64,000 nucleotides of DNA from the sequence record NC_111505.1. The stretch is one strand, 5' to 3'. Positions 1 through 64,000 of this stretch are shown here, one piece after another. The stretch is from a phage. Within the stretch, counting starts at the first letter, position 1. Every line of letters begins with the position of its first letter. The notes beneath the pieces are model-generated. The model had not been told where the DNA came from. It saw only the letters and a list, made by a program, of their open reading frames with translations, and searched no databases. Both the position numbers and the translations under genes were made by a program.

Positions 1-2222
1 CAGTCTCAGTTTTGGACCATAAACGACATCCTCTGGGTGCTCAAAAGAAACATACTTTAAGTAGATTGTTGGGTCACCGTAGGTGCCATCACAAACACTT
101 TTGTGCATGTTTTCGCCAAGATCTAGACGAAGCCCTGTCACCACTTTAGACGTGTCGGTGAATTTGTCTGTTAAATCAAATTCATACCACCACCATCCAC
201 CACCAAGCATAAATTTCTTGCATCGAGCATTGTCTGTATCAGATATTCTCTTATCCCCTGCAAAAGGTGAATCAGCAAACTGATAATGCAGAGCAGTCTC
301 GAATAAATGTGTTGAGGTTCCGTTTTCTGCAAGAACTTGCTTACCTATTAAGTCGCACTTAATGATCATCACAACACGTTTGTACCCGTTTGTTACTGGA
401 ACTTGCATAGACATGGATGTCCCATCCATGTTTGATCTCAGCACGGTCATGACGATATAAGGGTCAACGGCATTGCCCAGAGTTTCAGGACCAGGGATTA
501 TCTTGTACTTCTTAACCTGCCCCATAAACCTGTCACTGGCGTAAGTTGCAGCCTCGAAGCAAGATCCTCCATTAGGTAGTTCGCCAGGACCCCAGAAAAA
601 TGCGCCATAACAGTTATAAAACCACTTGTTAGGATCGTATTTGTTCTTGAAGGTCTGAACCTCGTTAGCCTGTTTTGTCAAGAAAACCTGAGTATCTGTG
701 AAGATTGCAGGATTCACTCTTGCCTGTCGATCAGCATATCCAGGTTGGTTAAACCACTGATTGCAAGAATAGTCCCGCATATAGTCATAATCAGAGTATT
801 TATTGTTTGCATCCTCGTTCCAACACATATTAAGGTTGGTGCCGCCCATGCACACAATATATTCTTCAACGTATTTATCACTTCGGGTGGGAATACCTAC
901 GAACCATCTATTAACAGGTTCGTTCCAAGCAGTACGCTCATCCTTAACGCAGATTGCAATCCAGTCATGTGTCCCTGTTTTCTTGCACACATCGCGCTTC
1001 ATACCGTAGTAGAATTCTTTAGTATTTGGCTCAGGTGCACTTATCAGGTAACTCCACGCCTGGTCTGCATATGTTCCGTTGGTGCGAGGGTCATGATCAA
1101 AGGCATACATGATGATTCTTTCTCCACCAAGATGTTCACCAAGGGTGACTTTGATGTTCACATCCCCGTAACCGTTGCGAACAACATCCATATTATCAAT
1201 AGAAATGCCTCTAGGAGTGTAGGCAATTTTCAGTGAGTTATCCTCACTAGTGCCACCAAGGGTGATCCCAATATTGTTTGTCGTCCCGTCAGCATATCTT
1301 ACTGTAGCTTCCCAGCGTATTCCGAAATATCCTACGTCATGGCTGACAATTTTTAATGTACGAGCACCAGAGTTAGGTTTTCCAGGATCAGGCCAAGGGT
1401 TTGGGTGTTCGTGAACCGTCAACGATGTCCCGTTTTGTTCGTTGACCTGCAACATTTTACCACCCCTTCCGTTTGGGTTGAACTCCCATAGGGCCTGTGT
1501 CTGCACCAAGTTATCATAGGTATTCCGTCGCTGACTATAAATCTCTTGGGTAACATCATAAGTTACTGATCCAGCATCCATTCTATGGAGTCTGACCATA
1601 TACGATGTATCCCCTTCTACTGCAGGCTGGGCCGCATTTAGTCCAAAGTATACAGTGTCATTAACATGGAACTGTTTGTTTCTACCGGCAGTATGCCATT
1701 TACCATCAGACGGATACGCCGGAACAATAGTGTTCCAGTTCAAAGTCCTTGTTGTGTGGGTCCTGCCTGTGCCATGTTTGTCATGATAGGTTATTTTTAC
1801 AGAGTACAGACCACGTCTGTTAACATTCCTGTTATACTGGGTAACAATAACTTCGTTGGCCCCACCGTGGTTCCAGTTAGTAGAGAATTGGTAATTCGCA
1901 TCTGTAACAACCGTGCCTGCAGCATTTACCAGTTCAATCTTGTCAATAATGAACGTAGCACCCTCTGGCTGAGGCTTTAATTTCATCTTGACCGTATCAC
2001 CAATGTAAATATTGCTAACGCTGCTAACACCGTTAACGTCGAAAATATCATCAACACCCCAACTGTCTACTGGGACATTTTTATACCAATTCTCAGGGAC
2101 CTCCGTGAACCCTTGGCTATTAAGTCTGCCGCCAAACAGGTTATTAGATCCTGCAAAACTTCCCCTCGGGATGCCTGACCACCAAAGTTTGCCATTAACA
2201 ACAGTAAAGGTTCCTAAAAAAA
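1..2222 (-). CDS. tail fiber/tailspike protein, distal portion, truncated by window start; +1 frame relative to ORF 2195-3409 and probably the same gene
   Basis: My translation of the minus strand is stop-free from the A7 tract (2216-2222) down to position 1 (...GTFTVVNGKLWWSGIPRGSFAGSNN...MKLKPQPEGATFIIDKIELVNAAG...). Absent from the ORF track because no stop lies inside the window. First in-frame ATG is at 1984-1986. Confidence 0.55.
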
Positions 2223-3409
2223 CCTTCTCTGTGAATGCCTTGGAAATAAACACTTTCTGTCCAGCTAACTGGGAGGCGTTGCTCAACGTATTTGGCTGTG
2301 GCAAGAGCTTGATAGTGGATAAAATTGGCCCTAGGGCTATTGTTTGCAGATTGTGCGCCAATATCATTGCAAAGGTTGCGAGAGAATCCACGGTACTGCT
2401 TAGTACCATTGTTGAAGAAAATGCCACTTGTGCCGTACCCACGAGCCATTATTACCTCATGGGTGTAGGTGATATTCAAGGCACGCCATGTATCATCTCC
2501 CCAAACATCTTGCCCGTAGAATACGTTAACAAGTTGCTGGTCATCAGGTCTGTGCATTCTTTGTGTTACAACCACTGCCCCGTTCGGACCGCACATGAAC
2601 CCTTTCCACTCCTCATCTGTAGGAATGCCCCTCAAATCGTCACGGGTAATCTGAGCGGGGGGCCAAACGAGAGTGTTTCTACTATTGTTTCTCAGAAAGT
2701 CATATCCAGCAATCCAGAAACCTCTAGGACCACCGAAAATAACAGAGTTATCATGCACCTCACAGTTAATGCTTGGGTTTTTCCAAGGACCTGTTTCAGG
2801 ATTTTCCGATGTTTCACCAATCTTTACAGGGGTTGCATGCTGGTTTTTATCCACATGCAAAGACCCGTAGGTGTTGTTACCAGATCCGTACAAGTGTAAA
2901 ATGCCAGTGCCTTCTGCCTCTGCCATAACCCAGACGGTGTTGTTAATACCACCCATCACCTCAACAAGGCGCTCTGGGTGGGTGTCAAGGTGCAATCCTT
3001 TAACGATTTGTTCAGGAAGAGGTGTCCACTCCCTTACACAAACATCATTACCGCCTGCAGCATCAGACCCAATAAGCCCTGCAGTACAGCCGATGTAGAA
3101 AAACTGATTATCAAAAGTTCGGATCACAAACGCACGGTCTGCTCTCCACACATGATCAACGTTCCAGGCAGCCTCATTAGGGTAGTTTATCGTGTCAAGA
3201 TCCCCAGTCCTACACTCCCCGAACCTGTTGTACCCTGTGATATTAAGCTGACCATTGTCAAAAAGTATAGCTAAGCTATTTACATAGGCTACTGTAGTGC
3301 TTGTACCGTCACTGTTGTCTATTGGGTATGACAGAACAGCAAGTTCCTTAACTCCACCCCTCTTATCGAGGAAATGACGACCAAGTTTTAGCAAAGGGAT
3401 TGGAAGCAT
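2195..3409 (-). CDS. tail fiber/tailspike protein, N-terminal portion (404 aa), ends at stop just after an A7/T7 homopolymer
   Basis: ORF track 2195..3409; protein-like composition; ATG at 3407-3409; lies in a run of fiber genes. Confidence 0.55.
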   Translation of the reverse strand: MLPIPLLKLGRHFLDKRGGVKELAVLSYPIDNSDGTSTTVAYVNSLAILFDNGQLNITGYNRFGECRTGDLDTINYPNEAAWNVDHVWRADRAFVIRTFDNQFFYIGCTAGLIGSDAAGGNDVCVREWTPLPEQIVKGLHLDTHPERLVEVMGGINNTVWVMAEAEGTGILHLYGSGNNTYGSLHVDKNQHATPVKIGETSENPETGPWKNPSINCEVHDNSVIFGGPRGFWIAGYDFLRNNSRNTLVWPPAQITRDDLRGIPTDEEWKGFMCGPNGAVVVTQRMHRPDDQQLVNVFYGQDVWGDDTWRALNITYTHEVIMARGYGTSGIFFNNGTKQYRGFSRNLCNDIGAQSANNSPRANFIHYQALATAKYVEQRLPVSWTESVYFQGIHREGFFRNLYCC

Positions 3410-3457
3410 TGTGTTCTCCAGATAAGAAAACCGCCCCGTCAGGAGCGGTCAGATATA

Positions 3458-5203
3458 TTAACGTTGTGCAATAACCACATCCACAATATCACCAACACCA
3501 CAATATGTCAATTGTAGCAAGGTAACGCTGTTGGCTTTGTTGTTAATGACAGGGGTAGCCGACAGTATGGCATATTTATCGTGCAAAGTCACGTTGTGGC
3601 CTACAGCATCTTGAATGACATAGATGATTGCAGTAAACGGGTAAGGTTTATCTTCAGCCGATGTTCCAGGCCATTGGCCTATTGTAAAATCCCCTTTCGC
3701 GTGGACAACATACATACTGGCCTGCCCGTTAGGTGTCCATGTCCCACTCGATGCTTCAACCTCCTCTAAGTCAAAGTCTACTTTTCCTGCGTGGAAAGTA
3801 GGGGCAGTGATGGTTTTACCAGCCTCAATTCCTTGAGAGGTGGTTATCTTACCGCTGGAGTTAATACCATTACAAACAAAGTTGACATTAGAGAAGTCTG
3901 GTAGCCACCCAGTCACTGTGCCGGATATTTCAAGGTTATGAAGGCGTGTTGTTCCTGTGCCGTTGTCATTTAAGCTAACATCGCCATTTACCTGCAAGTT
4001 CCTGGTAACGTTGCAGTTTTCAGAGTTTGCAGTCGTTGCAGTTAAAGTAGTGGTTGTCAGCTCGGTAATTACACCTTTGTTGGCTGTAAGTCCCTCTCCT
4101 TCAAAAGTTGCACGCTCATTGACTCTTAGGGTATTCAGAGATATGTTTTGGATAGATGCTGTACCTCGAATAACTACAGATCCGCCAACCTCTAAATCGC
4201 CATTGATCAGTGCATCCCCCGTGCTTTCAATATAGCTAGGGTAGATCATGGTGCCATCTACAGAGTAGGTTATCCCTGTAACGGTACCTGTCACCTCAAG
4301 GTTCTTAACCCTGGTGGTCCCAGCAACCTGTAATGTTGGTTCGGTTGCTGCCTTCATGGCATTACCACGGATGTACACGTAGTCAAAAAAGTTATTACCC
4401 AGACCATCAAAATGTACATCGTTATTATTAGCCACCGGTTTCCCAGAAGTTATAGTGTCAGCTATAACCCTGTGGGTGGACACTTCATGGGGTTGCAGCT
4501 CTGTACTTCTCCAGTCTGCATGCTTAGGATCGCTCCACGCAAAAGTAAGTGTAGAAGTATTTGCCGTGAGGATTAGATTCCTAAAGCGTGCAGTAGAATC
4601 TGCTCCATTAACAGGCCCATGTAAGGTGAGTGTGCCCCCAACTATGGTGTTAGCAAGTTCTGTAAGACCTTTTACCACCAAAGACCCTACAGTAACCTTC
4701 ATCCCCTCCATAGCTTTAAATATGCTATCCACATAGTCCACAACAAACTCTGTGTTTGCTATAGACTCGGACTTATCGTCCATTGGAGGTGTAGGTACTC
4801 GCGGGTCACCTTCGAATCTTGGGCTGTTAAGTTTTGCGTAGTATTTTGCCATTACTGCAGAATCGGTATATAATCTCCAGTTCGGAGATTGTGAAGGATC
4901 TGCTGGCATCCTAACCGGGTTAGATTTTGATGCTGCTGGGGCGTACCACCACTGAGGGCCTGTATCCCCTTTAAACTCATACAACTGGTTAAAAACTGTT
5001 GTGGATGCACCATACGCCCAAGGGATTGGTGGCGTTTTAAAATAAAGGGTGTCAAGCATGGCTTTTCGTACCGTAGGGATGGTGGTCCCATCCTCTACGA
5101 CAACTTCATCCACAGCGTTACCGTTGACAATCAGGTGCAAACGTTCAGAATCAACAATTACTTGATCTACCGCCTGCTCAAAGCTTGTCATGTCTTGCGC
5201 CAT
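3458..5203 (-). CDS. tail fiber protein (581 aa)
   Basis: ORF track; Thr/Gly/Asn/Val-rich beta-type composition typical of fibers; position in fiber cluster. Confidence 0.55.
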   Translation of the reverse strand: MAQDMTSFEQAVDQVIVDSERLHLIVNGNAVDEVVVEDGTTIPTVRKAMLDTLYFKTPPIPWAYGASTTVFNQLYEFKGDTGPQWWYAPAASKSNPVRMPADPSQSPNWRLYTDSAVMAKYYAKLNSPRFEGDPRVPTPPMDDKSESIANTEFVVDYVDSIFKAMEGMKVTVGSLVVKGLTELANTIVGGTLTLHGPVNGADSTARFRNLILTANTSTLTFAWSDPKHADWRSTELQPHEVSTHRVIADTITSGKPVANNNDVHFDGLGNNFFDYVYIRGNAMKAATEPTLQVAGTTRVKNLEVTGTVTGITYSVDGTMIYPSYIESTGDALINGDLEVGGSVVIRGTASIQNISLNTLRVNERATFEGEGLTANKGVITELTTTTLTATTANSENCNVTRNLQVNGDVSLNDNGTGTTRLHNLEISGTVTGWLPDFSNVNFVCNGINSSGKITTSQGIEAGKTITAPTFHAGKVDFDLEEVEASSGTWTPNGQASMYVVHAKGDFTIGQWPGTSAEDKPYPFTAIIYVIQDAVGHNVTLHDKYAILSATPVINNKANSVTLLQLTYCGVGDIVDVVIAQR

Positions 5204-5212
5204 GATTTCTCC

Positions 5213-5479
5213 TTAAGCTTTTTGCTCTTCGTTTTTAACGTGGTCAGGGTGCTGGCAACCCCACCGGAGCGAGATGAATTTGCTAATAAGCTGGGGGCAA
5301 GCTACTGAAGGTGCGTATATCCACGCATACCATTCAGGAAGCGTATCATTGTACCCCATATGAATAAACACCCCAGTCATCACTGCCATGCCTATGTTTG
5401 ACCATAGCTTAGATTGGGACACTTTTGTAGGGTCATCAGATGCTGCAACCAGTCCCCATAAAAACTGAGTTAATTTCAT
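5213..5479 (-). CDS. hypothetical small protein (88 aa)
   Basis: ORF track; tightly packed between fiber genes on the same strand. Confidence 0.3.
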   Translation of the reverse strand: MKLTQFLWGLVAASDDPTKVSQSKLWSNIGMAVMTGVFIHMGYNDTLPEWYAWIYAPSVACPQLISKFISLRWGCQHPDHVKNEEQKA

Positions 5480-5488
5480 TTACCCTCT

Positions 5489-6535
5489 TTAAGCATAAGA
5501 TATGGTGATCCATTGACCGTTTACAAATTTTTGAATAGCTCCAGTCCAATAGTCTCCCTGATACGGGTGTTTATATGCGTAATTGCCGGAGCACATTACA
5601 TGCCCGGGGTATACTCTTGACTCTCTGTAGGTGGTTCTGAAACGGTTTGCTATCCTTACATCTTCAACACCCCTACTAGGCATAGGGATAGTAAGGTTAC
5701 CACTACTGTCTGCGCTACTACCATTTACCCTGCGGACCACGTTTCTTCCACCAACTGTTGCATATTGACCTCTGGCGGTTTTATCGTTACAATCTACTCT
5801 TCCACCTATTTGAGCGCTGCCGCAGGATTGTTGCCCATTAACAGTGGATCTGGGTATCGTTACCGCATTAGCATTTGCAGAGGAGCTTTTTGCATCATTG
5901 CATTCAAGATTTCCTTGGATAGCCAGTCTTGCACGGTTGGCAGTTATAGCATTGAGCTTCATAGCCGAAAACACAGGCTGCCCACCAGAAGGTTGAAATC
6001 TCCAACGGAAACCGTCTATTTGGTGAGAGGGATCATCAAGGTCTGTGCCGTCAGCACCACCGATGTTGTCCATAATCCAGAAATCCATCATCGTCTTGTC
6101 TGGAGTTATGGTGGTGTATATCGCCGCACTATCTGTTGACGCGGATGCAAACTCGATTCTTTGAAGACCTAAAGTTTGAGTCTGGATCATTGTGTCTCCA
6201 GCCTTGTCAACATAAAGGTCATCCATTTCTTCAGGCGAGTATACATTAAGAACTTGACGTGCAGCAGCTTTGTCTGGAACGTCTGCCAGATTATTAGTGA
6301 CCCTTAAGAATCTATTATCCCATCCTGGGACAACATCTTCTGTTAAATGCTTTAACCACGCAGAGAGCATATTAAGTTCAAAGTTAACAACTTCACATGC
6401 CACTCTTTGTGTCATATCCCAACCTTTCAATCTCTCTTCTTTTTTTGGTTGGGACTTATTCAATTCTCCCGTATTTTCAAGCACAACATCCTGATTGGCC
6501 CAAATATCAAGAGGGATAACTGGTTTAGTCATCAC
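5489..6535 (-). CDS. tail fiber protein, paralog of 7548-8588
   Basis: N-terminus (PLDIWANQDVVLENTG...KGWDM...NFELNMLSAWLKH) parallels that of ORF 7548-8588 (FPLEIWAEEDQVLPNT...KGWDL...NYIFNMLGTWAKY); C-termini diverge. Confidence 0.55.
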   Translation of the reverse strand: MMTKPVIPLDIWANQDVVLENTGELNKSQPKKEERLKGWDMTQRVACEVVNFELNMLSAWLKHLTEDVVPGWDNRFLRVTNNLADVPDKAAARQVLNVYSPEEMDDLYVDKAGDTMIQTQTLGLQRIEFASASTDSAAIYTTITPDKTMMDFWIMDNIGGADGTDLDDPSHQIDGFRWRFQPSGGQPVFSAMKLNAITANRARLAIQGNLECNDAKSSSANANAVTIPRSTVNGQQSCGSAQIGGRVDCNDKTARGQYATVGGRNVVRRVNGSSADSSGNLTIPMPSRGVEDVRIANRFRTTYRESRVYPGHVMCSGNYAYKHPYQGDYWTGAIQKFVNGQWITISYA

Positions 6536-6622
6536 GTTCTCCTGAGAAAATTCCTTAAGGACTATTTTAACACTTTAGAGAACAAAATGCAAGAACGGCA
6601 TCCTTGCCGTTCTGACCTTTGT

Positions 6623-6937
6623 TTACCTTTTACTATGCTCTACAAGCATGTGTAAAATCTTTTGCACATCGGCTCTGATACCGGAGACATCTGTCCTGAC
6701 ATCTTGCTTAAGGTCGTTAATATCGGCCTCTAGCTTACTTAACCGGGTCTCAATAATGGAATCAAGTCTATCTTTTGTAACCATGCTATTTTTCACTAAA
6801 ATGAGGTCTTTCTCCAGCTCATCCAGCCTCTTGGAAATGCCTTTCCATTTGGTGTGCCACTGGTTGAAAGCCCATACACAGATCGGGACAACGGTACCCA
6901 TGCAGATACCGTACAGTGCCGCCAAATCCAACTCCAC
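6623..6937 (-). CDS. hypothetical protein with N-terminal hydrophobic segment and coiled coil (104 aa)
   Basis: ORF track; hydrophobic N-terminus then heptad-like charged region. Confidence 0.3.
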   Translation of the reverse strand: MELDLAALYGICMGTVVPICVWAFNQWHTKWKGISKRLDELEKDLILVKNSMVTKDRLDSIIETRLSKLEADINDLKQDVRTDVSGIRADVQKILHMLVEHSKR

Positions 6938-6948
6938 AACACCTCCTC

Positions 6949-7533
6949 TTAGAGGGTAGGTCGTTCCGGGAAGAAAATGTCAGGGGCTTTAGATGTATCT
7001 ATGTCAAGAAGTTTTACCCTGTACATTTTCAAATCTCTGATGTTGCGTTTTTGGTCATCAGTGAGATCGTATTCAAGGTCAATCATGTCTTGATAGGCAC
7101 CAATTCTAGCAGTAGCCCAAGCAAGTTCTGTCTCTATGACACCCTCTGCCTGTTGAACAAAGAATTCATTGTCTGTGACAAATTCATCACCAACTAAACG
7201 CAAAGCGTCGTGGTGGAGCATAATGTTTTCTGGTACCTCTTCTTTTTTGGCGATAACCACACGAAGACCTGGAGCAGGCCACAAGGCATCGGGTTCTTCT
7301 GTAGATGTCTTAAGAATACCCTTCTCGTCAACAAGTAGGAAGATACAACCCGGATTTTCTTGTCGTAATGTTCGTGATTGCACATACCAATCGCCATCAT
7401 CATTACGTAAAAAATATCCAGTGTATGCCGTATAATCCTCAACCTCCTGAGGAGTCAGCTCCTTGGTACCTTTGTTGGTGTGGTATTCGCCAGATCCCGG
7501 TTGGTAAAGCTTAAACTCTTGAAGTATTTTCAT
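6949..7533 (-). CDS. tail fiber assembly protein (Tfa-like chaperone)
   Basis: 194 aa, directly downstream of a fiber gene; C-terminal ...YRVKLLDIDTSKAPDIFFPERPTL resembles the conserved Tfa C-terminal motif. Confidence 0.55.
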   Translation of the reverse strand: MKILQEFKLYQPGSGEYHTNKGTKELTPQEVEDYTAYTGYFLRNDDGDWYVQSRTLRQENPGCIFLLVDEKGILKTSTEEPDALWPAPGLRVVIAKKEEVPENIMLHHDALRLVGDEFVTDNEFFVQQAEGVIETELAWATARIGAYQDMIDLEYDLTDDQKRNIRDLKMYRVKLLDIDTSKAPDIFFPERPTL

Positions 7534-7547
7534 GCTAGTCCTCCGAT

Positions 7548-8588
7548 CTACGCATAATTAACAGTGATCCATTGACCATTTACAAGTTTCTGTAAAGGCC
7601 CTGCCCAGTAGGTTGAACCACGCATCTCTTTTTTATCACCAAAATGCCAACCTGTGACAACGTAGCCGTTGCGAACTGGAGATTCAGAAACACCATCAAC
7701 AAGTCTTGCGCCGATTCTGATATCCTGTACACCTGTCTGCGGGATGGTGATCGTTACATCTCCGTTGCCGTTAGCCGTCACTCCATTCACAGAGCGCACC
7801 ACATTTCTGTTACCGACAACACAATGCTGGCTTCTTACAACCATACTGTCACAACTTGCACCTCCATTGACATATACTGACCCAGCCGTCAACTGACTAG
7901 CTACATTGCAGTTGGTGAATGTTGCTGCGCTGCTAATGGTGAGGCTATTACATCGCATGTTATCAACAACTTCAACATTGCCCACCACTTTCAACAACGC
8001 ACGATTAGCCGTGATCGCGTTCAGGTACATCAGGGTGAACTCTGGGTTAATGTCCGGCTGAGTTGGCTGGAATCTCCAACGGAACGCATCTACTGTGGAG
8101 GTGCCGCCATCATCAAACGCCCCAACATTATCACTTAACCCAAAGTCGAGAGTTGTCTTATCTGGGCCAATAGTTGTCTCTATCCAAGCCTTATCTGTAT
8201 CGGCAGCTTTAAAGTTGATACGTTGCAAACCCAATGGGCCTGTCATTGTATCACCTGTAACTTTCACATACCTGGCGTCTGCCTCTTCCTTAGTAATAAT
8301 ACCAAGGTTTCTACGGGCAACAGGGATGTTCAAAAGATCACTCAAGTTATTATCACGTACCAGATAACGGCCTTCTTGAGCGGGGATCTGCTCGTCAGCA
8401 ATGTATTTTGCCCAAGTCCCGAGCATATTGAAAATATAGTTAAGTTCTTCACAAGATGGCTTTTGACCAAGATCCCAACCTTTTCTCCACAAATCATCAA
8501 TCGGGCGTAGCCTGTTCTGTCTGTGGGTGTTAGGCAGAACCTGATCCTCCTCTGCCCAAATCTCTAATGGAAAACTAGGTTTTGACAT
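7548..8588 (-). CDS. tail fiber protein, paralog of 5489-6535
   Basis: Shared N-terminal domain with ORF 5489-6535; followed by the Tfa-like gene. Confidence 0.55.
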   Translation of the reverse strand: MSKPSFPLEIWAEEDQVLPNTHRQNRLRPIDDLWRKGWDLGQKPSCEELNYIFNMLGTWAKYIADEQIPAQEGRYLVRDNNLSDLLNIPVARRNLGIITKEEADARYVKVTGDTMTGPLGLQRINFKAADTDKAWIETTIGPDKTTLDFGLSDNVGAFDDGGTSTVDAFRWRFQPTQPDINPEFTLMYLNAITANRALLKVVGNVEVVDNMRCNSLTISSAATFTNCNVASQLTAGSVYVNGGASCDSMVVRSQHCVVGNRNVVRSVNGVTANGNGDVTITIPQTGVQDIRIGARLVDGVSESPVRNGYVVTGWHFGDKKEMRGSTYWAGPLQKLVNGQWITVNYA

Positions 8589-8600
8589 TTTATCTCCTGA

Positions 8601-10673
8601 TTATGAGAAGTCTGGCGGGACAACATCTTCTACATACCCTTTCAGAGCAACCTGCCCCATATGAAGCACGGTAGAATCTCTGGCGGTAACAGTGATGCTG
8701 TCAGACATTACTTGCGGGTATGCCCACACATACTGTTTTACCTCAGGGTATCTATACTCTATGGTTGCCATGTTTCCGCAAATACATCTCCATAAAAATT
8801 CTTGGTAATTCCTGGTTGGGTCGTAGCCATATACCGGAGCAAGCTCTTTGCTAGGAACGAACCCTGCAAGGTATTGTATTTCAGACGGTTGCCAACCTAA
8901 CTTAACGATAGGTATGTTTACAGACTCTTTTGCCTTTTCAATACCACCCTGCATCACCCAATCGTAGCACTCAGTGCAGAAGAAATCAAGAGCACCTGCT
9001 TCCTTTTTATATTGGTCAGCAAGGTTCAGCTTTTGCGTAAGCTCGGTTTCCATAATGGTCGGGAAAAACAGCAAAGCTGTCATCTGAGCCGATGCAGCGT
9101 GTGCTTTTATTGCCTTTGAAATAGCTGCAATACGAGCGCCAAGCTTACCACGACAAAATGCTACATACTTGTCATAAACACCGCCAGTTTTAGGATCGTC
9201 AATAGTCCCAATGTCTAGGGCATATTCACCAGTCTCATCATAAAACGCCTGTTTTGTAGGGTAGTCATAAATACAAGGTCTACGAGTATCGGTATTGTAC
9301 CACCACCACGGTTCACCAACCTGCATAATCACTGGCAGGTTGTTTCTCATAGCGGCTGATGCAAAATTCTTAAATACTGCAGTAAGGAAATTCATACCCT
9401 CTTCAATGGTTGGAGACAGGAGGTAACTACAAGGTGTATATCCTGTTTTAGCGTAGTTATCGTTCCAGTCTCTTTGGGTCCATTCCAACGGACAGGCATC
9501 GCTGAAAAGCTCAAAGCTTACAGACTGCATAACGTCGAAGTCATGTCGTTTGGCATTGTACATAAAGTCATCATGCCATTTATAAGCTGCAGCGTTTAGA
9601 GCCCCTGTTCTGTTTATAGACCATTGAGTTCCGGACCATGTGTAATCATAATAATGGCTCATACCAACATAATGGTTTATGGTTCCGGTATAGCCTAGAC
9701 GCTTGATATTGCTCAACACCCTTAAAGGAGATACGTTCCACATATCGTCATATGCTGTGCAGATCCCAACGTCGTGCTCTTTCACCTGGATATTGTTAAG
9801 TTGCATCATCTTCCAGCCTGTGTCCGGCTGAAGCAGATCTAGACGCAACTCGCACTCTACATTTTCCGTTCTTGGGTCTGTGCTATTACTTACCCAATCT
9901 TTAGGCATAAGTGGTATTAAAATCCTTCTCACCTGCCGAGGATCAACACCCATCATGTTGTTGTTCTGGTCCATCCCGACGCAGTCCTCGAAATCAATAT
10001 GAATTTCTGCAACATTCTTATCCTCTGAGATGCTGACAGCATATTGAGCTAAAGGAACATAGATGATTGTGCCGTCAACAAGGTCTACAGTCATAATCAT
10101 CTTTTCAGGGGTGGAGAAGTTGCTGGCATTAGTTATTGACATTCTGAACCAAAGCTTGGTGTTTCTCATCTCATAGTGATCATCAAATCCAATGCCGAAA
10201 TGGTCATACTTGTCAACTGTTTCCCAAATGCACCCAGCCATGCCGCCATATGTTCTTGACACTAAACGGTTAATACAGCAGTTATTATCCGCAACAATAC
10301 AGGTGCTTTCAGTTTGCTGTGTGGTTGTAACCCAATATCTTGGGTGAAACATTCTCTCCTCAACGGTATCCCAAGATATTCTGTCAAGATTCTCATCTGA
10401 AACTATTGTACATTTCGCTCTTTGTGTTCCAATCATAACCCCTTGGGAGTTTGATGAAAACTCCATAAAGAAGCTTCTTGGCAACCTGTTTGGCAATTTG
10501 TCAACAATTTCTACAGGGATCTCAATACTGGTTGCCCCAACCGGGATAGTTACATCTCCCTCAACATGATCATAATCTCTACCTGGAACTGCAGTATCCT
10601 GAACTGTGCGGTAATGAAACCGTGCAGCCATCGTAGAGTAATCACGGTAAGGTTTAAAAACAGCTGTTGCCAT
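8601..10673 (-). CDS. large tail/baseplate-associated structural protein (690 aa)
   Basis: ORF track; position between baseplate-like genes and fibers; no motif recognised. Confidence 0.4.
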   Translation of the reverse strand: MATAVFKPYRDYSTMAARFHYRTVQDTAVPGRDYDHVEGDVTIPVGATSIEIPVEIVDKLPNRLPRSFFMEFSSNSQGVMIGTQRAKCTIVSDENLDRISWDTVEERMFHPRYWVTTTQQTESTCIVADNNCCINRLVSRTYGGMAGCIWETVDKYDHFGIGFDDHYEMRNTKLWFRMSITNASNFSTPEKMIMTVDLVDGTIIYVPLAQYAVSISEDKNVAEIHIDFEDCVGMDQNNNMMGVDPRQVRRILIPLMPKDWVSNSTDPRTENVECELRLDLLQPDTGWKMMQLNNIQVKEHDVGICTAYDDMWNVSPLRVLSNIKRLGYTGTINHYVGMSHYYDYTWSGTQWSINRTGALNAAAYKWHDDFMYNAKRHDFDVMQSVSFELFSDACPLEWTQRDWNDNYAKTGYTPCSYLLSPTIEEGMNFLTAVFKNFASAAMRNNLPVIMQVGEPWWWYNTDTRRPCIYDYPTKQAFYDETGEYALDIGTIDDPKTGGVYDKYVAFCRGKLGARIAAISKAIKAHAASAQMTALLFFPTIMETELTQKLNLADQYKKEAGALDFFCTECYDWVMQGGIEKAKESVNIPIVKLGWQPSEIQYLAGFVPSKELAPVYGYDPTRNYQEFLWRCICGNMATIEYRYPEVKQYVWAYPQVMSDSITVTARDSTVLHMGQVALKGYVEDVVPPDFS

Positions 10674-11359
10674 TAACCCTCCTGTCTAGTTGCGTTTACT
10701 GTAATACTTTCACAATAAATGGTTGTGGTGTCCCAATCAGGTCTTACGTCAGGAACATACAACAAAGTAGCCAGCCCACCAACTCCGAATTGGTTTTCTT
10801 CCCACACCGATCCGAAGCCAAGAGCTGTAGAGTCCCCTTCAAAACCAAAAGCTTGCCCTTGAGATTCTGTAAGACGCAAATGACAAGGCAATGGTAGCAT
10901 GTCTAAGATCTGATCAATAGACTGCAATATGTCAAAGCAAGTTTTTCTAATATTTATGTCAAACCTGAAGTTGTCCCCTTTCCACGTATCGAAATTGTCT
11001 CTTCCGAACAATTGTCGCAAGGTTGAGATGACATCTTCACGAGTCCCGCCTCTCGATGCTGCTGCCTGCTGAATAATCAGGGTGGCACGAAAATCAGCAT
11101 CTGAAAGCCCATTCCGAAGAATACCGAGTTGATTACCAACTTCGTCAAGGTATCTTCCGCTGGCATTGTTAAGCAATCTTCCTTCAGCCAAACCTACCAG
11201 CATCTTATCAACATTCTCCAACCTTTTAAGGTACACGGTTAAGAATGTGACTAAATTAACCTTCTCAGCCAGAAAATCTCCAGGCAGGTAGTCAAGACCC
11301 CCCTGAACAAAATCTGGCAGAGTGTGGATGTGGTTAACATCCGACTTAATCCCTGCCAT
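10673..11359 (-). CDS. putative baseplate protein (228 aa)
   Basis: ORF track; start overlaps the stop of the upstream gene (coupling); synteny only. Confidence 0.35.
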   Translation of the reverse strand: MAGIKSDVNHIHTLPDFVQGGLDYLPGDFLAEKVNLVTFLTVYLKRLENVDKMLVGLAEGRLLNNASGRYLDEVGNQLGILRNGLSDADFRATLIIQQAAASRGGTREDVISTLRQLFGRDNFDTWKGDNFRFDINIRKTCFDILQSIDQILDMLPLPCHLRLTESQGQAFGFEGDSTALGFGSVWEENQFGVGGLATLLYVPDVRPDWDTTTIYCESITVNATRQEG

Positions 11360-11370
11360 ATTCCGCCGCC

Positions 11371-12861
11371 TTAAATAGTTTGTTGGAAAGTTATATTACT
11401 TTCATCGAGGTCAAACACCTCGGTCATGTTTGCAACAATATCGTTTGTGGTGTAAGCTTCGTCAGAGGCTCCCACAGGTTTAACTTGAATTACCAATCTG
11501 TTAAATCTGCCTATCGACACAGCAGCTGATGCAGCACCTACCAATTGGATATTGTACAACGTATCGGCGACATCCAAGCCGTTAACAACCTGCAAAAGAG
11601 CCTCTGTAATGGCATCTTTTTCGGTAGTAGAAAGAGCAGCACCTGAGTAGGTAATTATCATATCCAGGCGGTAAGTGTTTGCCTTAGAATAATAAATCCT
11701 TTCAGTCTGACCGTCTGATGTGGTAATATCGTAGAAGATATTCCCATAAGTTCTGTTTGTGCAAGCTATGGTTTGATACAGCGCCTGACAGATATCCTCT
11801 GTTGCACCACCAAACACCACCACTTGAAACTTATAAGGTGGTATACCTTTCGCATCCGTTTTATCGGTGTTGTTAGAGAACACTCTTACTTTCTCAACAC
11901 CTTTCACTTCGCTTACAGCGCTAAGGATTGCAGGGCGGGTAGCTTTAGATGTCAACTGTTTAGTGCTGGAAGCTCTTAGGCGATACTCTGAGTCCTTCTC
12001 AACATCCCTACCCTCATTGAATCTTTCTCGGTTGGTAAGCTTGATAAATCCGCTGGGAGTAGGCGACATTGTTGTTACAGTTTCTGCCTCTCTTGACAGC
12101 TCACCTGCCTCGTTAGCGATAACATCTAGGGTGATAGTTCTTTCACCTACAATCGGGGATACTCTGAAATCTACTCTGCTATTAAGCCCAACTTGATCAA
12201 GATTCGAATTGTATCCTATCCACAACGTTCCTGTCAACATATCTATCTGAATTAAATCGTCGTTCAACAGGGTTGTGTTATCTACAATAAATTGCTTAAT
12301 CTCGCCGTAAAAGCTTGGTAAATCAGAAGAGTCCAGAGACTTATCGGTTAAAACCAGACTTTTTGTTTTGATACTTCCATCTGTCTGGTTGGTAATTTGA
12401 AAGTTGTATTTACCGATTCTTAGATCTGGAGCGTTTATCCTGTGAGCAATAAGATTCCCCGCCACCTGCACGTCACTGCTAAGAACAAAGTTGCCACTAT
12501 CCAGCGTGTAGGTTTTGGAATCATAAATCATATTGTACGGCACAGTTGTGTTAATTGTCAACTGGCAAGTGCCTGATGATTTAGAACGACCTCTCCGGTA
12601 AATACCTTGCCTTCCAAGAAGTTCATCAAGGTAAATACCTTCTGCCCCATACAGCGTCTGGGATGCGTATACAGATGCTGCCATAAGAATAAGTTGATAC
12701 TCTCGCTCGTTGAAGATAGTGGTCAGCTTATCTGCAACGGAGTTACTTTGTACGTTGAAGTTTTCGCCAAAAGCACGGATCAGGCTTTGCTTAGTTTCAA
12801 CGATTAGGTCATTTAGGGTTGGTATAACGAAACCAGCCTCGGTCAATCCATACTTAGCCAC
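11371..12861 (-). CDS. putative baseplate wedge protein (baseplate-J-like)
   Basis: 496 aa; size and position; weak resemblance to baseplate J family; own promoter-like element upstream. Confidence 0.4.
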   Translation of the reverse strand: MAKYGLTEAGFVIPTLNDLIVETKQSLIRAFGENFNVQSNSVADKLTTIFNEREYQLILMAASVYASQTLYGAEGIYLDELLGRQGIYRRGRSKSSGTCQLTINTTVPYNMIYDSKTYTLDSGNFVLSSDVQVAGNLIAHRINAPDLRIGKYNFQITNQTDGSIKTKSLVLTDKSLDSSDLPSFYGEIKQFIVDNTTLLNDDLIQIDMLTGTLWIGYNSNLDQVGLNSRVDFRVSPIVGERTITLDVIANEAGELSREAETVTTMSPTPSGFIKLTNRERFNEGRDVEKDSEYRLRASSTKQLTSKATRPAILSAVSEVKGVEKVRVFSNNTDKTDAKGIPPYKFQVVVFGGATEDICQALYQTIACTNRTYGNIFYDITTSDGQTERIYYSKANTYRLDMIITYSGAALSTTEKDAITEALLQVVNGLDVADTLYNIQLVGAASAAVSIGRFNRLVIQVKPVGASDEAYTTNDIVANMTEVFDLDESNITFQQTI

Positions 12862-12894
12862 GTCACTCCTCCGGTATGAAAATCTCTACAAGGT

Positions 12895-12923
12895 ATTTTA
12901 CCAAATTTTGTAACAATAGTCAA
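12895..12923 (-). promoter_or_regulatory. sigma70-like promoter upstream of baseplate gene 11371-12861
   Basis: Minus strand TTGACT, 17-nt spacer, TAAAAT. Confidence 0.4.
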
Positions 12924-12930
12924 TCTGAGC

Positions 12931-12962
12931 ATAAAAATAAACCCCGCCGAAGCGGGGCTTTA
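12931..12962 (-). terminator. rho-independent terminator after the 1279-aa fiber gene
   Basis: Minus strand AGCCCCGC-TTCG-GCGGGGT followed by TTATTTTTAT. Confidence 0.6.
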
Positions 12963-12966
12963 AAGG

Positions 12967-15900
12967 TTAGTCGTGAGACTCGTTCCAAGGTCCCTGGAAG
13001 CTAGAGTTTGAACGACTTACTACAACGGTAGGACAGGATATTGTGATGCCTGTCACGTTCCCTGTTGACCACGGCGTGTAAATTTCAACGATAATGTCTA
13101 TGGTTTGTTCTCCAAGGCCTGTTATCCCGATAGCGCACATACCGTCATTGTCGTTTCCGTACTTCTTGCCAGCAAGGAGCTGATGACCAGCTATCCACGC
13201 ATTCAGTTGAGAGTTGGCACGCGTACCGTTCAGTTTAAAGAAGAATGTTACGTTCTTACCTTGGCCTTGTACGTTGTCCACATATCTCCATCTCCAACGG
13301 CAAACCCTTTGCTGGGAGTTATATACTGGAGCACAATCCCCGTAAGTCCTGTGTGCAACAATTGCACCTTCGAACTGGTTAGCGCGGATAACAGAAGCTT
13401 CTACACGACCACGGAAGGTACCTCCGGTTGCATCTATGGTGCCTCTAAAGCTACCATTATTGGCATAAACATCCCCACGGAAGGTACCACTAGTGGCGTT
13501 AACTGCCCCTGTGAAGTTACCAGAACTGGCGTTGATGTTGCCTTTCACCCACACATCCATAAATTGGGCGTGCCCGTTCTTGTTAATATACCAACCGTAT
13601 TTATGGTACCCGTTGCCATCGTAGTTGTTTGACGAAATTTCTTGTGCAATCTTGGCAGAAGAGATCGTCCCGTTCTCTATAAAAGCATCTTTCAAGAACG
13701 CTTGGTTGTTCTTGATTGCGAAAGCAAGGGTTGCTGTTCCATTTCCAGGGTTGTATACCGCAAAGTTGTTTGCACTAACCATGAAGTATGATTGTACTTG
13801 GCCTCCAGAACCTTCCATGCCCAATTGGATACCTGCCACATACTTATTCCCTGCGGAGTCTACCTGTATTTTTGTGCCCCATTGAGCATTTACTTTGCCC
13901 TCTAAGTCGGTCACAGCCTTAGATGTTGTAGCCACTGCAGCTCTTAGCTCTGATACATCCCCAACATCATCAATGATCTCCTGCTTAGCAACAGCAAGTT
14001 CTTGACGAATAGCTGACGCTGTGCCATTAATAAGATCCACGGTTGCTTTGTTGGTATCGGAGATTGTAGCATCTAGAGCTGTTTTTGTGGAGGTCAGTTT
14101 ACCATCCAAATCCGCAATCGCCTGTTTGTTGGTAGAAATCTCCCCACGTGCAGAAGTTATCTGCTCCGACAGTGCGGAGGTTTTCTGATTCAACAAATCT
14201 GTGGTGGCCTTGTTGGTATTGGCAATCAGGGTATTGAGATCAGTTTTTGCGGTAGTTATCTTACCATCAAGGGTGGTATAGTTCTTAGATACTGTCGCGT
14301 TTGTCTGACTGATCTTTTGATCCAGAGTTTCAGAGGTCCTGTTGAGAAGATCCACTGTCGCCTGGTTGGTGCTTAAGATGCTTGCATCAAGTTCCGTTCT
14401 CTGGGTATTGATCTTGCCATCTAGAGTTTTATCTCCAGCAAGGTATCCGCTCTCCACACCACTTATTTGTTCTACCAACTCCCCTTTGGCTGCAACCAAT
14501 TTCTCGTCCAAAGCCTCTGTCTTTTTGTTCAGAAGATCAGTGGTTGCTTTATTGGTTGTCTCAATCAGGGATGCCAATCTTCCACTTTCAGTGTTCAAAT
14601 CGTTGGTGAACTTGTTCTGTGCAGCAACAAGTTTCCTATCCAGCGCTGTGATATTGCCATTGACATCCTCAAACTTCTGAGTTGTCTCTGTAACTACCGC
14701 ACCTATTCTGTCTCCAAGTTGCTGGAATGCCTCATCTACCCTACCATCCATGTACCTGTTAAGTTCTGTGACACGATTTTCAACCTCTTCAATAGAGGAA
14801 TCCAAAGTGCTCATCAACTCTTTATAAGTTTCTGTCTTTTTGAATTCAGCATCTATCTGAGGCATCAAATCCTCAATAGAGGTGTAGCAGCGTGCAGCGC
14901 ATTCTACAAACTGAGAACTGCCAAAAGCGTTTGTGGTCCGAATATACCAATAATAAACCTTATCGTTCTGCAGACCTTCAGATGTCCAAGTTGAACCAAC
15001 ACCCATACGGGTGGCGTTTGAAGTAACGGTTGCATCACTGGTGTCGGGCAACCTTGTCATACCGGATGTCCAAAAGTCATACTGGGTGCTTACACTTGCC
15101 AAATCCCTGCTGTGTGGAATCAAGGTGATAGCAAAGTATCCCTGCTTAACCTCTACAGAAACCGGAGCCTCAGGTGCCTGAATGTTAAACTCGCAGTACG
15201 CTTCTGGAGATACACCACCTTTATAAGATGTTGCAACCACGGTTGCTGTGTATGACCCTTTGGTCAAACCTTCTACTCTGACAAACTGCTCAACTGTCTG
15301 TGCTGTCCAAACAATCTCTCCGTTCTTTCTTACCTGCACAATATTTTGAGCGTAAGTCCCAACGTTGTCCCAAGCTAAAACACCGTGAGTTACTTCTCCA
15401 GCTTGGAGAACGGAATATCTGAAGTTTTGCGGTTGAGCTACACCAGATGGGGATATCGGAATATCTACATCGCCAGAATCCGGAAGTTGCCCTGTGGCAT
15501 CATTCCACTCTTTAGCATCTTGACGAAGTTTTACCTTGACACCGCCCTTTTTGGTGAACTCCCATTCAAGAACCCTCATTTCTTGGCCCACTATACCAAT
15601 ACTTGGGAGGTCCATTGTAACATAACGGCCAGGCTTAAATTTAAAACCTCGCATATTGCAGGTGACTTCAATAATCCTGCCAGCTCTAGCACGTCTTAAG
15701 AAGATTGCAGAAACACGTTGAGCTTGATAAGGACTGGTAACAAAGCGATAGTCTATATCGATTATCTTTCTTTCTCCATCCTTCTCTATCCACTCTGGTA
15801 CAAACACTGATGGGAAATCTGTTTCAGAATACCCTTTGGTCGGACTAGTGAATCTGCCAGTTATTGTGTTAGATCTTTTGTCAAATGAGGCTTCCGGATA

Positions 15901-16806
15901 GATCTTAACCTCACCACAGACACAGTCCTCCCTCAATGTCATTGTTGCCGGACCATAGTATGCACCAACCAGCAAACCATACTTACCAGCAACATAACTA
16001 AGGTCTGCACCGCAAGCTTTCAGCATTTCTGCCATAATACTTGCTGGGGCCTCATCCATGTCAAACTCACCGTTAATGGTGTAACGTCGCTCACTGGTGC
16101 CGTCAGCGTTTTTTACCGCCTCGTCGCATATGTTGGCAGCCTCCCTGAAGGACTCCCAGTTGATGGTTTCGTCAGGACATTTAAGGTATGTTCTTAAATA
16201 GTCCAGAATCACCAAGGCAGCGTTATTGGTATACACCTCTTTACTGGTGCGAGGATCATAGCATTTTTTACCAACCTTAACGAGTGTTACGTTTGGCAAC
16301 CCAAAAGGAAACTTGTTAGGGTCAAACCTAAAGCTGACCCGTAGCCAACTGATCCCTCTGCCTATCATGTCCGGTGACCACGATGGGCAGTGTGTTCCCA
16401 TAAAAGGATCAGAGGTTTTTCTGTCGTTATGTAGCTCCCACGATACCAAATCCCCATACGAAGAAATAGGATTACCGTCGATAAGTATATCTTCTATACC
16501 TTCTAGAGGGTGATTGGCAAGAACAATGGCACAATGGAGGGTTCTGTCTCTATCCTGCTCCAAAAATGCAAGCAATCCAGATGTACGTGTCTTCCCATAT
16601 ACTACAGAACAAGGTGCAGCAGAAGATCTAAGAAGCTTTTGCCTATCTTGCTGACTTCTGTAAGATTTGTTACCCTCGAAAATCTTATCCAGAGTTCTGG
16701 TGGTAACAGTGTTCAGGCTGTCAGCCAGAGCTGCCTTGGATGCGTTCCAGTCATAGCTTGAAGATCTTGCAGAAGCAACGATGTTATCAATCATTGCAAT
16801 TGGCAT
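12967..16806 (-). CDS. large tail fiber/central fibre protein (1279 aa) with internal coiled-coil repeats and C-terminal tip domain
   Basis: N-terminal third resembles host-specificity (lambda J-like) tail tip proteins (GISWLRVSFRFDPNKFPFGLPNV); five repeats of an ~33-aa motif (TNKATTDLLN-type); Gly-rich tip; terminator after stop. Confidence 0.55.
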   Translation of the reverse strand: MPIAMIDNIVASARSSSYDWNASKAALADSLNTVTTRTLDKIFEGNKSYRSQQDRQKLLRSSAAPCSVVYGKTRTSGLLAFLEQDRDRTLHCAIVLANHPLEGIEDILIDGNPISSYGDLVSWELHNDRKTSDPFMGTHCPSWSPDMIGRGISWLRVSFRFDPNKFPFGLPNVTLVKVGKKCYDPRTSKEVYTNNAALVILDYLRTYLKCPDETINWESFREAANICDEAVKNADGTSERRYTINGEFDMDEAPASIMAEMLKACGADLSYVAGKYGLLVGAYYGPATMTLREDCVCGEVKIYPEASFDKRSNTITGRFTSPTKGYSETDFPSVFVPEWIEKDGERKIIDIDYRFVTSPYQAQRVSAIFLRRARAGRIIEVTCNMRGFKFKPGRYVTMDLPSIGIVGQEMRVLEWEFTKKGGVKVKLRQDAKEWNDATGQLPDSGDVDIPISPSGVAQPQNFRYSVLQAGEVTHGVLAWDNVGTYAQNIVQVRKNGEIVWTAQTVEQFVRVEGLTKGSYTATVVATSYKGGVSPEAYCEFNIQAPEAPVSVEVKQGYFAITLIPHSRDLASVSTQYDFWTSGMTRLPDTSDATVTSNATRMGVGSTWTSEGLQNDKVYYWYIRTTNAFGSSQFVECAARCYTSIEDLMPQIDAEFKKTETYKELMSTLDSSIEEVENRVTELNRYMDGRVDEAFQQLGDRIGAVVTETTQKFEDVNGNITALDRKLVAAQNKFTNDLNTESGRLASLIETTNKATTDLLNKKTEALDEKLVAAKGELVEQISGVESGYLAGDKTLDGKINTQRTELDASILSTNQATVDLLNRTSETLDQKISQTNATVSKNYTTLDGKITTAKTDLNTLIANTNKATTDLLNQKTSALSEQITSARGEISTNKQAIADLDGKLTSTKTALDATISDTNKATVDLINGTASAIRQELAVAKQEIIDDVGDVSELRAAVATTSKAVTDLEGKVNAQWGTKIQVDSAGNKYVAGIQLGMEGSGGQVQSYFMVSANNFAVYNPGNGTATLAFAIKNNQAFLKDAFIENGTISSAKIAQEISSNNYDGNGYHKYGWYINKNGHAQFMDVWVKGNINASSGNFTGAVNATSGTFRGDVYANNGSFRGTIDATGGTFRGRVEASVIRANQFEGAIVAHRTYGDCAPVYNSQQRVCRWRWRYVDNVQGQGKNVTFFFKLNGTRANSQLNAWIAGHQLLAGKKYGNDNDGMCAIGITGLGEQTIDIIVEIYTPWSTGNVTGITISCPTVVVSRSNSSFQGPWNESHD

Positions 16807-17243
16807 TAATACCTCCAGACATCAACAACGATAGAATCTTTCATATCGAACGTAAAGATCCCTTTATCACCTTTCGCCCAAATCTGGTTGTTCCAGAACA
16901 CACCAGCGGTGAGGCCGTTCAGACCTTCGAAAATAACAATATCACCACGCTGAACCTGTTTAGGAGTATCCAGTCGAGTCAAAAAGAGATCAAAAATAGT
17001 AGGCAGGTGTGTGGTTTTGAAACGGAGCATGCACCATCTCTTGCTTTCCAACTCTGTTTTATACGTTCCTTCAAAGTTAGAAAGAAAATCTGTTCCGTAT
17101 TGGGCATCAACACATTTAGCCGCAAAAGTGCAACAATCGTGGAATCCCCATTCAAACGGGGCGGTGGCTTCTTCGTCAAATACTTTCCACAATTTTTCTT
17201 GCCAGTCTACTAAACGAGGGTGTGTGCTCATTAAACCTCCCAA
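16806..17243 (-). CDS. putative tail protein (145 aa)
   Basis: ORF track; overlaps neighbours by 1-13 nt (operon packing). Confidence 0.3.
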   Translation of the reverse strand: MGGLMSTHPRLVDWQEKLWKVFDEEATAPFEWGFHDCCTFAAKCVDAQYGTDFLSNFEGTYKTELESKRWCMLRFKTTHLPTIFDLFLTRLDTPKQVQRGDIVIFEGLNGLTAGVFWNNQIWAKGDKGIFTFDMKDSIVVDVWRY

Positions 17244-17797
17244 ATGATCGGGCGGCTCGCCACCTGATCCACATATTTAAAAAATCTGTCATTATCGTTT
17301 CTTGAGCTATGGCTTTCCTCTGTGTATCGGTAAGGAAAACCTCTTAACCAGCTGTTGAAGATGGAAGAGATGGATATGGACAAAGCACTATTCTCCCCTG
17401 TCTGAATAGCCATGTCTGTTATAAGGCCGTCAAACAAGCCATTAGTTGTGACAGGTAAACCATTCTCCATAGCGGTGATATATAACGTGGCACGGCAACC
17501 AGAGTACTCCGTCTTCAGCAGATCGCCAACATATTTAGGATCAAACCCGTTCAATGTTGCTACCACAGATCCGAAGTTGGTGGCATCTTTCTCAGACACA
17601 GCAGTCAATGTTGCTGATCCACCTATCCCTATAAAATGTTGCCCCTCAATCACCACAACACCAGTTCCTGAGCACACCCTGACAGTCCCTGTTGGTAGCT
17701 CTAACTTTGCAGCAATTAAGATTTCAACACCATCAAGCTCTAACTTTTCAAGAAATAAATTATCTAATGGCGCTCTTATCATCTTAGAAATCCTCAA
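17231..17797 (-). CDS. putative tail protein (188 aa)
   Basis: ORF track; synteny. Confidence 0.3.
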   Translation of the reverse strand: MRISKMIRAPLDNLFLEKLELDGVEILIAAKLELPTGTVRVCSGTGVVVIEGQHFIGIGGSATLTAVSEKDATNFGSVVATLNGFDPKYVGDLLKTEYSGCRATLYITAMENGLPVTTNGLFDGLITDMAIQTGENSALSISISSIFNSWLRGFPYRYTEESHSSRNDNDRFFKYVDQVASRPIIWEV

Positions 17798-18374
17798 AGA
17801 AGTTGATAACTATATTGTCACCTTTCTGCATAGCATCAACCTTTTGCTTAATTTTATAAAGATCCCTGATATGAAATCTACCCTTCGGAGATTGAGTTAT
17901 TATCTTCATGGTATCCCCTGCGGCAATAGGTTTCCTAAGTCTTGGGGATATGTTTATAACAGCGGCCCCAACACCATCACTTCGTACTGATGCTGTCACC
18001 ACTTTCAACTCATCATTGACAGATATTTTATCCCCAGCCCTGGCTATATCCCTGTTGGGCTCCCAACCAACCGTCTTCAAAAAATCGTCGTTACCAGTCG
18101 GTCCGAGAGCGATTGGCTCGTTGGAGGTCACTGAATGCCCATAAGCCTTGATGAGAAAAATGTTTCCATCTTTGTAAACCTGATCAACAAAACTTTTAAG
18201 CTCCAACAACTGAGATTCACTGATATTGGAAACCGTCAAAGTACCTTTCCAGTTAGGTGTGGCATAGGTTACTTTTTGCGTCTTACCTGTAAACGGGCTT
18301 TTAAATGTAACGATGTCTGCCAGTAACTCCAATCTAATATCTGGGAGGTATCTAGGCCTTTCCCATAAAAACAT
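17784..18374 (-). CDS. putative tail protein (196 aa)
   Basis: ORF track; synteny. Confidence 0.3.
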   Translation of the reverse strand: MFLWERPRYLPDIRLELLADIVTFKSPFTGKTQKVTYATPNWKGTLTVSNISESQLLELKSFVDQVYKDGNIFLIKAYGHSVTSNEPIALGPTGNDDFLKTVGWEPNRDIARAGDKISVNDELKVVTASVRSDGVGAAVINISPRLRKPIAAGDTMKIITQSPKGRFHIRDLYKIKQKVDAMQKGDNIVINFFEDF

Positions 18375-18435
18375 TGTGCCTCCAGGTTAAACAAATATGA
18401 TAGTTATTTTACCAGATTTTAAGTTAATACGCAAT

Positions 18436-18467
18436 ACAAACAAAAAGCCCCCGCCGAAGCGAGGGCA
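18436..18467 (-). terminator. rho-independent terminator after the 1266-aa fiber gene
   Basis: Minus strand GCCCTCGC-TTCG-GCGGGGGC followed by TTTTTGTTTG. Confidence 0.6.
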
Positions 18468-18473
18468 AAACAG

Positions 18474-21400
18474 TTACTTCAGTTTCTCTTGCAACTCAGT
18501 AACAACCTCCGTCAATTTTTTAACCTGCTCCTCAAGGGCGGTTATTTTATCATCCTGTTCCCTGCAAACCTGGACAAGCAAACCTGTTACAGCTGCGTAG
18601 TCAACGTTATAGAACCTTTCCTCGGTCATCAAAGGAATGCCGTCTTGAGTAGGACCTTCTATTTCCTTCCTTTTCACGAAAGACCCTACTGCCTCTGGCA
18701 ATGCTTCCATAACCTCTTGAGCAATCACGCCTGCATAAGGCATACCATTCTCTTTCAAGGTGTAGGTATAGCCATTCATCTTCCTGATAGCTTCCAGCGC
18801 GTCAGGTATGACCTCTATATTATCCTTCAGATCCCTATCAGAACTTTGACTAACAGTGGTACATACTACCGCACCGTTGACAGCAAAATATCTTGACTTG
18901 GCCTCATCTGCCTTGGCCCCACAGTGGAATACCCAGCTGCCGGTTGTTGAGTTATCACCTATCTGAAACTCCAGCACGTTCTTCCTATCTGCGCCATTGC
19001 CCCAATAGTACAACCTGCCTGTATTAGAAGGCATGTTGGAAGTGTTGGTAACATCCGCTCCACCACCTGTGTGTATTGTAAACTCTGGTTCAAGATTGGA
19101 GCCTTGAGTTTTTAAAGTGATACCCTTACCACCTAGCTGCTGCCAATGGCCCCATGTGAAAACACCACCTATCGTTGTTCCATAACGTAGGAATTTTTCT
19201 CCAAGGTACGATATATATTCCTGTACGCAACTTTCTGGAACGTTGGCGTAGTTCCTGTATACGATAAGCGTACCTGCCTGGGAACATGGGTAGTTTCTAT
19301 CAGGTGTGGCTTGAGCATTGGCCTCCTGATGATAAAAACCCTCCCTATCTCCTTTGTAGTCGTTAAGGTCATTAGTTCCCAACCCTTGACCACGGTGCTG
19401 AATAACTTTGTTCCACGCTCTGTGGTTACCCTGCTCTATGGAACGGGTGTACAGCTGATCTAAACGACCTGCCATCTGGAAAGCATAGTTTCCAGAAAAC
19501 GCCACAGACAACCCGCCAACAACCATTGAACCTTCAGGCCCGTTGACGTTGCCAGCCAGTATTTTGGACGGATTATTATTTCCGAACTGGTTGTTCCAGT
19601 CTGCACCTGTGTGGCATACAAAACCACCAGGGGCCGAGAAAGTACCGTCTTTGTTGAAATTGTAGAATCTGTGAGCGGAACCTACAACATCACGAACAAT
19701 AACTTGACCAGCTTCTGGAGTAGACCTGAACTCTGCTTGACCTTGGAGGCCAGCACCATTACCACATTTAGAGGTAAACGTACCGTTAGTAAGATCATCT
19801 GTCCCATCTGATGCACACTGGAATCCTGCATTAGAGAATAACGCCTTTCTAGGACTGCCGTAGCACAAATAGTCAATACCGTCAGCCCATAGTTCGACTT
19901 TAGGCATGTTCATTTTGCTCATCACCGCATAGCGTTCAGCAGTGCCTATATAGTGCCACTGTGTGCCGCCGCCAGTGTAGAACCCAGAGGTACCTTTGAA
20001 GTCAACAATAGGTCTGGTGTTGGTATTGTTATCTCCAAGAACAGCCAGATTTAAATCTGCTGACTGGAGAGGTGCAACGAACTTAACACCGTCCTGATTG
20101 TTTGTTACAGAGCCGACTTGATAATCTTGCTCTCTGGTAAACACTTCGACAACATTTCTACTTGCGTATATGCTGACAGGGAAAGCACGAGCCTCCGCAT
20201 AGAAAGCAACATACTCTTGTTTACCCCTTGTTGGAGCAACCATCCCAAGAAGTGCTTTTTCATTTTGATAGAAATTCACTACCCCGTAGAAAGAGTCTCC
20301 TCTATCTGTCCAACCACCAGTCCTATAGTGGCACTGTAAGGTGGCGCAGTTCATAGGGTCACCACCGGATGACGATCTGGTGACTAGGGTAATATCAGTG
20401 CCAGTTGCTGGAGCATAGTACGGATCTGTTCTAACGATGATTGGGTAATATTTCCCATCTTCCATACCTGCAGTTCTTGGCAGTGTTAAGAAATCTTTGA
20501 CACCCGCAGCTATAGGAACTTTGAACAGATTCTGAGCATCTGCCAGGGTTGTAGCCCCAGTACCACCCGCTGCCTGAGGTAAAGGTTCCCACTTGGCCTT
20601 CCGGTTGTTATAAACACCCCATTCCAGAGTACCATTACCGGATTCATCCATACCGCCATCCCAGACGACCATCTTAGCGGCTTTCTTGGAACCCCAGAAC
20701 CCTCTTTCTGCCCCTGAACTACGAATCCATTCCCCAAGTCCCCAGTTTGTCAGCTGACCAGTGAGATCCCCGACCTGCATGTACTTAGGACAATCTAATA
20801 CACCATCTTCACGGAATCCTAAATACCGATGAGTTTCAGATCCTTTTGCGCCTTTGTGCAGGTGGACTGTTAACCAAGTCTTATTGTCGTTTCTTACCTC
20901 GGAGTAGATCCTATAACCATGCTCAAGAACACCATCAGCGTCATATTTATCTCCATGGAGAATACCTGAAGCATTTTTAACATCTCCTGAGTATTGAGCT
21001 AAGTAAAGGTGCCCGAAAGCAGGGGAGTTGTTTTTACCAAGGCCGATATGAGATCTGAAGGTGTCATCATTACGAGGTCTGACCATCGGCTGCCATGCAG
21101 TCCACTGGTTTGTGTTGGCCTGATAGGTTCTCAAATACCAAACATCCACGTTAGAGAATGGATAGTATTCCTGACGACAACCTGTACCACCGTTAGCATT
21201 GTTCTGCCAAACAATCAAGTGACCAGCACCAGAACCTGCAGGATAACCATTTGCCTCAGTTGCATTAGCAGTCATCGGCTGATAGTATATGCCGTCCTGA
21301 TTACCAGTCAAGTTATTGATATTGAAATTTGCCTCAAGGGCTGCACGTTGCTTATAGAAAGCACCGATATTGATACGGACTCCAGCGGCATCTCTGGCAC

Positions 21401-22274
21401 CTGTACCACCTTGCTCTATAGCAAGAGGTTGCCACGAGGCTGTTTGCTGGTTCCACATACCCCAACGGCCTGCTGCATCAAGCTGCAAGTACCCTGCCGT
21501 GTTTAAATCATCTCCAGCACGGATAACTGTTCTTGTTGGGTTGTTTGCCTCCAGGCGTTTAAATTCATCACGAAGTGCTATTCTTTTTGTTGTTGCTACA
21601 CCGTTGGTTACTGCAATGGTATACATGGCTCCTGAGGTAGCGCCACGGAAAATACCATCAACAGTTGTAGTATCACGACGAGATACCACACCGTTCAGAA
21701 ATTTTTCACCAGCTGCTTCAGAAGGGTAGTTAGTGGTTCTTCCCTCTTCAATAACTGCAGGGCCAACAAAGTTGACAAGGTGAATGACATCGCCTACAGT
21801 ATGCACAGTACCAAAATCTACCCGCTGTGCAAGCGCTTTAGCATCGTTGGCTGTCTGAACCGTAACATCCATTACATCCTGGACAGACTGCCCTTCAGCT
21901 GTCATGATCATAGATGCGCCAATGGTAGACTCCAGCTCCTCCCTTAAGGACGGGTCTGTATATACCATCCATGCAGCATCGGTAATCCCACCATCAGCGT
22001 ACGGTGAAGACAGTGCAGGAACAGTGTGCGGAAATTCGCCTTTCCAACGCAGGTAGAGGTCTTCCTCTTCGAAGTAGGCAAAATCCATTGGGCCGTTTAA
22101 CTTACCACCTTCCTTAAAGGAGATTACATGAGAAACAGTCCCATCCACATGGACAACATCGCCAATTTTTACACGACGGGTCAGGTCTGGTTGTTGAACA
22201 ACCAGGTAATCATCCTCTGTCACTGCGGTAGTGGCAGGAAGAGATTCAATTCTGACAACTTTAATATCAGCCAT
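18474..22274 (-). CDS. tail fiber/tailspike with C-terminal intramolecular chaperone (peptidase S74-like) domain
   Basis: 1266 aa; C-terminal ...SSDRDLKDNIEVIPDALEAIRKMNGYTYTLKENGMPYAGVIAQEV... matches the auto-cleaving chaperone domain of endosialidase-type fibers; N-terminal anchor region shared with ORF 24909-25577; terminator after stop. Confidence 0.65.
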   Translation of the reverse strand: MADIKVVRIESLPATTAVTEDDYLVVQQPDLTRRVKIGDVVHVDGTVSHVISFKEGGKLNGPMDFAYFEEEDLYLRWKGEFPHTVPALSSPYADGGITDAAWMVYTDPSLREELESTIGASMIMTAEGQSVQDVMDVTVQTANDAKALAQRVDFGTVHTVGDVIHLVNFVGPAVIEEGRTTNYPSEAAGEKFLNGVVSRRDTTTVDGIFRGATSGAMYTIAVTNGVATTKRIALRDEFKRLEANNPTRTVIRAGDDLNTAGYLQLDAAGRWGMWNQQTASWQPLAIEQGGTGARDAAGVRINIGAFYKQRAALEANFNINNLTGNQDGIYYQPMTANATEANGYPAGSGAGHLIVWQNNANGGTGCRQEYYPFSNVDVWYLRTYQANTNQWTAWQPMVRPRNDDTFRSHIGLGKNNSPAFGHLYLAQYSGDVKNASGILHGDKYDADGVLEHGYRIYSEVRNDNKTWLTVHLHKGAKGSETHRYLGFREDGVLDCPKYMQVGDLTGQLTNWGLGEWIRSSGAERGFWGSKKAAKMVVWDGGMDESGNGTLEWGVYNNRKAKWEPLPQAAGGTGATTLADAQNLFKVPIAAGVKDFLTLPRTAGMEDGKYYPIIVRTDPYYAPATGTDITLVTRSSSGGDPMNCATLQCHYRTGGWTDRGDSFYGVVNFYQNEKALLGMVAPTRGKQEYVAFYAEARAFPVSIYASRNVVEVFTREQDYQVGSVTNNQDGVKFVAPLQSADLNLAVLGDNNTNTRPIVDFKGTSGFYTGGGTQWHYIGTAERYAVMSKMNMPKVELWADGIDYLCYGSPRKALFSNAGFQCASDGTDDLTNGTFTSKCGNGAGLQGQAEFRSTPEAGQVIVRDVVGSAHRFYNFNKDGTFSAPGGFVCHTGADWNNQFGNNNPSKILAGNVNGPEGSMVVGGLSVAFSGNYAFQMAGRLDQLYTRSIEQGNHRAWNKVIQHRGQGLGTNDLNDYKGDREGFYHQEANAQATPDRNYPCSQAGTLIVYRNYANVPESCVQEYISYLGEKFLRYGTTIGGVFTWGHWQQLGGKGITLKTQGSNLEPEFTIHTGGGADVTNTSNMPSNTGRLYYWGNGADRKNVLEFQIGDNSTTGSWVFHCGAKADEAKSRYFAVNGAVVCTTVSQSSDRDLKDNIEVIPDALEAIRKMNGYTYTLKENGMPYAGVIAQEVMEALPEAVGSFVKRKEIEGPTQDGIPLMTEERFYNVDYAAVTGLLVQVCREQDDKITALEEQVKKLTEVVTELQEKLK

Positions 22275-22309
22275 TCTTTCTCCTGAAAGGGGGCAAACAG
22301 CCCCCTATG

Positions 22310-24907
22310 TTAAAGGTACAATCCACGGTATTGAGCATAAAGTCCCAGACCGCGAAGGATTTCGCCAGAGTGATAGCCTACCGGATCAGAAACTGCCCAG
22401 CAGCCGTTTAAAACATTATCCCCGTTAATGAAGTGGTGCTTTTGTAGTAACTTCACACAGGCTTCTACAACAATATCTATTTGAGGTATTGTCTCTGAAT
22501 ACCCGCAAAGACCTAGCCAGCAGCAACCTGCAAGCCATTCACCTACCACCCACATCCTGTCCCCTCTGTCTTGATAAGAATATCCACCAGAGGTGTTAAA
22601 GTCTGTAGGGAGATTTCCGGAATGAGATGACTGGAATCTGTTGAGGAACCATGCCCATTTCTGGCAGAACAGGAACAGTCTCTCATCAACAGGTTCTTTA
22701 TGTTTCTTAAGCTCATACAGTGTGCGGCACGCAGCAACAAAGGCTCTTGATTGGAGTTTAGAGTTATCTACCATCTCCCACCAACCAGTCAACCCCTCAT
22801 TACCCCTCTGCCATACGTAGCGGGATGCAACTGGTCCTTCTGTTCTAAATGTGTTATTATACCAAACTTGGGAGTCGTACATAAATCCAATTGTATTTGC
22901 CAATCTTTGACGATCTATGTTTTCCGCACCCATACAGTAGACTACCGGATATTGCATGCCGGGATAGGGCCAATTTGGCCTTTCCTCTAGAAGATAATTC
23001 TCCTTATCTATCACCTTTCCGGCAGGGAACACACCCGGAGTGTGTCTGTATGCGCCTTGCTTGTAGTTTCTGACATAGCAATCACCAACCTTGGCTGTTG
23101 ATTCTGTCTTGCTTGCCATCCATACACTAAACCAGATCATATAAGCATCTCTGTCTGCAACATAAAATTGCGGCAGCGTGTTGACGCAATACAGATCGAA
23201 CAAGCCATTGCCTATCTGCCTGTCGCTCAGGCTGAAATCTACAGAGGTAATTCCTTTAGGGTTAGCAAAGAAAGGTTTAATCTCATCTTCTGTGTGATGA
23301 GGTTGTGTCGGGTCTAGTTTAAAATCCCCTAGGGTAAGAGTTTCTGTTATCCATTGTCCGTTAGTGGCATATAGATCAGCATACCATAACCAACGGTCTT
23401 TGTCAAGAAATTTGACCCTTACCATCTCATCATCTGATCGATAAGTTACTGAGTTTAAAGAGATCTCTCTTCCAAAATTGAAAGTTACCTTGCCTCTTGC
23501 TATGTTGCAACGGGTGAAGTTGTCGGAGTGGTTATAAATGTCGGTATCATACTGCATACTAACACTAGCGCCACCGCTTACGACAATGTTTTCCTCTTTT
23601 GGTAAGAGATACGGGTTACCATCTTTACCAACCACCTCTACGAAATCGGTAACCTTGGCAACTGTCTCTGTTACCTCTGCCCCTCCAAAAGGGACACCTA
23701 TCCTATACTGTTTTTTGTTATTGTTGCCATCATTAAGAATGAAGTGTGGCTGGAACAGAACCCCTTCTCCTCCGAAATTCATAACAATTTCAGCATCTCT
23801 GCCTATCTTGTATGTAGTCCCTTTTTGGATTATTTCGCAAGGTTGGCGTGCGTTCATTCTAAAATTGATATACCCGTCACTGTCCCTGCTCATGACAGGA
23901 ACTGTTCCTGCAACAAGACAAGTACCATCTGTAAACGGTGCCTTAATCAACGTGGTCTTTCTAAACAGTTTGTCGTAGGCATTTATATCACTGAAATTAA
24001 GCAGCTTGTTGTAAGACTGCTTAAACGCAGTGTAATACTTTTCCTCACCTGTCAAGGTGTAGAGTTGATAACAAGCGTCACACCACATTTCTTCCCCGTC
24101 CAACTCTGGGGCTTGATTGTCTGCAACCACATTTATAGGATTTACAATTACAGGGGATCCAGCAGGTATCACCGATCCACCCTGCTCTTGTGGCAATCTC
24201 ACACAGTAGGTTACCTTGTGACTTCCTGTAACACCCTTATCTTGTAATTGGATTGTGCCGAACTCTACAGACGTATGACCACTGTCGGCTATACTACCGT
24301 TAGCCCAATAGCGGTTACCATCCCATGCTATATACCACTCAACCCACCAACTTAATCCGGATGTTGTCCAATCTGGGTTAGCATCTGTGCCACCGTAAAC
24401 ATCGGAGTCTACAGTGTTTCTTCCTAACACACCGTTATACGCTTGGAATGCCTTGTCCAGGTATTCACCCCATGTTGGAGATCCTGCTGGAATTTTTCCT
24501 CTACCATTGGTAAAAGACACCACCACATCTTTAAACCCACCGTGTGATGGAACCCCATCTGTGGATAGAGGGTAGTGGGACAATCTTTGCATTTTACTTT
24601 CTACTGCATATGCACCCAGAAGATGACTATTGTAAGCTTCCCAAGCATCTTTTGCCCTATCCAGATAGAAATCGCTTTTCGATGCCCTATATGCTTCAAT
24701 GTATCCCAGAATCAACACAGCTTGGGACTCATGCATTGCCCAATCATTATTTATCTTATTACCTGCCCACCCTGCAGCTATAAGACCATCAGGGTTTACT
24801 AGCTTATTTTGTGTAGGGGTGTTGGTAATACCTGTGTTGTTATCGAGGCACTTCCTGTGCCCCTCAATCATCTGAAATACGTTATCAATGTTGTGTTGAA
24901 TACGCAT
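22310..24907 (-). CDS. putative tailspike enzymatic module (polysaccharide depolymerase-like), 865 aa
   Basis: Large Trp/Tyr/Gly-rich protein immediately after the anchor-like ORF (stop and start separated by 1 nt); enzymatic role is inference. Confidence 0.4.
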   Translation of the reverse strand: MRIQHNIDNVFQMIEGHRKCLDNNTGITNTPTQNKLVNPDGLIAAGWAGNKINNDWAMHESQAVLILGYIEAYRASKSDFYLDRAKDAWEAYNSHLLGAYAVESKMQRLSHYPLSTDGVPSHGGFKDVVVSFTNGRGKIPAGSPTWGEYLDKAFQAYNGVLGRNTVDSDVYGGTDANPDWTTSGLSWWVEWYIAWDGNRYWANGSIADSGHTSVEFGTIQLQDKGVTGSHKVTYCVRLPQEQGGSVIPAGSPVIVNPINVVADNQAPELDGEEMWCDACYQLYTLTGEEKYYTAFKQSYNKLLNFSDINAYDKLFRKTTLIKAPFTDGTCLVAGTVPVMSRDSDGYINFRMNARQPCEIIQKGTTYKIGRDAEIVMNFGGEGVLFQPHFILNDGNNNKKQYRIGVPFGGAEVTETVAKVTDFVEVVGKDGNPYLLPKEENIVVSGGASVSMQYDTDIYNHSDNFTRCNIARGKVTFNFGREISLNSVTYRSDDEMVRVKFLDKDRWLWYADLYATNGQWITETLTLGDFKLDPTQPHHTEDEIKPFFANPKGITSVDFSLSDRQIGNGLFDLYCVNTLPQFYVADRDAYMIWFSVWMASKTESTAKVGDCYVRNYKQGAYRHTPGVFPAGKVIDKENYLLEERPNWPYPGMQYPVVYCMGAENIDRQRLANTIGFMYDSQVWYNNTFRTEGPVASRYVWQRGNEGLTGWWEMVDNSKLQSRAFVAACRTLYELKKHKEPVDERLFLFCQKWAWFLNRFQSSHSGNLPTDFNTSGGYSYQDRGDRMWVVGEWLAGCCWLGLCGYSETIPQIDIVVEACVKLLQKHHFINGDNVLNGCWAVSDPVGYHSGEILRGLGLYAQYRGLYL

Positions 24908-24908
24908 C

Positions 24909-25577
24909 TTAGATAGCTCCTGCGATAATCAGTGCCCCGTACCAAGTTAGCCCGTTGTCGTAGGTTTCCAACTTGAAAATGTCTGTTGCACCAGCTGTAA
25001 ATGTTAGGATAGGATCTCTTCCGTAGGACCATTTAACATTACCAGGCCAATAGACTTTGTTGCCGCCAGAGGTCTGAGTAATGCATACGGTTATGGTTCT
25101 CGCCACCCCTTCAAGACCTTCTGTTTGATTTTCAAAAGAGATTGTGGTATTTGAAGTTAGTCGAACCTTAAAGGTATCCGCAACTTCAAGATCCATATCA
25201 AGCTGACCACCGATAGATCCGTAATCAACTATTCTGCCAGAAGAAGTTGCAGCAAGCTCACCAAAAACAGACCAGGCATTTGCAGACACACCCCCAGCAC
25301 CCTCTACAGTGGAGTCTGGGAGGATTATTTTAGGATAATCCCCGTTCCACGTGTAGTAGCGCTTAGTTTCTGGATCATAAGCAAAGTCCTTCTTGCTCTT
25401 AAGATAACCACCCTCTGTGAAATAGACTATCTTAGTAATGCTAAGATCGTTGACAACATCGTCAATCTTAGCCTTTCTTGTCCCATCAGTCTGGTTGACA
25501 ACCAAGAAGTCATCACTCAGGACTGTTTCTGCATCTTCAAGATCTGGAATTGGTATTGTAGGATAAGCTACAGCCAT
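24909..25577 (-). CDS. tail fiber N-terminal anchor-domain protein (222 aa)
   Basis: N-terminus (IPIPDLEDAETVLSDDFLVVNQTDGTRKAKIDDVVN...YFTEGGYL) parallels the N-terminus of the 1266-aa fiber (ESLPATTAVTEDDYLVVQQPDLTRRVKIGDVVH...SFKEGGKL). Confidence 0.45.
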   Translation of the reverse strand: MAVAYPTIPIPDLEDAETVLSDDFLVVNQTDGTRKAKIDDVVNDLSITKIVYFTEGGYLKSKKDFAYDPETKRYYTWNGDYPKIILPDSTVEGAGGVSANAWSVFGELAATSSGRIVDYGSIGGQLDMDLEVADTFKVRLTSNTTISFENQTEGLEGVARTITVCITQTSGGNKVYWPGNVKWSYGRDPILTFTAGATDIFKLETYDNGLTWYGALIIAGAI

Positions 25578-25586
25578 GATTTCTCC

Positions 25587-26303
25587 TTAGTTAACATCAA
25601 TAGCACGACCAGACTGGTTGGCAATAGCCTCATCATTGGAGGTAGCAATAACACCAGAGTATTCGCGCTCATCTGGAGCAAGCGTCCAGGTATTGCGGTT
25701 AATGGTTTGTTCTGCCTCAGTCATCAGCAGATCTTTATCCTGAGTCAACAGAGAGCCTACAGGGATCGGGTTTTCCATCTCAGGACCAGCATACTGGTTC
25801 CACCATGTGGCATCTCCGGTTCTAGGCAATCTGAAGTTGATCAGATAGTACAGTTTATTAGCCCACTTAATCCAACCCTCATCATCACAAAGAGAGGTTG
25901 TCCCAGAATCAGGCTGTGGGTAGGTGAGCTGATCAAGACCTACGAAGGCCAGCCTTACAATCTCGTTCTCTTTGGTAACAACCTCAAAGAACGCTTGGTA
26001 TGTTCTCGATCTTCGATCCATGGTAGACTGGAAGTTTATGATGTTTAGCACATCCGGCTCTTGTCTTGCCACTTCCATAATCTTGTTATCAAGAACAGTC
26101 TTCATGACCTTCTTACTGAGAAAGTCCATATAAGGGAAGCCAAACAGCTCGTCAAAGTACCAGCTCCCCTTCCACGTATTAAACCTCATCCACAAGCGCT
26201 GGCGCAGACTTACCTGGTTTGAATCTATCAACTCAAGACCTTTGTCTATCGCCAAATCTCCTGTTTGTGGGTCCATCAATATATCACTATAAAGCGTAGC
26301 CAT
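25587..26303 (-). CDS. putative baseplate wedge protein (238 aa)
   Basis: Position next to spike-like gene; weak resemblance to gp25/W-type wedge proteins. Confidence 0.35.
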   Translation of the reverse strand: MATLYSDILMDPQTGDLAIDKGLELIDSNQVSLRQRLWMRFNTWKGSWYFDELFGFPYMDFLSKKVMKTVLDNKIMEVARQEPDVLNIINFQSTMDRRSRTYQAFFEVVTKENEIVRLAFVGLDQLTYPQPDSGTTSLCDDEGWIKWANKLYYLINFRLPRTGDATWWNQYAGPEMENPIPVGSLLTQDKDLLMTEAEQTINRNTWTLAPDEREYSGVIATSNDEAIANQSGRAIDVN

Positions 26304-26315
26304 GAAAGCCCTCTA

Positions 26316-26993
26316 TTAGTGCGGTCCACTTGTCTCGCCATCAGGGCAAGAGTGGGTATGACCTTTATATTCTGCATAGAATGAATCCAAATCCACACCA
26401 GCAGCAGTTATAATTCTACCAGATGGGTCTATTGTGGCACCATTCATTCTGATATTTCCATCCACAGCAGCTCGCAAATTGGCAGCCCCGTTAGTGAAAG
26501 AAAACTCCCCACTGCTGTCGCACCGTAATGTCCCACCCGGTGTTTGAAGCTCAAAATCGCCAGAAGGTGTCAGTTTAAAATAAACCCTATCATTCCATAA
26601 CTCTACGTTATCAGGATCAATTTGTAAAGCGTTCGAGTCTGAATGAACAGAGGTGATTGCCCACCCTGGAAACAGGCCGTGAGTTTGTTGATCGTCGTTA
26701 TTGTTTTCATTCCTCTCTGAAAACTGCAATCCTACAACATCTCCGGCCTTAATAGGGAGTGTTAACCTTGCCTTTCCGCTGTTTGCAGACATCACCTGAA
26801 TCGGAACGTCATAGATAAGAGGGTATCTCTCCACATCTCCGTCATCAAACGTGGTTTCAGCTATTGGCTGCACGGCTGCAGAAGGTATACTGTAGTCAAC
26901 ACTGACAACTCTGGCCCTGATACTGGTGTGGTAGTCCCTCATTATTTTTTCTATAAAGGATCTTACAGCAGCATCTTTCCTATTTATTGCCAT
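26316..26993 (-). CDS. putative baseplate central spike (gpV-like)
   Basis: 225 aa; C-terminal ...YKGHTHSCPDGETSGPH resembles the metal-binding spike apex of V-type spikes; synteny. Confidence 0.45.
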   Translation of the reverse strand: MAINRKDAAVRSFIEKIMRDYHTSIRARVVSVDYSIPSAAVQPIAETTFDDGDVERYPLIYDVPIQVMSANSGKARLTLPIKAGDVVGLQFSERNENNNDDQQTHGLFPGWAITSVHSDSNALQIDPDNVELWNDRVYFKLTPSGDFELQTPGGTLRCDSSGEFSFTNGAANLRAAVDGNIRMNGATIDPSGRIITAAGVDLDSFYAEYKGHTHSCPDGETSGPH

Positions 26994-27997
26994 TATACCT
27001 CCTCAGTTTTGTCAACAACTCCACCTACTGTTTCCCCAAGACCAAGCTCTGTAGTGTAATCACCACCTTCTATGGTGCCCTTATGATGCACCGTGATCAC
27101 CTTATAGAAGCCTGTATATTGATTGCTTTTAAGATAAATAGTGGACTCTGGGAGGATAGCTCCGTTAAGGCATGTGGTTACAGTAAGGCCAACATCCTCT
27201 CTCGGGTTTTTCTTTTTCTTTTTAGATGTCGAACCACCTTTGGCAGCAGCTTTAGCTTTTCGTTTTTTAGCAGGTTCTGGGTTTTTAGGGGTAGGTGATC
27301 CGTGCATCCCAGACTCTGCACTTATTTCAAACACAGAGTCCTTGAACCTTTTTCCAACCTTGGTCCAATATAAAGCACCGTCCTGAACGCTGAATGTTGA
27401 GTTTGTCAGCCTTGCAAACCTGCGGAGGTTTTCTGCGGTGTTTCCGGAGAAAGCCATAGAGTATTGCAAAGTCTGGTTTCCAAAACCAACAACCCTACCT
27501 TTTGGCAAGTTCATATCCTTCAGCAGGTCATTAAGCACAGAGTTCAGAGGTGTGCCTTTCTGATAAGATCTTGTGCTCTGGCACTTAATGATGTTCTCAG
27601 TGCCATCCCCAAAGATGAACTTAGTTTTTCTGGTCGGACCTTCCCACCTGTCTTCAACAAACTCCACAGTTCCGGAGAATATCAACTGGTTCTCATTATC
27701 ATAGCCAGCTTCAAACATAACTGCAAGGGCATCAGCCTGATGCATATCCAGATAGTTAACTGTATCGTCAGACAGGTTGTAAACTGTCACATAGCCTTTG
27801 TTTGGCTCTTTGGTATTATCCTTTTGTATGTCAAACTCTATATTGGCAGCACCAGTGTCCGAGCTAATCTCATAAACTCCGGAATCACTCTCCCCTTTCT
27901 TTTCAACAGATTTTGGGATATTGGTTTTTGATTTGCCGCCATGTTCTACAGGACGACCAAATAGCAATCGCCATGTTCTACGTCTGTACTCTGCCAT
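26993..27997 (-). CDS. putative baseplate hub protein (334 aa)
   Basis: ORF track; Lys-rich linker (KKRKAKAAAKGGSTSKKKKK); start overlaps upstream stop. Confidence 0.35.
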   Translation of the reverse strand: MAEYRRRTWRLLFGRPVEHGGKSKTNIPKSVEKKGESDSGVYEISSDTGAANIEFDIQKDNTKEPNKGYVTVYNLSDDTVNYLDMHQADALAVMFEAGYDNENQLIFSGTVEFVEDRWEGPTRKTKFIFGDGTENIIKCQSTRSYQKGTPLNSVLNDLLKDMNLPKGRVVGFGNQTLQYSMAFSGNTAENLRRFARLTNSTFSVQDGALYWTKVGKRFKDSVFEISAESGMHGSPTPKNPEPAKKRKAKAAAKGGSTSKKKKKNPREDVGLTVTTCLNGAILPESTIYLKSNQYTGFYKVITVHHKGTIEGGDYTTELGLGETVGGVVDKTEEV

Positions 27998-28377
27998 TAT
28001 TCTAACCCTTGCTGTTCCTTGTAAAGATCAACTGGGGTACCGTATACAAGTTGCAGCTCAGATCTTGCTCCAAGGTTGTATCTTCCAACCCTTCCCCAAT
28101 ATTGATCGTCTTTAAACGACAGCACCATCAATCTACCTTTCGGTAAATCGTCTCTGTAATGCAGTCCGTCTAGAATATCTTGACAAGCTGTTACTTTTCT
28201 GGTTACTAAAGGACTGTCACCTACCGGACCAAGAGATAACCACCAGGACTCATCCCTCTCATTCCATTGCATACGCATTTCATACGTCTCATTGTCTAAA
28301 ACAACACGCATGGTTTGATCAGGAAAGCCGTCAATGTCCCACACAAAGGTGATTATGCACCAATCTTTAAGCTCCAT
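27997..28377 (-). CDS. hypothetical tail protein (126 aa)
   Basis: ORF track; synteny. Confidence 0.3.
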   Translation of the reverse strand: MELKDWCIITFVWDIDGFPDQTMRVVLDNETYEMRMQWNERDESWWLSLGPVGDSPLVTRKVTACQDILDGLHYRDDLPKGRLMVLSFKDDQYWGRVGRYNLGARSELQLVYGTPVDLYKEQQGLE

Positions 28378-28389
28378 TACACGCTCCCC

Positions 28390-29301
28390 TTATTTTCCGT
28401 TAACTTTGTTGTAGTTCCCCTGCTCAGATGGGACTATGGTAGAAGGTCTTCCATATTCCTGATAATACCAATCCGCAGCAGATTGGGTAACACCGTTTTC
28501 ATCCGTCCACATCATAGATTTGTATGGCTGCCACTCTTCTGCAGCATTTGTGGATGCAGTGTCTGCAAATGCCCCTGTGTCCCTCTTGTTACCTACGTTA
28601 CTGCCATTCTTACAGTCGTTGACAGCACCTTTTTGCTGGGTCTTGCCCACTTTCTTAGGGTTGCTGTATACAGTTGCATTAACAACCTTGTTCAAGTAGA
28701 ATGTGCGGAACTCTGTAAGTTCTACATCAAACACCATCGCAGCACCTTCACCAACAGACTTGTTGGCAGAAAGGCTGGTTATGATGTAGTTCTCAAGGAG
28801 TCTCTCCTCGGTAACCAAAGAAACCAACTGGCGCTTATTAATGATCTCAGTCAAAGCCTCCAGTGCAGCGCCCGGTCGCATAGATGCTGCAGGGTTTTTA
28901 GAGTCAGTATTCCTGTCAATGTAGTTTTGCTCATAGATTATATGTGGTGATGTATTTACCCTACCAGTAAAAGAAAATACACCATCTTTAATTACAGCGT
29001 GGTCTGACAGGGTAGATTTATCTTCCACCGCAAAATCAGTCTTATCAACCGTATGTTTGAAAGAGTAGTTCTCAATCTGATCGAAGATGATGGCAAGATC
29101 GTTAGTAAAGTTTTTACCCTTCATCTCCGTATTGCGACCACCATAGTTAAGACCGCTGACAAACATAGTGTATTTTACATCGCTTTCAGTTTGCTGCTCT
29201 GCCTTTTCAGCCTTTGGAGATTTAACCTCTTGAGGCTTGTACAGGTCTTTTTCATCAACTATATTGCTTGGCATAACCTCTCCAGGACACTCCGATACCA
29301 T
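28390..29301 (-). CDS. hypothetical tail/baseplate protein (303 aa)
   Basis: ORF track; first gene after tape measure. Confidence 0.3.
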   Translation of the reverse strand: MVSECPGEVMPSNIVDEKDLYKPQEVKSPKAEKAEQQTESDVKYTMFVSGLNYGGRNTEMKGKNFTNDLAIIFDQIENYSFKHTVDKTDFAVEDKSTLSDHAVIKDGVFSFTGRVNTSPHIIYEQNYIDRNTDSKNPAASMRPGAALEALTEIINKRQLVSLVTEERLLENYIITSLSANKSVGEGAAMVFDVELTEFRTFYLNKVVNATVYSNPKKVGKTQQKGAVNDCKNGSNVGNKRDTGAFADTASTNAAEEWQPYKSMMWTDENGVTQSAADWYYQEYGRPSTIVPSEQGNYNKVNGK

Positions 29302-29340
29302 CTAAATATTGTATCATAAAATAGCCGTTTTTACAACACC

Positions 29341-29368
29341 GATAAAATAAAGGGGGCCGGAGCCCCCT
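29341..29368 (-). terminator. rho-independent terminator after tape measure gene
   Basis: Minus strand AGGGGGC-TCCG-GCCCCCT followed by TTATTTTATC. Confidence 0.55.
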
Positions 29369-29380
29369 GTGTGCTGTTTA

Positions 29381-31720
29381 TTACCAAAGATCTGTTGACA
29401 TAAAGTTAATATCTTTGTTATTCTCCCACTCAAGTTTTGCATCAAGTATTTTGCTAAACTCACCCTCATCTATTGAAATCGTGATTTTCCCATCGCTGAT
29501 CTCTAAAGGTAGCATTTCCATAGTTCTTAATTGAGAAGCAAAACCAGGACCACCCGGCAACGGAAGAGTTCCTCCCGGCAAGGTGTCCAAAGGATCAACA
29601 AATCCGTTACCTCCCGATATGATATCTTTGCGAATCATATCACTGATAGTATCCAGTTGCTGATTTCTCTCACTTAGCGGGTTGAAACGGTCATTAAATA
29701 ACTCCCCGGCACTTAATATTGTACCGATAATACCAAGCTTCCCAAGCAGGCCAACTCTACCACCAGGTGTCTTGAGGCCACCTCCCCCTTTTCCTGCCGC
29801 ACCACCACCAGATCCTTCTGTGGTAGCTGCACCTGCACCTGCTGCTCCAGCTGCGCCTCTTATAGAACTAAGGAATTTGAAGGTTTTTACAAGCATAGAT
29901 GCCATGACAAAACCTTTTGTCAGGGCGTTCACTACCAGCATGATGGCAGCAGCAAACCCTGCCCATTTAGCATAGCTAAAGGTGTCATTAAGCTCTTCAG
30001 AATATTCCTTCGTCTTAGCTGTTATGAATCCCCATTTAATCCCCCATTCAAGGAAAAACATGCGGATCTTGACTATGGTATTGTTTAGTTCGCCAACTAC
30101 CCAGTTGAGACCTCTCACAAAACCGCTAACAAAATCACCAGAGGCATCCCACACAAATTGCAAAGTCTCACCTGTGCGAATCAGTGTATAATAGAACTCT
30201 GTTAATTCATCAGCCCAACGGGTGAACAGCTTCTGACGAGATAGTTCGATGAAGGTTTTCAGTCTGTTTTCTGCCAGTACGTTAGACTTCTGCATTCTTT
30301 CATAACCAGCTGCAGATGCCTCGTTCATGTACTTAGCTACATACTTCATGATCTTGGCTGTCTTAACCTCACCTTTCTTCATCATGTCCATGAACTGATC
30401 CATGGATAGTTCAGAAAGACCAAAAGCCTCTTTGGTGGCTTTGATAAAAGGTTCGTATGCACCGGGCAATGCTTCAGCAAGTTGTTGCTTCAGTTCTTCG
30501 GACATTACCTGTCCTTTACCAAGCATTTGCTGGATTGCCATAATACCGCGCTGGTATTTTACCTCATCCGCACCATAAGCAGCAGCATACTGTGAGTATG
30601 CAGAGAATAGCTCATGCACTTCCTGATTTGTCATCTGGTTTTTGGCGTTTACCGCCATCTGGGCGTAACCTTGAAGACCAGATTTGAGATCAAAACCAAG
30701 ACGCATAGCCTCTTGCTGGACAAACGCAACCTCACTGTTGGCTTTGTTTGGATCTCCAGTAACAGCAGTAAGAGCAGCACTTGCCCCCTCCATCATGTGA
30801 CCAGATCTGTTCACAGCAGTAAATCCAGAGAAAGCCGTATACGCAGCTGTTGCATTAATAACAGATCTACGTAAGTCTCTCATGGCATCGCCTAGTGTAA
30901 GCGTTTGGCTGGTGGCGCTTTTAAATCCAGACTGCAGAGCTGACAGGTGGGCGTTAAAGGTTGACTTTTTCATCTCTCCGCGAGCAAACCTGGACTCTAA
31001 CTCTGAGTATCCTGGCAAGCTTCCACGGAATCCGGCTCCATACTTGGCAGAAAGTCTTATCGCAGAGTTGTAGAGGTGGGTTCTCCTTGCCTCACGATCA
31101 GACATAAGCTTATTATCCATACCAGCTTTACTGTCTCTTCTTAGCTGTCTATGATAACGATTCATAGCGGCTGTCTGAGCTTTCACAAGGTTAGGGTCGG
31201 AAGCCACACCACCCATATTAGGGTTACCTGGGATATACTTGAAAGATTTGGCATTAGCCAAAACTCTTGCCTTTGGTGCCTTATAACCGCCGTAAGACAC
31301 TGGTGTAGATTTGGCAGCCTTTTTGGCCTCTTTAGCTTGCTGCTGGTAGAACTTACGCATCCTGGCCATTTCTGGATTTTTAGCGGTAAGATTACCTACA
31401 GCCTGTTTACGTCTTGCGTTTTCCCTACGTTCTATTGCAGCCCTTACTGCAGCCTCTTTCTTGGCTTGTGCTACGCTCTCCCTGTGAAGTTTAGCATTTG
31501 CCTGAGATTGCTGTCTGGCAACCCGCTGCATTGTTTGCTGGGTTTTAACAGCCACTGCCTGCCATCTACTCATTGGGTTGGCTGAGTTAAAATCCTCGCC
31601 CAGTTTCCTGAACTCCCTCCCAATACTGCGAATTTTCTCTACAGCTTTTTTGTAGGAGGAGTTCTCTATCTCAAAGCCAATCTTGTTGACTGTTGTGGCA
31701 ACTATTTTGTTTGTAGCCAT
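29381..31720 (-). CDS. tail tape measure protein (779 aa)
   Basis: Long, mostly alpha-helical, Ala/Gln/Lys-rich, with a Gly-rich segment (GAAGAAGAGAATTEGSGGGAAGKGGGG); directly follows the chaperone pair; terminator after stop. Confidence 0.75.
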   Translation of the reverse strand: MATNKIVATTVNKIGFEIENSSYKKAVEKIRSIGREFRKLGEDFNSANPMSRWQAVAVKTQQTMQRVARQQSQANAKLHRESVAQAKKEAAVRAAIERRENARRKQAVGNLTAKNPEMARMRKFYQQQAKEAKKAAKSTPVSYGGYKAPKARVLANAKSFKYIPGNPNMGGVASDPNLVKAQTAAMNRYHRQLRRDSKAGMDNKLMSDREARRTHLYNSAIRLSAKYGAGFRGSLPGYSELESRFARGEMKKSTFNAHLSALQSGFKSATSQTLTLGDAMRDLRRSVINATAAYTAFSGFTAVNRSGHMMEGASAALTAVTGDPNKANSEVAFVQQEAMRLGFDLKSGLQGYAQMAVNAKNQMTNQEVHELFSAYSQYAAAYGADEVKYQRGIMAIQQMLGKGQVMSEELKQQLAEALPGAYEPFIKATKEAFGLSELSMDQFMDMMKKGEVKTAKIMKYVAKYMNEASAAGYERMQKSNVLAENRLKTFIELSRQKLFTRWADELTEFYYTLIRTGETLQFVWDASGDFVSGFVRGLNWVVGELNNTIVKIRMFFLEWGIKWGFITAKTKEYSEELNDTFSYAKWAGFAAAIMLVVNALTKGFVMASMLVKTFKFLSSIRGAAGAAGAGAATTEGSGGGAAGKGGGGLKTPGGRVGLLGKLGIIGTILSAGELFNDRFNPLSERNQQLDTISDMIRKDIISGGNGFVDPLDTLPGGTLPLPGGPGFASQLRTMEMLPLEISDGKITISIDEGEFSKILDAKLEWENNKDINFMSTDLW

Positions 31721-31774
31721 GCTTTCCTCATAATAAAAAGGGCCAGATCCCAGAAAAGGAATCCGGCCCTTAGA

Positions 31775-32141
31775 TTATCCTCTCCTGCGTTTAGCTTTCG
31801 CAGCAGCTGCGGCAGCCTTCTGCTCCCGCTCCATTTCCCTGTTTTGGACGGTATCTAGGAATTCTTCGATATCAAGATACTCACAGAGCTTCAGGAAATA
31901 CGCCATATCTGCAAGATTTAGCGATTCAAAATTTTCCCCTTTGAAATTCTTGAGCACCCTGCACCAAAGAAAGTCGAACCAGTTGAGTGAACTGTTCTTG
32001 GCTGCCCACTCACTGGCCCTCACAACAACCTTGCTTATTCCTGCTCTTCCGGAGTCTGATCCAGATTGTTCACCTGCTGAATCATACCCATCTGCTGTAA
32101 CATCTCCAGAAGGCTTCCTAAACCGTCTTGTGTGAAAAAAC
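31775..32141 (-). CDS. tail assembly chaperone -1 frameshift extension (GT-like)
   Basis: The -1 frame is open from the slippery T TTT TTC site (plus 32134-32140) through ORF 31775-32023; extension ends in a Lys/Arg/Ala-rich tail (KAAAAAAKAKRRRG). Confidence 0.45.
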
Positions 32142-32508
32142 AGCCGTAGTTAACCTCCAGAACCTTACCTGCCAGCTTAATCATCTCCAGTAGATGCCCT
32201 GCAAACACAACATCAGGGTTAAGCTTATCCACACCATCCACGGTAATATCTTCGAACAAGATTTTAAATAACTCCTCAATAGAGTTATCATCAAGTTCTT
32301 GGAACAGGTAAGCCAGGGCTGTAGGAAGGACCTCTGCCATATTCTGACCGCCTGATAGAATAGATCCACCGATAGCACCTAGCGGGACAGCCACAATCTT
32401 ACCGATTTTAGGCATGTTTTTCATTGCTTTCATCGGCCCCCAGTGGGTGATCACAAAGTTGTGCCCTGCTAAATCAATCTCTGTTGTAGGTCTAAAGTTT
32501 ATAGCCAT
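32035..32508 (-). CDS. tail assembly chaperone (G-like), 157 aa
   Basis: Small acidic protein immediately upstream of the tape measure gene; contains slippery heptamer near its 3' end. Confidence 0.55.
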   Translation of the reverse strand: MAINFRPTTEIDLAGHNFVITHWGPMKAMKNMPKIGKIVAVPLGAIGGSILSGGQNMAEVLPTALAYLFQELDDNSIEELFKILFEDITVDGVDKLNPDVVFAGHLLEMIKLAGKVLEVNYGCFFTQDGLGSLLEMLQQMGMIQQVNNLDQTPEEQE

Positions 32509-32614
32509 TTTATAGCATCCTTATTAGTCATGTTGTGCACCATATTTGTGTATTTTACCATGATTATGGTGCATTGTCAATTTAACCTTTCAAGCAATTC
32601 AAGAACGTGTGTCA

Positions 32615-32652
32615 AAACCATAAAAGCAAAAAGCCCCACCCGAAGGTGAGGC
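32615..32652 (-). terminator. rho-independent terminator after tube gene
   Basis: Minus strand GCCTCACC-TTCG-GGTGGGGC followed by TTTTTGCTTTTAT. Confidence 0.6.
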
Positions 32653-32670
32653 CTATGCTAAAGTGTGCCC

Positions 32671-33144
32671 TTAGATAATACCTGCAAGACCTGCGAGGCC
32701 AGTGAGAGCACCAGTGATGTTGTCACGGTTGAGCCATGCATCCAGAATACCAATATCCCAGTCCAGCTGACCTACTTCGGTTCCGTAAGTCAGGTCAGGC
32801 TGTTTCTGGATCCAACCGATTGTAGAAATACCAGGGCCTTGGCTACCTTCCAGCAGAACCGGGAAGAATACCAGACCAGTAATCGATGCCTGTTTCTGCC
32901 AGTCAGAAAGGTAAGCGTTCCATACAGAAGTGTTCTGCAAGGATACAGTCATAACACCGGATTGGTTACGAGACAGTGCCGCAGACATTTCACCATCCAC
33001 ACCAACGTGAGGGTAGATGTTGTCTTCGTTTCTTGAAACAACGATCTTGGTGTCAGCAGCGAAGCCAGTGACACGCTGCTGCATCAGATACAGTTTGACC
33101 TTTTTAGGGTCATACGCATAAGGAGTTAAAATTTGAGTTTCCAT
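32671..33144 (-). CDS. putative tail tube protein (157 aa)
   Basis: Size and position between putative sheath and chaperones; terminator downstream. Confidence 0.45.
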   Translation of the reverse strand: METQILTPYAYDPKKVKLYLMQQRVTGFAADTKIVVSRNEDNIYPHVGVDGEMSAALSRNQSGVMTVSLQNTSVWNAYLSDWQKQASITGLVFFPVLLEGSQGPGISTIGWIQKQPDLTYGTEVGQLDWDIGILDAWLNRDNITGALTGLAGLAGII

Positions 33145-33154
33145 CTAGTCTTCC

Positions 33155-34531
33155 TTATTCAGTCATTGCAACAGCATTGGTGGATTTAGAACCAACTTTG
33201 TCCAGGAGGACGTTGATCCGGATACGAACGAAGTGCAGGGCGTTGTTATACACCAGTTCTACTTTCACACCTTCCAGAACACGAGCAGCCAGCTGATTGG
33301 TTGGGATCTCTGCACGTTTAGGAACTGTGATGATCGGGTCGTAGAACACATTGTTGTCTTCGTCAAAACCTGTCAGGATCGCGCCATTCTTAATGCCAGT
33401 GTTGATCGGGTTGTTCATCAGAACAGACTTGATAACCGGAAGATCATCATCAGACATCTTCATGCTTAAACCCATATTGGAGCGGCGATGCATGTACCCG
33501 AACATGGATTCTTCAGATCTGAACTTGATCCAGTGTGCAAAACGAATAGCGTCTGCATACTGACCTGAAGCACACTTACCTTCCCAGAAAGCGCCAACAC
33601 CGTTAATCATTCTGTAGAAGTTAACGTGGTTTTCCCAAATCGCCATACGCTGAGTTAAAGTCAAAGATGGTGCAATCACACCCGGCATCTGTTTTAAGTG
33701 CAAACTGTCACCATAGGACGGATCGTTGGATGCCATAGCACCTATGATACCACCCTCCGGGAAGTCCTTATCTGCACGAGGATCGTACATGCCAACACTG
33801 TCATATTGTGCAGCCATTAGTTTGGTGGCGATGTTATTATCTTTACCAGTCACATCTTCTGCAGTAGAGTAGACATGCAGCTTGTAGTTAGCCTGAGCCC
33901 ACTTAGCACATGCTTCAATGTCGGTGTGATCTTCATGGCACAGGAAGTACCAATTGTCACGCTCAGCATTGATCTTATCAACTACTGTAGAAGGTTTTTC
34001 AGCATTGGCGATATTTTTGATTGTATAGTTACCAGTATGATAACCAACAGTACAGTCACCCGTGATGGTGAGAACACCGTCTTCAGCCGCTACAGTGATA
34101 TCGTTCAAGCTATCATCTGCTTCAATTTTAGTCTTCATTGACTCTGCAATCTGAGTTGCACCTGTTCCACCAGAGATAGGCACTATCAGAGAAGTATTGT
34201 AGCTACCTTTTGCAATAGTCATTACGACATCAGTATCAGCTGCGGCAGCAATACCTTTAAAATCTACAGTGGTTTTTTCTTTTGCCTGTCTGCCGATCAT
34301 AACATACTGTGGAGGGAATACACCGCCGAAAGCTTTTGCTGCAAACTCATACGCTGCAGAGCCTTGTGCGAAACCGTCTTCCACCATCTGATCCAGCTCA
34401 GCATATACGCGAGCTCGCTCAGTAAAGTTGTTGTGGATAGCGATGAACAGCGGGGTTTCGAAACCTACAGTGTCAATAGGCTGGGTTCCGAGGTTAACTG
34501 TAACATCTACCACTTTATCTAAATATGGCAT
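33155..34531 (-). CDS. putative tail sheath protein (458 aa)
   Basis: Size, position upstream of tube-sized gene, and a C-terminal segment (GVGAFWEGK...IRFAHWIKFRSEE) reminiscent of sheath C-terminal domains; a siphovirus major tail protein is not excluded. Confidence 0.45.
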   Translation of the reverse strand: MPYLDKVVDVTVNLGTQPIDTVGFETPLFIAIHNNFTERARVYAELDQMVEDGFAQGSAAYEFAAKAFGGVFPPQYVMIGRQAKEKTTVDFKGIAAAADTDVVMTIAKGSYNTSLIVPISGGTGATQIAESMKTKIEADDSLNDITVAAEDGVLTITGDCTVGYHTGNYTIKNIANAEKPSTVVDKINAERDNWYFLCHEDHTDIEACAKWAQANYKLHVYSTAEDVTGKDNNIATKLMAAQYDSVGMYDPRADKDFPEGGIIGAMASNDPSYGDSLHLKQMPGVIAPSLTLTQRMAIWENHVNFYRMINGVGAFWEGKCASGQYADAIRFAHWIKFRSEESMFGYMHRRSNMGLSMKMSDDDLPVIKSVLMNNPINTGIKNGAILTGFDEDNNVFYDPIITVPKRAEIPTNQLAARVLEGVKVELVYNNALHFVRIRINVLLDKVGSKSTNAVAMTE

Positions 34532-34603
34532 TTGTTTCCTCTTAATATCTGTGCACGGATATCAAACACGCAGTGTAATCATTACACTACACAATTATAA
34601 CGA

Positions 34604-35155
34604 TTACTGACCACTGTCTGTAACCGATTTATCAGAATTGGGTGAAGGGAAGTGCGTGGTTATTTCAGCCTTAATTCCCTGAAGATCCTCAAAAGCCCCA
34701 ATGTCTGTCTCAACAAACCTTACGTTAAATGTCAGCATTACCGTGGCTCTATTTTCATACGTCTGCTTATTCAACGGCACCCTTTGAGGGGAGATTGTTG
34801 AATTGTTAGAGTAAGCAAAGCACGATCCCAGAGGGAAATACTTGTCATAAAACATTGGAAGATTTATTGCTTGCAATACTCTGCTAAGTGCAGCATGTGC
34901 CCTGCCACGATAAGCTGTTAACAGATAGGTAACAGTGTAACTGTGTGTTACGTAAGCATTACCCTCCGCATCTTGAAACTCATTATCTTCCCAAGTGGTG
35001 GGATTGATCGCCAAGGTTTGTAAAAGTACAAACTCACCTTCCGGCTTCGGTATGGTAGAGCTTTCTGCCAGAACTACAGTTCTTCCTGTGGCAACCTTGA
35101 CAAGCTTAGCAATGGTTGTTTCAAGATCAGAAAAAACTTTTTCGAAAGCTTCCAT
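34604..35155 (-). CDS. putative neck/tail terminator protein (183 aa)
   Basis: ORF track; synteny between head and tail genes. Confidence 0.3.
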   Translation of the reverse strand: MEAFEKVFSDLETTIAKLVKVATGRTVVLAESSTIPKPEGEFVLLQTLAINPTTWEDNEFQDAEGNAYVTHSYTVTYLLTAYRGRAHAALSRVLQAINLPMFYDKYFPLGSCFAYSNNSTISPQRVPLNKQTYENRATVMLTFNVRFVETDIGAFEDLQGIKAEITTHFPSPNSDKSVTDSGQ

Positions 35156-35580
35156 CAGTCTTCTCCTTCAGGCTCTTCTACCACAAAAAATCTATATCTT
35201 CCACCACCAGACGTTACATATGCATCACATTTTAAAACGGTAAACCATTTCAAGTCACCCCGGATGCCAGGCAGTTGAATTTGATCAGCCATTGCATATG
35301 TTCCTTCATCTGGACTATACAACTTGGTTGAGGAGTAAACTGTAAAAGCCTCGTACTGTCTGTCACCTTCAGGATTTATTTGAGAGGAGTAATCTTTAGC
35401 TGCCCTTCCCGTCAACGGCTGCACAACACACTCTAAGACATCAAACTCTTCATACTCAAGTTCTAACCCCTCGTTAGCAAAAGGACCACCAACTGTTTTG
35501 TTATACACTCTGTGGCGACCTTTGAATGTTTTACGAGGTATTAGCCTGTTCTTTCCTATCAGCTTATAACCTGCTGCCAC
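35155..35580 (-). CDS. putative neck/tail completion protein (141 aa)
   Basis: ORF track; start overlaps upstream stop. Confidence 0.3.
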   Translation of the reverse strand: MAAGYKLIGKNRLIPRKTFKGRHRVYNKTVGGPFANEGLELEYEEFDVLECVVQPLTGRAAKDYSSQINPEGDRQYEAFTVYSSTKLYSPDEGTYAMADQIQLPGIRGDLKWFTVLKCDAYVTSGGGRYRFFVVEEPEGED

Positions 35581-35589
35581 TCAACCCCC

Positions 35590-36066
35590 TTATTTTTGCT
35601 GTCCAATTTTAAAGGTTGCAGATTCCAGCAGCACATCGTAATGCCGCATAGCCTCGTTGAAGCCCTTCTCTTGTGCCCACTGCTCACTAACAGTAGGGTT
35701 ACTAAACTGACCAGCCTCAATAACAAACTGGATAGCTTTGGCCCCTGTGTCCCCCATCTGCTTAAGAACAGCCTCTGCACTTGATCCTCTAGCCATAGCT
35801 CTCAACAATTTTTCTGTCAAGGTCTGCAGTTGCGTGCTGTGAAATGCAAAGGCCGTCTCCATGAAATTGCGAACAGGCAGCCCGTTCCAACCGAAGTTGT
35901 GAATAGCTGCCAATGTTGCCATATTTAAGCCTGACGGGTGAGGTTCATCATAAAAGCCGTAGGTTATTGTTTTGCTTTCGAGTTTCACAAGGTCTTTGTA
36001 AAAGCGATCTAAACGCTTTAGGTTGAACCTGGTTTGACATTTAACCTTTAGCATTATATTCCTCAC
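35590..36066 (-). CDS. putative head-tail connector protein (158 aa)
   Basis: ORF track; synteny. Confidence 0.3.
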   Translation of the reverse strand: MRNIMLKVKCQTRFNLKRLDRFYKDLVKLESKTITYGFYDEPHPSGLNMATLAAIHNFGWNGLPVRNFMETAFAFHSTQLQTLTEKLLRAMARGSSAEAVLKQMGDTGAKAIQFVIEAGQFSNPTVSEQWAQEKGFNEAMRHYDVLLESATFKIGQQK

Positions 36067-36107
36067 TAATGTATTTTACCACAAAGATACATCAAAAGCA
36101 ACAATTT

Positions 36108-36785
36108 TTAAAAACTGCGTTTGCGTCTTGGGTGACGAGGAGGTTGATTATTTAGACCACTGATAGGTGTAATTCCCTGAACATCGAACGGGCCGTTACT
36201 GTTTTCATTAAATTTAACCCGAATACCTTCGTCTACACGAACACCACCGATGATAATCATTCTGCTGTAAGCGTCTAGCTCAGAGTCTACATAATCCGGA
36301 TGTGCCAGCAGCCAATCAAGGAAATCTTTCCACTGGGCGTAAGAAGACCCGCCACGAATCTCTATGGTCTCATCACCTATTTTTTCCAGACGAGAAGTTA
36401 TACTTGCATTACCGCTGGACACTTCCTGCATCATCAGCCACCGCACAAGCTGCACAAGCACATTGTATTTAAGCAGAGGTAGCTTATCAGGATCTGCCGG
36501 ATAATTTAGTTTCAGCTTCTCCATGTCAAGGAATGTTTTAATTACCTCATCAGGAAGTGTTTCCTCATCAACATTGCCAAGCAATAACCTCATAATATCA
36601 ATAAGAGGTTGGTCTGGATCAGGTTCCGGAGGTACAGGATCTTCTTTTGGTGGTTCTTCTGGGGTATCGACTACACCATCCTGGTTAGGCGGGGACGGGA
36701 TAATCTCTTCATCTTCATACCATGCCATTTGAAAATACCTCGTAAAAATAAAGCCCCATTCCTGATTTGGAAGGGGCCTTAACAA
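36108..36785 (-). CDS. hypothetical head-associated protein (225 aa)
   Basis: ORF track; Pro/Glu-rich N-terminus. Confidence 0.3.
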   Translation of the reverse strand: MLRPLPNQEWGFIFTRYFQMAWYEDEEIIPSPPNQDGVVDTPEEPPKEDPVPPEPDPDQPLIDIMRLLLGNVDEETLPDEVIKTFLDMEKLKLNYPADPDKLPLLKYNVLVQLVRWLMMQEVSSGNASITSRLEKIGDETIEIRGGSSYAQWKDFLDWLLAHPDYVDSELDAYSRMIIIGGVRVDEGIRVKFNENSNGPFDVQGITPISGLNNQPPRHPRRKRSF

Positions 36786-36787
36786 AA

Positions 36788-37603
36788 TTATGCCAGTGCA
36801 GCCTCAAAATCTTTCATCATATTTTGGAAAGTTTTTGCCTTACTTAAGGTAACACCGTACTCTTTAGCAAAGGTTTGGAGTGCATCTTTTGAACCACTTT
36901 TGTCATCTTCGTTGTTAAGAGCTGCGGCCTGTTTAAGGATTTCATCCTTATTCTCAACAGCTGCAGATGCGAAAGAGGCTACAGCCACATCTTGTGGATC
37001 TGCTACAGGACCTTCACTGTCACCCTCAAGAGGTGGTTCCGGCACTTCAGGTTCAGGCTCTGGAGCCACTGTAGAGGTCAGTCCAAGATTTACAACCTGA
37101 GAGCGTTTCTTAGGCCATTCGATGGTGAAAGTTTGGGTATCTTCCTCATAAACAATGCTGCATTGCTCATCGTTTATGGTAACTTTTTTAGGCATCCCTG
37201 CAAGGTCCCACAGATGTCCTTCTGCCACGGAAACTTTGAAAGCAGCATCTACCTCTTTAAACACTGACGGAGTGAGTGTAATATTGACATCCCCGCTTTG
37301 CAGTGTTAAAGTGCTTTCATCAAGGTTCTCTGTGAAGAACAGAAGAATAACACCCATACGGATAGTTGAAATACCAGTATCAATTGGCAGGCCTGTATGT
37401 TTTGCAATCTTCTCGAAGAAGTCTACAATAGTTCTGCATGGATAGTGAACACTGCCAATAACAAATTCTGTTGGTGGCAGCAGGGCTGATAAACCAACAT
37501 TGATTTCTGGGTTATATTGTGCTAAAAATTGATAGAAACTTAACTGATTGTTGAAAACTCTTAATAGAGGATCATACTCAACTGGATATACGGCTCTCTT
37601 CAC
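36788..37603 (-). CDS. hypothetical structural protein (271 aa)
   Basis: ORF track; Pro/Glu-rich linker (PEPEPEVPEPP). Confidence 0.3.
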   Translation of the reverse strand: MKRAVYPVEYDPLLRVFNNQLSFYQFLAQYNPEINVGLSALLPPTEFVIGSVHYPCRTIVDFFEKIAKHTGLPIDTGISTIRMGVILLFFTENLDESTLTLQSGDVNITLTPSVFKEVDAAFKVSVAEGHLWDLAGMPKKVTINDEQCSIVYEEDTQTFTIEWPKKRSQVVNLGLTSTVAPEPEPEVPEPPLEGDSEGPVADPQDVAVASFASAAVENKDEILKQAAALNNEDDKSGSKDALQTFAKEYGVTLSKAKTFQNMMKDFEAALA

Positions 37604-37624
37604 GGGACACTCCTGTTAAACCCT

Positions 37625-37659
37625 AATAAATAAAAAGGGGAGGGGAGAACCCCCTCCCC
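37625..37659 (-). terminator. rho-independent terminator after major capsid gene
   Basis: Minus strand GGGGAGGGGG-TTCT-CCCCTCCCC followed by TTTTTATTTATT. Confidence 0.7.
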
Positions 37660-37683
37660 ATATGGGATGAATCACCTTAGTGA

Positions 37684-38691
37684 TTATTCACTTTTCAGAG
37701 TTGCTTTAACAACCAGCTCTGGACGGGTGTTAACTGCCAGCATGGAAGTTTCAGATTCAATCTTCTCTTCACGCAGGTATGCAGAGTGTTTGTACCACAT
37801 GTACAGTTCCTGTGCTGGAGTGTTTGCTTCGTTAACATCGTCTGCTGGAGCAAAGTGCAGCTGGAACATCTGATCGATACCCATCGGCAGAATGCGAGCT
37901 TCTTTCTTAGGAATATTGCCAGAGATATCTTCGATAAAGGTGATACCTTTATGTTCAAACACACGGTATACGCTGTCCTGACCGCCAGCACCCAGACGGC
38001 GACGCAGAGGTTCCTGAGCAGAGCCGTAATAGGTATATGCCAGTTCTACCAGCGGGTGATGAGTAACAGCACTGAAGAACTCCGGTGAGCACAGTGCTAC
38101 GATGCGATAGCCAGCTGCGTTATCACCAGCTTGCAGTGCGATGTGCAGACGAGCTTCTTCCAGAACCTCCATAGGATCCTGATCTGCTTTTGCAGGGTCA
38201 ATCTCAACAGACTTCTGAGACACACCCCACAGAGTGTAGTAGTCATACTGACAGGTGGTGTCACCAGGTGCATAGGATTTACCCAGGATAGCCTGGAACA
38301 GCGCTTTCTCACGCAGTGCTTCATGAGAAACACGGATACGGCGAACAACGCGGGTTACTACATCCTGAACAGTTTTCGGAGCATCAGGAGTGAAGTAACG
38401 ACGGAAGTTCTGAACATCTGCGGCGGTGATGCCTTTGTCCAGAGGGAAGAACGGGATGTTCAGGTTTTTAACCTGAGCGCGTTCATTACCAACGTAGTTA
38501 CGCTCACCACCACGACGGCGTGCCGGAATGTCGGTTACAACTTCATCAACACGCTCAATCTGAGCAATTGTTGAGGTGCCGAGACGAGTTTCGAACAGAT
38601 CCATACCGGTGATCAGGCGAAATTGACGCGGAACAAGGTCCAGAGTAGCACCTAAATCAACAATGCCAAATTCATCTTTACGAGTAATCAT
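37684..38691 (-). CDS. major capsid protein (335 aa)
   Basis: Size, position after scaffold/accessory genes, strong terminator after stop; loose resemblance to lambda E-type capsid proteins. Confidence 0.65.
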   Translation of the reverse strand: MITRKDEFGIVDLGATLDLVPRQFRLITGMDLFETRLGTSTIAQIERVDEVVTDIPARRRGGERNYVGNERAQVKNLNIPFFPLDKGITAADVQNFRRYFTPDAPKTVQDVVTRVVRRIRVSHEALREKALFQAILGKSYAPGDTTCQYDYYTLWGVSQKSVEIDPAKADQDPMEVLEEARLHIALQAGDNAAGYRIVALCSPEFFSAVTHHPLVELAYTYYGSAQEPLRRRLGAGGQDSVYRVFEHKGITFIEDISGNIPKKEARILPMGIDQMFQLHFAPADDVNEANTPAQELYMWYKHSAYLREEKIESETSMLAVNTRPELVVKATLKSE

Positions 38692-38739
38692 TTATTTCTC
38701 CAAAGTAAAACTTAAATATTTTCCCGAACAATTTAGGGC

Positions 38740-39129
38740 TTACTCTTCACCAAGAGTCTGGACGTGAACTTTGTTACCCAGAGCTTCCAGCTTTTCAAGA
38801 ACAGCCTGCTTAGCTGCTTCACCGTTAGACCCCAGCAGCTTATCTTTTGCAAAGGTAACACCGTGAACTGCAACAACCAGTTTATATTTCTGACCTGTTT
38901 GCAGAGGCTCAGCGAGATGAACTTTTCCTGCATCTTTTACCAGAGCTCGGTCTACAAGAACACCATAAACATCTGAGCCATCATCGTTAGCGATAGTGCC
39001 AGTTTTTGTTACAACAGTACCAGCATGATGGTGCTCTGTCAGTGTAATTTCCATCTCTTTAAAATTGTAGCCAGCATCGCTAGAATCAACTTTGCCGAGC
39101 ACGATATCAGAATATTGAGCGGTAATCAT
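38740..39129 (-). CDS. putative capsid decoration/accessory protein (129 aa)
   Basis: Small gene between scaffold and capsid genes; synteny only. Confidence 0.35.
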   Translation of the reverse strand: MITAQYSDIVLGKVDSSDAGYNFKEMEITLTEHHHAGTVVTKTGTIANDDGSDVYGVLVDRALVKDAGKVHLAEPLQTGQKYKLVVAVHGVTFAKDKLLGSNGEAAKQAVLEKLEALGNKVHVQTLGEE

Positions 39130-39149
39130 TTATTTCCCCCGTTAATGTC

Positions 39150-40127
39150 TTATTTGGTAGATTCTGCACGTGCACGAGCAAGTGCTTTTGCAACGTTTTC
39201 AGCAAGAATTTCTTCTGCGGATTTTGCAATATCATCCACAACAGGTTCGCCATCATTACCATGTTCAGTGGTGGCAAACTCTTCTTTGGTTTTATGCACC
39301 TCTGCTTCCAGCTCTTCAATTTTGGCTTGAGCTTTCTCCAGCATAGCTACAATAGGTTCGTTAGCTTTTTCCAGCATGAAGTCAACCAGGGTTGCATGAT
39401 CTTCTTCACCAACAAAGCTTAAAGCTTGAGCTTTAGTCAGCATTTTAGCTTTTTCAACTTCAACCTGGGCCTTGATGATTTCTTCAGCTTTACTCTGGGT
39501 TGCTTTCAGCTCTTCTACTTGCTTCAGCAGATCCAGATACTCTTTAGTTTTGGTTACGTCCACCGGATTCTCCTCGGTATTTGCGGATTTTGCAACATCA
39601 TCCACCTCGGTAGTTTTATCTACCTCAGTAGGTTCCTGTACCGCCTTGATCAGGTTCCCTTCTTTATCGAAGAGATCAGCGGTTACTTGTTCAAAAATCT
39701 GTTGTGTTTTTAACAGGCTGTACTGATCTACCACACTAAGCTGCTTACCTTCTTTTGCAGCTTTATGAATGGTCACGTTATCACAACGCTCTTCCAGCCA
39801 TGCAATACAAGACTCTGCGTCAGCTTGCGCCCATTCCCAATCAGGATGCTCTTTAGCCCAAGCTTCCTCTTCAATCTCAAAACCAAGCATGTGTGCAAGT
39901 GCTTTGGCATCATCATACCACATATCGAAGAAACGACGCAGGTATTCTTCAAAACTAAGCTCCACAGTAACTTGGCGAAGTGCCTTAACAATATCGTCTG
40001 TTAACTGCTCAGGCTGAAGATCACTCTTCATCAAAAGAGATACAGGTCTGTTGTTAGCGCTATAGCCTTGAGCCTTATGGCACAGGGCAATCCCCTTCTC
40101 TTTAATAGTAATCGTTTTTTCAGACAT
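39150..40127 (-). CDS. putative scaffolding protein (325 aa)
   Basis: Acidic, coiled-coil-rich; between protease and capsid genes. Confidence 0.45.
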   Translation of the reverse strand: MSEKTITIKEKGIALCHKAQGYSANNRPVSLLMKSDLQPEQLTDDIVKALRQVTVELSFEEYLRRFFDMWYDDAKALAHMLGFEIEEEAWAKEHPDWEWAQADAESCIAWLEERCDNVTIHKAAKEGKQLSVVDQYSLLKTQQIFEQVTADLFDKEGNLIKAVQEPTEVDKTTEVDDVAKSANTEENPVDVTKTKEYLDLLKQVEELKATQSKAEEIIKAQVEVEKAKMLTKAQALSFVGEEDHATLVDFMLEKANEPIVAMLEKAQAKIEELEAEVHKTKEEFATTEHGNDGEPVVDDIAKSAEEILAENVAKALARARAESTK

Positions 40128-40558
40128 TATTCATTGCCCTCTTCTACAACACTGATCCCGAAGTTTACGTTGGTAATTTCACCAGTCTCTTCATCAACAT
40201 TGCCTGTTGCCTGAATGCTTAGGCCACCAACAATGCCAGCCTTCTTAGCTTCCCATAATTCAGGATTATTGTATTTAACTTTAGCAACCCAAGAGCCAGC
40301 CTTGATGACCTGCTCAGTGCCAATCACTACAACATCAAACTCTTCTTGAATCCACGTCTTTTCAATGGTGAAAGCATCTGTAGAGGTCAAGTGAAAAAGG
40401 TTTTCAGAAACTAGGCCTGCGGCGTATGCTGCGTCCCAGTTATCTTTAGCCTTTTTGATGGTGTCTTTACTCATCCACTCACCGTGAGCATCTTTAGTGT
40501 CAGGTTCGTAGATGATTTCGTAGGAAATCATTTCTTCCTGTGGCATCTTATTCCCCAT
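40127..40558 (-). CDS. putative prohead protease (XkdF-like); start uncertain (40546 or 40558)
   Basis: Segment ISYEIIYEPDTKDAHGEWMSKDTIKKA resembles XkdF-type prohead protease family; ORF-track N-terminal extension overlaps the portal and is probably not translated. Confidence 0.45.
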   Translation of the reverse strand: MGNKMPQEEMISYEIIYEPDTKDAHGEWMSKDTIKKAKDNWDAAYAAGLVSENLFHLTSTDAFTIEKTWIQEEFDVVVIGTEQVIKAGSWVAKVKYNNPELWEAKKAGIVGGLSIQATGNVDEETGEITNVNFGISVVEEGNE

Positions 40559-40613
40559 GTGGATTATTTTATCACGCCAAAGGAGGTTTTGCAACCCCCT
40601 GTGTTGATAATTT

Positions 40614-42170
40614 TTAATTTTCCATGTTAGATATGGAATTATCTCTGGTTGATGACATCTTAGAAGTGCCGTTGCCAGTGGATCCTGCAGCCATACCATC
40701 ACCAGCCCTGCTGATATCTTGGCCCAAGAGCTTCATCAGCTCTTCCTGATCCATGTCTTCGTCAAATCTTTCATCAAACCCGCCTACTTCAAGAATCTTA
40801 TTAATTACTGCAGGAGTTTTTGGCAAGTAACCTACAGCACCGATCCTCTGGACAAACTTGGAGAAGCTCTCCATGTCCACTTCTTCAATCAGACCAGGTT
40901 TCAGTTTAGGCATATCATCATCTTCAAGGATGATACCATTCAATGCCAGAAGCTGTGGAATAAGATCTTTATTGAAGGCCTCAGTGATAATATCTATATC
41001 ACGCTGAACAAAATGACCATGGATAGATTGTTTTGACTCAGACAGAGAGAAGGACCCAACGTTATCGTTACCGAGGTTAATAAAGCCAGCACCGAAACGG
41101 TCAAGAATCGCCTTCTTACGGGCATCAATCAAATCTTTAGTGGAATACTGCTTACCCATGCCGTCAACCCCCTTCAGGGTCATGGAGTAAAGCTCTTTAC
41201 CAGACTTATCTCTATCAGACGGAAGTATAAAGAAACTTTGCTCCCCGCTATGGGCATTTGCTGCGTCAAGCATAAGATCTGCAACCATTCTCCCTTCCAT
41301 TGAATTCGGGTCAATACTGGCCTTGTTCAGAATATTGGAAGGAATTTTCAGCTCAAGCACACCACCAAGGTCTTTGGAACAGCCAACAACCTCAAGGTTT
41401 TCAATCAGAACTTTCTCACGGAAAGATCTGTAGCAACCTATCATCGGTGACACACCTGCAGGGTTAGATTCTGTTCCTGACAGGGTCATGAGCATAAGCT
41501 TTTTAGCAGGGATGAAAATTTCAGGCTCATTAAAGCCTTTTGAAGGCATTGCAGCAAGAGGGCCAGCCCAGCGTGCATTCTGCGTGTTTAGAAATGCATT
41601 AGGTGATTGATAAATACCTGTCAGTGTTCTACTATTCTTGTCAAAGACAAACGGCTCTGATCTGGACAAACTGGCCTGAGGTCGGAATGCAATTTTATCA
41701 ATAAGAAGCATCCCGGCATATTTACCTTCTTTCTCTCTGCGGTATACTTTCTCAAACAGTGAAAAACCATACTCGTTAAAGGTAGCTGCGCTTCTTGCAA
41801 TATCTCGAAGAGTTTGCTGGTTTGCCAAATTACGCAAAGAATACTCTATAAGCTCGGCAGCTTTCTTAGAGTCTTCACTTTTAACATTATAAAGGATCTT
41901 AAAATCATTGAATGCTTTCGTGATGAAAACATATTTTGTATCTAAGGCAGTAGCAACTGTGGAATCACATTTCATAGTCTCCACTGTTGCAATCAGCTGA
42001 GGCCAACGCAATTCCTCAACCATCATAGATTGTGACTCTGCCATAATTTGGGAAAGTGCGCCAGAACCGATCTCACTCATACGAACATTATGAGTTGGTG
42101 CGCCTGCGTTCCCAGATTTATTCACAGTTTTGGCTGTGGCGTTGTGTTTCCTGCGGTTCTTTTTGGACAC
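40614..42170 (-). CDS. portal protein (518 aa)
   Basis: Size and position between terminase and protease; acidic C-terminus. Confidence 0.7.
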   Translation of the reverse strand: MSKKNRRKHNATAKTVNKSGNAGAPTHNVRMSEIGSGALSQIMAESQSMMVEELRWPQLIATVETMKCDSTVATALDTKYVFITKAFNDFKILYNVKSEDSKKAAELIEYSLRNLANQQTLRDIARSAATFNEYGFSLFEKVYRREKEGKYAGMLLIDKIAFRPQASLSRSEPFVFDKNSRTLTGIYQSPNAFLNTQNARWAGPLAAMPSKGFNEPEIFIPAKKLMLMTLSGTESNPAGVSPMIGCYRSFREKVLIENLEVVGCSKDLGGVLELKIPSNILNKASIDPNSMEGRMVADLMLDAANAHSGEQSFFILPSDRDKSGKELYSMTLKGVDGMGKQYSTKDLIDARKKAILDRFGAGFINLGNDNVGSFSLSESKQSIHGHFVQRDIDIITEAFNKDLIPQLLALNGIILEDDDMPKLKPGLIEEVDMESFSKFVQRIGAVGYLPKTPAVINKILEVGGFDERFDEDMDQEELMKLLGQDISRAGDGMAAGSTGNGTSKMSSTRDNSISNMEN

Positions 42171-42272
42171 AAGCTTTACCCCTCAAAACAGTATAACAAA
42201 ATAGCCCTCATGTCAGAGGGCTAGTATCTCCGATTACTCTATTCTACCACATCTAATTAAGATTGGCAACAC

Positions 42273-43058
42273 TTAGATAAAACGCTTGAACATAGAAGGT
42301 GATGAGATTGATGGAATCACACAAGGCAGCGCTACCTCCTCTTTCTCCAGGAAATTAATCGCAGAAGCTACACAGTCGGCCCAGTCGTCTTTTCTGTTAA
42401 ATGTTGATCTTTCCCCGTTGAACTTTTCAAGTTCAGTCAAAAATGCTTCCAAAGTGTCAGGATGGAAACTGGATTTTACAATCCTCACCATTCCTTGTTG
42501 GGCAAGATTGGCAAAAGGTGAGAACCTTGTCAGTTTAGATTTGTTGGAAGGCATCGGATCTTCTTCAACCCTGAACCCTTCGGCGAGCAAGGATCTGGAC
42601 GAGGTTAAGAACTCACTCTTACCTGCCTGACCGGGGTCCACAGAAAATACGATTATGCAATCATCTCCATCAAACTGCGCCTGTTTCCTGATGATCACAT
42701 CTCGTTCCCCAGCCTTTTTACAGAACTTACCTTCCAGACCTGTGGAATACCTACCGTCATCCACGTTCTCAGGACAATAATCCCCGGACAGGTAATAAAA
42801 ACCGTCGCTATCTTTACTTACCTTAACACTGGCAGTAAAGTCAGGAAATTTATTACCGGAAGTTCTCTCGGTTCCTGCCTTATCCCATGCCCTGCAAGAT
42901 ACTGATCCAAGAGGTACTCTATCGGCATCACGAAGGAAAGATCTTTGGAAATAGTTTGCACCCTCAGGTTTGGCAAACCAGTTGCCATGAAGAAGCTGGG
43001 CTTTTTCAAGCTCTGGTAGACCTTCAAGGAAAGCAAGGTATTCTGGGTTGTCTCTCAA
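42273..43058 (-). CDS. terL: terminase large subunit, C-terminal nuclease domain (second exon-like segment)
   Basis: RNase-H-like terminase nuclease motifs (IIVFSVDPGQAG ... DDWADCVA); ORF-track start is a TTG, so the reading frame may extend upstream to a splice junction. Confidence 0.7.
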   Translation of the reverse strand: MRDNPEYLAFLEGLPELEKAQLLHGNWFAKPEGANYFQRSFLRDADRVPLGSVSCRAWDKAGTERTSGNKFPDFTASVKVSKDSDGFYYLSGDYCPENVDDGRYSTGLEGKFCKKAGERDVIIRKQAQFDGDDCIIVFSVDPGQAGKSEFLTSSRSLLAEGFRVEEDPMPSNKSKLTRFSPFANLAQQGMVRIVKSSFHPDTLEAFLTELEKFNGERSTFNRKDDWADCVASAINFLEKEEVALPCVIPSISSPSMFKRFI

Positions 43059-44049
43059 GCAGACAGGATTATCGAATCCTTATATTCAAAGGTGGTCGCA
43101 ACACCACCCTCCGCACCATTACGTGCTGCTGCATGTTACCATGCAGAGTAGACTATATCACCACCCATCTCAGGGTGCTTCGCTTTTCGAGCGCCATAAG
43201 CTTGCGCCCTACTCCCTCTCGGGATAGTCGTTGAACTACATTACCAATCGTAATTGTTTGAAATATAGGTGTAAGTCTTACGGTCTTTTATTCCTTTAAC
43301 AACACTAAAACTTACACCCCACTTTTTAGCTATTTTATTTACACACAAAACCCTATCACTGAGATCTTCGCAGATACCTATTATCTTGTGCTCACTTATC
43401 CTATTAGAGGTTGGCACTTTTCTAAAGTTAAACTCTTTAGAAATATCCGGGTATACTGAGCCATTCTTTATACCACTTACAAGCGGTTGATTGACACCAA
43501 ACATTTCACAAATGTCTTTTACCCTTGCACCTTGCTCTAACAGTCTACATATTTCAAGGGCAGTAGCATCATCTAGGGACCTGTATTTATTGACATAGTC
43601 CTTTTTAAGTCCCATTTCATGAGCATGATGTGTGTTTTCCTCAGGTGTTGTCCACTCAAGGTTCCATGCGGCGTTATTTAACTTATTGCCATCAAGGTGA
43701 TTTACTTGAGTTTTCACGCTAGGATTATCATTATCAACAAAAGTCATAGCAATAACTCTGTGAACGAGCACTTGGAACTTTTTACCGTCCTCGCACAAAG
43801 TTACCATAGCATAGCCAGTCTTTTTCTGCACATTAGGATGGAGGAATTTATTAGAATACAGACTGTAAATTCTGCCATCGTATGTAGCACAATAATGATT
43901 GTAGCCTAAAAAGCCTAAATTTTTCATTTCAAACATCTCCCTACTACAGGTTCGGAAGGGTAATTATAGCTGCTGATTGTCCGTTTAGCAATCGGATTTT
44001 CCAGCAATTAACGAAGTTATTCGACGTGCATTTCTGCACGAAGCCACTA
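43059..44049 (-). mobile_element. intervening sequence in terL carrying the HNH ORF (candidate group I intron)
   Basis: About 990 nt separate the ATPase and nuclease ORFs; flanks 43059-43240 and 43937-44049 are GC-rich with multiple hairpins and no long ORF. Confidence 0.5.
43241..43936 (-). CDS. HNH homing endonuclease (231 aa) inserted within terminase large subunit gene
   Basis: HNH motif (VNHLDGNKLNNAAWNLEWTTPEEN...HH) plus C-terminal DNA-binding-like region; flanked by the two terminase halves. Confidence 0.8.
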   Translation of the reverse strand: MFEMKNLGFLGYNHYCATYDGRIYSLYSNKFLHPNVQKKTGYAMVTLCEDGKKFQVLVHRVIAMTFVDNDNPSVKTQVNHLDGNKLNNAAWNLEWTTPEENTHHAHEMGLKKDYVNKYRSLDDATALEICRLLEQGARVKDICEMFGVNQPLVSGIKNGSVYPDISKEFNFRKVPTSNRISEHKIIGICEDLSDRVLCVNKIAKKWGVSFSVVKGIKDRKTYTYISNNYDW

Positions 44050-44799
44050 TCATTTAATGGTTGCGCCTATAAACGAGAATGACAACGGTCTTGGCTTGAT
44101 TTCCACACCTAGTCCATTGACCGTGGTGTATTTCTCTATTAACTCCTCTTTAGAGTCTCCCCAGATAAACTCACCGTCGCGTCGGATAAAATATCTTTTC
44201 TTACCACATTTCTCCGGATCTGGATACCCTTCATCGTCCAACCACCACCTAACCAGTTTGGCAAGCATGTGTTCTGAGTCGGGGTTACAACTGATAACCA
44301 TTCTTGATGGATACTTTGACTGAGATCGCAGACGAGACATCAAATAGTCTATCTGCTCCCATTCGAATTGCGTGCCTTCATCGAAGCAAACCATGGTGTA
44401 CTCAAGGCCTTGATGGTTAAGCTTATCTTGGACATACTCCATGTGGCAGTATTTTACAACAGCCCCCTTTTTGCTCCTGTCCCACTTGCCAGTGCTCGGA
44501 TCAAACCGTGGAAAAATAAATTTATGATCCTTCTCTCTAAATTTTGGCTTGATGTTCTCAGGGAGATCGCTGTAGATAGCTACTGCTTTAGGCCATAGAC
44601 CTCCTTCACCCTCCAGCTGCGGGGTTGTTCTTCGGAACATAACCACAGAGCTGTGTGGGTCATCAATAATTTTAAGCGGCATCAACTGCAGGAGGAACGA
44701 CTTACCTGAACCAGCCGCACCACCAATGACAAGAATGTCTGCATCGTTTTCTAGGATCATCTTCTGCTTTTCAGAACACGGTCCGTAAATCTTAGACAT
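44050..44799 (-). CDS. terL: terminase large subunit, N-terminal ATPase domain (first exon-like segment)
   Basis: Walker A (VIGGAAGSGKS) and Walker B (MVCFDEGTQF); ends at TGA 44050-44052. Confidence 0.8.
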   Translation of the reverse strand: MSKIYGPCSEKQKMILENDADILVIGGAAGSGKSFLLQLMPLKIIDDPHSSVVMFRRTTPQLEGEGGLWPKAVAIYSDLPENIKPKFREKDHKFIFPRFDPSTGKWDRSKKGAVVKYCHMEYVQDKLNHQGLEYTMVCFDEGTQFEWEQIDYLMSRLRSQSKYPSRMVISCNPDSEHMLAKLVRWWLDDEGYPDPEKCGKKRYFIRRDGEFIWGDSKEELIEKYTTVNGLGVEIKPRPLSFSFIGATIK

Positions 44800-45086
44800 T
44801 AACCTCTCTCCTTTGGAAACAGTGTTCTAATATAGTCTTGCAAAATGATCAATTTAGCCCTATCATTACTGCAAGACAGGTTATTATCCCTCATAATGCC
44901 AGAATTCACCGCATCAGGCGCACCTTTCTTTAAAGGTATAGCTTTAGCAGGAGGCTTCATAGCACCTTCGGGCGGTTTAACAATCAATCTTCCCACATCC
45001 GGAGGATCAATCTTATATTCTTTTTCGACACTTGTCGCACATCCGCACAGCAGCAAGCAAGCAACTAATAATACGGTGGCTCTCAT
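44799..45086 (-). CDS. o-spanin (outer-membrane lipoprotein, Rz1-like)
   Basis: Signal peptide with lipobox (LLLCGCA); Pro-rich mature region; overlaps i-spanin by 4 nt. Confidence 0.6.
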   Translation of the reverse strand: MRATVLLVACLLLCGCATSVEKEYKIDPPDVGRLIVKPPEGAMKPPAKAIPLKKGAPDAVNSGIMRDNNLSCSNDRAKLIILQDYIRTLFPKERG

Positions 45087-45481
45087 CTACCCTCCTGATT
45101 AATGCTCTCATTATAGATATCTATAAGCTGGTCAGGGAGTGTTGACTTCTTACCTTCAGGTGATTGGAGGTAGATAATCTGCTTTTCTTTACCTGCCTTC
45201 TCAGCCATATTTAATTTATCCTGTAGGTCAGAAAGAGATTTTTCAAGGTTTTTAACCTCCTCTGCGTGGCCCATTTTAATTTTGTCGGCCTGCTTTTGTT
45301 GTTGGTCAAGGATCCGTTCCCACTTTAACTCTGTTGCTGACACACCTTCCTGATAAGCATCATTGAGCTTAGAGTTAAACCAATACACGGCCCCAAGATA
45401 AGCTATGCCTATAGCCGCTGCAAAAACTAAACCTTTTATGATCCCTCTGTATTTACTCATCAATGTTAAAACTGAAATCAT
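45083..45481 (-). CDS. i-spanin (Rz-like)
   Basis: N-terminal transmembrane segment followed by charged coiled-coil; paired with lipoprotein gene. Confidence 0.6.
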   Translation of the reverse strand: MISVLTLMSKYRGIIKGLVFAAAIGIAYLGAVYWFNSKLNDAYQEGVSATELKWERILDQQQKQADKIKMGHAEEVKNLEKSLSDLQDKLNMAEKAGKEKQIIYLQSPEGKKSTLPDQLIDIYNESINQEGR

Positions 45482-45495
45482 TTTAAGGCTCCAGA

Positions 45496-45534
45496 AACGA
45501 AAAAACCCCGCAGCTATACAGCTAACGGGGCGGG
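45496..45534 (-). terminator. terminator-like hairpin after ORF 45587-45856
   Basis: Minus strand CCCCG-(15-nt loop)-CGGGG followed by TTTTTTCGTTT. Confidence 0.4.
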
Positions 45535-45586
45535 TTAAAATTGAGTAACCTAAATAGATCGAAACTAACTAAAAGGAGACTAATAC

Positions 45587-45856
45587 TTATCGAGGCACTC
45601 GGTGGATGATTCTAACAGTAACTGCATTTTCATTCATCAAGTATGCATCTACATCTCTGTAAATATAAAACTTCTGCTCACTATCAACAACACAAGCTAC
45701 CGCCCCTTCAGAGTTGTCTTCAAAAAAGACCACCACTGCATCGCAGCTGAGTTCATGATATGACTCTCGAAGATTTACAGCCAGAGGATTGAAATCGTCA
45801 CGAAAATCTACAGTATTGGTTGGATTTACACGCTCTACAATTTTAAGTGTATACAT
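45587..45856 (-). CDS. hypothetical protein (89 aa)
   Basis: ORF track; terminator-like hairpin downstream. Confidence 0.3.
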   Translation of the reverse strand: MYTLKIVERVNPTNTVDFRDDFNPLAVNLRESYHELSCDAVVVFFEDNSEGAVACVVDSEQKFYIYRDVDAYLMNENAVTVRIIHRVPR

Positions 45857-45902
45857 TTTAAAGGTTCCTTTTGTGTGTATATGTTTAAAGTATAACTAAA
45901 GG

Positions 45903-45948
45903 TGGTCTCCACGGAGTGATTCGAACACTCGACCTCCTGATCCCAAAG
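45903..45948 (-). tRNA. 3' half of split tRNA-like gene: anticodon loop (UGG, Pro-like), variable loop, T-arm, acceptor 3' strand and CCA
   Basis: Minus-strand CTTTGGGATCAGGAGGTCGAGTGTTCGAATCACTCCGTGGAGACCA: T-arm GAGTG/TTCGAAT/CACTC, acceptor CGTGGAG, encoded CCA. Confidence 0.5.
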
Positions 45949-46290
45949 TTATGGTAGTTCTAAAAGTCCTGCATGTACGGCAGCATGACAATTTCTACAA
46001 AGTAATACACAGTTTTTAATTTCATTATCAATTCTTTGCAGACTCCAACCTCTCATTTGAGCAAATTTAGAGTCTTTAATTTTAGGATCTAAATGGTGAA
46101 TATCTAAAGAAACAATCCATTTATCGAACCCACAATTGATACATTTACCGCCTAACTTGTCTACAGCATACTGTCGTTTCTGCCTCCCAAGATTCATGGT
46201 GTACTCATTGTGACATTTCCCACATATAGTCTTTTTATGACCATAAAATTTACATGGATCTTCTTCCCCACAACGACTGCATTTGTGCAT
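45949..46290 (-). CDS. HNH endonuclease with Zn-ribbon (113 aa) lying between two halves of a tRNA-like gene
   Basis: CxxC...CxxC plus HNH motif (DIHHLDPKIKDS...NCVLLCRNCH); ATG at 46288-46290, stop at 45949-45951. Confidence 0.75.
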   Translation of the reverse strand: MHKCSRCGEEDPCKFYGHKKTICGKCHNEYTMNLGRQKRQYAVDKLGGKCINCGFDKWIVSLDIHHLDPKIKDSKFAQMRGWSLQRIDNEIKNCVLLCRNCHAAVHAGLLELP

Positions 46291-46300
46291 CTTTGATTAT

Positions 46301-46325
46301 CTCTACCAAGCTGAGCTACGCGGAG
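46301..46325 (-). tRNA. 5' half of split tRNA-like gene: acceptor 5' strand and D-arm
   Basis: Minus-strand CTCCGCGTAGCTCAGCTTGGTAGAG; acceptor CTCCGCG pairs with CGTGGAG of the 3' half (six Watson-Crick pairs plus one G-U). Confidence 0.5.
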
Positions 46326-46336
46326 TATTTATAATT

Positions 46337-46411
46337 TGGTGGCCCTGGGTGGAATTGAACCACCGTCTGGCGATTATGAGTCGCTTGCTTGAACCTTCCA
46401 GCTACAGGGCC
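46337..46411 (-). tRNA. tRNA-Met (anticodon CAU; initiator, elongator or Ile-lysidine not distinguished)
   Basis: Hand-folded cloverleaf: acceptor GGCCCTG/CAGGGCC, anticodon loop CTCATAA, T-arm GGTGG/TTCAATT/CCACC, CCA encoded. Confidence 0.7.
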
Positions 46412-46412
46412 A

Positions 46413-46488
46413 TGGTGCTGATGGCAGGACTTGAACCTGCAACCTATTGATTACAAATCAATTGCACTGCCAATTGTGCTACATCAGC
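46413..46488 (-). tRNA. tRNA-Thr (anticodon UGU)
   Basis: Acceptor GCTGATG/CATCAGC, D-stem GCAC/GTGC, anticodon stem ATTGA/TCAAT with loop TTTGTAA, T-arm GCAGG/TTCAAGT/CCTGC, CCA encoded. Confidence 0.75.
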
Positions 46489-46492
46489 AAAA

Positions 46493-46591
46493 GGTGCTAG
46501 GTGATGGAATCGAACCATCTATGTATTCAACGACTACCTCGTCTATTTTCAGGATTAAAAATCCTCGCCCTTGCCAAAGGGCTTACCTAGC
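46493..46591 (-). tRNA. atypical tRNA-like element (~97 nt), anticodon ambiguous (possibly UUU)
   Basis: Good acceptor (GCTAGGT/ACCTAGC), D-arm (GCCC/GGGC) and T-arm (GATGG/TTCGATT/CCATC), but anticodon arm is a near-palindrome (AGGATTTTTAATCCT) and about 30 nt lie between anticodon arm and T-arm. Confidence 0.4.
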
Positions 46592-46689
46592 GCAATATGT
46601 TGACCATGTGGCTAGTCGGCGATGACGACTGTAACATTTGATAATCCGGTTCTGCTTCCGGCTTTCGCTTAATTACAAGGTCAACAATG

Positions 46690-46780
46690 TGGCGGAGAGT
46701 AATGGAATCGAACCATCATCGAGTCATCCTCAACGGGACGGTTTTCAAGACCGCTTGAGCACCATTGCTCCCTACCCTCC
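46690..46780 (-). tRNA. tRNA-Ser (anticodon UGA), long variable arm
   Basis: Acceptor GGAGGGT/ACTCTCC, anticodon stem GCGGT/ACCGT with loop CTTGAAA, T-loop TTCGATT, CCA encoded; 91 nt. Confidence 0.65.
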
Positions 46781-46894
46781 TTTATAAATTACACTGATAA
46801 TGACACTGATTTTCGAGCAGTTAGTGACTAGTATAAACGACGATAAACATCAATGCCATTATCTGTATGATTTATGCATTTAAAAATATAAATT

Positions 46895-46981
46895 TGGTGG
46901 GGAGTGGTGGAGTCGAACCACCCGAGTCGCAATGACAATAGATTTACAGTCTACACCGCTACCTCTACGGGATAACTCCCC
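46895..46981 (-). tRNA. tRNA-Tyr (anticodon GUA), long variable arm
   Basis: Acceptor GGGGAGT/ACTCCCC, anticodon loop CTGTAAA, T-arm GGTGG/TTCGACT/CCACC, CCA encoded; 87 nt. Confidence 0.7.
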
Positions 46982-46985
46982 AATT

Positions 46986-47060
46986 TGGCACCCCGTACTG
47001 GACTCGAACCAGTGTCAACGGCTTAGAAGGCCGCTGCTTTATCCACTAAGCTAACAGGGC
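46986..47060 (-). tRNA. tRNA-Arg (anticodon UCU)
   Basis: Acceptor GCCCTGT/ACGGGGT (two G-U), D-stem GCTT/AAGC, anticodon stem GCGGC/GCCGT with loop CTTCTAA, T-arm ACTGG/TTCGAGT/CCAGT, CCA encoded. Confidence 0.7.
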
Positions 47061-47118
47061 ACTGGGTGGCTTTCTTTTACACCTGAGCCGCCAGAAAAGG
47101 TGGGAGACCATGTTTACA

Positions 47119-47147
47119 ATATTACACTGTTAAGCAAAGTTTGTCAA
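47119..47147 (-). promoter_or_regulatory. sigma70-like promoter upstream of tRNA cluster
   Basis: Minus strand TTGACA (47142-47147), 17-nt spacer, TAATAT (47119-47124). Confidence 0.5.
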
Positions 47148-47156
47148 GAAAATATT

Positions 47157-47495
47157 TTAACTATTGCCAACAGGCTGTATCTCTGTGGTAAATGGCATAA
47201 AAGGTGCTGGTTTTTCAGCCTCTTCTACTACCACCTCTTCCTCTTCACCAAACATCTCATCATATTCTTCCTGCATTCGGTCTGCCTTATCAAGGACATA
47301 CTCTGCAATGCTTTGACGAATATTTTGCTTGGTTTTCGGATCCAACATCAGCTCTCTTAAAACTTTGTGAGCTTCTGGAACCATCGCTATAAAAGATTCC
47401 TTCATATCAAGAATGTTCTTCTCTAGCTGAATGGCGTTGGACTCCTCTTTCAGAGGTCTGCCTCTACGGCGACGCTTTTTAGTTGTATCCGCCAT
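47157..47495 (-). CDS. hypothetical small basic/acidic protein with AT-hook-like motif (112 aa)
   Basis: Start ATG 47493-47495 preceded by GGAGGA; N-terminal KKRRRRGRP then acidic C-terminus; the ORF-track 5' extension lies in GC-rich non-coding sequence. Confidence 0.45.
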   Translation of the reverse strand: MADTTKKRRRRGRPLKEESNAIQLEKNILDMKESFIAMVPEAHKVLRELMLDPKTKQNIRQSIAEYVLDKADRMQEEYDEMFGEEEEVVVEEAEKPAPFMPFTTEIQPVGNS

Positions 47496-47499
47496 GTTT

Positions 47500-47780
47500 C
47501 CTCCATTATCACGTGATAGGTGGATTTTATCACGGCAAATACTGATTGTCAAGTTCGCCGCAGGGTGGTATTCCCTGCGACTTGCCCAGCGTCCTAGACC
47601 AGCAAGACCCAACAAGTGGGTTACCAGAGACCCATTACCGCGCTTTGGCTCGACCTTATTACAGGTTGGCTGGGGTCACATCGTCATGTGCTGGCTGCCC
47701 CTACCATTTTAAGTGTGGTGCACTATCAAGCCCTCTAAGGGGAACTCAGCCTTCTCCGAACCCTGTTTCAAAGCATCCGG
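47500..47780 (-). ncRNA. GC-rich structured non-coding region (candidate leader or small RNA)
   Basis: Locally GC-rich relative to flanks; perfect 7-bp hairpin CGCAGGG/CCCTGCG at 47569-47589; the only ORFs here are plus-strand ORFs in the six-frame track (47431-47712, 47546-47860) that do not look coding. Confidence 0.3.
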
Positions 47781-47840
47781 AGATAAAGCCATCAAACTCA
47801 TCTTTAAATTGGATATTCATCATGATACACGAAAACAACC

Positions 47841-48083
47841 TCATTGTAAAGCACAAATAAATAAAACATACTTAATTTGTTTGTTATCGGGCTCAGGGTA
47901 GAAGTAGAAGATCTTGCTATCACCAATCTGAACACCACCATCCCAACAACATAAACCATAACCCGTATTCATACAAGCTAAGTCGTTGGCAAAATCTATT
48001 GCATCATCTAGTGCACGAAATTCACCTTCATCTTCTAAATAATCCTCATTCATGGAACGGAAAACGAGCTTAACCTTAAACAT
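47841..48083 (-). CDS. hypothetical protein (80 aa)
   Basis: ORF track. Confidence 0.3.
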   Translation of the reverse strand: MFKVKLVFRSMNEDYLEDEGEFRALDDAIDFANDLACMNTGYGLCCWDGGVQIGDSKIFYFYPEPDNKQIKYVLFICALQ

Positions 48084-48159
48084 AGCATTACCTGTAGACC
48101 TCGTAAGTTAAAATTGTATCACATCATATTGCAGATCTTATCAGGTAACATTATTTTTG

Positions 48160-48348
48160 TCAACAGATTCCGGCCTTATCCCTCCTGTCTGCGTATTCTT
48201 TAATCGCAACCTCACCTGCATTGGTAACCAGATCTTCAAAGTAATTCTCAAGCTCCTCGTCAATGTCCGGTGACCAGCTCTTTTTCCTGTCAGTGTGAAT
48301 TGCAGACCTGTTGAACTTATTACAGTTCTTTGCTACCGGATTGTTCAT
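48160..48348 (-). CDS. hypothetical protein (62 aa)
   Basis: ORF track. Confidence 0.25.
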   Translation of the reverse strand: MNNPVAKNCNKFNRSAIHTDRKKSWSPDIDEELENYFEDLVTNAGEVAIKEYADRRDKAGIC

Positions 48349-48358
48349 TAAGCTCTCC

Positions 48359-48937
48359 TCAACGTTCGTAGTAAATCTTATTCAACATTACCTCATCGTT
48401 TGCAGAAAGGATATCAAGATATGCATCACCAAATCTGCCTGCAACAACCTCTGCATGATACATCACTTCGTCAACATCGTCAAGAGTGATAACCGGATGA
48501 CCATATCTTTCTGAATATTGCCTCAGGGTGCGATGTAACGAGTCGTCATCATATGCAGACTTTTTAATATCACAAACACGACGAATGGCCTTGATGTCGA
48601 AAAAACCTGTGCGATACCACCCAAGAAAAAAGTTCCGTGTGGTGTCAACATCTACATCAATACCATCAAGAACCTTATCTACAAGATAGCTGTCATCCTT
48701 TGGACCAGCGTCCTTAGTGCGAATGTAGTTGCCATCTTTTCCAGGCGATAGCTCCTTCTCATCACCAACCTGCATGCCATCATTTGGCGGTGTTAGCCAC
48801 TTATCCGGATGCTTACGATCACGAGCGTTAGAATGATTACGCTGGAAACCTGGCTTCCACTTGAAAGTTTTCTCCATCTGTTCTTCATTCTGATAACGTT
48901 TTGCAATCTTTTCGCGGTCATCTTTGCGTGAACTCAT
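48359..48937 (-). CDS. hypothetical protein (192 aa)
   Basis: ORF track; first gene downstream of the long regulatory intergenic region. Confidence 0.35.
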   Translation of the reverse strand: MSSRKDDREKIAKRYQNEEQMEKTFKWKPGFQRNHSNARDRKHPDKWLTPPNDGMQVGDEKELSPGKDGNYIRTKDAGPKDDSYLVDKVLDGIDVDVDTTRNFFLGWYRTGFFDIKAIRRVCDIKKSAYDDDSLHRTLRQYSERYGHPVITLDDVDEVMYHAEVVAGRFGDAYLDILSANDEVMLNKIYYER

Positions 48938-49039
48938 AACTGCCTCCTCTTCAAGTTATAGAAAAACTCACTGTATCGCTTTGTAACGAGCTTTTCTATC
49001 AAACTGGTGCGATTGCCTTACTTGGTATAGTTTACGCAG

Positions 49040-49310
49040 CTGTGTGGCGATTTAGGGGCCTTCCTGTCCGTTTCCACACATAAACTTTAACCAAACTCGC
49101 GCGGGAGGCTCTCAACCGACTCCTTACGGCGCTGGCAAGCTTTCGTCGGTGGCCCACATTAGTGCTCGGCATTTGGCCTGCGCTATCGCTTCGCTCCCAC
49201 ACATGTTAACAGTCCTGCATGTATGCACTCCTGTTATTGTGTGCACTATGGAGGCCCGGCATCTCGCCCCTCGTAGGCGAGTGCCAATGAGGGGCCGACA
49301 CTACCAATAG
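49040..49310 (-). ncRNA. GC-rich structured non-coding region (candidate leader or small RNA)
   Basis: No ORF of 60 aa or more on either strand across 48938-49598; nested hairpins (CTCGCC/GGCGAG, CCCCTC/GAGGGG at 49263-49295); GC-rich island in AT-rich surroundings. Confidence 0.3.
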
Positions 49311-49440
49311 TAAGTAATAAATTTAAAACATGGTACTTAGGATCTAGTATATTCTACATAAGTTAAGTATATGTACTTTAGTACCATAAGTACTAGATCT
49401 TTTATTTTTTATTATTTAGTTATTTTAGTTATATTCTTTA
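49310..49440. promoter_or_regulatory. AT-rich segment with nested inverted repeats (candidate promoter/origin region)
   Basis: Inverted repeats such as GATCTAGTA / TACTAGATC and GGTACT / AGTACC within very AT-rich DNA between the GC-rich island and the repeat array. Confidence 0.35.
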
Positions 49441-49441
49441 T

Positions 49442-49525
49442 GTGTCCGTATCACGGACAGTTAGTGTCCGTATTACGGGCAGATGTGTCCGCGTGACGGA
49501 CAGTAGTGTCCGTATCACGGACAGT
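49442..49525. repeat. four tandem copies of a 19-bp palindromic site (operator/iteron-like)
   Basis: GTGTCCGTATCACGGACAG (49442-49460), GTGTCCGTATTACGGGCAG (49464-49482), GTGTCCGCGTGACGGACAG (49486-49504), GTGTCCGTATCACGGACAG (49507-49525); 21-22 bp period; each an inverted repeat. Confidence 0.7.
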
Positions 49526-49598
49526 TACTACCCTCTGCTCTGGGATGGACATAAAACATACGAATCCTTATAGTACAGATATTTAAGTTTTTACTGGT

Positions 49599-49949
49599 CT
49601 AACCAGTTGTTGACATTCGAATAACCTCTTCTGGTGGCAAAACTTTGGAAAATGTGCACCTTTTACCTCTCCCTTGTGTGGATATTTCAACCACTCCTGC
49701 ACATTCTAAAGTTTTAACGCACGCTGCTGCTTTTGTTTTCTTTATCCCAACATCTGCTGCAATTTTCCTTGTGCTGGGTGTGAAGCGTGAACTTCCTCCA
49801 AGCTTATACCAGTTGTGCAGGTAGCAGTATACGATCTTGTCATACAAGTCAAGAATAACAACCTCCCCAGTTGTGTCATTCAAAACTTTTGACATAGACA
49901 GTATTTCAAGGGGGACTTTAAGATATAGCAGCTTATCCCCATCTTTCAT
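49599..49949 (-). CDS. putative DNA-binding protein with helix-turn-helix (116 aa)
   Basis: Segment TRKIAADVGIKKTKAAACVKTLECAGVV resembles a winged-helix recognition region; adjacent to the repeat array. Confidence 0.35.
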   Translation of the reverse strand: MKDGDKLLYLKVPLEILSMSKVLNDTTGEVVILDLYDKIVYCYLHNWYKLGGSSRFTPSTRKIAADVGIKKTKAAACVKTLECAGVVEISTQGRGKRCTFSKVLPPEEVIRMSTTG

Positions 49950-49996
49950 ATCTCCTGATTCTCCTTGTGTGGCAATTTTCTTTAAAATAGCAGGGA

Positions 49997-50551
49997 TTAC
50001 TCACCGCTGTCAATAGCAAAACTCATTGCAATACGGTATGCCTCTTCTAATGGTAAGAGTCTCCCCCACACATCCCAACCGACATCAAACTGCCTGCCAA
50101 ACAACTGCTGTGTGGTTCCGTGAGCATGACCGAACAGTTGGACTGATCCGTGAGGCTTTCTGTTCCACTTTGCAAACTGGTAATGGCTCATACAGATCAA
50201 ATTCTTGTTGTGGCGAAGCTCGTAATAATCTACAACCTCATGACCGAACTCTTTCATAATTCTGACAGTCGTTCTTGTGTCATGGTTACCACGAACAAGA
50301 ATAATATGTCCGTTCAACATATTTAGAACATCTGGAAGCAATTTGTTGATATTCTTATCATTAGTGCACGCAATATCCCCCAAGTGAAACACAGTGTCTG
50401 CAGGTGACACAACAGAGTTCCACTTGGTGATGATTCCCGCATTCATACTGTCAAGATTGTGATCATACTGAGATCTGTGTTTTTGACATGAGTCGAACTC
50501 CATTACCCGCTGGTGGAGAAAGTGTGTGTCGCTTGTTACAAAGTATTTCAT
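49997..50551 (-). CDS. calcineurin-like metallophosphoesterase (candidate RNA 3'-end phosphatase)
   Basis: Motifs DTHF, HLGDIA, GNHD, FGHAHG; real start MKYFVTSD at 50549-50551, 7 nt after the kinase stop. Confidence 0.65.
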   Translation of the reverse strand: MKYFVTSDTHFLHQRVMEFDSCQKHRSQYDHNLDSMNAGIITKWNSVVSPADTVFHLGDIACTNDKNINKLLPDVLNMLNGHIILVRGNHDTRTTVRIMKEFGHEVVDYYELRHNKNLICMSHYQFAKWNRKPHGSVQLFGHAHGTTQQLFGRQFDVGWDVWGRLLPLEEAYRIAMSFAIDSGE

Positions 50552-50558
50552 ACATTCC

Positions 50559-50969
50559 TCATTTAAGTTTAATGCAGTTTTTAAGCTGGCGTTCCATACG
50601 ATCCACAACCCTGTCTGGAACATCATGAATGCTTTTATTACCATGGCGGTTTTCAACCACGATCACGGTATAACTATATCCATGACTGATCGCCATGTCA
50701 ATATATTCTTGCACATATTTTTCTTTTGTAAACGTATTACTTACCACGATACGGTCGTAGCCCATACGCATCATATCTTCTACGTTATCTTTGCACCATT
50801 TTGCTGCAAGTGTTACTTTACTTGCATCCCAATTGTAATTGCCGTCATCGTCGTACCAGAACATATCGTTCTCAAAATGTGGATACAGACCTTCTAAAGA
50901 TAGCGCATTTGCCAGTGTTGATTTGCCAGACCCTGGTAGACCACGCACGATATATAGCATTTTAGACAT
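50559..50969 (-). CDS. polynucleotide 5'-kinase-like P-loop protein (137 aa)
   Basis: Walker A GLPGSGKST; layout resembles T4 Pnk kinase domain (IVVSNTFT..., ...HDVPDRVV...); start ATG 50967-50969 with GGAGAG upstream. Confidence 0.6.
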   Translation of the reverse strand: MSKMLYIVRGLPGSGKSTLANALSLEGLYPHFENDMFWYDDDGNYNWDASKVTLAAKWCKDNVEDMMRMGYDRIVVSNTFTKEKYVQEYIDMAISHGYSYTVIVVENRHGNKSIHDVPDRVVDRMERQLKNCIKLK

Positions 50970-51029
50970 AGTAACTCTCCGTTTTAATTTTAATGATAGT
51001 ATACCTAACTGTTTTGTTAATTTCAAGTG

Positions 51030-51058
51030 TTGACACCAGGTTATTTGTGTGGCAGAAT
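51030..51058 (+). promoter_or_regulatory. candidate promoter for the ligase-like gene
   Basis: TTGACA 51030-51035, 17-nt spacer, weak -10 CAGAAT. Confidence 0.3.
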
Positions 51059-51087
51059 AAAGGGACAAAATGACAAATGAGGAATGT

Positions 51088-52005
51088 ATGATGAAGTATT
51101 TTAATGCAGACGACCTGGTTGACAAAGGTCTTGTAACCAGCAGATATTACCCAGATCTTGGATTAAAGATCTACAAATATGCCAGAAAAGTATTCTACAA
51201 CAATTTATGGCATTTGTCTCCGCGTTTACTAGAGTGCCGAGGCATTGTTGTCGGTAATGAAGGAAATGTTGTGGCATGGCCCTTCACAAAAGTGTTTAAT
51301 TTGGGAGAAAACTCCACCAACCTGCCTGACAATAAACTTGTGACGGCGGTAGAGAAAAAGAACGGATTCCTTGGTGTGGTATCATCTCATAAAGGTGAAC
51401 TATTGTTTTCAACAACCGGGTCTCTTGATTCTCCATATTGTAACCTTGCAAAGGAAACCATCCAGGAGCAATGTGGTAATTTAGATCTCATCAAAAAGGT
51501 TATGGGCCATGAAAACATGACATTCATGTTTGAAATTTGTCACCCTTCAGATCCGCATATTGTTCAGGAAGACCATGGCGCATATTTGATAGGTTGCAGA
51601 TATAACGATTCTGGAATAATGCTACCAGAAGCAGCTTTAGATGGGATTGCCAAATACCTTGGTGCAAAACGTCCTCACACTGTGCGTGAAATTCCGTTCA
51701 GCTATGCAAAAGAATTAGCTGCAGAAACAAGAGGTGAAGGGTATATGATTCGTAAGCCTTACTACCCTTATGATCTGCAGCTGAAGATCAAGTCTCCATA
51801 CTATTTGGCACGGAAGGCCGTAATGAGGGGTAAAGCTTGGAAGATTTGGGATGATGATATCTTTAAACGTATTGACGAAGAGTTTTACGGCATGGTAAAC
51901 TTCATTCGTAACAATTACACAGAAGATGTGTGGAACTGCCTCCTAGAGCAGGAACGCCGTGAGATACTTGACTGCTATTTCCACAACGAGGACTATATGC
52001 AATGA
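51088..52005 (+). CDS. nucleotidyltransferase-type ligase, RNA-ligase-like (start 51070, 51088 or 51091)
   Basis: Ligase motifs I (KKNG), III (FEICHP), IV (EGYMIRK), V (LKIKS); motif IV/V flavour resembles Rnl2-type RNA ligases; divergent from kinase/phosphoesterase pair. Confidence 0.5.
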   Translation: MMKYFNADDLVDKGLVTSRYYPDLGLKIYKYARKVFYNNLWHLSPRLLECRGIVVGNEGNVVAWPFTKVFNLGENSTNLPDNKLVTAVEKKNGFLGVVSSHKGELLFSTTGSLDSPYCNLAKETIQEQCGNLDLIKKVMGHENMTFMFEICHPSDPHIVQEDHGAYLIGCRYNDSGIMLPEAALDGIAKYLGAKRPHTVREIPFSYAKELAAETRGEGYMIRKPYYPYDLQLKIKSPYYLARKAVMRGKAWKIWDDDIFKRIDEEFYGMVNFIRNNYTEDVWNCLLEQERREILDCYFHNEDYMQ

Positions 52006-52352
52006 AGAAGTTGATTGTGTGGCTGGATGACTTGAGAGATCCGTCAAATTATGGGCTCCCAGATGCTCTTTGGCTAAAGAATTCCTCTGAGTTTATGGAT
52101 TTTATTAACGATAAGGGAAAGCTCTACAGGCGCGTTTCTGAGTGGCACATGGACAACGACCTTGGAGAGGTATTTGAAGGGTACGATTGCCTATCTATGC
52201 TGGAGGAAAAATTTGTATTTGGTAAGCCTCCTGTAGTTGACAACGTGAAGATTTTCGTGCATACTTCTAACCCATCAGCTGCTCGTAAATTCATGCTTGC
52301 TGCTGACTCGTTTAAAAAGTTTGGAATAGAGATTAAACAAAACATCTACTGA
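52002..52352 (+). CDS. hypothetical protein with receiver/Rossmann-like residue pattern (116 aa)
   Basis: ORF track; start overlaps ligase stop (ATGA); pattern LIVWLDD ... D ... VHTSNP; no confident family. Confidence 0.3.
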   Translation: MKKLIVWLDDLRDPSNYGLPDALWLKNSSEFMDFINDKGKLYRRVSEWHMDNDLGEVFEGYDCLSMLEEKFVFGKPPVVDNVKIFVHTSNPSAARKFMLAADSFKKFGIEIKQNIY

Positions 52353-52360
52353 GGACACTT

Positions 52361-53122
52361 ATGCGACGACTGATCATTATCTCCGGTGCTGGTTTGAGCG
52401 CTGAATCTGGTATCCCAACTTTCCGATCTGGTGGCACTGCAATGTGGGAGAATTTCAGCATCGATGAGGTGTGTAACATCCACACCTTTGCCAAGAACTA
52501 CTATAAGGTTCATGACTTTTACAATGCACGGCGTGTAGCTCTTGGCAGTGTTGATCCTAACCTTGCACATCTCCGGATCGCTGAGTGGTATTCCCGCTGG
52601 TCTGGTCGTGTGATTAACCTGACCACCAATGTAGATGATTTGCTGGAGCGTGCTGGTGTAAAACATGAAGATATTTTACATGTCCACGGATATTTGCCAG
52701 AAATAGTCTACGAGGATGATGAAGGGAGTAACGTCATTAAAGACATTGGATACTCTGAGGTAGATGCAAGCAAGTATACTTGGGTTAAGCCTAATGTAGT
52801 GTTCTTCGGAGAAGTAGCTCCAAAGTATACAGACATGTATGACCTGTTGACTTCTCTGACGAGCAATGATATGGTTATCCTTGTAGGGTGCTCCAACACA
52901 GTTATCAATTTTAACTGGGAGCTATTCCCTGCCTGTAATAAGGGGACCAAACTGCTGATCGTTAACAAATACGACTCACAGCATTTAGGGGAGAATGGCA
53001 TTTCACGTAGTGACATTTACCAGTATGAGGATCGCGGCATCCCAGTTTGGTTTAACGGGGCTGTTGACGCTTTCTCTGATAAAACATTCATTGACATCGT
53101 AGAAAACTTTATGGAACTGTAA
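52361..53122 (+). CDS. Sir2-family (sirtuin-like) NAD-dependent protein
   Basis: Canonical sirtuin motifs: ISGAGLSAESGIPTFR, TTNVDDLLERAG, HVHG, VVFFGE, ILVGCS; SD GAGGA 5 nt upstream of ATG. Confidence 0.8.
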   Translation: MRRLIIISGAGLSAESGIPTFRSGGTAMWENFSIDEVCNIHTFAKNYYKVHDFYNARRVALGSVDPNLAHLRIAEWYSRWSGRVINLTTNVDDLLERAGVKHEDILHVHGYLPEIVYEDDEGSNVIKDIGYSEVDASKYTWVKPNVVFFGEVAPKYTDMYDLLTSLTSNDMVILVGCSNTVINFNWELFPACNKGTKLLIVNKYDSQHLGENGISRSDIYQYEDRGIPVWFNGAVDAFSDKTFIDIVENFMEL

Positions 53123-53136
53123 GCGGAGGCCTTTTA

Positions 53137-53850
53137 ATGCTGAATACTAAACTGATTGACAACTTGGAAAAACTGTCTCAGCCTGAAAACTACCTTTGGT
53201 CTGCCAACTGGGTGGAAAATTGGAACCGTGTAGCAGCTAAAGTGAAAAAATCATACACACCATTCGAACTTCAGCTGAGTTTCATTGAGGAAGAGTTCAA
53301 TGAAGTTTTGGAAGAGTTGGAGAAAGGTGATGGTGGGGATCATCTCCTAAAAGAGGCCTGCGATCTTCACGTTGTCACAAGTTATGCCGCTTATCTTGTT
53401 AACGATAACCATGAAAAGTGGTCAAACCTGTTTGATAATCCGCGAGGTCTTAAGTTTAAGATCGGTGAATTTTATGATACATTGATCGCTGCGAAAAATA
53501 CCTCTAAGCAAAGAGCGTCTGCTTACCGCTTAGCAGAGTTGTCAACAGCTTTGCTGTTCCAGCTTCGCGGCGATGTGTGCGGGATGATGCGTAAGGTTCT
53601 CAAATCGAATGACAGCAAGTTTGCACGGGTCAACCATCTACGGTATTCACACGGTGCCAGTGCAGATATGCCTGCTGAACAACTCATCGAGTTGGAGATT
53701 AAAGATCTTGAGCGACGCTTTGATGGTCGATATGAAGGTTTTGTTGCTAAGGAAGAATTCTACAACGGAAATAAAGTTATCATATTCCTCGACAGTAAAG
53801 GTAAGATTATGAAGCCTTCAAGCTTCAAGGATGTAACAGAATATATTTAA
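53137..53850 (+). CDS. MazG-like nucleotide pyrophosphohydrolase domain protein (237 aa)
   Basis: ExxE...ExxD-type arrangement (IEEEFNEVLEELEKGD...LLKEACDL); C-terminal half unassigned. Confidence 0.4.
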   Translation: MLNTKLIDNLEKLSQPENYLWSANWVENWNRVAAKVKKSYTPFELQLSFIEEEFNEVLEELEKGDGGDHLLKEACDLHVVTSYAAYLVNDNHEKWSNLFDNPRGLKFKIGEFYDTLIAAKNTSKQRASAYRLAELSTALLFQLRGDVCGMMRKVLKSNDSKFARVNHLRYSHGASADMPAEQLIELEIKDLERRFDGRYEGFVAKEEFYNGNKVIIFLDSKGKIMKPSSFKDVTEYI

Positions 53851-53856
53851 CAACAT

Positions 53857-53886
53857 AGCCGGGGCGATCCCGGCTTTACTTGTTTC
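53857..53886 (+). terminator. rho-independent terminator
   Basis: Hairpin AGCCGGG-GCGAT-CCCGGCT followed by TTACTTGTTT. Confidence 0.5.
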
Positions 53887-53914
53887 GGAAAGTATGCAAG
53901 TGAGGTAGAAAGTT

Positions 53915-54223
53915 ATGTACAAGCACTCCAGAGACCTTGAAAACGATGCTGTGTTTGGAGATCAGATGAAAGAATTGGTTAAACTTATAGGTAGGATAGA
54001 GGATAAGTTTGACACTAAGATCTACATCGACAGCAAAGTATTCAACCACAAAATATGGACAAATCTGTGTGTTGGACTACATGGAGATAAGGATGTGGTA
54101 AATTTAGTTGTAATTAAGTTCATAGTGTGGCAGAATAGAACCATAAGTTATTACGATCCGCACCTACTTGTTTACCCGATAAAAGATCTATTAGAGAAGG
54201 AGGACTGCAATGCCGTTATTTAA
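53915..54223 (+). CDS. hypothetical protein (102 aa)
   Basis: ORF track. Confidence 0.3.
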   Translation: MYKHSRDLENDAVFGDQMKELVKLIGRIEDKFDTKIYIDSKVFNHKIWTNLCVGLHGDKDVVNLVVIKFIVWQNRTISYYDPHLLVYPIKDLLEKEDCNAVI

Positions 54224-54479
54224 TCTTGCTAAACCTGTAGAAGCACACCAGTTTGATGGAAGCTCTTCATCAGTATCTGATCTGCAACGGTGGATTGATA
54301 CAGGTGTGTTTACATCGTCACCTGTTCGAACCAGAGATATTCTTCGCATGTGTGAGCTTGTCGAGCCGTTTGGTAACCTTGTCTTGTACCAAGGGGATTG
54401 GTTAGTTGACTTTATGGGAGACTGGTTGGTAATGAGCAAAGAAGAGATGTTTAAAATTTTTAAGGAAGAGGCTGAGTAA
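54210..54479 (+). CDS. hypothetical protein (89 aa)
   Basis: ORF track; stop overlaps ligase start (TAATG). Confidence 0.3.
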   Translation: MPLFNLAKPVEAHQFDGSSSSVSDLQRWIDTGVFTSSPVRTRDILRMCELVEPFGNLVLYQGDWLVDFMGDWLVMSKEEMFKIFKEEAE

Positions 54480-55762
54480 TGCATCAGATCAAAACAACAC
54501 TGTACGCACTGAACAAAGATGGCAGCTACCAACAGTGGAAAGTATTCACGGATGGTGATAAGGTTATCGTAGAGTTTGGCAAGCTTGATGGTAAACTGCA
54601 ATACAAAGAGACGATCTGCACACCTAAGAACGTTGGTCGTGCCAATGAAACTACAGCTGAGCAACAGGCTGAGCTGGAAGCGATCAGTAAGTGGGAAAAA
54701 CAAGTCCGTCTTGGGTATGTTGAAAATATGGAAGATTGCGAGCAGGGTGTTGACCTTTTACCCATGCTGGTGCATGACTACCTGAAGCGTGGAAAGGCAC
54801 TTAAATTACCTTGCTGGATCTTGCGTAAGTTAGATGGCCTTCGTCTACTTGTTGTTTTCCAAAATGGTGAGCCTAAATTTATTTCCCGTGGTAATAAGTC
54901 CTACCCTATTCAAGGAAAGCTTCTGGAGCAACTTCGTTCTTTCCACTTCACCACCGGTATTAAACAGCTCGACGGAGAGATCTATATTCATGGCCTGCCT
55001 CTGCAGAAAATAGTGTCTCTTGCTAAACGGTGGCGCACACAGGAAGAGATTCAGGCCGAGATCGATAAAGACTACGAGGCAGATAAAAAACGCCGTCATG
55101 CCGCAATTAAGGCAGGCTTATCAACATACAAAAACTTCAACAAGGTAGATATTCCTGTTGATGTTGAGCCTGTTCGTGATGATTTGCGTTACGGTGGGTA
55201 CTGTAGCTACGATCTAGAGTATCACATTTTTGATATTCCTAGTGACAAGGTGTGGTGGGATCCAGAAACAGAATCTGGACGCTGCAAGGATCTTATGGAT
55301 GTAGAAGATACCATTACCACTCTGATGCTTGACCATATCAAGGTTGTTGACGCAGAGCTTGCGTACACAGTTGATCATTGCGAAGAATCTGTCGGTGTAT
55401 TCATGTCCGAAGGGTATGAAGGTACTATCATGCGTAACTTCTGTGGTAAATACGAATACGGTCAGCGAACATCTGAAGCATTGAAATGGAAAAAGTTCAA
55501 CGATGCTGAGGTGAAAGTTATTGACGTTGAGAAAGATAAGAATGATGAAGGTGTTCTTATCTGTGTTGACAAGGAAGGTATTGTTGTTAAAATGAAGATG
55601 AAAGGTACGCACGAGGAGCGTAGCTATGACAGGATGCAGGAAATGATCGGCAAGTTTGTCACCTTCAAATATCAAGCAAGGACAGAAGACAACAACTACC
55701 AATTCCCTGTCGGTATCTGCGTCCGAAATGTTAACCCAGACACTTGGGAGGTGCTGGAATAA
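54479..55762 (+). CDS. ATP-dependent DNA ligase (427 aa)
   Basis: Motif I ILRKLDGLR (KxDG), motif III GEIYIHG, motif IV EGYEGTIMR, motif V LKWKKF; C-terminal OB-like region. Confidence 0.65.
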   Translation: MHQIKTTLYALNKDGSYQQWKVFTDGDKVIVEFGKLDGKLQYKETICTPKNVGRANETTAEQQAELEAISKWEKQVRLGYVENMEDCEQGVDLLPMLVHDYLKRGKALKLPCWILRKLDGLRLLVVFQNGEPKFISRGNKSYPIQGKLLEQLRSFHFTTGIKQLDGEIYIHGLPLQKIVSLAKRWRTQEEIQAEIDKDYEADKKRRHAAIKAGLSTYKNFNKVDIPVDVEPVRDDLRYGGYCSYDLEYHIFDIPSDKVWWDPETESGRCKDLMDVEDTITTLMLDHIKVVDAELAYTVDHCEESVGVFMSEGYEGTIMRNFCGKYEYGQRTSEALKWKKFNDAEVKVIDVEKDKNDEGVLICVDKEGIVVKMKMKGTHEERSYDRMQEMIGKFVTFKYQARTEDNNYQFPVGICVRNVNPDTWEVLE

Positions 55763-55912
55763 TTTAGGTATGTTTAGTAGCTAACGGTAGCCAATTGAAT
55801 GAGTGTTTTCAATTGGCACCTGCATATGCCCTGATATTCGCACTGTGCAATATACCCATGCTGTACAGTGTTGTTGATCGGATATGCTATAAGTAGATTG
55901 GAGAGTAAAAAA

Positions 55913-56629
55913 ATGATTAATTTCTTCTTCAATGATAATTTTGCATTTTGGTACAAAGATGGGGAGCTAGTTTGGACAAAGAATCATTATAGAGGCCGAG
56001 GTAAAAATCAACTCTTCATAAAAGCTGGCACAAAAGCTGGTTGTAATGATGCACAAGGGTATGTTATAATCAACTCTCATAAAGGTGGTGATAAGAAGCG
56101 TCATAGAATTATTTACGACATGTTTTATAACTCTTTAACAAAAAACTTTCTTGTCAGGCATTTAAATGATATAAAAGGCCAGGATAATATAGAAAATCTT
56201 TCTATGGGCACCTACAGTGATAACAACAAGGACCGTATAAGAAATAATTTACTCCCGAAAAATAACCCGCACGGTAACTTAGGAGTTTATAAGAAATGTG
56301 GTTTATGGTATGCAGTATATAACACCCTCGAAGGAGATAGGTTTGCTGGGTACTTTAAGACCAAAGATGAGGCTGTAGAGGCAAGAAAACAGCTAGTTTC
56401 AGGTACTTATAAAGGCAAAATACTAAAACTTAATAACACATCTGGGTGTACAGGTGTTAAATGGAGACACGATACTGACAAGTGGCAAGTTCAGATTGCT
56501 GAAAACAGCAAAAGGTATCATTTGGGGCAATACACGGAGTGGTGGGATGCTGTATGCGTCAGAAAATCCGCAGAATATGCAAAACATGATGATTCGTTGG
56601 AAGAGTGGTTTAATCGGAGGTTTAAATGA
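55913..56629 (+). CDS. HNH-AP2 homing endonuclease
   Basis: HNH motif (VRHLNDIKGQDNIENL) followed by two AP2-like modules (GVYKKCGLWYAVY...; TGVKWRHDTDKWQVQIAE...); ATG 55913 with GGAGAG upstream. Confidence 0.7.
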   Translation: MINFFFNDNFAFWYKDGELVWTKNHYRGRGKNQLFIKAGTKAGCNDAQGYVIINSHKGGDKKRHRIIYDMFYNSLTKNFLVRHLNDIKGQDNIENLSMGTYSDNNKDRIRNNLLPKNNPHGNLGVYKKCGLWYAVYNTLEGDRFAGYFKTKDEAVEARKQLVSGTYKGKILKLNNTSGCTGVKWRHDTDKWQVQIAENSKRYHLGQYTEWWDAVCVRKSAEYAKHDDSLEEWFNRRFK

Positions 56630-57105
56630 AGCTAGATAAAAATGTACAATTGAGAGCATTTTTTTCGATGATTTCACACTCAGAAGGTACTGACAGGTAT
56701 GGTGGCGAAGATGCTTCGTACCACATCCTTGTTGGTGGAAAATACATAGAGGATCTCAGCAGGCATCCCGGTATTTATGTCAAATTAAGACCAGGCCTTA
56801 CCTCTTCAGCATTTGGCAGATACCAAATTCTGGAGAAATACGCTAAGCATTACATGAAGCAGCTTGGCTTAAGAGATTTTGGTCCGGCAAGTCAGGATGC
56901 CATAGCAAAACAGTTGATCCGCGAATGTAAAGCCCTTGATGACATTTATGAAGGAAGGATCCGTTCAGCTATCTATAAATGCCGTAGCCGTTGGGCAAGT
57001 TTCCCACCACCACCGGGGGCTGGTAAACTGTATGATCAGCGTGTAGAAAACATAGAGAAGATGCTGGACGTCTTCCGAAAAGCCGGAGGCACAGTACTGG
57101 ATTAA
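56626..57105 (+). CDS. endolysin, lambda R-like lytic transglycosylase
   Basis: Strong resemblance to lambda R as I recall it (...SEGTD...GRYQ...KQLGL.DF...SQD...GGTV...). Confidence 0.75.
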   Translation: MKLDKNVQLRAFFSMISHSEGTDRYGGEDASYHILVGGKYIEDLSRHPGIYVKLRPGLTSSAFGRYQILEKYAKHYMKQLGLRDFGPASQDAIAKQLIRECKALDDIYEGRIRSAIYKCRSRWASFPPPPGAGKLYDQRVENIEKMLDVFRKAGGTVLD

Positions 57106-57108
57106 TGG

Positions 57109-57137
57109 TTGACATAACCACACGGACGTGGTATTGT
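57109..57137 (+). promoter_or_regulatory. sigma70-like promoter
   Basis: TTGACA 57109-57114, 17-nt spacer, TATTGT 57132-57137, then GGGAGGG RBS and ATG 57169. Confidence 0.5.
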
Positions 57138-57168
57138 CACCTCATAAAATGTTTGGGAGGGTTTAACC

Positions 57169-57375
57169 ATGAAAGATTTTCTGTTGGCAATTTTGTTCAT
57201 GGCAGCATGCCTTGTCTGTGGTGTCGTGTTTGCAGGTGAGACAGCGTACCTTGTAGATGTATATCGGGACAATGGTAAACGTATTTGCCTTTATGAGACA
57301 AGCCAAGGTGAGCTATATGAGCTTGTGAAACAAGGTGAGGCAGGTTCCTGCCCTCGCACCCATTTCTTTGAATGA
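57169..57375 (+). CDS. small membrane/secreted protein (68 aa)
   Basis: N-terminal hydrophobic segment (LLAILFMAACLVCGVVFAG), Cys-containing soluble tail; lysis-related role is speculation. Confidence 0.35.
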   Translation: MKDFLLAILFMAACLVCGVVFAGETAYLVDVYRDNGKRICLYETSQGELYELVKQGEAGSCPRTHFFE

Positions 57376-57384
57376 GGAGGATAC

Positions 57385-57849
57385 GTGGAAGACGGACGTT
57401 TAATGAAGTCTGAACGCAGGCTTATTGTGCAACTGATCCCAGAAACAGCTTGGTATAATAACCTCCGAAACGCTGTGAAGAAGAGTGAGTGGGATAAGAT
57501 CCGTAAGAAGTGCTACAGAGAAGCCAACTACACTTGCGAGGTGTGTGGTGGCAAAGGTAGCAAACACCCTGTGGAGTGTCATGAACTTTACACCTTCGAA
57601 GAGGGGGTGATCCGGCTTGTCGGACTGATAGCCCTGTGCCCAGATTGTCACACATCGGTGCATCCTGGGTTAGCAAATATCCGTGGGAAATATGCTCAGG
57701 CAGTTAATCAGTTGGCTAAGGTAAATAAGATCACTAAGGGCATGGCTGAAGCTTATTACCGAGACTGCTTTGCAGAGTGGCTGGAGCTTAGTAAAGTTCC
57801 GGAATGGAAGACCGACTTTTCGTGGATAGAGGGTTACCTTGATGGCTAA
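57385..57849 (+). CDS. HNH-like zinc-binding nuclease domain protein (154 aa)
   Basis: CEVCGG ... HPVECHELY ... CPDCH pattern; GTG start 57385 after GAGGAGG. Confidence 0.45.
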   Translation: MEDGRLMKSERRLIVQLIPETAWYNNLRNAVKKSEWDKIRKKCYREANYTCEVCGGKGSKHPVECHELYTFEEGVIRLVGLIALCPDCHTSVHPGLANIRGKYAQAVNQLAKVNKITKGMAEAYYRDCFAEWLELSKVPEWKTDFSWIEGYLDG

Positions 57850-58132
57850 GAAACCTGTAAAAGAAAAATTTGATAAGACAGCTTTTGTATTCGATACACC
57901 TCTGGACGACATTATTAGAGGTATGCAATCATTGTACCGGAAGGCTGAATCTGATCAGTTGTCTGAATCAGAACTTTACTGGCTTGGTTGGTGGGAGCTA
58001 AACCTTCCTAAAGCTGAAAGTTCTTGTCTGAGAACTGTTAAAACGTGCGCCCAAGAAAACGCTGCACTTGGAATCTACCACAAAAGGAAAAGATCAACAA
58101 AAAGCTCTCCAAGGAAGACTAAAAAGTCTTGA
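57839..58132 (+). CDS. hypothetical protein (97 aa), basic C-terminus
   Basis: ORF track. Confidence 0.3.
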   Translation: MMAKKPVKEKFDKTAFVFDTPLDDIIRGMQSLYRKAESDQLSESELYWLGWWELNLPKAESSCLRTVKTCAQENAALGIYHKRKRSTKSSPRKTKKS

Positions 58133-58158
58133 CAAAAGTGTTATTAATCTGATATTAT
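58129..58158 (+). promoter_or_regulatory. sigma70-like promoter
   Basis: TTGACA 58129-58134, 17-18 nt spacer, TATTAT 58153-58158; RBS AGGAGAA and ATG 58192 downstream. Confidence 0.55.
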
Positions 58159-58191
58159 CAGTCAGATATTTATAAACCAGGAGAACTAGAT

Positions 58192-58500
58192 ATGCTTAAA
58201 ATTTTTATTGTTGAAGATAAAGATATTGTCCAGTTGTATGCAAACGAGAATCATAAAGGTATGATCCTGAAGAAGGCAAGCAACCTTCATGAAAACACCA
58301 TTCAACCTGGCGATGTAATTAAGATCTGTGGCTATCTGATACCAGACTCCTTGATGAAAATAACCCACCACTGGGGGTCTAATCCGTTCCTTTTTGAAAA
58401 ATATTGGGATGTTGAGTCGCTTATTGCAGAGAGTGATGATGCATTCCATTACAGCATCCAACCATCTTGCAGAGTAACTAACAGGAGGGTCTTTGAGTAG
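58192..58500 (+). CDS. hypothetical protein (102 aa)
   Basis: ORF track; first gene after promoter. Confidence 0.3.
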   Translation: MLKIFIVEDKDIVQLYANENHKGMILKKASNLHENTIQPGDVIKICGYLIPDSLMKITHHWGSNPFLFEKYWDVESLIAESDDAFHYSIQPSCRVTNRRVFE

Positions 58501-59632
58501 AGAATATCCACTTATTGAGTCCATAGATTGTCTAGCTGATCTTCTTGAACCTGACGCTATAGTTTATTATGACTTCGATCAGGTTGCATATCAAGCTGCA
58601 GCAAGTTGCGAAAAAAGGACAATTGAGGTAACACACAAAGCCTCCGGACGTAAGAAGATGTTTAAAACACGAACAGAGTTCTGGGGGCGGCAGAAGAACA
58701 CAGTTGGTGGTTGGTTAAAAGCTGAGAATACCAACCGTGAAGCTGCATGTAAAAAGGCTGGCAAGGAGTTTATTCCGTGGACACGAGAAGATTTCGATGT
58801 CTTGGATATCCAAACCCCTGATCCTGTAGAGAACTGCTTGCACACAATTAAGTGTAAAGCTAATGCAGTCCTTAATTATCTCGGTATTCCGGAAGATCGG
58901 TGCGTGGGGGTACTTGGAGGCACAGGTAATTTCAGACTAGATCTTCCCATGCCGGAAAGATATAAAGCCAACCGTAACAATACTCTTCGACCACTGCTGC
59001 TTGGAGATGCAAGACAGTATCTCCAAAAGCAGTATAATGCTCAAGTGATCAACGGTATCGAGGCTGACGACTGGTTAGCTATCCAGCAATTTGAAGGTTG
59101 GAACCACTACCAAAAAACAGGTAAGTTCAACAAGTTTATTATCTCTATTGATAAGGACCAAAGAACACTACCGGGGCTTGTGTTCGATCCCATGCGAAAC
59201 GATAAGGGAGATTTTGTAAGGGAAACCCCTATGCTGATCGATAACGGTATGGGGAACATCTTCATGAAGCCTAATGGAGAGGTTGGTGGTTACGGGATGC
59301 TGTTCTTCGGATACCAAATGCTGTGTGGTGACTCTGCTGACAATATCAAGCCGTATCAAGGACTTATCGGTAAGGGTAAGTTCGGGGATGCCTCAGCATT
59401 CTACCTACTGTCTCAGTGCAGCACTCCAAAGGAGATGTGGGTGGCTATTATTGATCAGTACAAGAAGTGGTTCCCGAAAGGTGTTGTTAAGTATACTGAC
59501 TTCAATGGTATTGATCGCAGAATTTCCGTAGGTCAATGGATGAGTATAATTTTTGACTGTTTGTATATGAAGCGAACATTCAATGATCAAACAAAACTTG
59601 TTAACGTTCTTAGAAATGTTGGAGCAATTTGA
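58493..59632 (+). CDS. putative 5'-3' exonuclease / flap endonuclease-like protein (379 aa)
   Basis: Segments IISIDKDQRTLPGLVF and CGDSADNIKPYQGLIGKGKFG resemble FEN-family motifs; TTG start after AGGAGGG. Confidence 0.45.
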   Translation: MSREYPLIESIDCLADLLEPDAIVYYDFDQVAYQAAASCEKRTIEVTHKASGRKKMFKTRTEFWGRQKNTVGGWLKAENTNREAACKKAGKEFIPWTREDFDVLDIQTPDPVENCLHTIKCKANAVLNYLGIPEDRCVGVLGGTGNFRLDLPMPERYKANRNNTLRPLLLGDARQYLQKQYNAQVINGIEADDWLAIQQFEGWNHYQKTGKFNKFIISIDKDQRTLPGLVFDPMRNDKGDFVRETPMLIDNGMGNIFMKPNGEVGGYGMLFFGYQMLCGDSADNIKPYQGLIGKGKFGDASAFYLLSQCSTPKEMWVAIIDQYKKWFPKGVVKYTDFNGIDRRISVGQWMSIIFDCLYMKRTFNDQTKLVNVLRNVGAI

Positions 59633-59964
59633 TGACTAAAAATGCTGTAGATAACGCAATTATGGAAGCTGTTTTTGAGGATGATCATACAACAGGGACA
59701 CTTAAAACAAAAAACACATTCGTTGTTGCCACAGGTATGTGGCGGTTGTATGAAGATGACACCATTTCATACATCCTGTACACTGATGATTACGCAGATG
59801 ACCGTGTATGGTCTGCTGTTTTAAAAGAGGATTGTGAGCTGATTGAGGGCGAGCGGTTATGCATGTTCACCAGTGTGGAAACAGATGTTAAGCTTTGCTC
59901 TCTCGTCTTGTTCAAAGATAAGGCTTATGCTCCTGATGAAGGAGAGGAGGATGAGGAAGCATGA
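59632..59964 (+). CDS. hypothetical acidic protein (110 aa)
   Basis: ORF track; ATG 59632 after GGAG. Confidence 0.3.
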   Translation: MTKNAVDNAIMEAVFEDDHTTGTLKTKNTFVVATGMWRLYEDDTISYILYTDDYADDRVWSAVLKEDCELIEGERLCMFTSVETDVKLCSLVLFKDKAYAPDEGEEDEEA

Positions 59965-60590
59965 GAGAGCGTCTATTATCCATAGACCAGTCGTTGACAC
60001 ACACAGCTTGCGTTGTATGGGACGATGGAAAGCCTGTTCATAAGGTTGTGTTACGAACTCAAAGCTCATCTGCAAAAGAGAAGAAACCAGGGACGGTTTC
60101 TTTTGCAACAGCTGCTGAGCGTATTGACTGGATCTGCAAACAGGTTAGATATTATATCCACACGCACGGCGTTGACACCGTGGTAATGGAAGGGCTCTCC
60201 TTCGGATCGCGAGGGGATGCTACACGTGAACTGGCTGGGTTGTTTTACGGTCTTGAAGTTATGTTATGGGATGCTTTAGCGGATTGTGAAAATGACGGCC
60301 TGTTTAAGGTCCACACAGTGACACCTACAACTGCCAAAAAGTTTGCTCGTAGTCATCTACCTGAAGAACTTGCTTTTGAGGAGAAGAAAAAGCTTGACAA
60401 AAAGACAGGTAAAGAGCATACTGTGAAGAAACCTGTTACGATGGATAAAAAGTTGATGGTCAAGGCCTGCGAAGTATCTGAACCGGGGTTCCTAGATGGG
60501 ATCAATTTAGTACAAGGTAAGGCCGATCTCGCAGATGCTTATTGGATAGGCAGGGCGCATCTGGAGGGATTATCGCAAAGCGTAAAATAA
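59961..60590 (+). CDS. RuvC-like Holliday junction resolvase
   Basis: Catalytic-residue pattern: SIDQSLTHTACVVWDD (Asp), VVMEGLSFGSRGD (Glu), DLADAYWIGRAH (Asp). Confidence 0.6.
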   Translation: MRERLLSIDQSLTHTACVVWDDGKPVHKVVLRTQSSSAKEKKPGTVSFATAAERIDWICKQVRYYIHTHGVDTVVMEGLSFGSRGDATRELAGLFYGLEVMLWDALADCENDGLFKVHTVTPTTAKKFARSHLPEELAFEEKKKLDKKTGKEHTVKKPVTMDKKLMVKACEVSEPGFLDGINLVQGKADLADAYWIGRAHLEGLSQSVK

Positions 60591-61117
60591 GAAAGAAAGC
60601 TGTCAAAGCCCCCGTTCATAACGGGTGGCTAAAAGATTCTAAGGATATAGCCAACTTTCGGAAAGAATTGTCAGAAGAGCAGGATGGTCTTGATCCGATC
60701 TTGTGCGAACCACTTCGTAAGCCTTGTTTAGATCATGATCATCTGACTGGTCGTTGCAGGGGTGTTTTGTCCCAATGCACTAATACCTTTGAGGGGTATG
60801 TGCTTAAATACTGGATGAAATACTGTAACGAGTATACAGATTGCAGTTTATCAGAGGCGTTGCGCCGGATGGCTGACTATCTGGAGAAAGACTACAGCGA
60901 CTTCCCGCTCCACAAAAACTACAGGGACGATATGACAAAGTTCTTGAGGAGATGCTCTAAAGCTACGATTATTGCACGGGCAGAATCGGATCTCGATCTT
61001 GTCATTAATTCAGAGTACACCAAGCATGAGGCTATTGAGGCCTACATGCAGGAGTTTATAAAGAAAACTGAGGAGAGAGATTTCTATGGAGACGAAAAAG
61101 GTATTCAATCCTTGTGA
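60542..61117 (+). CDS. endonuclease VII-like (T4 gp49 family) protein; start uncertain
   Basis: CLDHDHLTGRCRGVLSQCTN zinc/His motif; ORF-track start is TTG overlapping RuvC-like gene by 49 nt. Confidence 0.55.
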   Translation: MDRQGASGGIIAKRKIRKKAVKAPVHNGWLKDSKDIANFRKELSEEQDGLDPILCEPLRKPCLDHDHLTGRCRGVLSQCTNTFEGYVLKYWMKYCNEYTDCSLSEALRRMADYLEKDYSDFPLHKNYRDDMTKFLRRCSKATIIARAESDLDLVINSEYTKHEAIEAYMQEFIKKTEERDFYGDEKGIQSL

Positions 61118-61307
61118 TTCAGTTCTGATCAGGATGAAATACCGTAACTGGAAAGGTGTTGTTGCAGATCGCTGCGTTACTGAGCCTAGTTTATGGTTTG
61201 GATCTACAGAGTATCATAAAGAAGAGCAGTGGTTGATGCATGCATTTGATGTAGACAAGGGCGAATATCGTGACTTCGCTTTAAAAGACATTCTTCAGTT
61301 TTACTAA
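61086..61307 (+). CDS. hypothetical protein (73 aa)
   Basis: ORF track; ATG after GAGGAGAGAG. Confidence 0.3.
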   Translation: METKKVFNPCDSVLIRMKYRNWKGVVADRCVTEPSLWFGSTEYHKEEQWLMHAFDVDKGEYRDFALKDILQFY

Positions 61308-61319
61308 GGAATCTTAACG

Positions 61320-62303
61320 ATGATGACAAAGTTAACTCTTGAGCAAATTTTAACACTGAAGCAACAGGGATACACTAATAGACAAATTGCTCGTGAATTT
61401 TTAGGTCGTGAGTCACGTGAGAGCTGGATCCGGCTACAGCTTAAACGTGCACAAGAGAATATGTCAGAGATTGTAGGAGAGGCAACGGAGCGCTTCCTTG
61501 AAGAACACAAAGGTGCCAAAGTTTGGGTGTATGATACAGAGACATCTCCAACAAACGGCTGGTTCTTTGGGCATTATAAGACCAACATTCAAACCTGCGG
61601 TATTGAAATTATGCCATATATGCTAACTTTCGCAGGTAAATGGTTAGACAGTCCTAGCGTGGTTGACTGTGCTCTTCCTGATTACAAAATGTGGGACGAG
61701 GATATCCACAACGATCTTGAACTGATTCAAGATTTGTGGTATTATCTGGATAAATGCGATGTCGCAGTAGCGCACAACTCTGGTTTTGACTGTGGGTGGG
61801 CCAACCAACGATTTGCATTTCACGGTTTGCCGCCAACAAGCCCATACAAAGAGGTTGACACCCTCAAGATGATTAAAAAGGCATTCCGTTTGAATGCAAA
61901 CACGTTAGAGTATGCATGTAAATACTTCCAACTGGCCCGACAGAAACTAATTGACCACACATTTGAAATGTGGATCAAGTGTGTTCATGGTGATCTTGAG
62001 GCGTTTAAACAGATGCGGGAGTATAATGTTGGGGACATCTTGTCTCTGGAAGGTCTGTATTTGCTGGCGCGTCCGTTTGCTAAGCAGCACCCCAACATGT
62101 CGTTGTACTACCAAGATGAGGAGTCAAAAGTTCGTTGCCCACGTTGTGGTGGAGAACACCTTCACGAGGAAGAGGCTTTGGCGTATACTCAACTGAGTGC
62201 ATTTAAAACCTACCGCTGCGAAGGTTGTGGATCTGTTGTTCGTGATCGTAACAACATCCGTACCCGAGAAGAGATGAAAAACACCCTGATTCAGATAATC
62301 TGA
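61320..62303 (+). CDS. DnaQ-like (DEDDh) 3'-5' exonuclease with N-terminal HTH and C-terminal Zn-ribbon
   Basis: Exo I VWVYDTETS, Exo II VAHNSGFDCGW, Exo III YNVGDILSLEGLY; N-terminal GYTNRQIAREF; C-terminal CPRCGG...CEGCG. Confidence 0.6.
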   Translation: MMTKLTLEQILTLKQQGYTNRQIAREFLGRESRESWIRLQLKRAQENMSEIVGEATERFLEEHKGAKVWVYDTETSPTNGWFFGHYKTNIQTCGIEIMPYMLTFAGKWLDSPSVVDCALPDYKMWDEDIHNDLELIQDLWYYLDKCDVAVAHNSGFDCGWANQRFAFHGLPPTSPYKEVDTLKMIKKAFRLNANTLEYACKYFQLARQKLIDHTFEMWIKCVHGDLEAFKQMREYNVGDILSLEGLYLLARPFAKQHPNMSLYYQDEESKVRCPRCGGEHLHEEEALAYTQLSAFKTYRCEGCGSVVRDRNNIRTREEMKNTLIQII

Positions 62304-62310
62304 CAAGTAG

Positions 62311-62340
62311 AGGGAGGCTTGCGCCTCCCTTTTCATTTTG
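62311..62340 (+). terminator. rho-independent terminator
   Basis: Hairpin GGGAGGC-TTGC-GCCTCCC (62312-62329) followed by TTTTCATTTT. Confidence 0.6.
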
Positions 62341-62348
62341 GAGGCACT

Positions 62349-63155
62349 TTGAGCAAGAAAGAGTCCAACGACAAATATTACACAGACCCTGAGTATGCAG
62401 AATATCTTGTTGGTAAAGTAAAAGGTAGGTATGGGAATTGTGCATACGTTGAGCCTTCTGCTGGAAAGGGTTCTTTTTCAAAACTATTTTCAGAGATACT
62501 GTCGTACGATTTGGTACCAGATCCTGGATTTGAAGGCCCAACACCGTGTATTAAGGCAAACTTCTTAGAGGTGTACCCTAAGGCTGATGTCTTCATAGGC
62601 AATCCTCCATTCGGCAAAAATTCGTCTTTAGCTTGCAAGTTCTTTAACCACTGTGCATCATTGCTAGAGCCTGGTGGGGCTATAGCCTTCATCTTGCCAC
62701 GGACATTTGAAAAAATATTTTTTGCAAACAGGCTTGACATGTCGATGCACCTTATTTACAGCGAAAGGTGCCCCAAGAACTCGTTTTTACTTAACGGCAA
62801 ACCTTATGACGTGCCATGTGTTTTCCAAATTTGGGAGAAAAAGGTGTGCAATAGGGATCCTGTAGAGATTGGAGAGAATAAGTTATTTTCTTTTAGCACC
62901 CCAGATGACTACGACTTCTGCATAAGACGTGTTGGGTATAATGCTGGAAAAGTATTGGGAGAGGATGACCCAAAATCTGAAGAATCAACATATTTCATAA
63001 AATCTTTAGTTGAGGGTGTTGACAGAGTGTTTGCTGAATGCTATTCTTCTTTTCAAGAAGAAGCAGGTAAGACTGCTGGAATGAAGAGTATAGGCAAGAA
63101 AGAACTACAATACATTTTGGAGACCAGGTATGATCAAAAGTATAGACTTGACTAA
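62349..63155 (+). CDS. N6-adenine DNA methyltransferase (probable TTG start)
   Basis: SAM motif VEPSAGKGSF and catalytic FIGNPPFG; the ORF-track 5' extension would translate the terminator hairpin, so start placed at TTG 62349 after GGAGG. Confidence 0.65.
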   Translation: MSKKESNDKYYTDPEYAEYLVGKVKGRYGNCAYVEPSAGKGSFSKLFSEILSYDLVPDPGFEGPTPCIKANFLEVYPKADVFIGNPPFGKNSSLACKFFNHCASLLEPGGAIAFILPRTFEKIFFANRLDMSMHLIYSERCPKNSFLLNGKPYDVPCVFQIWEKKVCNRDPVEIGENKLFSFSTPDDYDFCIRRVGYNAGKVLGEDDPKSEESTYFIKSLVEGVDRVFAECYSSFQEEAGKTAGMKSIGKKELQYILETRYDQKYRLD

Positions 63156-63588
63156 AGAGCTTACTGATGCAAAGGCTTTTGGTGAAACAGCCGTGCAAAG
63201 GGGACAGGCTATGGGGCTGGCACTACCTTTTGTCTTAAAAGAGCATTTTACAGATTTTCAGCTTATCCGTGGTGAAAAGGGTATGCTTATTCTGGAACAT
63301 AAGTTGAGTAAGAAACGTTATAAAGTTGTTTTTAATTCTAAAGCCCCAACAAAACTTGGATTCAGAACTTACAATCTCAACCCTTCTTATACTAAGGGTG
63401 TTGGAAGAGTGGAACAGCAGCATTTCAGTGCTAGAGCTTCTTTAGCACCTTTGATGGTAAATTTCTCAGGTGTGGCTTTAGGATACCTGGATAAGAAAAG
63501 AGTTCTTCATGTTCGTTTTACAGACTTTGTAACGCTTTTAGCTAACAACGAAGTAGATGAAAAGGGACGTGTAAAAACAAACTTCTAA
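63130..63588 (+). CDS. hypothetical protein (152 aa)
   Basis: ORF track. Confidence 0.3.
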   Translation: MIKSIDLTKELTDAKAFGETAVQRGQAMGLALPFVLKEHFTDFQLIRGEKGMLILEHKLSKKRYKVVFNSKAPTKLGFRTYNLNPSYTKGVGRVEQQHFSARASLAPLMVNFSGVALGYLDKKRVLHVRFTDFVTLLANNEVDEKGRVKTNF

Positions 63589-63603
63589 TAACGCACAGTA
63601 TGA

Positions 63604-63807
63604 TTGGAGACCGCAATGACACCAGAGTTAACAATCCCAGACAGCTTTTCAGAAAGCTTTATTCCAGAAATGATGGGAAAGATGCGATCACTGCTTGATC
63701 AGATTGAGGAGGCTGTTTGGGAAGACGATGCTGTAGTGGCTAACGAGCTGGTAGATAAGTGTAAAAGTATTATTGATGCAGTCGAAGAATATCACGGAGG
63801 TTTTTAA
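63604..63807 (+). CDS. hypothetical small acidic protein (67 aa)
   Basis: ORF track. Confidence 0.25.
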   Translation: METAMTPELTIPDSFSESFIPEMMGKMRSLLDQIEEAVWEDDAVVANELVDKCKSIIDAVEEYHGGF

Positions 63808-64000
63808 TGGATATTATTGTTCTTAATGCTCCACCAAGTTCTGGAAAAGACCATATCGCAGATCTTTTGTTGGAAGCCATTCCAAACTCGCATCACCGCG
63901 AGGTAAAGGAAATGCTATTCAGTGTGGCAATTAAGGCAGCTGGTATTTCACCACAGTTGTGGAATGCACTCTATGATCGCCGCTACAAAGAAGAACCGTG
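63807..64000 (+). CDS. dNMP kinase-like P-loop protein, N-terminal fragment (window end)
   Basis: MDIIVLNAPPSSGKDHIADLL resembles the N-terminus of phage deoxynucleoside monophosphate kinases; ACGGAGG RBS. Confidence 0.5.
   Translation, partial: MDIIVLNAPPSSGKDHIADLLLEAIPNSHHREVKEMLFSVAIKAAGISPQLWNALYDRRYKEEP

Follow-up and report, generated by a model that had tools for sequence, protein, structure and literature searches.

The window, by which we mean the whole stretch of 64,000 nt of phage DNA that was analyzed (NC_111505.1), contains the tRNA operon of an rV5-like E. coli myovirus (Vequintavirus), and the element described here lies inside this operon on the minus strand, running from 46591 to 46493 (Table 1); a sequence-only reading that preceded this analysis gave it no strand. 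Its RNA-sense sequence is GCUAGGUAAGCCCUUUGGCAAGGGCGAGGAUUUUUAAUCCUGAAAAUAGACGAGGUAGUCGUUGAAUACAUAGAUGGUUCGAUUCCAUCACCUAGCACC. ARAGORN calls a gene with exactly these ends, labeled 'tRNA-??? anticodon (atcc)', and the Rfam tRNA model (RF00005) matches 46495-46591 with 37.5 bits, which is above the gathering threshold (cut-off 29), in an alignment that needs a 26-nt insertion in the variable region and the deletion of one anticodon-stem position. Neither gives a normal type II fold with an unambiguous anticodon, and the gene is atypical by standard tools, as had been proposed. The fold has an energy of -34.8 kcal/mol (z = -4.0; 0 of 200 shuffles equally stable), and this non-chance fold, the ARAGORN call at the same coordinates, the Rfam match and the covariation across genera described below show that the tRNA-like element at 46493-46591 is real.

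The region shares 99.7% identity with Escherichia phage VB-EcoM-WM; for many rV5-like Vequintavirus phages the figure is 96-99%. Annotation software has noticed the gene without recognizing a family. GenBank labels at its slot vary (tRNA-Lys (AAA), tRNA-OTHER, tRNA-TERM/Stop(tta), tRNA-???(atcc), or unannotated), and the rV5 genome paper lists six tRNAs, the gene of the element not being among them (PMC3606486). A literature search found no description of the family, and the papers on PARIS, Schlafens, retrons and allo-tRNAs are silent on the element.

Table 1. Features of the element, its operon and the RNA-repair genes (window coordinates)
Feature	Position	Strand	Description and basis
Whole tRNA-like gene	46493-46591	-	97 nt to discriminator A73, plus encoded CC; ARAGORN, Rfam, family covariance model
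Acceptor stem, 5' strand GCUAGGU	46585-46591	-	Pairs with 46496-46502, 7/7 pairs
D arm GCCCUU/AAGGGC, loop UGGC	46567-46582	-	6-bp stem, 4-nt loop; tRNA-Sec/allo-tRNA type
Hairpin 1 ('anticodon' arm) AGGA-UUUUUAA-UCCU	46551-46565	-	Covarying stem, genus-dependent loop
Linker L1 GAAAAUA	46544-46550	-	Single-stranded, unpaired probability ≥0.83; GAAAA invariant in all members
Hairpin 2 (variable arm) G-ACGA-GGUAG-UCGU-U	46529-46543	-	Hypervariable module of the family
Linker L2 GAAUACAUA	46520-46528	-	Single-stranded, unpaired probability ≥0.81; AAUACAUA invariant in all members
T arm GAUGG-UUCGAUU-CCAUC	46503-46519	-	Covarying stem; loop C56 covaries with D-loop G19
Acceptor 3' strand ACCUAGC, A73 (46495), encoded CC (46493-46494)	46493-46502	-	UUUU follows
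tRNA operon with the element	46337-47060	-	Arg(UCU), Tyr(GUA), Ser(UGA), element, Thr(UGU), Met(CAU); ARAGORN
Sigma-70-type promoter-like site TTGACA-17-TAATAT	47119-47147	-	About 60 nt upstream of first tRNA; consensus scan 10/12, pattern match only
Metallophosphoesterase	49997-50656	-	Pfam
P-loop kinase	50559-51125	-	Pfam
Rnl1-family (T4 Rnl1) RNA ligase	51070-52005	+	Pfam
Cyclic-phosphate-processing receiver domain protein	52002-52352	+	Pfam

The operon is tightly packed around the element: the Thr tRNA begins 4 nt past the encoded CC in the window, and in Seuna and Avuna phages the CCA of the upstream tRNA ends 2 nt before the element. Such packing fits tRNA-type processing. About 170-270 bp downstream in the window is a tRNA-Pro gene that is split by an HNH insertion, and a tRNA-Asp-like gene with a 6-nt loop is conserved in the same phages. 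The spacers flanking the element are structured and unannotated, and a consensus scan scores the D hairpin plus GAGGAUUUUU as terminator-like. These two observations would suit an RNA-processing or transcription signal from which no free RNA is made, i.e., RNase P punctuation, or a partial terminator formed by the GC-rich D hairpin and the U-run. We regard this as very improbable, because the U-run is limited to the Vequintavirus and Avunavirus subtypes, and punctuation needs no conserved elbow pair, invariant linkers or encoded CCA.

An RNA-repair gene set (49997-52352) lies about 3-5.7 kb upstream of the operon; in a sister phage its genes are annotated as RNA ligase, polynucleotide kinase and phosphoesterase. 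T4 repairs PrrC-cut tRNA-Lys with the same kind of gene kit (PMC10264068). Rnl1 ligase and repair genes also occur in many phages that do not have the element, and since the ligase is far more widespread than the RNA, we consider these genes to be context and not a dedicated partner. The immediate neighbors of the element have no informative Pfam domains, and so the search for a dedicated protein partner among these genes and the ligase yielded none.

The sequence-only reading described the acceptor stem, D arm and T arm of the window copy as canonical. This description holds for the acceptor stem (7 bp) and the T arm (a normal 5 bp), but not for the D arm, whose stem is 6 bp and whose loop is 4 nt, and which has A8 and U14 where U8 and A14 would be canonical. 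The encoded 3' end is the one that had been read, namely A73, then CC, then U. Acceptor pairs 3-70 and 4-69 differ in both bases between genera, and three of the six D-stem pairs covary (GCCCUU, GACCUU, GCGGUU), with pair probabilities of 0.70-1.0. The element folds into the L-shape of a tRNA, with a 7/5 acceptor/T branch and a conserved elbow pair between the D-loop and T-loop.

The anticodon arm (hairpin 1) is palindromic (AGGAUUUUUAAUCCU), and a 7-nt loop reading (UUUUUAA) is possible, in which UUU would be the anticodon; both features had been recognized from the letters. The 7-nt loop, with its U33 and A37, requires an anticodon stem of only 4 bp plus a G.G apposition. The hairpin can close further to give a 5-nt or a 3-nt loop (-2.6 kcal/mol for the 7-nt loop; -4.6 kcal/mol for the 3-nt loop), and in the unmodified window RNA a 3-nt or 5-nt loop is predicted to be favored over the 7-nt loop by 1.5-2 kcal/mol.

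The distance between the anticodon arm and the T arm, previously put at about 30 nt, is 31 nt. The variable region is therefore expanded, as claimed, but it is not a plain long variable arm; it consists of a 5-bp hairpin (hairpin 2) flanked by single strands of 7 nt (L1) and 9 nt (L2). There is no Watson-Crick pairing between L1 and L2, which are both predicted to be unpaired, and the last base of L1 and the first base of L2 usually add one pair to hairpin 2 (G.U or U-A). The stem of hairpin 2 itself has undergone compensatory change (ACGA/UCGU to ACGG/CCGU). Two of the suggestions made from the sequence, that of a tRNA with an insertion and that of a tRNA-derived RNA, are both compatible with the data, which single out neither. 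Other readings of the region were tried and dropped. Against an intron or insertion, a bacterial group I intron would be longer than 31 nt, the region follows the anticodon stem instead of interrupting the loop, and no part is as conserved as the flanks of the region. For a hammerhead-like core (CUGAnGA...GAAA), inspection shows that the equivalent of the catalytic G8 is an A. For L2 as an antisense seed, the complement CTATGTATT has one match elsewhere in the window, a count not above chance.

The element is one of a conserved family that spans five or more named genera within the subfamily Vequintavirinae, with one copy to a genome. Searches by BLAST, sequence pattern and covariance model turned up 25 different full-length members, whose sources are viral and metagenome contigs and the genera Vequintavirus, Avunavirus, Seunavirus, Mydovirus and Henunavirus. 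The gene is present in about 190 phage records (127 found with a Vequintavirus-type query, and 60-66 full-length ones with Seuna/Mydo-type queries), and members of the BASEL collection are among the carriers. At the 5' end, the shared plan is a 7-bp acceptor stem, two purines (AA or AG), the 6-bp D stem with its 4-nt loop, and a single G. Hairpin 1 is 15-16 nt long across the family, and in hairpin 2 the stem is 4-7 bp and the loop 3-12 nt. The acceptor/T branch is 7/5 in 24 of 24 aligned sequences, and C2-G71 is present in every member. The A-rich linkers follow one pattern, L1 starting with GAAAA and L2 finishing with AAUACAUA. Despite turnover in the stems, 13 linker nucleotides are identical across genera, and it is the pair of linkers, not the anticodon, that is the most conserved feature of the family.

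Covariation is extensive. Based on 18 distinct sequences from five named genera, pairing is maintained in 99.8% of stem cells, and 10 of the 24 pairs are changed on both sides; when the structure is slid by 1-3 columns as a control, only 0-2 doubly changed pairs are obtained. The elbow pair changes from G19:C56 to U19:A56 in 7 of the 18 sequences with zero exceptions, so that D loop UGGC occurs with T loop UUCGAUU, and UGUC with UUAGAUU. With a covariance model built from 24 sequences, members of the family score 94.6-120 bits and the window copy 101.4 bits (at 46492-46591), as compared with at most 26.7 bits for ordinary tRNAs, including 24-27 bits for the adjoining class II Ser and Tyr tRNAs. 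The same model found no second copy or paralogue in the window or in one full sister genome, and no members in two places outside the Vequintavirinae, namely a Phapecoctavirus tRNA cluster and the T5 tRNA region (the latter having ordinary tRNAs only). In cellular genomes, bacterial and archaeal, a strict pattern gave 0 matches in 185,579 species genomes, and the architecture of the family is absent among the at least 120 matches listed for a general pattern. Rfam (E ≤ 0.01) has no match for the Seuna, Mydo and Avuna relatives.

These comparisons bear directly on the suggestion that the gene is a decaying tRNA pseudogene, which might be drawn from its aberrant shape, from the disagreement among annotators and from the truly broken tRNA-Pro nearby. 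The maintained pairing, with 10 doubly changed pairs across genera and compensatory changes in every stem and in the tertiary pair, speaks against it, as does the presence of one conserved copy per genome that scores 94-120 bits. At close range, the differences in three Vequintavirus-type variants that were examined leave every stem paired (position 9 is unpaired, and the T-stem and acceptor changes give G.U/A-U and U-A/U.G). The element is under strong structural selection and is not decaying, and the pseudogene reading is effectively refuted by the comparative data.

Hairpin 2 is the exception to this uniformity, in that its sequences are unrelated between subtypes, and it is swapped outright between otherwise identical Mydovirus copies. 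In several Seunavirus copies the two hairpins could form kissing loops (UGGA faces UCCA; in 4MG, UGGC faces GCCA). The Mydo, Henuna and Vequinta subtypes have no such match, and so kissing loops were dropped as a feature of the family.

The loop of hairpin 1 varies by genus, being UUUUUAA in Vequintavirus, UUUAUAA in Avunavirus, CAUCAAA or UAUCAAA (YAUCAAA) in Henunavirus and one contig (L158), and a 6-nt CNNCCA in Seuna/Mydo (CAUCCA, CAGCCA, CCACCA, CCUCCA, CUUCCA). All are within 1-2 changes of E. coli anticodon loops (Lys CUUUUAA; Gly(UCC) CUUCCAA; Gly(GCC) UUGCCAA; Sec CUUCAAA). The discriminator is A in Vequintavirus, U in Seuna/Mydo/Henuna, where CCA is encoded as well, and C or U in Avunavirus. 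It shifts with the loop, A73 occurring with UUU, and U73 plus encoded CCA with NCC and UCA, although this correlation represents only 3-4 independent lineages and fails for Avunavirus, in which UAU occurs with C73 or U73 and corresponds to no known set.

Published identity rules fit two of these combinations of loop and discriminator at the sequence level. Lysine identity in E. coli consists of the anticodon and A73, and bacterial glycine identity of U73, G1-C72, C2-G71, C35 and C36 (PMC9976931). Read in the 7-nt register, the window copy would have the full E. coli lysine set (U34, U35, U36 and A73), and, to judge from their sequences, the Seuna/Mydo copies match all five glycine elements. 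C2-G71 is also a SerRS antideterminant (PMC9976931), and it is kept by all members despite the long arm. In the same register, the loop of the window copy differs from that of E. coli tRNA-Lys only by a U in place of C32, pairs A31-U39 and G30-C40 are retained, and the two arms have UUUUAAUC in common. Pair 29-41 is G-C, which differs from E. coli tRNA-Lys and is the same as in T5 tRNA-Lys. The Vequintavirus operon has no other tRNA-Lys, and the Seuna/Mydo phages also encode a canonical tRNA-Gly(UCC). The joint change of 'anticodon' and discriminator by genus, like the family itself and the invariant linkers around the extra region, was beyond the reach of the sequence-only reading.

The simplest use of a lysine identity would be codon supply, with the element acting as an ordinary tRNA-Lys(UUU) for AAA and AAG and its odd body being historical baggage. 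Several GenBank records do say tRNA-Lys (AAA), the Rfam tRNA threshold is passed, and other tRNAs of the operon read A-ending codons (AGA, UCA, ACA, CCA). In E. coli, however, tRNA-Lys(UUU) is abundant and AAA is the preferred Lys codon, so that a need for supplementation is not obvious. Moreover, baggage would not keep 13 linker nucleotides identical across genera, and the anticodon is not conserved in the relatives. We therefore think codon supply improbable.

A role connected with tRNA-targeting immunity seems a better explanation. AriB of the PARIS system recognizes the anticodon stem-loop of tRNA-Lys and cuts between residues 40 and 41, and the tRNA-Lys of T5, which is not cut by AriB, rescues infection (PMC11464382). 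A phage tRNA-Lys likewise rescues infection from PrrC170 (PMC11555353), and tRNA-Lys(UUU) is also the target of a bacterial Schlafen (PMC13056530). Our best explanation, which we hold tentatively, is that the window element is a chargeable, nuclease-evading stand-in for host tRNA-Lys(UUU), i.e., a functional non-canonical tRNA made from the phage operon. We favor it in view of its setting in the operon, the lysine set, an anticodon loop like that of the host on an altered distal stem, the fact that there is no other tRNA-Lys in the operon, and the repair genes.

On this explanation, RNase P and 3' trimming would release the element from the operon transcript, the host CCA-adding enzyme would complete the encoded CC, and LysRS would charge the released RNA. 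The charged element would then replace host tRNA-Lys(UUU) that is cut by PrrC, PARIS/AriB or Schlafen-type defense nucleases. It would be a poor substrate for the nucleases on account of its foreign body, in which C41 occupies the AriB cut site (the resistant tRNA-Lys of T5 also has C41 there), the D arm is Sec-like and the variable domain is bulky. It would work alongside the phage ligase, kinase and phosphoesterase. The invariant linkers may brace the extra arm or bind a protein.

Several observations go against the stand-in. The PARIS resistance mutation that was tested is a swap of 31-39, which is absent from the element, and LysRS, as a class II enzyme, might be hindered by the 31-nt variable region. 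The loops of most relatives should decode poorly, having either 6 nt (CNNCCA) or A33 (in YAUCAAA), and in the window itself canonical decoding features are uncertain: ARAGORN gives the anticodon as 'atcc', and the 7-nt loop is obtained only with the 4-bp stem and G.G, the closed loops being predicted to be more stable. Finally, since the Seuna/Mydo phages already carry a canonical tRNA-Gly(UCC), the family-wide function may not be decoding.

It is nearly as likely, and so also possible, that the element is a tRNA mimic that does not decode. In this case it would be processed like a tRNA and possibly charged, and would act as a decoy or inhibitor of tRNA-targeting enzymes or other tRNA-binding proteins, or as a non-ribosomal aminoacyl carrier. 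The bait would be the host-like anticodon loop of hairpin 1, and the linkers and extra hairpin would form a functional or protein-binding module. This would explain why the scaffold and both linkers are invariant throughout the family when the loop is variable, and why loops that are poor decoders are nevertheless near host loops (Gly CUUCCAA vs. CUUCCA/CAUCCA; Sec CUUCAAA vs. CAUCAAA). The redundancy of the Seuna/Mydo copy for decoding, the swaps of hairpin 2, which would be expected of a module under diversifying pressure, and the predicted preference of the unmodified window RNA for a closed loop all agree with a mimic, and precedents exist in the charged, non-translating tRNA-Other of B. 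cereus (cited in PMC5389517) and, for stable RNAs from phage tRNA regions, in RNAIV and RNA2H of T5. On the other hand, a sacrificial decoy would require high abundance, and U33, A37 and the full lysine set of the window copy would be superfluous for a pure decoy; the conserved tRNA-Asp-like gene with a 6-nt loop is also a hint that functional tRNAs of these phages may have short loops. A broader version, which we consider doubtful, is that the Vequintavirinae have a so far undescribed class of tRNA-shaped RNAs with a fixed scaffold (Sec-like D arm; GAAAA and AAUACAUA linkers), an exchangeable loop (Lys, Gly or other, switching with the discriminator) and a hypervariable hairpin, which would be aminoacylated and non-decoding, and would serve as anti-defense bait or inhibitor of tRNA-targeting immune nucleases, or would carry an aminoacyl group for a phage reaction.

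The current view is that phage tRNAs counteract tRNA-cleaving immunity (PrrC, PARIS, retron PtuAB, Schlafens), and the known examples are near-canonical, with few changes in the anticodon arm. The Vequintavirinae family breaks several rules of tRNA structure, its apparent amino acid identity varies by genus, and standard annotation mostly misses the gene. If members are charged and decode, the range of tRNA shapes accepted by bacterial translation would be wider, which would be useful for orthogonal tRNA engineering; if they do not decode, they would be a new kind of phage-encoded tRNA mimic. Either way, the element is a testable candidate in well-studied coliphages, and one consistent label is due across the phage records with the gene.

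Among known tRNAs, the family resembles tRNA-Sec and the allo-tRNAs in its D arm. A 6-bp D stem with a 4-nt loop is a hallmark of both (PMC7609411, PMC5389517), as can be seen by comparing GCCCUU-UGGC-AAGGGC of the window copy with CGUCUC-CGGU-GAGGCG of E. coli selC. Like the family, selC and allo-tRNA/selC* (Mukai et al., PMC5389517) also have an extra arm, the G19:C56 elbow and a lone G separating the D stem from the anticodon stem, and the allo-tRNAs likewise combine one scaffold with diverse anticodons (PMC5389517). The Henunavirus copy has the loop CAUCAAA (CUUCAAA in Sec) and tRNA-Sec as its best Rfam match (37.6 bits, under the cut-off of 47). There are also differences. The branch is 7/5 in the family, as compared with 8/5 in bacterial tRNA-Sec and 8/4 or 9/3 in allo-tRNAs (PMC5389517), and 8/5 is excluded for the element because the base 5' of its acceptor 3' strand is not a possible partner for A8. 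The window copy has UUU and A73 rather than UCA and G73, and the Henunavirus copy has UCA but U73. Furthermore, all members have C2-G71, the extra arm stands between invariant single strands of 7 and 9 nt instead of 0-2 nt, and the family is known only from phages. The tRNA-Sec model (RF01852) does not match the element; its two matches fall on the neighboring Ser and Tyr genes.

The likeness to tRNA-Sec is relevant to one further proposal, that of a stop-codon suppressor tRNA for programmed readthrough of phage genes. Annotations in JLBYU08 (tRNA-TERM/tta) and Erwinia phage pEp_SNUABM_01 ('suppressor', UCA) point in this direction, as do the Henunavirus and L158 copies, with their clean 7-nt YAUCAAA loop, UCA, and best score on the tRNA-Sec model. 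However, UUA in the window can be read only from the 5-nt loop, the 7-nt register giving UUU, and the tRNA-Sec resemblance fails at the cut-off and at the 7/5 branch. The discriminator is not G73, C2-G71 disfavors SerRS, and A33 replaces U33. We judge suppression to be highly unlikely.

Class II tRNAs (Ser, Leu, Tyr) also have an extra stem-loop between the anticodon and T arms, and the element adjoins genuine class II tRNA-Ser and tRNA-Tyr in the operon. These tRNAs are 85-93 nt long, as opposed to 97-107 nt, and have a 3-4-bp D stem, an 8-11-nt D loop and linkers of 0-2 nt (PMC7609411), where the element has 6 bp, 4 nt, and linkers of 7 and 9 nt. The tRNA-Lys(UUU) of T5-like phages (PMC11464382, PMC11555353) is similar to the window copy in its location in a phage tRNA cluster, its UUU loop, A73, and an anticodon stem that departs from that of the host at and near the AriB cut site (both have G29-C41). 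It is otherwise a canonical class I tRNA of 76-78 nt with a CUUUUAA loop and a 5-bp stem, unlike the element with its 97 nt, Sec-like D arm, 4-bp stem in the 7-nt register, U32 and 31-nt variable domain. The body of E. coli tRNA-Lys (class I; 4-bp D stem, 5-nt variable loop, about 76 nt) differs from that of the element in the same length, D arm and variable region.

Other RNAs resemble the element mainly in their setting or their general shape. RNAIV and RNA2H of T5 are small structured RNAs among phage tRNA genes, and T4 species 1 and 2 are comparable stable RNAs in a phage tRNA region, but unlike the element, none of these is cloverleaf-shaped. YrlA has a closed 'acceptor' end, with its 5' and 3' ends in a Ro-binding stem, whereas the element ends in a normal open acceptor stem, discriminator and CC(A). 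No other plausible Rfam family was found for the element at E ≤ 1. The tRNA-Other of B. cereus and the non-proteinogenic tRNA-Gly of S. aureus (cited in PMC5389517) are charged tRNA-like RNAs that do not take part in translation; they have in common with the element a tRNA shape, an aberrant anticodon region and the possibility of being aminoacylated without a ribosomal role, although there is no sequence relationship and the hosts differ. Taken against these known classes, the family is a non-canonical tRNA or a tRNA-like RNA, and not a normal class II tRNA.

Two unannotated spacers within the tRNA operon that contains the tRNA-like element are themselves predicted to be structured. The ends of the 98-nt spacer pair in the predicted fold to give a closing stem (GUUGACC/GGUCAAC), while the 114-nt spacer is predicted to form a long hairpin, and an equally good fold was obtained in none of 200 shuffles. 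Both spacers could be additional small RNAs or processing elements. A terminator-like signal was also scored by a consensus scan within the element, and consists of the GC-rich D hairpin and the U-run downstream of it (GAGGAUUUUU). This likeness is probably incidental, because most other genera lack the U-run.

The window also contains a broken gene for tRNA-Pro(UGG), which is intact in sister phages. Here an insertion with an HNH endonuclease ORF separates the 5' and 3' parts, and 7 nt of the 5' strand of the anticodon stem (CGCCTGA) are substituted by the insertion; ARAGORN called no tRNA-Pro anywhere in the window. Elsewhere in the window, an RNA-repair-type cluster encodes a metallophosphoesterase, a P-loop (polynucleotide) kinase, a T4 Rnl1-family RNA ligase and a protein that carries PF20274, the "cyclic-phosphate processing receiver" domain; after this cluster comes the gene for a SIR2-family protein. 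Homologues of the ligase are found throughout the Vequintavirinae and in many unrelated phages.

Features of the window and of comparison phage genomes or contigs (L-numbers)
Feature	Location	Strand	Remark
Spacer 1, unannotated, 98 nt	window 46592-46689	-	predicted structured, z = -2.2
Spacer 2, unannotated, 114 nt	window 46781-46894	-	predicted long hairpin, z = -4.1
Terminator-like signal	window 46567-46582	-	D hairpin and U-run
Split tRNA-Pro(UGG)	window 45857-46325	-	
tRNA-Pro 5' part, CTCCGCGTAGCTCAGCTTGGTAGAG	about 46325-46301	-	precedes insertion
Insertion in tRNA-Pro		-	about 360 bp, between 5' and 3' tRNA parts
HNH endonuclease ORF	45949-46290		within the insertion
RNA-repair-type cluster and SIR2-family gene	window 49997-53122		
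tRNA-Asp(GUC)-like gene, 70 nt	L067 1035-1104	-	Seunavirus/Mydovirus-type phages
Same gene	L013 221-236		
Same gene	L029 957-972		
Unannotated stretch, 88 nt	L164 14064-14151	-	Phapecoctavirus ECO340P2, between tRNA-Asn and tRNA-Ser
RNA2H, 172 nt	T5 (L160, AY543070) 31808-31979		as listed
RNAIV, 103 nt	T5 (L160, AY543070) 32838-32940		as listed

The tRNA-Asp(GUC)-like gene is ordinary except for its anticodon arm, GCCAC-UCGUCA-GUGGU, which has a 6-nt loop, and was labeled "tRNA-??? (gt)" by ARAGORN. Since this gene is kept in three different genomes or contigs, shortened anticodon loops are recurrent in the Seunavirus/Mydovirus-type group.

About 18 phage records (MG0656xx) are named "Campylobacter phage", with C. 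jejuni given as the host. In the element region their sequences share about 98% identity with those of E. coli rV5-like phages, and the host labels look doubtful.

The 88-nt stretch of ECO340P2, which was not called by ARAGORN, scores 21 bits on the covariance model of the element family, the level of ordinary tRNAs, and may be an overlooked class II tRNA. RNA2H and RNAIV, annotated in the tRNA region of T5 as "stable RNAs with unknown functions", show no relation to the element by the same model, but they illustrate that unexplained small RNAs are often present in phage tRNA clusters.

Follow-up and report, generated by a model that had tools for sequence, protein, structure and literature searches.

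A GC-rich gap between minus-strand genes of a vequintavirus

What does a phage keep in 345 bp of GC-rich DNA lying between two small genes? The question is raised by positions 47496-47840 (island A) of the window, the whole stretch of 64,000 nucleotides analysed here, which belongs to a Vequintavirus (an rV5/FV3-like coliphage). The sequence-only reading had described this gap as a GC-rich, hairpin-rich and non-coding island between minus-strand genes, and as a possible diverged copy of a second island at 49040-49310 (island B). Its base composition was as described, with a GC content of 0.52-0.535 over 47500-47799 against 0.35-0.43 in the flanks on both sides, and the surrounding genes were the following:

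47841-48083, minus strand: upstream CDS, 80 aa, matching the PHROG profile phrog_5676
47157-47495, minus strand: downstream CDS, 112 aa, matching the PHROG profile phrog_3330
46337-47060, minus strand: cluster of six tRNA genes (Rfam and ARAGORN), about 570 nt downstream of the RNA junction listed below

Pfam and PHROG profile searches yielded no function for the two flanking proteins, and comparison across lineages showed both to be restricted to vequintaviruses. The folding energy of the whole island was no better than that of shuffled sequences (z = -1.17 on the minus strand and -1.11 on the plus strand), so the description as hairpin-rich found no backing in thermodynamics; despite this, several of the hairpins had strong comparative evidence in their favour. 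Island A is a genuine non-coding structured island, with these features from 5' to 3':

47822-47850, minus strand: promoter-like site TTTACA-17-TATCAT at the end of the upstream gene (10/12 consensus matches only)
47754-47782, minus strand: 5' hairpin CUCCGGA...UUCGGAG, predicted in the fold
47700-47742, minus strand: invariant block CCCCUUAGAGGGCUUGAUAGUGCACCACACUUAAAAUGGUAGG, a hairpin CCC-UUAGA-GGG followed by a single-stranded stretch, including the 9-mer shared with island B
47677-47690, minus strand: hairpin CACAU-GACG-AUGUG, directly 5' of the junction
47631-47670, minus strand: RNA three-way junction (R1 covariance model match 47625-47677)
47607-47621, minus strand: hairpin ACCCA-CUUGU-UGGGU, 3' of the junction, with covariation
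47581-47606, minus strand: second GACG-loop hairpin CUUGCUG GUCUAG-GACG-CUGGGC AAG, with stem covariation
47557-47581, minus strand: 9-bp hairpin GUCGCAGGG-AAUACCA-CCCUGCGGC at the 3' end of the structured RNA, without a U tail
47524-47552, minus strand: sigma-70 promoter TTGACA-17-(TG)TAAAAT for the 112-aa gene and the tRNA cluster (11/12 matches, extended -10)
47496-47523, minus strand: 5' UTR of the 112-aa gene as read from the sequence, with the Shine-Dalgarno GGAGG (47500-47504) and the 12-bp palindrome TATCACGTGATA

The site at 47822-47850 is a possible start of the island transcript. The 5' hairpin at 47754-47782 was specific to the window type and absent in the diverged relatives L041 and L171-173, where a consensus-like TTGACA-17-TATACT promoter (11/12, extended -10) stands directly upstream of the invariant block. 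Between the window type and the L041 type this block differed by no more than one pyrimidine and one single-base indel (nearly 100% identity), whereas the flanking proteins of the same two types were only 66-72% identical.

Elsewhere the sequences changed in ways that preserved pairing. The hairpin CACAU-GACG-AUGUG was replaced in L041 and L171-173 by CUACG-GACG-CGUAG, with four of the five pairs changed on both sides and the loop kept. At 47607-47621, L170 carried UCCCA-CUUGA-UGGGA, in which the outer pair had turned from A-U to U-A, and the L041 type had CCC-AUAGA-GGG at this position. The stems of the second GACG-loop hairpin read GUCUAG/CUGGGC in the window, GUCCAG/CUGGAC in L001 and GCUCAG/CUGAGC in L170. 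As for the perfect 7-bp stem CGCAGGG/CCCTGCG noted previously, it does exist, but at 47559-47565/47573-47579 and not at 47569-47589; on the minus-sense RNA it extends to nine pairs (GUCGCAGGG/CCCUGCGGC), including one U.G pair which fits the minus-sense RNA only. This hairpin was kept in L170 with a changed loop and was absent from the L041-type relatives.

The gap does not encode the start of the downstream protein

Since a sigma-70 promoter occupies 47524-47552, the low-coordinate part of island A corresponds to a promoter plus 5' UTR. This promoter is conserved in L041 as TTGACA-17-TAAACT, and the start codon and Shine-Dalgarno of the 112-aa gene align in all relatives. The proposal that the gap could prove to be the 5' coding part of the downstream gene is contradicted by these signals, which include an ATG at 47495, and by the reading frame across the core, which in the window is closed, running from a UGA to MGLW-stop. 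The non-coding character of the island is upheld on the same two grounds.

A coding explanation can nevertheless be framed, either as an N-terminal extension of the 112-aa gene or as small annotated ORFs. An ORF beginning with a TTG at 47615 is present (47157-47615), small ORFs within the gap figure in some GenBank records, and in T4 the homologous bases are annotated as codons of Vs.8. Against this, the conserved promoter lies inside the supposed extension and is followed by the conserved Shine-Dalgarno and ATG, the PHROG profile spans the whole of the 112-aa form, L041-type relatives have not conserved the small ORFs, and substitutions track base pairs and not codons. The variable positions of the core are second codon positions, and the N-terminal extension of the T4 'Vs.8' falls outside the family profile. 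We regard a coding role for the gap as scarcely credible; the T4 Vs.8 start appears to be wrong, and so do the small 'hypothetical proteins' that vequintavirus records place in the gap. A degraded vs.8 gene in the window was also considered and rejected, as a tblastn search with Vs.8 matched only 18 codons, overlying the RNA core.

Islands A and B resemble each other by chance

The suggestion that islands A and B are two diverged copies of one element rested on the exact 9-mer GTGCACTAT, whose only two occurrences in the window are precisely 47718-47726 and 49241-49249, and on a looser CACAT...GTGCT.GGC segment, which can indeed be read in both islands. Both islands are moreover GC-rich, conserved, non-coding and transcribed from the same strand. 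Pairwise comparison in both orientations gave a best local alignment with a score of 19 compared to 17.9 ± 2.2 for shuffled sequences, 155 of 500 shuffles scoring as high. Sharing of some exact 9-mer between regions of this size is expected with a probability of about 0.29 if one orientation is considered and 0.49 if either is allowed, and the 9-mer itself lies in the invariant block of island A but in the least conserved stretch of island B, where it is changed in phage isim and L291. Structure-aware comparison gave the same answer: the R1 model of the core, which scored 69.8 bits in island A, found nothing in island B with filters off and E up to 10, and the GCCGKAAGG of island B varies where the GGUAA of island A is invariant. 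The phylogenetic ranges also differ, island B being confined to Vequintavirus and the core of island A occurring in many phage families. A common origin of the two islands is thus extremely improbable, and their resemblance is due to chance, a caveat that the original description had itself included.

A three-way junction with covarying helices

The junction at 47631-47670 consists of the P1 5' strand, the hairpin P2 (ACCU-GUAAUA-AGGU; general form ACCU-GUAAnA-AGGU), the bases C-G-A, the hairpin P3 (GC-CAAAGC-GC), the stretch GGUAA and the P1 3' strand (UGGG), so that the three junction strands have zero nt, C-R-A and GGUAA. The R1 match at 47625-47677 (69.8 bits, E = 5e-21) was the sole strong match in the window, and R1 matched at 94 places with 30-75 bits, representing 79 distinct sequences, in all of which only three bases (C-R-A) separate P2 from P3. 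A second match in the window (55304-55355, 18.8 bits) lies antisense within a 427-aa ORF and was treated as chance.

Junction and loop bases were almost invariant while the helices covaried. The P1 pair beside P2 was paired in 79 of the 79 sequences, through five pair types (AU 48, UA 9, UG 8, CG 7, GC 7); P3 showed CG 63, UA 8, GC 3 and AU 1; and in the Pseudomonas KIL phages CCU/AGG in P2 had become CCA/UGG. The covariation score was 0.235 versus 0.091 for shuffled alignments, none of 500 shuffles scoring as high. Beyond its first pair P1 is short (2-5 bp), its two outer positions being paired in only about one third to one half of the sequences; 67% of cells were paired overall. U.G pairs in the module would be C.A mismatches on the opposite strand, which places the RNA on the gene-sense strand, and the orientation of the module was always that of the local gene-sense strand. 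The junction was thereby shown to be a real conserved RNA module.

Two possible additions to this structure were discarded. A conserved extra hairpin 5' of P1 was not significant among 25 lineages (mean energy z -0.35, p = 0.18), and a pairing of GGCUUGA in the invariant block with UCGAGCC in the core conflicts with the covarying P3, is broken in L170 and has no T-even counterpart.

The same compensatory and G.U-containing pair changes, being strand-specific, speak against a site acting at the DNA level (for protein binding, recombination or homing, or as an origin element). Horizontal spread of such a site could account for the very high identity seen in unrelated phages, and some copies (L035, L046) have HNH endonuclease genes nearby, but the element is not palindromic, it always follows the direction of local transcription, and its copy in T4 does not coincide with a mapped origin. 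We consider a DNA-level site very unlikely. Identity with a T4 replication origin was rejected because oriC has been placed near rI.-1 and not at denV/vs.8 (PMC3016281).

The module is widespread in virulent phages and absent from cellular genomes

The 44-nt core matched about 975 phage records at ~90-95% identity, only 118 of which were vequintaviruses; about 850 T-even records were matched at 88-97%. Carriers comprised T4 and the T-even phages, vequintaviruses, ~150-kb coliphages, Klebsiella Pylas-like phages, Pseudomonas KIL phages, Ivi-like phages and one jumbo-phage contig. The core was not found in 185,579 bacterial species genomes, where all 119 matches were chance-like, nor in 5,426 E. 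coli genomes even with E up to 10, a result that also disposes of host mimicry by the core. True plasmids were without the module, the sole 'plasmid' match being a vequintavirus genome, and 23 gut-metagenome contigs fitting a loose pattern proved to be false positives, antisense in a radical-SAM (HemN/HemW-like) gene.

The core stayed near-invariant while identity falls as low as 37% for Vs.8, found at T-even loci only, and to 66-72% for the flanking proteins of vequintaviruses; no neighbouring protein was common across lineages. Conservation above that of the neighbouring proteins, together with absence from cellular genomes, suggests an interaction that these phages cannot lose.

With Rfam 15 (4227 covariance models) at gathering thresholds, the window yielded tRNAs only; at E up to 10 nothing overlapped island A in a search of 47300-49600, and at permissive thresholds no family matched the module in ten relatives from five lineages. 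The records inspected bore no RNA annotation on the module. Literature searches with the core sequence string and on non-coding RNAs of T4 or vequintaviruses, several of them poorly targeted, found no description. A tRNA or tRNA-like gene was rejected as well: ARAGORN and RF00005 detected the six neighbours and nothing in 47496-47840, and in place of a cloverleaf with D, anticodon and T arms the module offers two very short hairpins, with 5 nt of junction leading to the closing strand.

Genomic context and possible functions

In T-even phages the module lies upstream of vs.8, in its 5' UTR, at 75-90 nt from the true vs.8 start at all loci; in T4 this position falls inside the over-long Vs.8 annotation, in the denV-vs.8 spacer. 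Such a constant 5'-UTR position in every T-even phage is more typical of a cis-regulatory leader. According to this explanation the junction would be a ligand- or protein-binding aptamer, riboswitch-like, controlling read-through or translation of whatever follows it: vs.8 in T-even phages and, in other lineages, tRNA or late genes. Tandem copies, sometimes seen in T-even phages and present in L020, L045 and L308, would fit such a leader, as would the variable closing helix around an invariant core and the intrinsic terminators that come after the module at 18 nt in L042, where a gene start is next, and at 50 nt in L199. Outside T-even phages, however, there is no consistent downstream gene; the window, L041 and Ivi have a strong promoter between the module and the next gene; the module of several lineages comes after tRNA genes or at the end of a unit; no alternative P1-terminator pairing is evident; and no known riboswitch class matches. 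A cis-acting leader is, in our judgement, unlikely.

What the module has in common with purine-type riboswitches and the hammerhead is a junction of three helices, in which the closing helix varies and the junction and loop bases do not, besides the tandem copies and 5'-UTR position in T-even phages. Unlike them, the module is much smaller, with a P2 of 4 bp, a P3 of 2-4 bp and no loop-loop complementarity; it lacks a CUGANGA/GAAA core, matched no Rfam family with E up to 10 and has no fixed downstream gene outside the T-even phages. The junction strands (zero nt, C-R-A, GGUAA) and the lack of a match to Rfam hammerhead families led us to reject a hammerhead ribozyme, which would carry CUGANGA, GAAA and a UH cleavage site at its junction.

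Same-strand tRNA genes occurred within 1 kb of the module in about 9-10 of 22 lineages (binomial tail 1.5e-4, even assuming that 10% of a genome lies that close to a tRNA), at 40-800 nt from the nearest tRNA end; about half of the lineages had no tRNA near the module. This association brings in another candidate, a new class of self-cleaving or otherwise catalytic RNA that would cut polycistronic early or stable-RNA transcripts. There is precedent in theta ribozymes, which adjoin the tRNA 3' end within 5 nt and are built on the HDV double pseudoknot, in which J4/2 starts with a catalytic C (PMC10879173). Like them, the module is compact and highly conserved, scattered over many unrelated phages without a fixed gene partner, frequently close to tRNA genes and sometimes in tandem, and its near-invariant junction bases amid variable helices are what a ribozyme might display. 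Yet the 6-7 nt needed for an HDV-like P1 strand contrast with the 3 nt available here, C-R-A lies between the hairpins, the last junction opens with an invariant G where the equivalent of J4/2 should start with C, the distance to tRNA ends is 40-800 nt and not 5 nt or less, there is no CUGANGA/GAAA hammerhead core, and no Rfam ribozyme family matches. A new catalytic class seems distinctly unlikely. An HDV-like or theta ribozyme as such was rejected: only three bases stand where the 3' strand of a 6-7-bp P1 should run between hairpins P3 and P4, GGUAA lacks the catalytic C, and tRNA ends are too distant or missing.

A discrete structured RNA as the tentative explanation

The consensus-like promoter of the L041-type relatives, the terminators of L042 and L199 and the promoter that belongs to the next gene right after the RNA in the window and in Ivi make the locus look like a discrete RNA gene. 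In the window no terminator follows the island RNA, only the 9-bp hairpin without a U tail (47557-47581). The explanation that we tentatively prefer, although it falls somewhat short of an even chance, is that island A is the gene for a discrete, trans-acting structured phage RNA built on a three-way-junction recognition core. This RNA, as predicted from the sequence, would be a multi-hairpin molecule of about 220 nt on the minus strand, running roughly from 47790 to 47555, with the ~40-nt junction at 47631-47670 as its functional heart and with the last 57 bases of the gap left to the promoter and 5' UTR of the next gene. It may be made early from host-type promoters, within or beside a tRNA (stable-RNA) transcription unit, and may persist as a small, discrete RNA. 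Its invariant single-stranded bases (the GUAAnA loop, C-R-A and GGUAA) would serve as the surface recognised by a factor that gammaproteobacterial hosts have in common, e.g. a protein or RNA of translation or tRNA handling, or a defence nuclease that is decoyed, and the lineage-specific hairpins around the core would only scaffold and stabilise it. With the core as recognition surface and the surrounding hairpins as scaffold, the RNA would act in trans and not as a regulator of the adjacent gene.

A broader possibility, which we hold to be rather doubtful, is that the junction represents a new functional RNA class of T4 and many virulent gammaproteobacterial phages, be it a ribozyme, a ligand sensor or an RNA decoy against host tRNA- or RNA-directed defence, overlooked for decades because it was buried in the over-long Vs.8 frame of T4. 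A near-invariant RNA module common to T4 and to therapeutic-candidate phages of E. coli, Klebsiella, Shigella and Pseudomonas suggests in any case that model phages still hide conserved non-coding genes. The R1 covariance model is now available for annotating the module and T4, with its full genetics, allows it to be tested directly; the annotations that appear to call for correction are the T4 Vs.8 start and the vequintavirus 'hypothetical proteins' in the gap.

Two further comparisons deserve mention. The boxB hairpin of lambda is GCCCU-GAAAA-AGGGC. The P2 hairpin (CCU-GUGAAA/GUAAAA-AGG) resembles this lambda-type boxB (nut), a likeness that we take as a lead only; the P2 loop is one base longer, and no boxA-like element was seen on reading the sequences. 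The phages carrying the module are virulent and without known N-like systems.

The species 1 and species 2 RNAs of T4 (rnaC and rnaD) are likewise small stable-RNA-type genes of a virulent coliphage, located on the same strand as tRNA genes and beside them and without an assigned function. They share no sequence or model similarity with the module, and R1 found nothing in the T4 tRNA/rnaC/rnaD region; in contrast to them, the present module is common to many phage families, and its T4 copy lies about 6 kb from the tRNA region, upstream of vs.8.

Genomic setting and parts of the gap

Judged by its sequence, the window comes from a Vequintavirus, an rV5/FV3-like E. coli myophage, and across 47100-49600 it shares 96-99% identity with FV3, EPFV3 and many relatives. 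The minus strand carries every gene from ~44 kb to 50.6 kb, and the gap at 47496-47840 (island A) is left without annotation in public records or has small 'hypothetical proteins' called in it. The observations of the sequence-only reading were borne out in part: the gap is indeed richer in GC than its surroundings (0.52-0.535 vs 0.35-0.43 on either side), and the 7-bp stem exists, but ten bases lower than was proposed, at 47559-47565/47573-47579. Folded as one piece, the gap had an energy that was nothing notable on either strand when set against shuffles (z ~ -1.1). Comparison with diverged relatives (L170 and the L041/L171-173 group) defined the parts of island A, which is, on these comparative grounds, a predicted multi-hairpin RNA of roughly 220 nt; the junction is the only part common to phages beyond the vequintaviruses.

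Features of the gap and its neighbours (parts of island A in minus-strand order, 5' to 3')
47841-48083 (-): coding sequence, 80 aa, phrog_5676, bordering the gap on the high-coordinate side
47822-47850 (-): promoter-like site, 10/12 consensus matches
47754-47782 (-): lineage-specific hairpin; L041-type phages have a near-consensus promoter in the same place
47700-47742 (-): invariant block, a small hairpin plus CUUGAUAGUGCACCACACU, holding the 9-mer of the sequence-only reading
47677-47690 (-): hairpin CACAU[GACG]AUGUG; CUACG[GACG]CGUAG in the L041 type
47631-47670 (-): three-way junction, the module core
47607-47621 (-): hairpin ACCCA[CUUGU]UGGGU; outer pair A-U in the window, U-A in L170
47581-47606 (-): second GACG-loop hairpin, whose stem covaries between the window, L001 and L170
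47557-47581 (-): the 7-bp stem, 9 bp as RNA, shared by the window type and L170 and missing in the L041 type
47524-47552 (-): predicted promoter of the next gene, TTGACA-17-TAAAAT, 11/12 consensus matches, extended -10, directly after the preceding stem
47157-47495 (-): coding sequence, 112 aa, phrog_3330, bordering the gap on the low-coordinate side
46337-47060 (-): six-tRNA gene cluster, on the same strand as the flanking genes

At 46493-46591 (-), ARAGORN called a 'tRNA-???' of 99 nt whose anticodon has four bases (atcc); this element scores 37.5 bits with Rfam tRNA, is kept in L170 and is annotated 'tRNA-OTHER' in phage isim. By sequence, 18 'Campylobacter phage' records (MG0656xx) and the E. 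coli 'plasmid' CP057073 (137.6 kb) are vequintavirus genomes, and are probably mislabelled or contaminants.

The 112-aa open reading frame can be extended upstream to 47615 from a TTG start, and the sequence-only reading had allowed that the gap might be the 5' coding part of this gene. A coding gap is unlikely, because the predicted promoter lies inside the extension and is followed by the Shine-Dalgarno sequence GGAGG and then by the ATG at 47495, all of them kept in relatives with a protein identity of only ~70%. Since these signals are kept there, the lowest-coordinate 57 bases of the island are read as promoter and 5' UTR. Just downstream of this promoter, a perfect 12-bp palindrome (TATCACGTGATA, ~47507-47518) lies in the 5' UTR; it has TATCACG in common with the repeats at 49440-49530 and is not kept in L041-type relatives.

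An RNA module shared with T4 and other phages

Within the gap lies a genuine RNA module, strongly conserved and carried by T4 as well, that matched no Rfam 15 family at any threshold tried. A sensitive search with the gap as query matched 975 phage records, of which 118, all vequintaviruses, matched over the whole gap. The others matched query bases 135-178 only (window 47630-47673) at roughly 88-97% identity, and included T4 (MT984581 64839-64882), T2, RB phages and many further T-even phages of Escherichia, Shigella, Yersinia, Salmonella, Klebsiella and Citrobacter, as well as the 45-kb phage Ivi. Pattern scans of IMG/VR and metagenomes, then the covariance model R1, gathered 94 instances (79 distinct), scoring 30-75 bits, and no RNA annotation was attached to the module in the records inspected. 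A second, weak R1 match in the window (55304-55355, minus strand, 18.8 bits), antisense in a 427-aa plus-strand ORF, was judged a chance match.

The gene-sense consensus is P1 - A-CCU[GUAAnA]AGG-U - C-R-A - G-C[4-6 nt]G-C - GGUAA - P1'. Pairing in helix P2 is complete (100% of cells), and the Pseudomonas KIL phages have exchanged its CCU/AGG for CCA/UGG, the one full compensatory change there. The second pair of P3 occurs as C-G (63), U-A (8), G-C (3) and A-U (1). P1 is short: its pair stacked on P2 is formed in 79/79 sequences (AU 48, UA 9, UG 8, CG 7, GC 7), and past it pairing is found in ~1/3 to 2/3 of sequences, depending on position. The outer P1 pairs covary within lineages: one metagenomic group has CGCU/AGCG, CGAU/AUCG and CACU/AGUG, and other groups have CUGG/CCAG and CGCG/CGCG. 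The covariation score of the whole structure was 0.235, compared to 0.091 for shuffled alignments, and 0/500 shuffles scored as high. Having been fitted to the model, alignment A6 is biased toward the structure; A4, an ungapped MAFFT alignment, gave the same pairing picture. Two features, the U.G pairs and an orientation that never changes with respect to the genes around it, assign the structure to the strand of transcribed sense and hence to RNA, and conservation of a DNA-level site is an unlikely explanation. Taken together, the analyses show a conserved, covarying sense-strand RNA, intergenic, phage-restricted and more constrained than the neighbouring proteins: Vs.8 identity falls to 37% while the RNA core stays nearly constant.

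The T4 annotation counts the module bases as codons 4-18 of 'Vs.8' (216 aa, MT984581.1 64242-64892; locus L003 1904-2554). The module is nevertheless non-coding, because it is intergenic in IME08, phiA85 and 04086, where vs.8 starts 60-90 nt downstream, because the Vs.8 PHROG profile (177 positions) spans no more of the T4 protein than its C-terminal 178 residues, and because in the window a Vs.8 homologue is lacking and the reading frame across the core is closed. The annotated T4 start appears to be 38 codons too early, its extra N-terminal codons overlying the RNA module; a true protein of roughly 178 aa is backed by the family profile and by other T-even phages.

Distribution and possible roles

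The module was found in T-even phages, two diverged vequintavirus-like groups, ~150-kb coliphages (DE16, phiWec188/190, SF1-1) with matching 46-kb contigs, Klebsiella phages Pylas and KpCHEMY26, Pseudomonas syringae phages KIL1-5, Ivi-like phages, a 360-kb contig and several metagenomic groups. It appears confined to phages, mostly virulent, since a pattern scan of 185,579 species genomes from bacteria and archaea did not find it (the 119 matches were all GC-rich chance matches without P2), nor was it found in 5,426 complete E. coli genomes or in plasmids, where the one match came from a vequintavirus genome misfiled among them. A same-strand tRNA gene lies within 1 kb, before or after, in ~9-10/22 lineages (binomial tail 1.5e-4 with a generous 10% background). 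In three 46-70 kb contigs (L011, L027, L039), the unit (A/G)GUGCYNUUUCCGUUGUGRYGAAA is repeated before each small RNA/tRNA module, and its GUUGUGAC is able to pair with GUCACAAC 3' of the junction; the unit might act as a phage-specific promoter or as a processing signal.

We tentatively favour a discrete small RNA, which would be transcribed together with the tRNA unit or next to it, would persist as a stable species and could offer its invariant unpaired bases as a recognition surface to a conserved host factor. This reading is preferred because of the tRNA neighbourhood, because no downstream gene is fixed and no neighbouring protein common to all lineages was found, because in the window, L041 and Ivi the following gene is set apart from the module by a promoter, and because some lineages have a predicted promoter or terminator of their own. 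Intrinsic terminators are predicted 18 nt (L042) and 50 nt (L199) downstream; around the Ivi module, folding predicts terminator-like hairpins on either side, and the terminator scan lists none there. The first of two main rivals, a cis-acting leader or riboswitch, which that separating promoter and the shifting downstream genes make less likely, finds its best support in T-even phages, where the module always lies 5' of vs.8 and where a second, more diverged copy can follow ~110 nt after the first, both between denV and vs.8 (L020 5091-5141, L045 9131-9181, L308 473-523). The other main rival, a new class of catalytic RNA, is rated slightly less likely still. HDV-like/theta ribozymes were rejected, their P1 strand, catalytic C and adjacency to tRNA ends all being missing, and so were hammerhead and tRNA identities and kinship with T4 rnaC or rnaD, which are unrelated. 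Nearest to the favoured small RNA in working are the small stable or structured RNAs beside phage tRNA genes, from which the module differs as a distinct family of much wider range. A limited, partly poorly targeted literature search found no description of it.

Island B and neighbouring repeats

The sequence-only reading had suggested that island A and the GC-rich island at 49040-49310 (island B) were copies of one element. The 9-mer GTGCACTAT does occur in both, exactly where it was placed, but some exact 9-mer is expected by chance in two such regions with a probability of ~29-49%, and kinship was rejected: the best local alignment scored 19, against 17.9 +/- 2.2 for shuffles (155/500 as high), R1 had zero matches on island B, and the 9-mer falls in its least conserved stretch. 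A common repeat family is therefore unlikely; the island B motif GCCGKAAGG bears a superficial likeness to GCGGUAAUGG and varies where the true module is invariant.

Island B is conserved in Vequintavirus only, with no counterpart in L041-type contigs, and looks like a separate conserved non-coding element (49030-49320, minus sense). Its alignment columns 118-230 are near-invariant, even in a relative 85% identical overall, and one long-range helix possibly covaries (GGGAG/CUCCC vs GGAAG/CUUCC). Island B adjoins an AT-rich stretch (GC 0.31) and, beside that, a set of four palindromic repeats of ~21 bp each (TGTCCGTATCACGGACA and variants; 49310-49530). The 116-aa gene next to these repeats (49599-49949) has public annotations as a regulator of transcription or an initiator of replication, and the whole layout resembles an operator or an iteron/origin.

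Follow-up and report, generated by a model that had tools for sequence, protein, structure and literature searches.

The origin of phage lambda contains four tandem repeats of about 18–19 bp with internal dyad symmetry, which lie beside an AT-rich unwinding region. A winged-helix domain binds these repeats as a dimer, and among related phages the specificity of initiator and repeats is swapped as one unit. This origin is located inside the O gene, and the C-terminal domain of O recruits the P-DnaB complex. DnaA and IHF sites are common in plasmid origins and are not required for origins of the lambda type. The oriV of plasmid RSF1010 comprises iterons, GC-rich and AT-rich segments and the ssiA and ssiB hairpins, which are used by the plasmid primase. 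These hairpins act as single strands; the bases of their loops and junctions are conserved and the stems vary.

The rV5-like phages (genus Vequintavirus) are widely used against pathogenic E. coli, O157 included, both in biocontrol and in therapy, but their origin, pac site and late-gene control are undefined. Among publications, the rV5 paper alone has sought the origin; its authors noted a switch in transcription direction (divergent) and skew but did not succeed in locating it. The window analysed here, a stretch of 64 kb from record NC_111505.1, belongs to an rV5-like coliphage of this genus. In the direction of the minus strand, a gene for a winged-helix protein is followed by four palindromes, an AT-rich block, a GC-rich island and a gene for a 192-aa protein. 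The 660-bp gap between the two genes is best read as a possible three-part, iteron-type replication origin of the rV5-like phages, the constant third part of which would be a folded single-stranded element. This reading is tentative, and it makes the region a concrete, testable origin candidate for this group.

An earlier note on this DNA had described the gap as free of genes and as unexplained by coding features. Both statements are borne out, as the listing of the region gives no open reading frame of at least 60 aa, and the frames of 31–56 aa inside it show no coding signal. Variable columns account for 3.5% of the repeat array, 9.1% of the AT-rich block and 20.1% of the island, and the relatives compared differ by ~10% overall and in the neighbouring coding DNA. 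The repeats and the AT-rich block are thus better conserved than their flanks, which is the pattern expected of cis-acting DNA. The spacer between the stop codon of the winged-helix gene and the repeats (49528–49598) is poorly conserved; its value among eight relatives (28.8%) is the highest of the region and refers to columns 30–95 of alignment A1, which are ~5 bp narrower than the spacer.

Four dyad-symmetric repeats, the putative iterons, occupy positions 49442–49527. They have a unit of 22 nt and start-to-start distances of 22, 21 and 21 bp. Each contains a palindrome, TGTCCGTatcACGGACA (49443–49459, 49465–49481, 49486–49502 and 49507–49523), so that neighbouring palindromes are about two helical turns apart. 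The number and spacing of the sites agree with the earlier note; the length of 19 bp given there does not, as the symmetric part is 7+3+7 (TGTCCGT atc ACGGACA) and thus 17 bp long. When up to three mismatches are allowed, only the four array sites are found in the window (eight strand-matches). By chance 0.06 matches are expected, and the observed count was reached in none of 100 shuffles. In GenBank the array is annotated in a few records, merely as 'repeat_region'.

A regulated promoter, which had also been proposed for this place, finds no counterpart here. No sense-strand promoter of the sigma-70-like type, to which the scan applies, is present in 49300–49600, and the promoter and terminator tables of the rV5 paper have no entry in or beside the repeats. 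An antisense sigma-70-like site (TGGACA-17-TATAGT, 49546–49574, plus strand) with a score of 10/12 is found 19 bp from repeat 4.

The small HTH-like protein expected directly upstream is indeed a winged-helix DNA-binding protein according to Pfam, PHROG and PDB profile matches. Its gene (49599–49949, minus strand) encodes 116 aa and is labelled 'replication initiation protein' in PHROGs and RefSeq. The protein matches phrog_12838 with 1.8e-79 and shows weak similarity to phrog_8102 and phrog_428 (both 'replication initiation protein') in their N-terminal DNA-binding parts. The Pfam matches (HTH_36 and DUF6945) are weak as well. A single-sequence AlphaFold model has a pLDDT of 35 and shows no usable fold. 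Homologues with at least 86% identity are restricted to Vequintavirus. Distant homologues are a 143-aa protein of the metagenomic phage L018 (27% identity, E 6e-7) and gp177 of Proteus phage Mydo; word-index, exhaustive HMMER and IMG/VR searches yielded near-identical proteins or noise only.

The AT-rich block (49302–49441), a putative DNA-unwinding element, directly abuts the repeats. With 20% GC it includes the lowest-GC 100-bp and 140-bp stretches of the window (mean 43.8%). Two pairs of inverted repeats of 8–9 bp interleave within it: ATGGTACT (49330–49337) pairs with AGTACCAT (49380–49387), and GATCTAGTA (49341–49349) pairs with TACTAGATC (49391–49399). The very AT-rich DNA with inverted repeats described previously is therefore present. 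GATC occurs twice in the block, both times within the second pair.

In L018 the slot of the winged-helix gene is occupied by the 143-aa homologue, the C-terminus of which is unrelated to that of the 116-aa protein. It is followed by five to six different repeats (ATCTGATGCA), an A-rich tract and the same island. As a distant homologue and different repeats are found in the same slot, protein and sites appear to have been swapped together, which resembles the O/ori types of lambdoid phages. This co-replacement supports a cognate pair, and the 116-aa protein is the putative ligand of the four palindromes. In two phages of other Vequintavirinae genera, Mydo and a Seunavirus-like Salmonella phage, the gene order differs from the rV5-like arrangement. 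A distant homologue of the HTH protein is located beside an AT-rich divergent intergenic region, and no four-fold repeat array was found at these loci.

The likeness to the lambda origin thus consists of four dyad repeats adjoining AT-rich DNA, a winged-helix protein and the apparent exchange of this protein and the repeats as a unit. There are also clear differences. In the rV5-like phage the repeats follow the stop codon of the 116-aa protein, which has neither a helicase-recruiting nor any other recognisable second domain. The AT-rich block is about three times longer than in lambda, and the 294-nt GC-rich element with its covarying fold has no counterpart there. No sequence similarity of the 116-aa protein to lambda O is detectable with Pfam or NCBIfam.

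The GC-rich non-coding island (49006–49299, minus strand, 294 nt; extent by homology) is modular: hairpin H1 forms its 5' part, and a variable hairpin, the core motif and a 3' segment make up the rest. The segment 49098–49197 has 64% GC and ties for the highest 100-bp value of the window. The island is kept in 118 phage records with 88–98% identity. A frame of 56 aa (49032–49202) overlaps it; as variable columns are distributed 9/19/14 over the codon positions and indels of 1, 3 and 18 nt include frame-breaking ones, this frame is ruled out as a gene. Frames of 31–56 aa inside the region are carried as genes in some GenBank records. H1 (49250–49299, minus strand; GGCCC / GGCA-CUCGCC ... GGCGAG-A-UGCC / GGGCC) is nearly invariant in phages.

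The core motif (49091–49204, minus strand, 114 nt) forms a three-way junction and is recognised by covariance model R1 with 135 bits, in a single copy per phage genome. Read on the minus strand, a closing helix of 6 bp connects ACCGAC (49145–49150) with GUCGGU (49115–49120). The 24-nt segment enclosed by this helix (49121–49144) reads GAAAG-[GCU UGCC AGC]-G-[CC GUAA GG]-A, and the next G belongs to the GUCGGU arm. A conserved AGAGYCUCCCGCG comes after the closing helix.

In the model-fitted alignment of 17 sequences, which represents few deep lineages (phage A, phage L018 and three or four plasmid types), 99.1% of the core cells are paired and 10 of the 19 pairs carry changes on both sides. 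None of 500 shuffles reached any of the five covariation measures, and slid controls were paired to 26–44%. On the sense strand, 12 cells are G-U and 3 are unpaired. The tetraloop stays within the GNRA class (GUAA, GGAA or GGGA). Three versions of the closing helix are present in alignment A4 (ACCGAC/GUCGGU, GCUGCC/GGCAGC and CCGUCC/GGACGG). A fourth, GUCCGGAU/AUCCGGAC, was read by eye in plasmid L229 and is undetected by the model; here the core has a different apex, with the helix in its usual position. The compensatory changes indicate that the core fold is real. It would act either as RNA or as an unwound DNA strand.

The nested hairpins that the earlier note ascribed to the GC-rich island are thus only partly confirmed. 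The GC content is as described and the 114-nt core is structured, as judged by compensatory base changes; folding energy alone does not support the hairpins, as the z-scores of the island on the two strands (-1.3 and -1.7) are not significant. Sense and antisense folding energies of 22 phage variants differ by 0.7 ± 4.6 kcal/mol, so that the strands are not separable. Structures of the whole island from RNAalifold scored alike on both strands and were distrusted. A long 3' helix read by eye (GUUUA/UAAAC and UUGGU/ACCAA) was dropped because it is not kept in L002, L003 and L018. A likeness of the loop to SRP RNA domain IV and a GCGAAGC mini-hairpin were also noticed by eye; neither of them has backing from Rfam or from conservation.

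In size and in its GC-rich, multi-hairpin character the island resembles known Rfam families (ribozymes, SRP, tmRNA, 6S and phage RNAs). None of them matches the region in a covariance-model scan. At the gathering thresholds of Rfam 15 (4227 models) only tRNAs pass in the window, and a sensitive scan of 48850–49700 gave three sub-threshold matches at chance level. The best of these, rli43, reaches 25.8 bits with a cut-off of 100; it is a spurious match that extends over the repeats and the AT-rich block. When genome and metagenome collections were searched for exact 18-mers and the loci filtered by sequence context, about 200 loci were returned, all but eight of them chance matches in GC-rich bacteria. 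A degenerate pattern of the core found L018 again in IMG/VR and nothing further.

The core is also present in a family of plasmid-like elements of E. coli of 13–15 kb. It is the only non-coding homology that these elements share with the whole genome of rV5-like phage FV3. The earlier note treated the region as one unit of its source phage; instead, the island is a separable module. The elements encode their own major head protein, a tape measure of the rV5 type and Dit-like and Neck1-like proteins, and the virion genes shared with the phage are diverged copies. Terminase, portal, sheath and tube genes are absent from their gene content. One record (39.6 kb) is a head-to-tail trimer with three matching places, consistent with three units of ~13.2 kb. 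A single protein cluster of the elements has 438 members, and a literature search found no published description of them. These elements look like phage satellites and appear undescribed; the rV5-like phages would be their helpers, judging from the shared sequences.

The layout of the plasmid-like elements is comparable to that of the phage. Four to five dyad repeats of their own are followed by an AT-rich stretch, a GC-rich hairpin region with the core and an operon with an O-like initiator gene. The repeats TACCCCCGGCA..GCCCAGGGTA of L244 and L245 are spaced by 24, 22 and 33 bp, and those of L243 (CGGTAAATTTTACCG) by 24, 23 and 33 bp. The phage's own repeats were not found in the elements by sequence search. 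The AT-rich stretch is roughly 35–50 bp long, an estimate read off the sequences. The 303-aa protein of the elements weakly matches phrog_391 ('replication initiation O-like'). Plasmid L013 keeps H1 with two compensatory changes (GGCA/UGCC to GUCA/UGAC and CUCGCC/GGCGAG to CUCUCC/GGAGAG), and in most other elements (L014, L015, L016, L012, L139 and likewise L229) a different 10-bp hairpin occupies the H1 slot.

An origin with iterons had been one of the proposals for the gap. It gains comparative support from the conservation of repeats and AT-rich block, from the cassette exchange in L018 and from the recurrence of the layout in the plasmid-like elements, which must replicate autonomously and show the same order with unrelated sequences. 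The uniqueness of the repeats, the low stability of the AT-rich block, the weak PHROG matches of the adjacent protein, the covarying core and its single copy per phage genome, 1.4 kb from the switch in divergent transcription and skew, also speak for it. From this we infer the following sequence of events. The 116-aa protein would bind as dimers to the four 17-bp palindromes, which lie two turns apart on the same face of the helix, and the resulting nucleoprotein complex would melt the adjoining 140-bp AT-rich block. The GC-rich island, as the constant third part, would fold as a single strand, either in a read-through sense transcript or in the unwound DNA. A shared replication factor might recognise its invariant junction and loops for priming or entry of the replisome. 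Specificity would be set by the exchangeable repeats and their binding protein, and the folded core would be retained.

The order of repeats, AT-rich segment and hairpin structures is common to this region and to the oriV of RSF1010. There is no sequence relationship, and one large multi-hairpin domain on one strand replaces the two opposed ssi hairpins. The GNRA-class loop and the G-U pairs of the island are no less compatible with RNA than with DNA, and no primase is linked to it.

Several observations weigh against an origin. The 116-aa protein is only a winged helix, and the PDB profile search returned generic proteins of this fold (MarR, SlyA and CodY) as better matches than RepA_N (E=0.18). 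Its name 'initiator' comes from weak similarity and database labels. No match to the DnaA box (TTWTNCACA) or to the IHF consensus WATCAANNNNTTR is present in 49290–49600. The skew switch follows from the change in transcription direction. It is the position of the island that suggests a part in replication, and its covariation and GNRA loop would suit a regulatory RNA just as well. A strong sigma-70 promoter stands between island and initiator operon in the plasmid-like elements, where the two might therefore be separate units.

Control of transcription at the head of the leftward late operon is an unlikely explanation, although several features can be cited for it. The winged-helix protein would be a regulator acting on four operators, in agreement with its best structural relatives (MarR/SlyA-type regulators), and the island would be a cis-acting RNA in a read-through transcript. 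It could be an element of processive antitermination, like lambda nut or HK022 put, or an element of RNA processing or stability. Transcription from an early promoter would then extend into the genes for tRNAs, lysis, terminase, head and tail, and satellites would keep the RNA to answer their helper. The region does lie between genes of early type (PNK-like ATPase, phosphoesterase and HTH) and ~45 kb of genes on the same strand, which hold tRNAs, spanins, terminase, head and tail genes, and the island occurs once per genome at the start of this unit. Several intrinsic terminators are predicted on the sense strand within it. The GNRA-class tetraloop and the excess of G-U over unpaired cells (12 vs 3) are hallmarks of RNA. 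As in lambda nut boxB and HK022 put, small covarying stem-loops with purine-rich or GNRA-like loops would be part of an early transcript, where they follow a small HTH gene and precede long operons. In the plasmid-like elements, too, the island stands before an operon that ends with the tape-measure gene. However, the sigma-70 promoter of these elements comes after the island and not before it, and in the phage no promoter is located immediately upstream. The island has no boxA/boxB or put-like sequence or architecture and no match in Rfam. The operators would be downstream of the regulator's own gene and at no predicted promoter, as neither the sigma-70-like scan nor the rV5 table places a sense-strand promoter over the repeats. 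Furthermore, such control would leave unexplained the extreme composition of the AT-rich block, which is among the best conserved parts of the window, and the layout of repeats and AT-rich DNA beside an initiator-like gene in autonomously replicating elements.

The rV5-like phages package by a headful (pac) mechanism and are circularly permuted, and the position of pac is unreported in either paper describing them. If the gap were the region of packaging initiation, the winged-helix protein would be a subunit resembling a small terminase that sits on the repeats like lambda gpNu1 on the R sites of cosB, and the large terminase of the helper would use the island. This would explain why satellites without terminase or portal need to carry the island, which is their sole non-coding sequence in common with the whole FV3 genome. 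The single island copy per genome, the trimeric plasmid-like record and the large terminase gene on the same strand, 3.7 kb from the region in the downstream direction, are compatible with it, and no small terminase gene is annotated in the regions examined of pangalan, FV3 and Murica, nor beside the large-subunit gene. This explanation is nevertheless quite improbable. Recognition of double-stranded DNA gives no cause for compensatory changes in the stems or for a conserved GNRA class, the 116-aa protein has no terminase family match in Pfam, PHROGs or NCBIfam, and the phage's repeats are missing from the satellites. The exchange seen in L018, where the distant homologue has an unrelated C-terminus, fits poorly with a subunit that must dock on a conserved large terminase. 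The island might also specify a non-coding RNA that acts in trans and is independent of the adjacent repeats. Phages and plasmid-like elements would exchange it by horizontal transfer, and it might serve in copy-number control, in immunity or as a decoy against host defence. Its modular construction, with hairpin cassettes gained, lost and duplicated, is in line with this, as is the replaced apex at a kept helix position in L229, which recalls the specificity loops of antisense RNAs. No known RNA family matches it. This is improbable as well, as neither the scans nor the rV5 tables place a promoter and terminator around the island in the phage, and no target complementary to the invariant loop longer than 11 nt is found in FV3 or the plasmids besides the element's own antisense strand. 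Moreover, the position of the island after repeats and AT-rich block is constant across all lineages examined.

A wider reading is possible but doubtful. The core (49091–49204) would represent a new class of cis-element, through which a large and so far undescribed family of plasmid-borne satellites of 13–20 kb would tap the replication or packaging machinery of rV5-like lytic myoviruses. Phage and satellites would share a 'universal' origin or packaging module, to which each lineage adds its own initiator and repeats. The sharing of cos between P4 and P2 is comparable, as a small element lacking terminase, portal and most tail genes has one short non-coding segment in common with a large phage. 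Here, the shared segment would be a covarying fold beside a putative origin rather than a cohesive-end site, the elements are plasmids and not integrated islands, and the helper relationship is suggested by sequence.

If this wider reading is true, no satellites of Vequintavirus would have been known before these elements, and no earlier origin architecture would have had a conserved three-way-junction fold as an essential component. A genuine link between phage and plasmids would make the conflict of satellite and helper accessible to study in a major group of phages used in therapy and would account for the 'cryptic' plasmids of 13 kb in clinical and animal isolates. It would also define a new architecture of origins or packaging sites, in which the parts that set specificity are exchangeable and the folded part is constant. 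In any case, the phage and a widespread family of small E. coli plasmids have an unclassified covarying fold in common, which is present once in the phage genome.

On its downstream side the non-coding region is bounded by the gene for the 192-aa protein (48359–48937, minus strand; phrog_12226, no function assigned). The leader of this gene (48938–49005, minus strand) contains a 12-bp inverted repeat (48958–48969 and 48988–48999) and a ribosome-binding site. Sequence comparison shows that the leader is absent from the plasmid-like elements. In phages it is highly conserved and ~90% identical even in the divergent L018 (roughly 6 differences in about 68 nt). The 192-aa gene itself is confined to Vequintavirus in the GenBank phage collection and is additionally present in L018.

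Over the 1.8 kb surrounding the gap (48938–49598), identity to Escherichia phages FV3 and rV5 and to more than 110 further Vequintavirus records is 96–98.6%. On the minus strand, a PNK-like ATPase, a phosphoesterase and the 116-aa HTH protein (49599–49949) precede the gap. It is followed by the 192-aa protein (48359–48937), small ORFs, six tRNAs, spanins, the large terminase, and the head and tail genes. This leftward unit starts at a divergent promoter region 1.4 kb to the right of the gap (~51000 in the window). The gap is real and, as the earlier note stated, contains no ORF of 60 aa or more. Existing annotation does not explain it; GenBank records leave it empty, annotate no more than a 'repeat_region', or predict tiny ORFs. 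The promoter proposed for the gap has no counterpart in the rV5 genome paper, whose promoter and terminator lists have no entry there; the same paper sought the origin by skew, and this attempt to locate it failed. No Vequintavirus transcriptome was found in the literature.

A 22-nt unit occurs four times at 49442–49527, with spacings of 22, 21 and 21 bp. Copy number and spacing agree with the earlier description, but the palindrome measures 17 bp (TGTCCGT-atc-ACGGACA) rather than 19. The whole 64 kb holds no further site with up to three mismatches (0.06 expected). No other 140 bp of the window are as AT-rich as the AT block (49302–49441, 20% GC). Its inverted repeats, also noticed before, form two interleaved pairs 50 bp apart, and the only two GATC sites of the block both sit on one pair. 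Apart from the palindrome length and slightly shifted borders, the description of the region is correct. In an alignment of eight relatives that are 4–10% different across the region, the fraction of variable columns is 3.5% in the repeats, 9.1% in the AT block, 13.3% in the leader of the 192-aa gene, 20.1% in the GC island and 28.8% in the spacer that separates the stop codon from the first repeat. Given these low fractions, repeats and AT block are more constrained than the surrounding coding DNA.

Three independent Logan assemblies (L008, L009 and L010) terminate 113–168 bp past the HTH stop codon (window 49431–49525), within the repeat array or at its edge, and GenBank entry MG065672.1 terminates 74 bp past it. 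Assembly may have broken off there at palindromes or AT-rich DNA, or the ends may be genuine termini of the DNA. An antisense sigma-70-like site (49546–49574 (+), TGGACA-17-TATAGT) sits 19 bp away from repeat 4 and reads into the HTH gene from its 3' side. Its -10 element is TATAAT in the L003 group. A transcript from this site may be autoregulatory or origin-activating.

The island, noted before as GC-rich, reaches 64% GC at its peak, which ties the window maximum. Its 22 distinct phage versions show indels of 1, 3 and 18 nt, and variable columns in the longest-ORF frame are distributed 9/19/14 by codon position. The frame-breaking indels and this pattern rule out a coding role.

For the core of the island (49091–49204 (-)), RNAalifold predicts a three-way junction from phage and plasmid versions, and the covariance model matches the window at exactly one place and the complete FV3 genome likewise at one. 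With divergent versions added (17 sequences), 99.1% of the cells are paired and 10 of 19 pairs change on both sides, counts that the fitting of the alignment to the model inflates somewhat; an unfitted MAFFT alignment gives 4 compensatory pairs at 99.2% pairing. In 500 shuffles, not one of the five measures is ever reached, and sliding the partners by 1–3 columns drops pairing to 26–44%. The closing helix is ACCGAC/GUCGGU in phages, GCUGCC/GGCAGC in plasmid type 1, CCGUCC/GGACGG in plasmid type 2, and GUCCGGAU/AUCCGGAC at the same position in the plasmid-like element L229, which has a different apical part. In the inner 3-bp hairpin, GCU/AGC is replaced by GGC/GCC, and the terminal loop (GUAA, GGAA or GGGA) is GNRA in every case. 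Plasmid L013 retains hairpin H1 (49250–49299), altered by two compensatory changes. The claim of a structured island is supported for the covarying core. The middle hairpin is poorly kept, and half of it is deleted in the Murica group. A covariance-model scan, suggested earlier, matched no Rfam family to the island. Twelve G-U cells versus three unpaired cells in the core favor the sense (minus) strand, but folding energies do not separate the two strands of the island. The core may act as RNA or as unwound DNA.

Searching the island by BLAST against E. coli genomes and PLSDB returned only circular 'plasmids' of 13.2–13.7 kb and one 39.6-kb head-to-tail trimer, with matches in stretches without annotated gene. 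Members of this family are L013–L016, L229, L012, L139, L159 and L243–L246 (e.g. NZ_CP020521.1, CP148565.1, NZ_CP035869.1, NZ_CP178698.1 and CP134895.1). Their products include a major head protein, a Neck1-like protein and several HTH proteins. They also have an rV5-type tape measure (phrog_5255, 2.6e-161), a protein resembling Dit with 55% identity to window gene 28588–29145, and a 303-aa protein weakly matching O-like initiator PHROGs. Terminase, portal, sheath and tube genes are absent. Their sole non-coding homology to any part of the complete FV3 sequence is the island. From their gene content, these circular elements are candidate satellites of rV5-like phages. Searching with the Dit-like protein reveals a large family with many contigs of 13–15 kb and a related 19–21 kb class; a single protein cluster comprises 438 members. 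The literature searched yielded no description of the 13–15 kb family, and the satellite-like family sharing the island is apparently undescribed.

In the 39.6-kb 'plasmid' NZ_CP043822.1 (partly covered by L012), three matching places are spaced as expected for three tandem ~13.2-kb copies in a head-to-tail concatemer. Within the island, upstream of the core, L013, L016, L139, L229 and L243 carry cassettes of three small hairpins (5–7 bp stems, 3–4 nt loops) bounded by UGUGUGG(G), which are duplicated or lost between elements. Their stems vary by compensatory changes (for example GUGCC/GGCAC, GUGCU/AGCAC, GUCAC/GUGAC).

Immediately upstream of the island, the plasmid-like elements have dyad-symmetric repeats of their own. 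L244 and L245 contain four copies of TACCCCCGGCA..GCCCAGGGTA (spacings 24, 22 and 33 bp), and in L243 the perfect palindrome CGGTAAATTTTACCG occurs five times (24, 23, 33 and 100 bp). Next come some 35–50 bp of AT-rich DNA (estimated by reading) and the GC-rich hairpin region with the core; past the island lie a strong sigma-70 promoter and an initiator-like operon. Four unrelated repeat types, two from phages and two from plasmid-like elements, thus precede a like AT block and the same folded core.

The second phage type is found in L018, a 137-kb phage contig from IMG/VR, which aligns with the window over the 192-aa gene, its leader and the island; everything upstream of the island is unrelated. 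The slot there encodes a 143-aa distant homologue of the HTH protein (27% identity, E 6e-7), and both proteins give the same weak matches (HTH_36, DUF6945, phrog_8102). Past this gene, ATCTGATGCA occurs five or six times, direct and inverted, followed by an A-rich tract. Protein and repeats were therefore swapped together while the island was kept.

The small HTH-like protein recognized upstream of the gap belongs to phrog_12838 ('replication initiation protein') and, by its profile matches, is a winged-helix DNA binder. Two larger PHROGs named 'replication initiation protein' show weak similarity to it in their N-terminal DNA-binding parts. A PDB profile search including distant homologues ranks the uncharacterised 4RO3 first, followed by MarR, SlyA and CodY winged helices; RepA_N reaches only E=0.18. 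High-identity versions are confined to Vequintavirus. A distant homologue in Proteus phage Mydo, labelled initiator, adjoins an AT-rich divergent intergenic region. The protein is a plausible initiator; it may also be no more than a regulator.

The unit of repeats, AT block and island is the obvious candidate for the origin of the plasmid-like elements. Since these replicate as plasmids and the phage has a matching unit beside an initiator-like winged-helix gene, an iteron-type origin is the most economical reading of the gap. We hold it tentatively, at a little below an even chance. The repeats and the adjacent winged-helix protein would be exchangeable specificity parts, and the folded core the constant part. 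Ori-lambda has four dyad repeats adjoining an AT-rich region, a close likeness to the phage gap, and RSF1010 oriV likewise possesses a structured third element. The iteron and AT part would be a new member of a familiar class; the covarying island and its sharing with a plasmid family are unexpected.

The RNA-like features of the island and its position where the late unit begins are also what a regulatory or antitermination RNA would show, an explanation we consider unlikely. That the island is an independent trans-acting RNA appears improbable. A pac site would suit the missing terminase of the putative satellites and the headful packaging reported for the genus, and is given a slim chance.

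Outside the three-part unit, the leader of the 192-aa gene (48938–49005) retains ~90% identity even in L018. A 12-bp inverted repeat (48958–48969/48988–48999) immediately ahead of the ribosome-binding site suggests translational or transcriptional control of this gene. A second GC-rich stretch without annotated gene (47496–47745, up to 61%) lies between the 112-aa and 80-aa genes; it has no Rfam match and no homology with the plasmid-like elements, and contains a strong promoter-like TTGACA-17-TAAAAT at 47552–47524(-), which corresponds to rV5 P074. In FV3 (NC_019517.1), 2.26 kb without annotated gene (104329–106593; L240 4329–6593) lie where two transcription units converge. The best that the core model yields there is a chance-level match (E=1.1), and the stretch is probably the 'non-coding' box on the rV5 genome map. 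Within the tRNA cluster, a 99-nt tRNA-like gene (46493–46591 (-)) has a four-base anticodon (atcc) according to ARAGORN; GenBank records call it 'tRNA-OTHER', and the Rfam tRNA model scores it at 37.5 bits.
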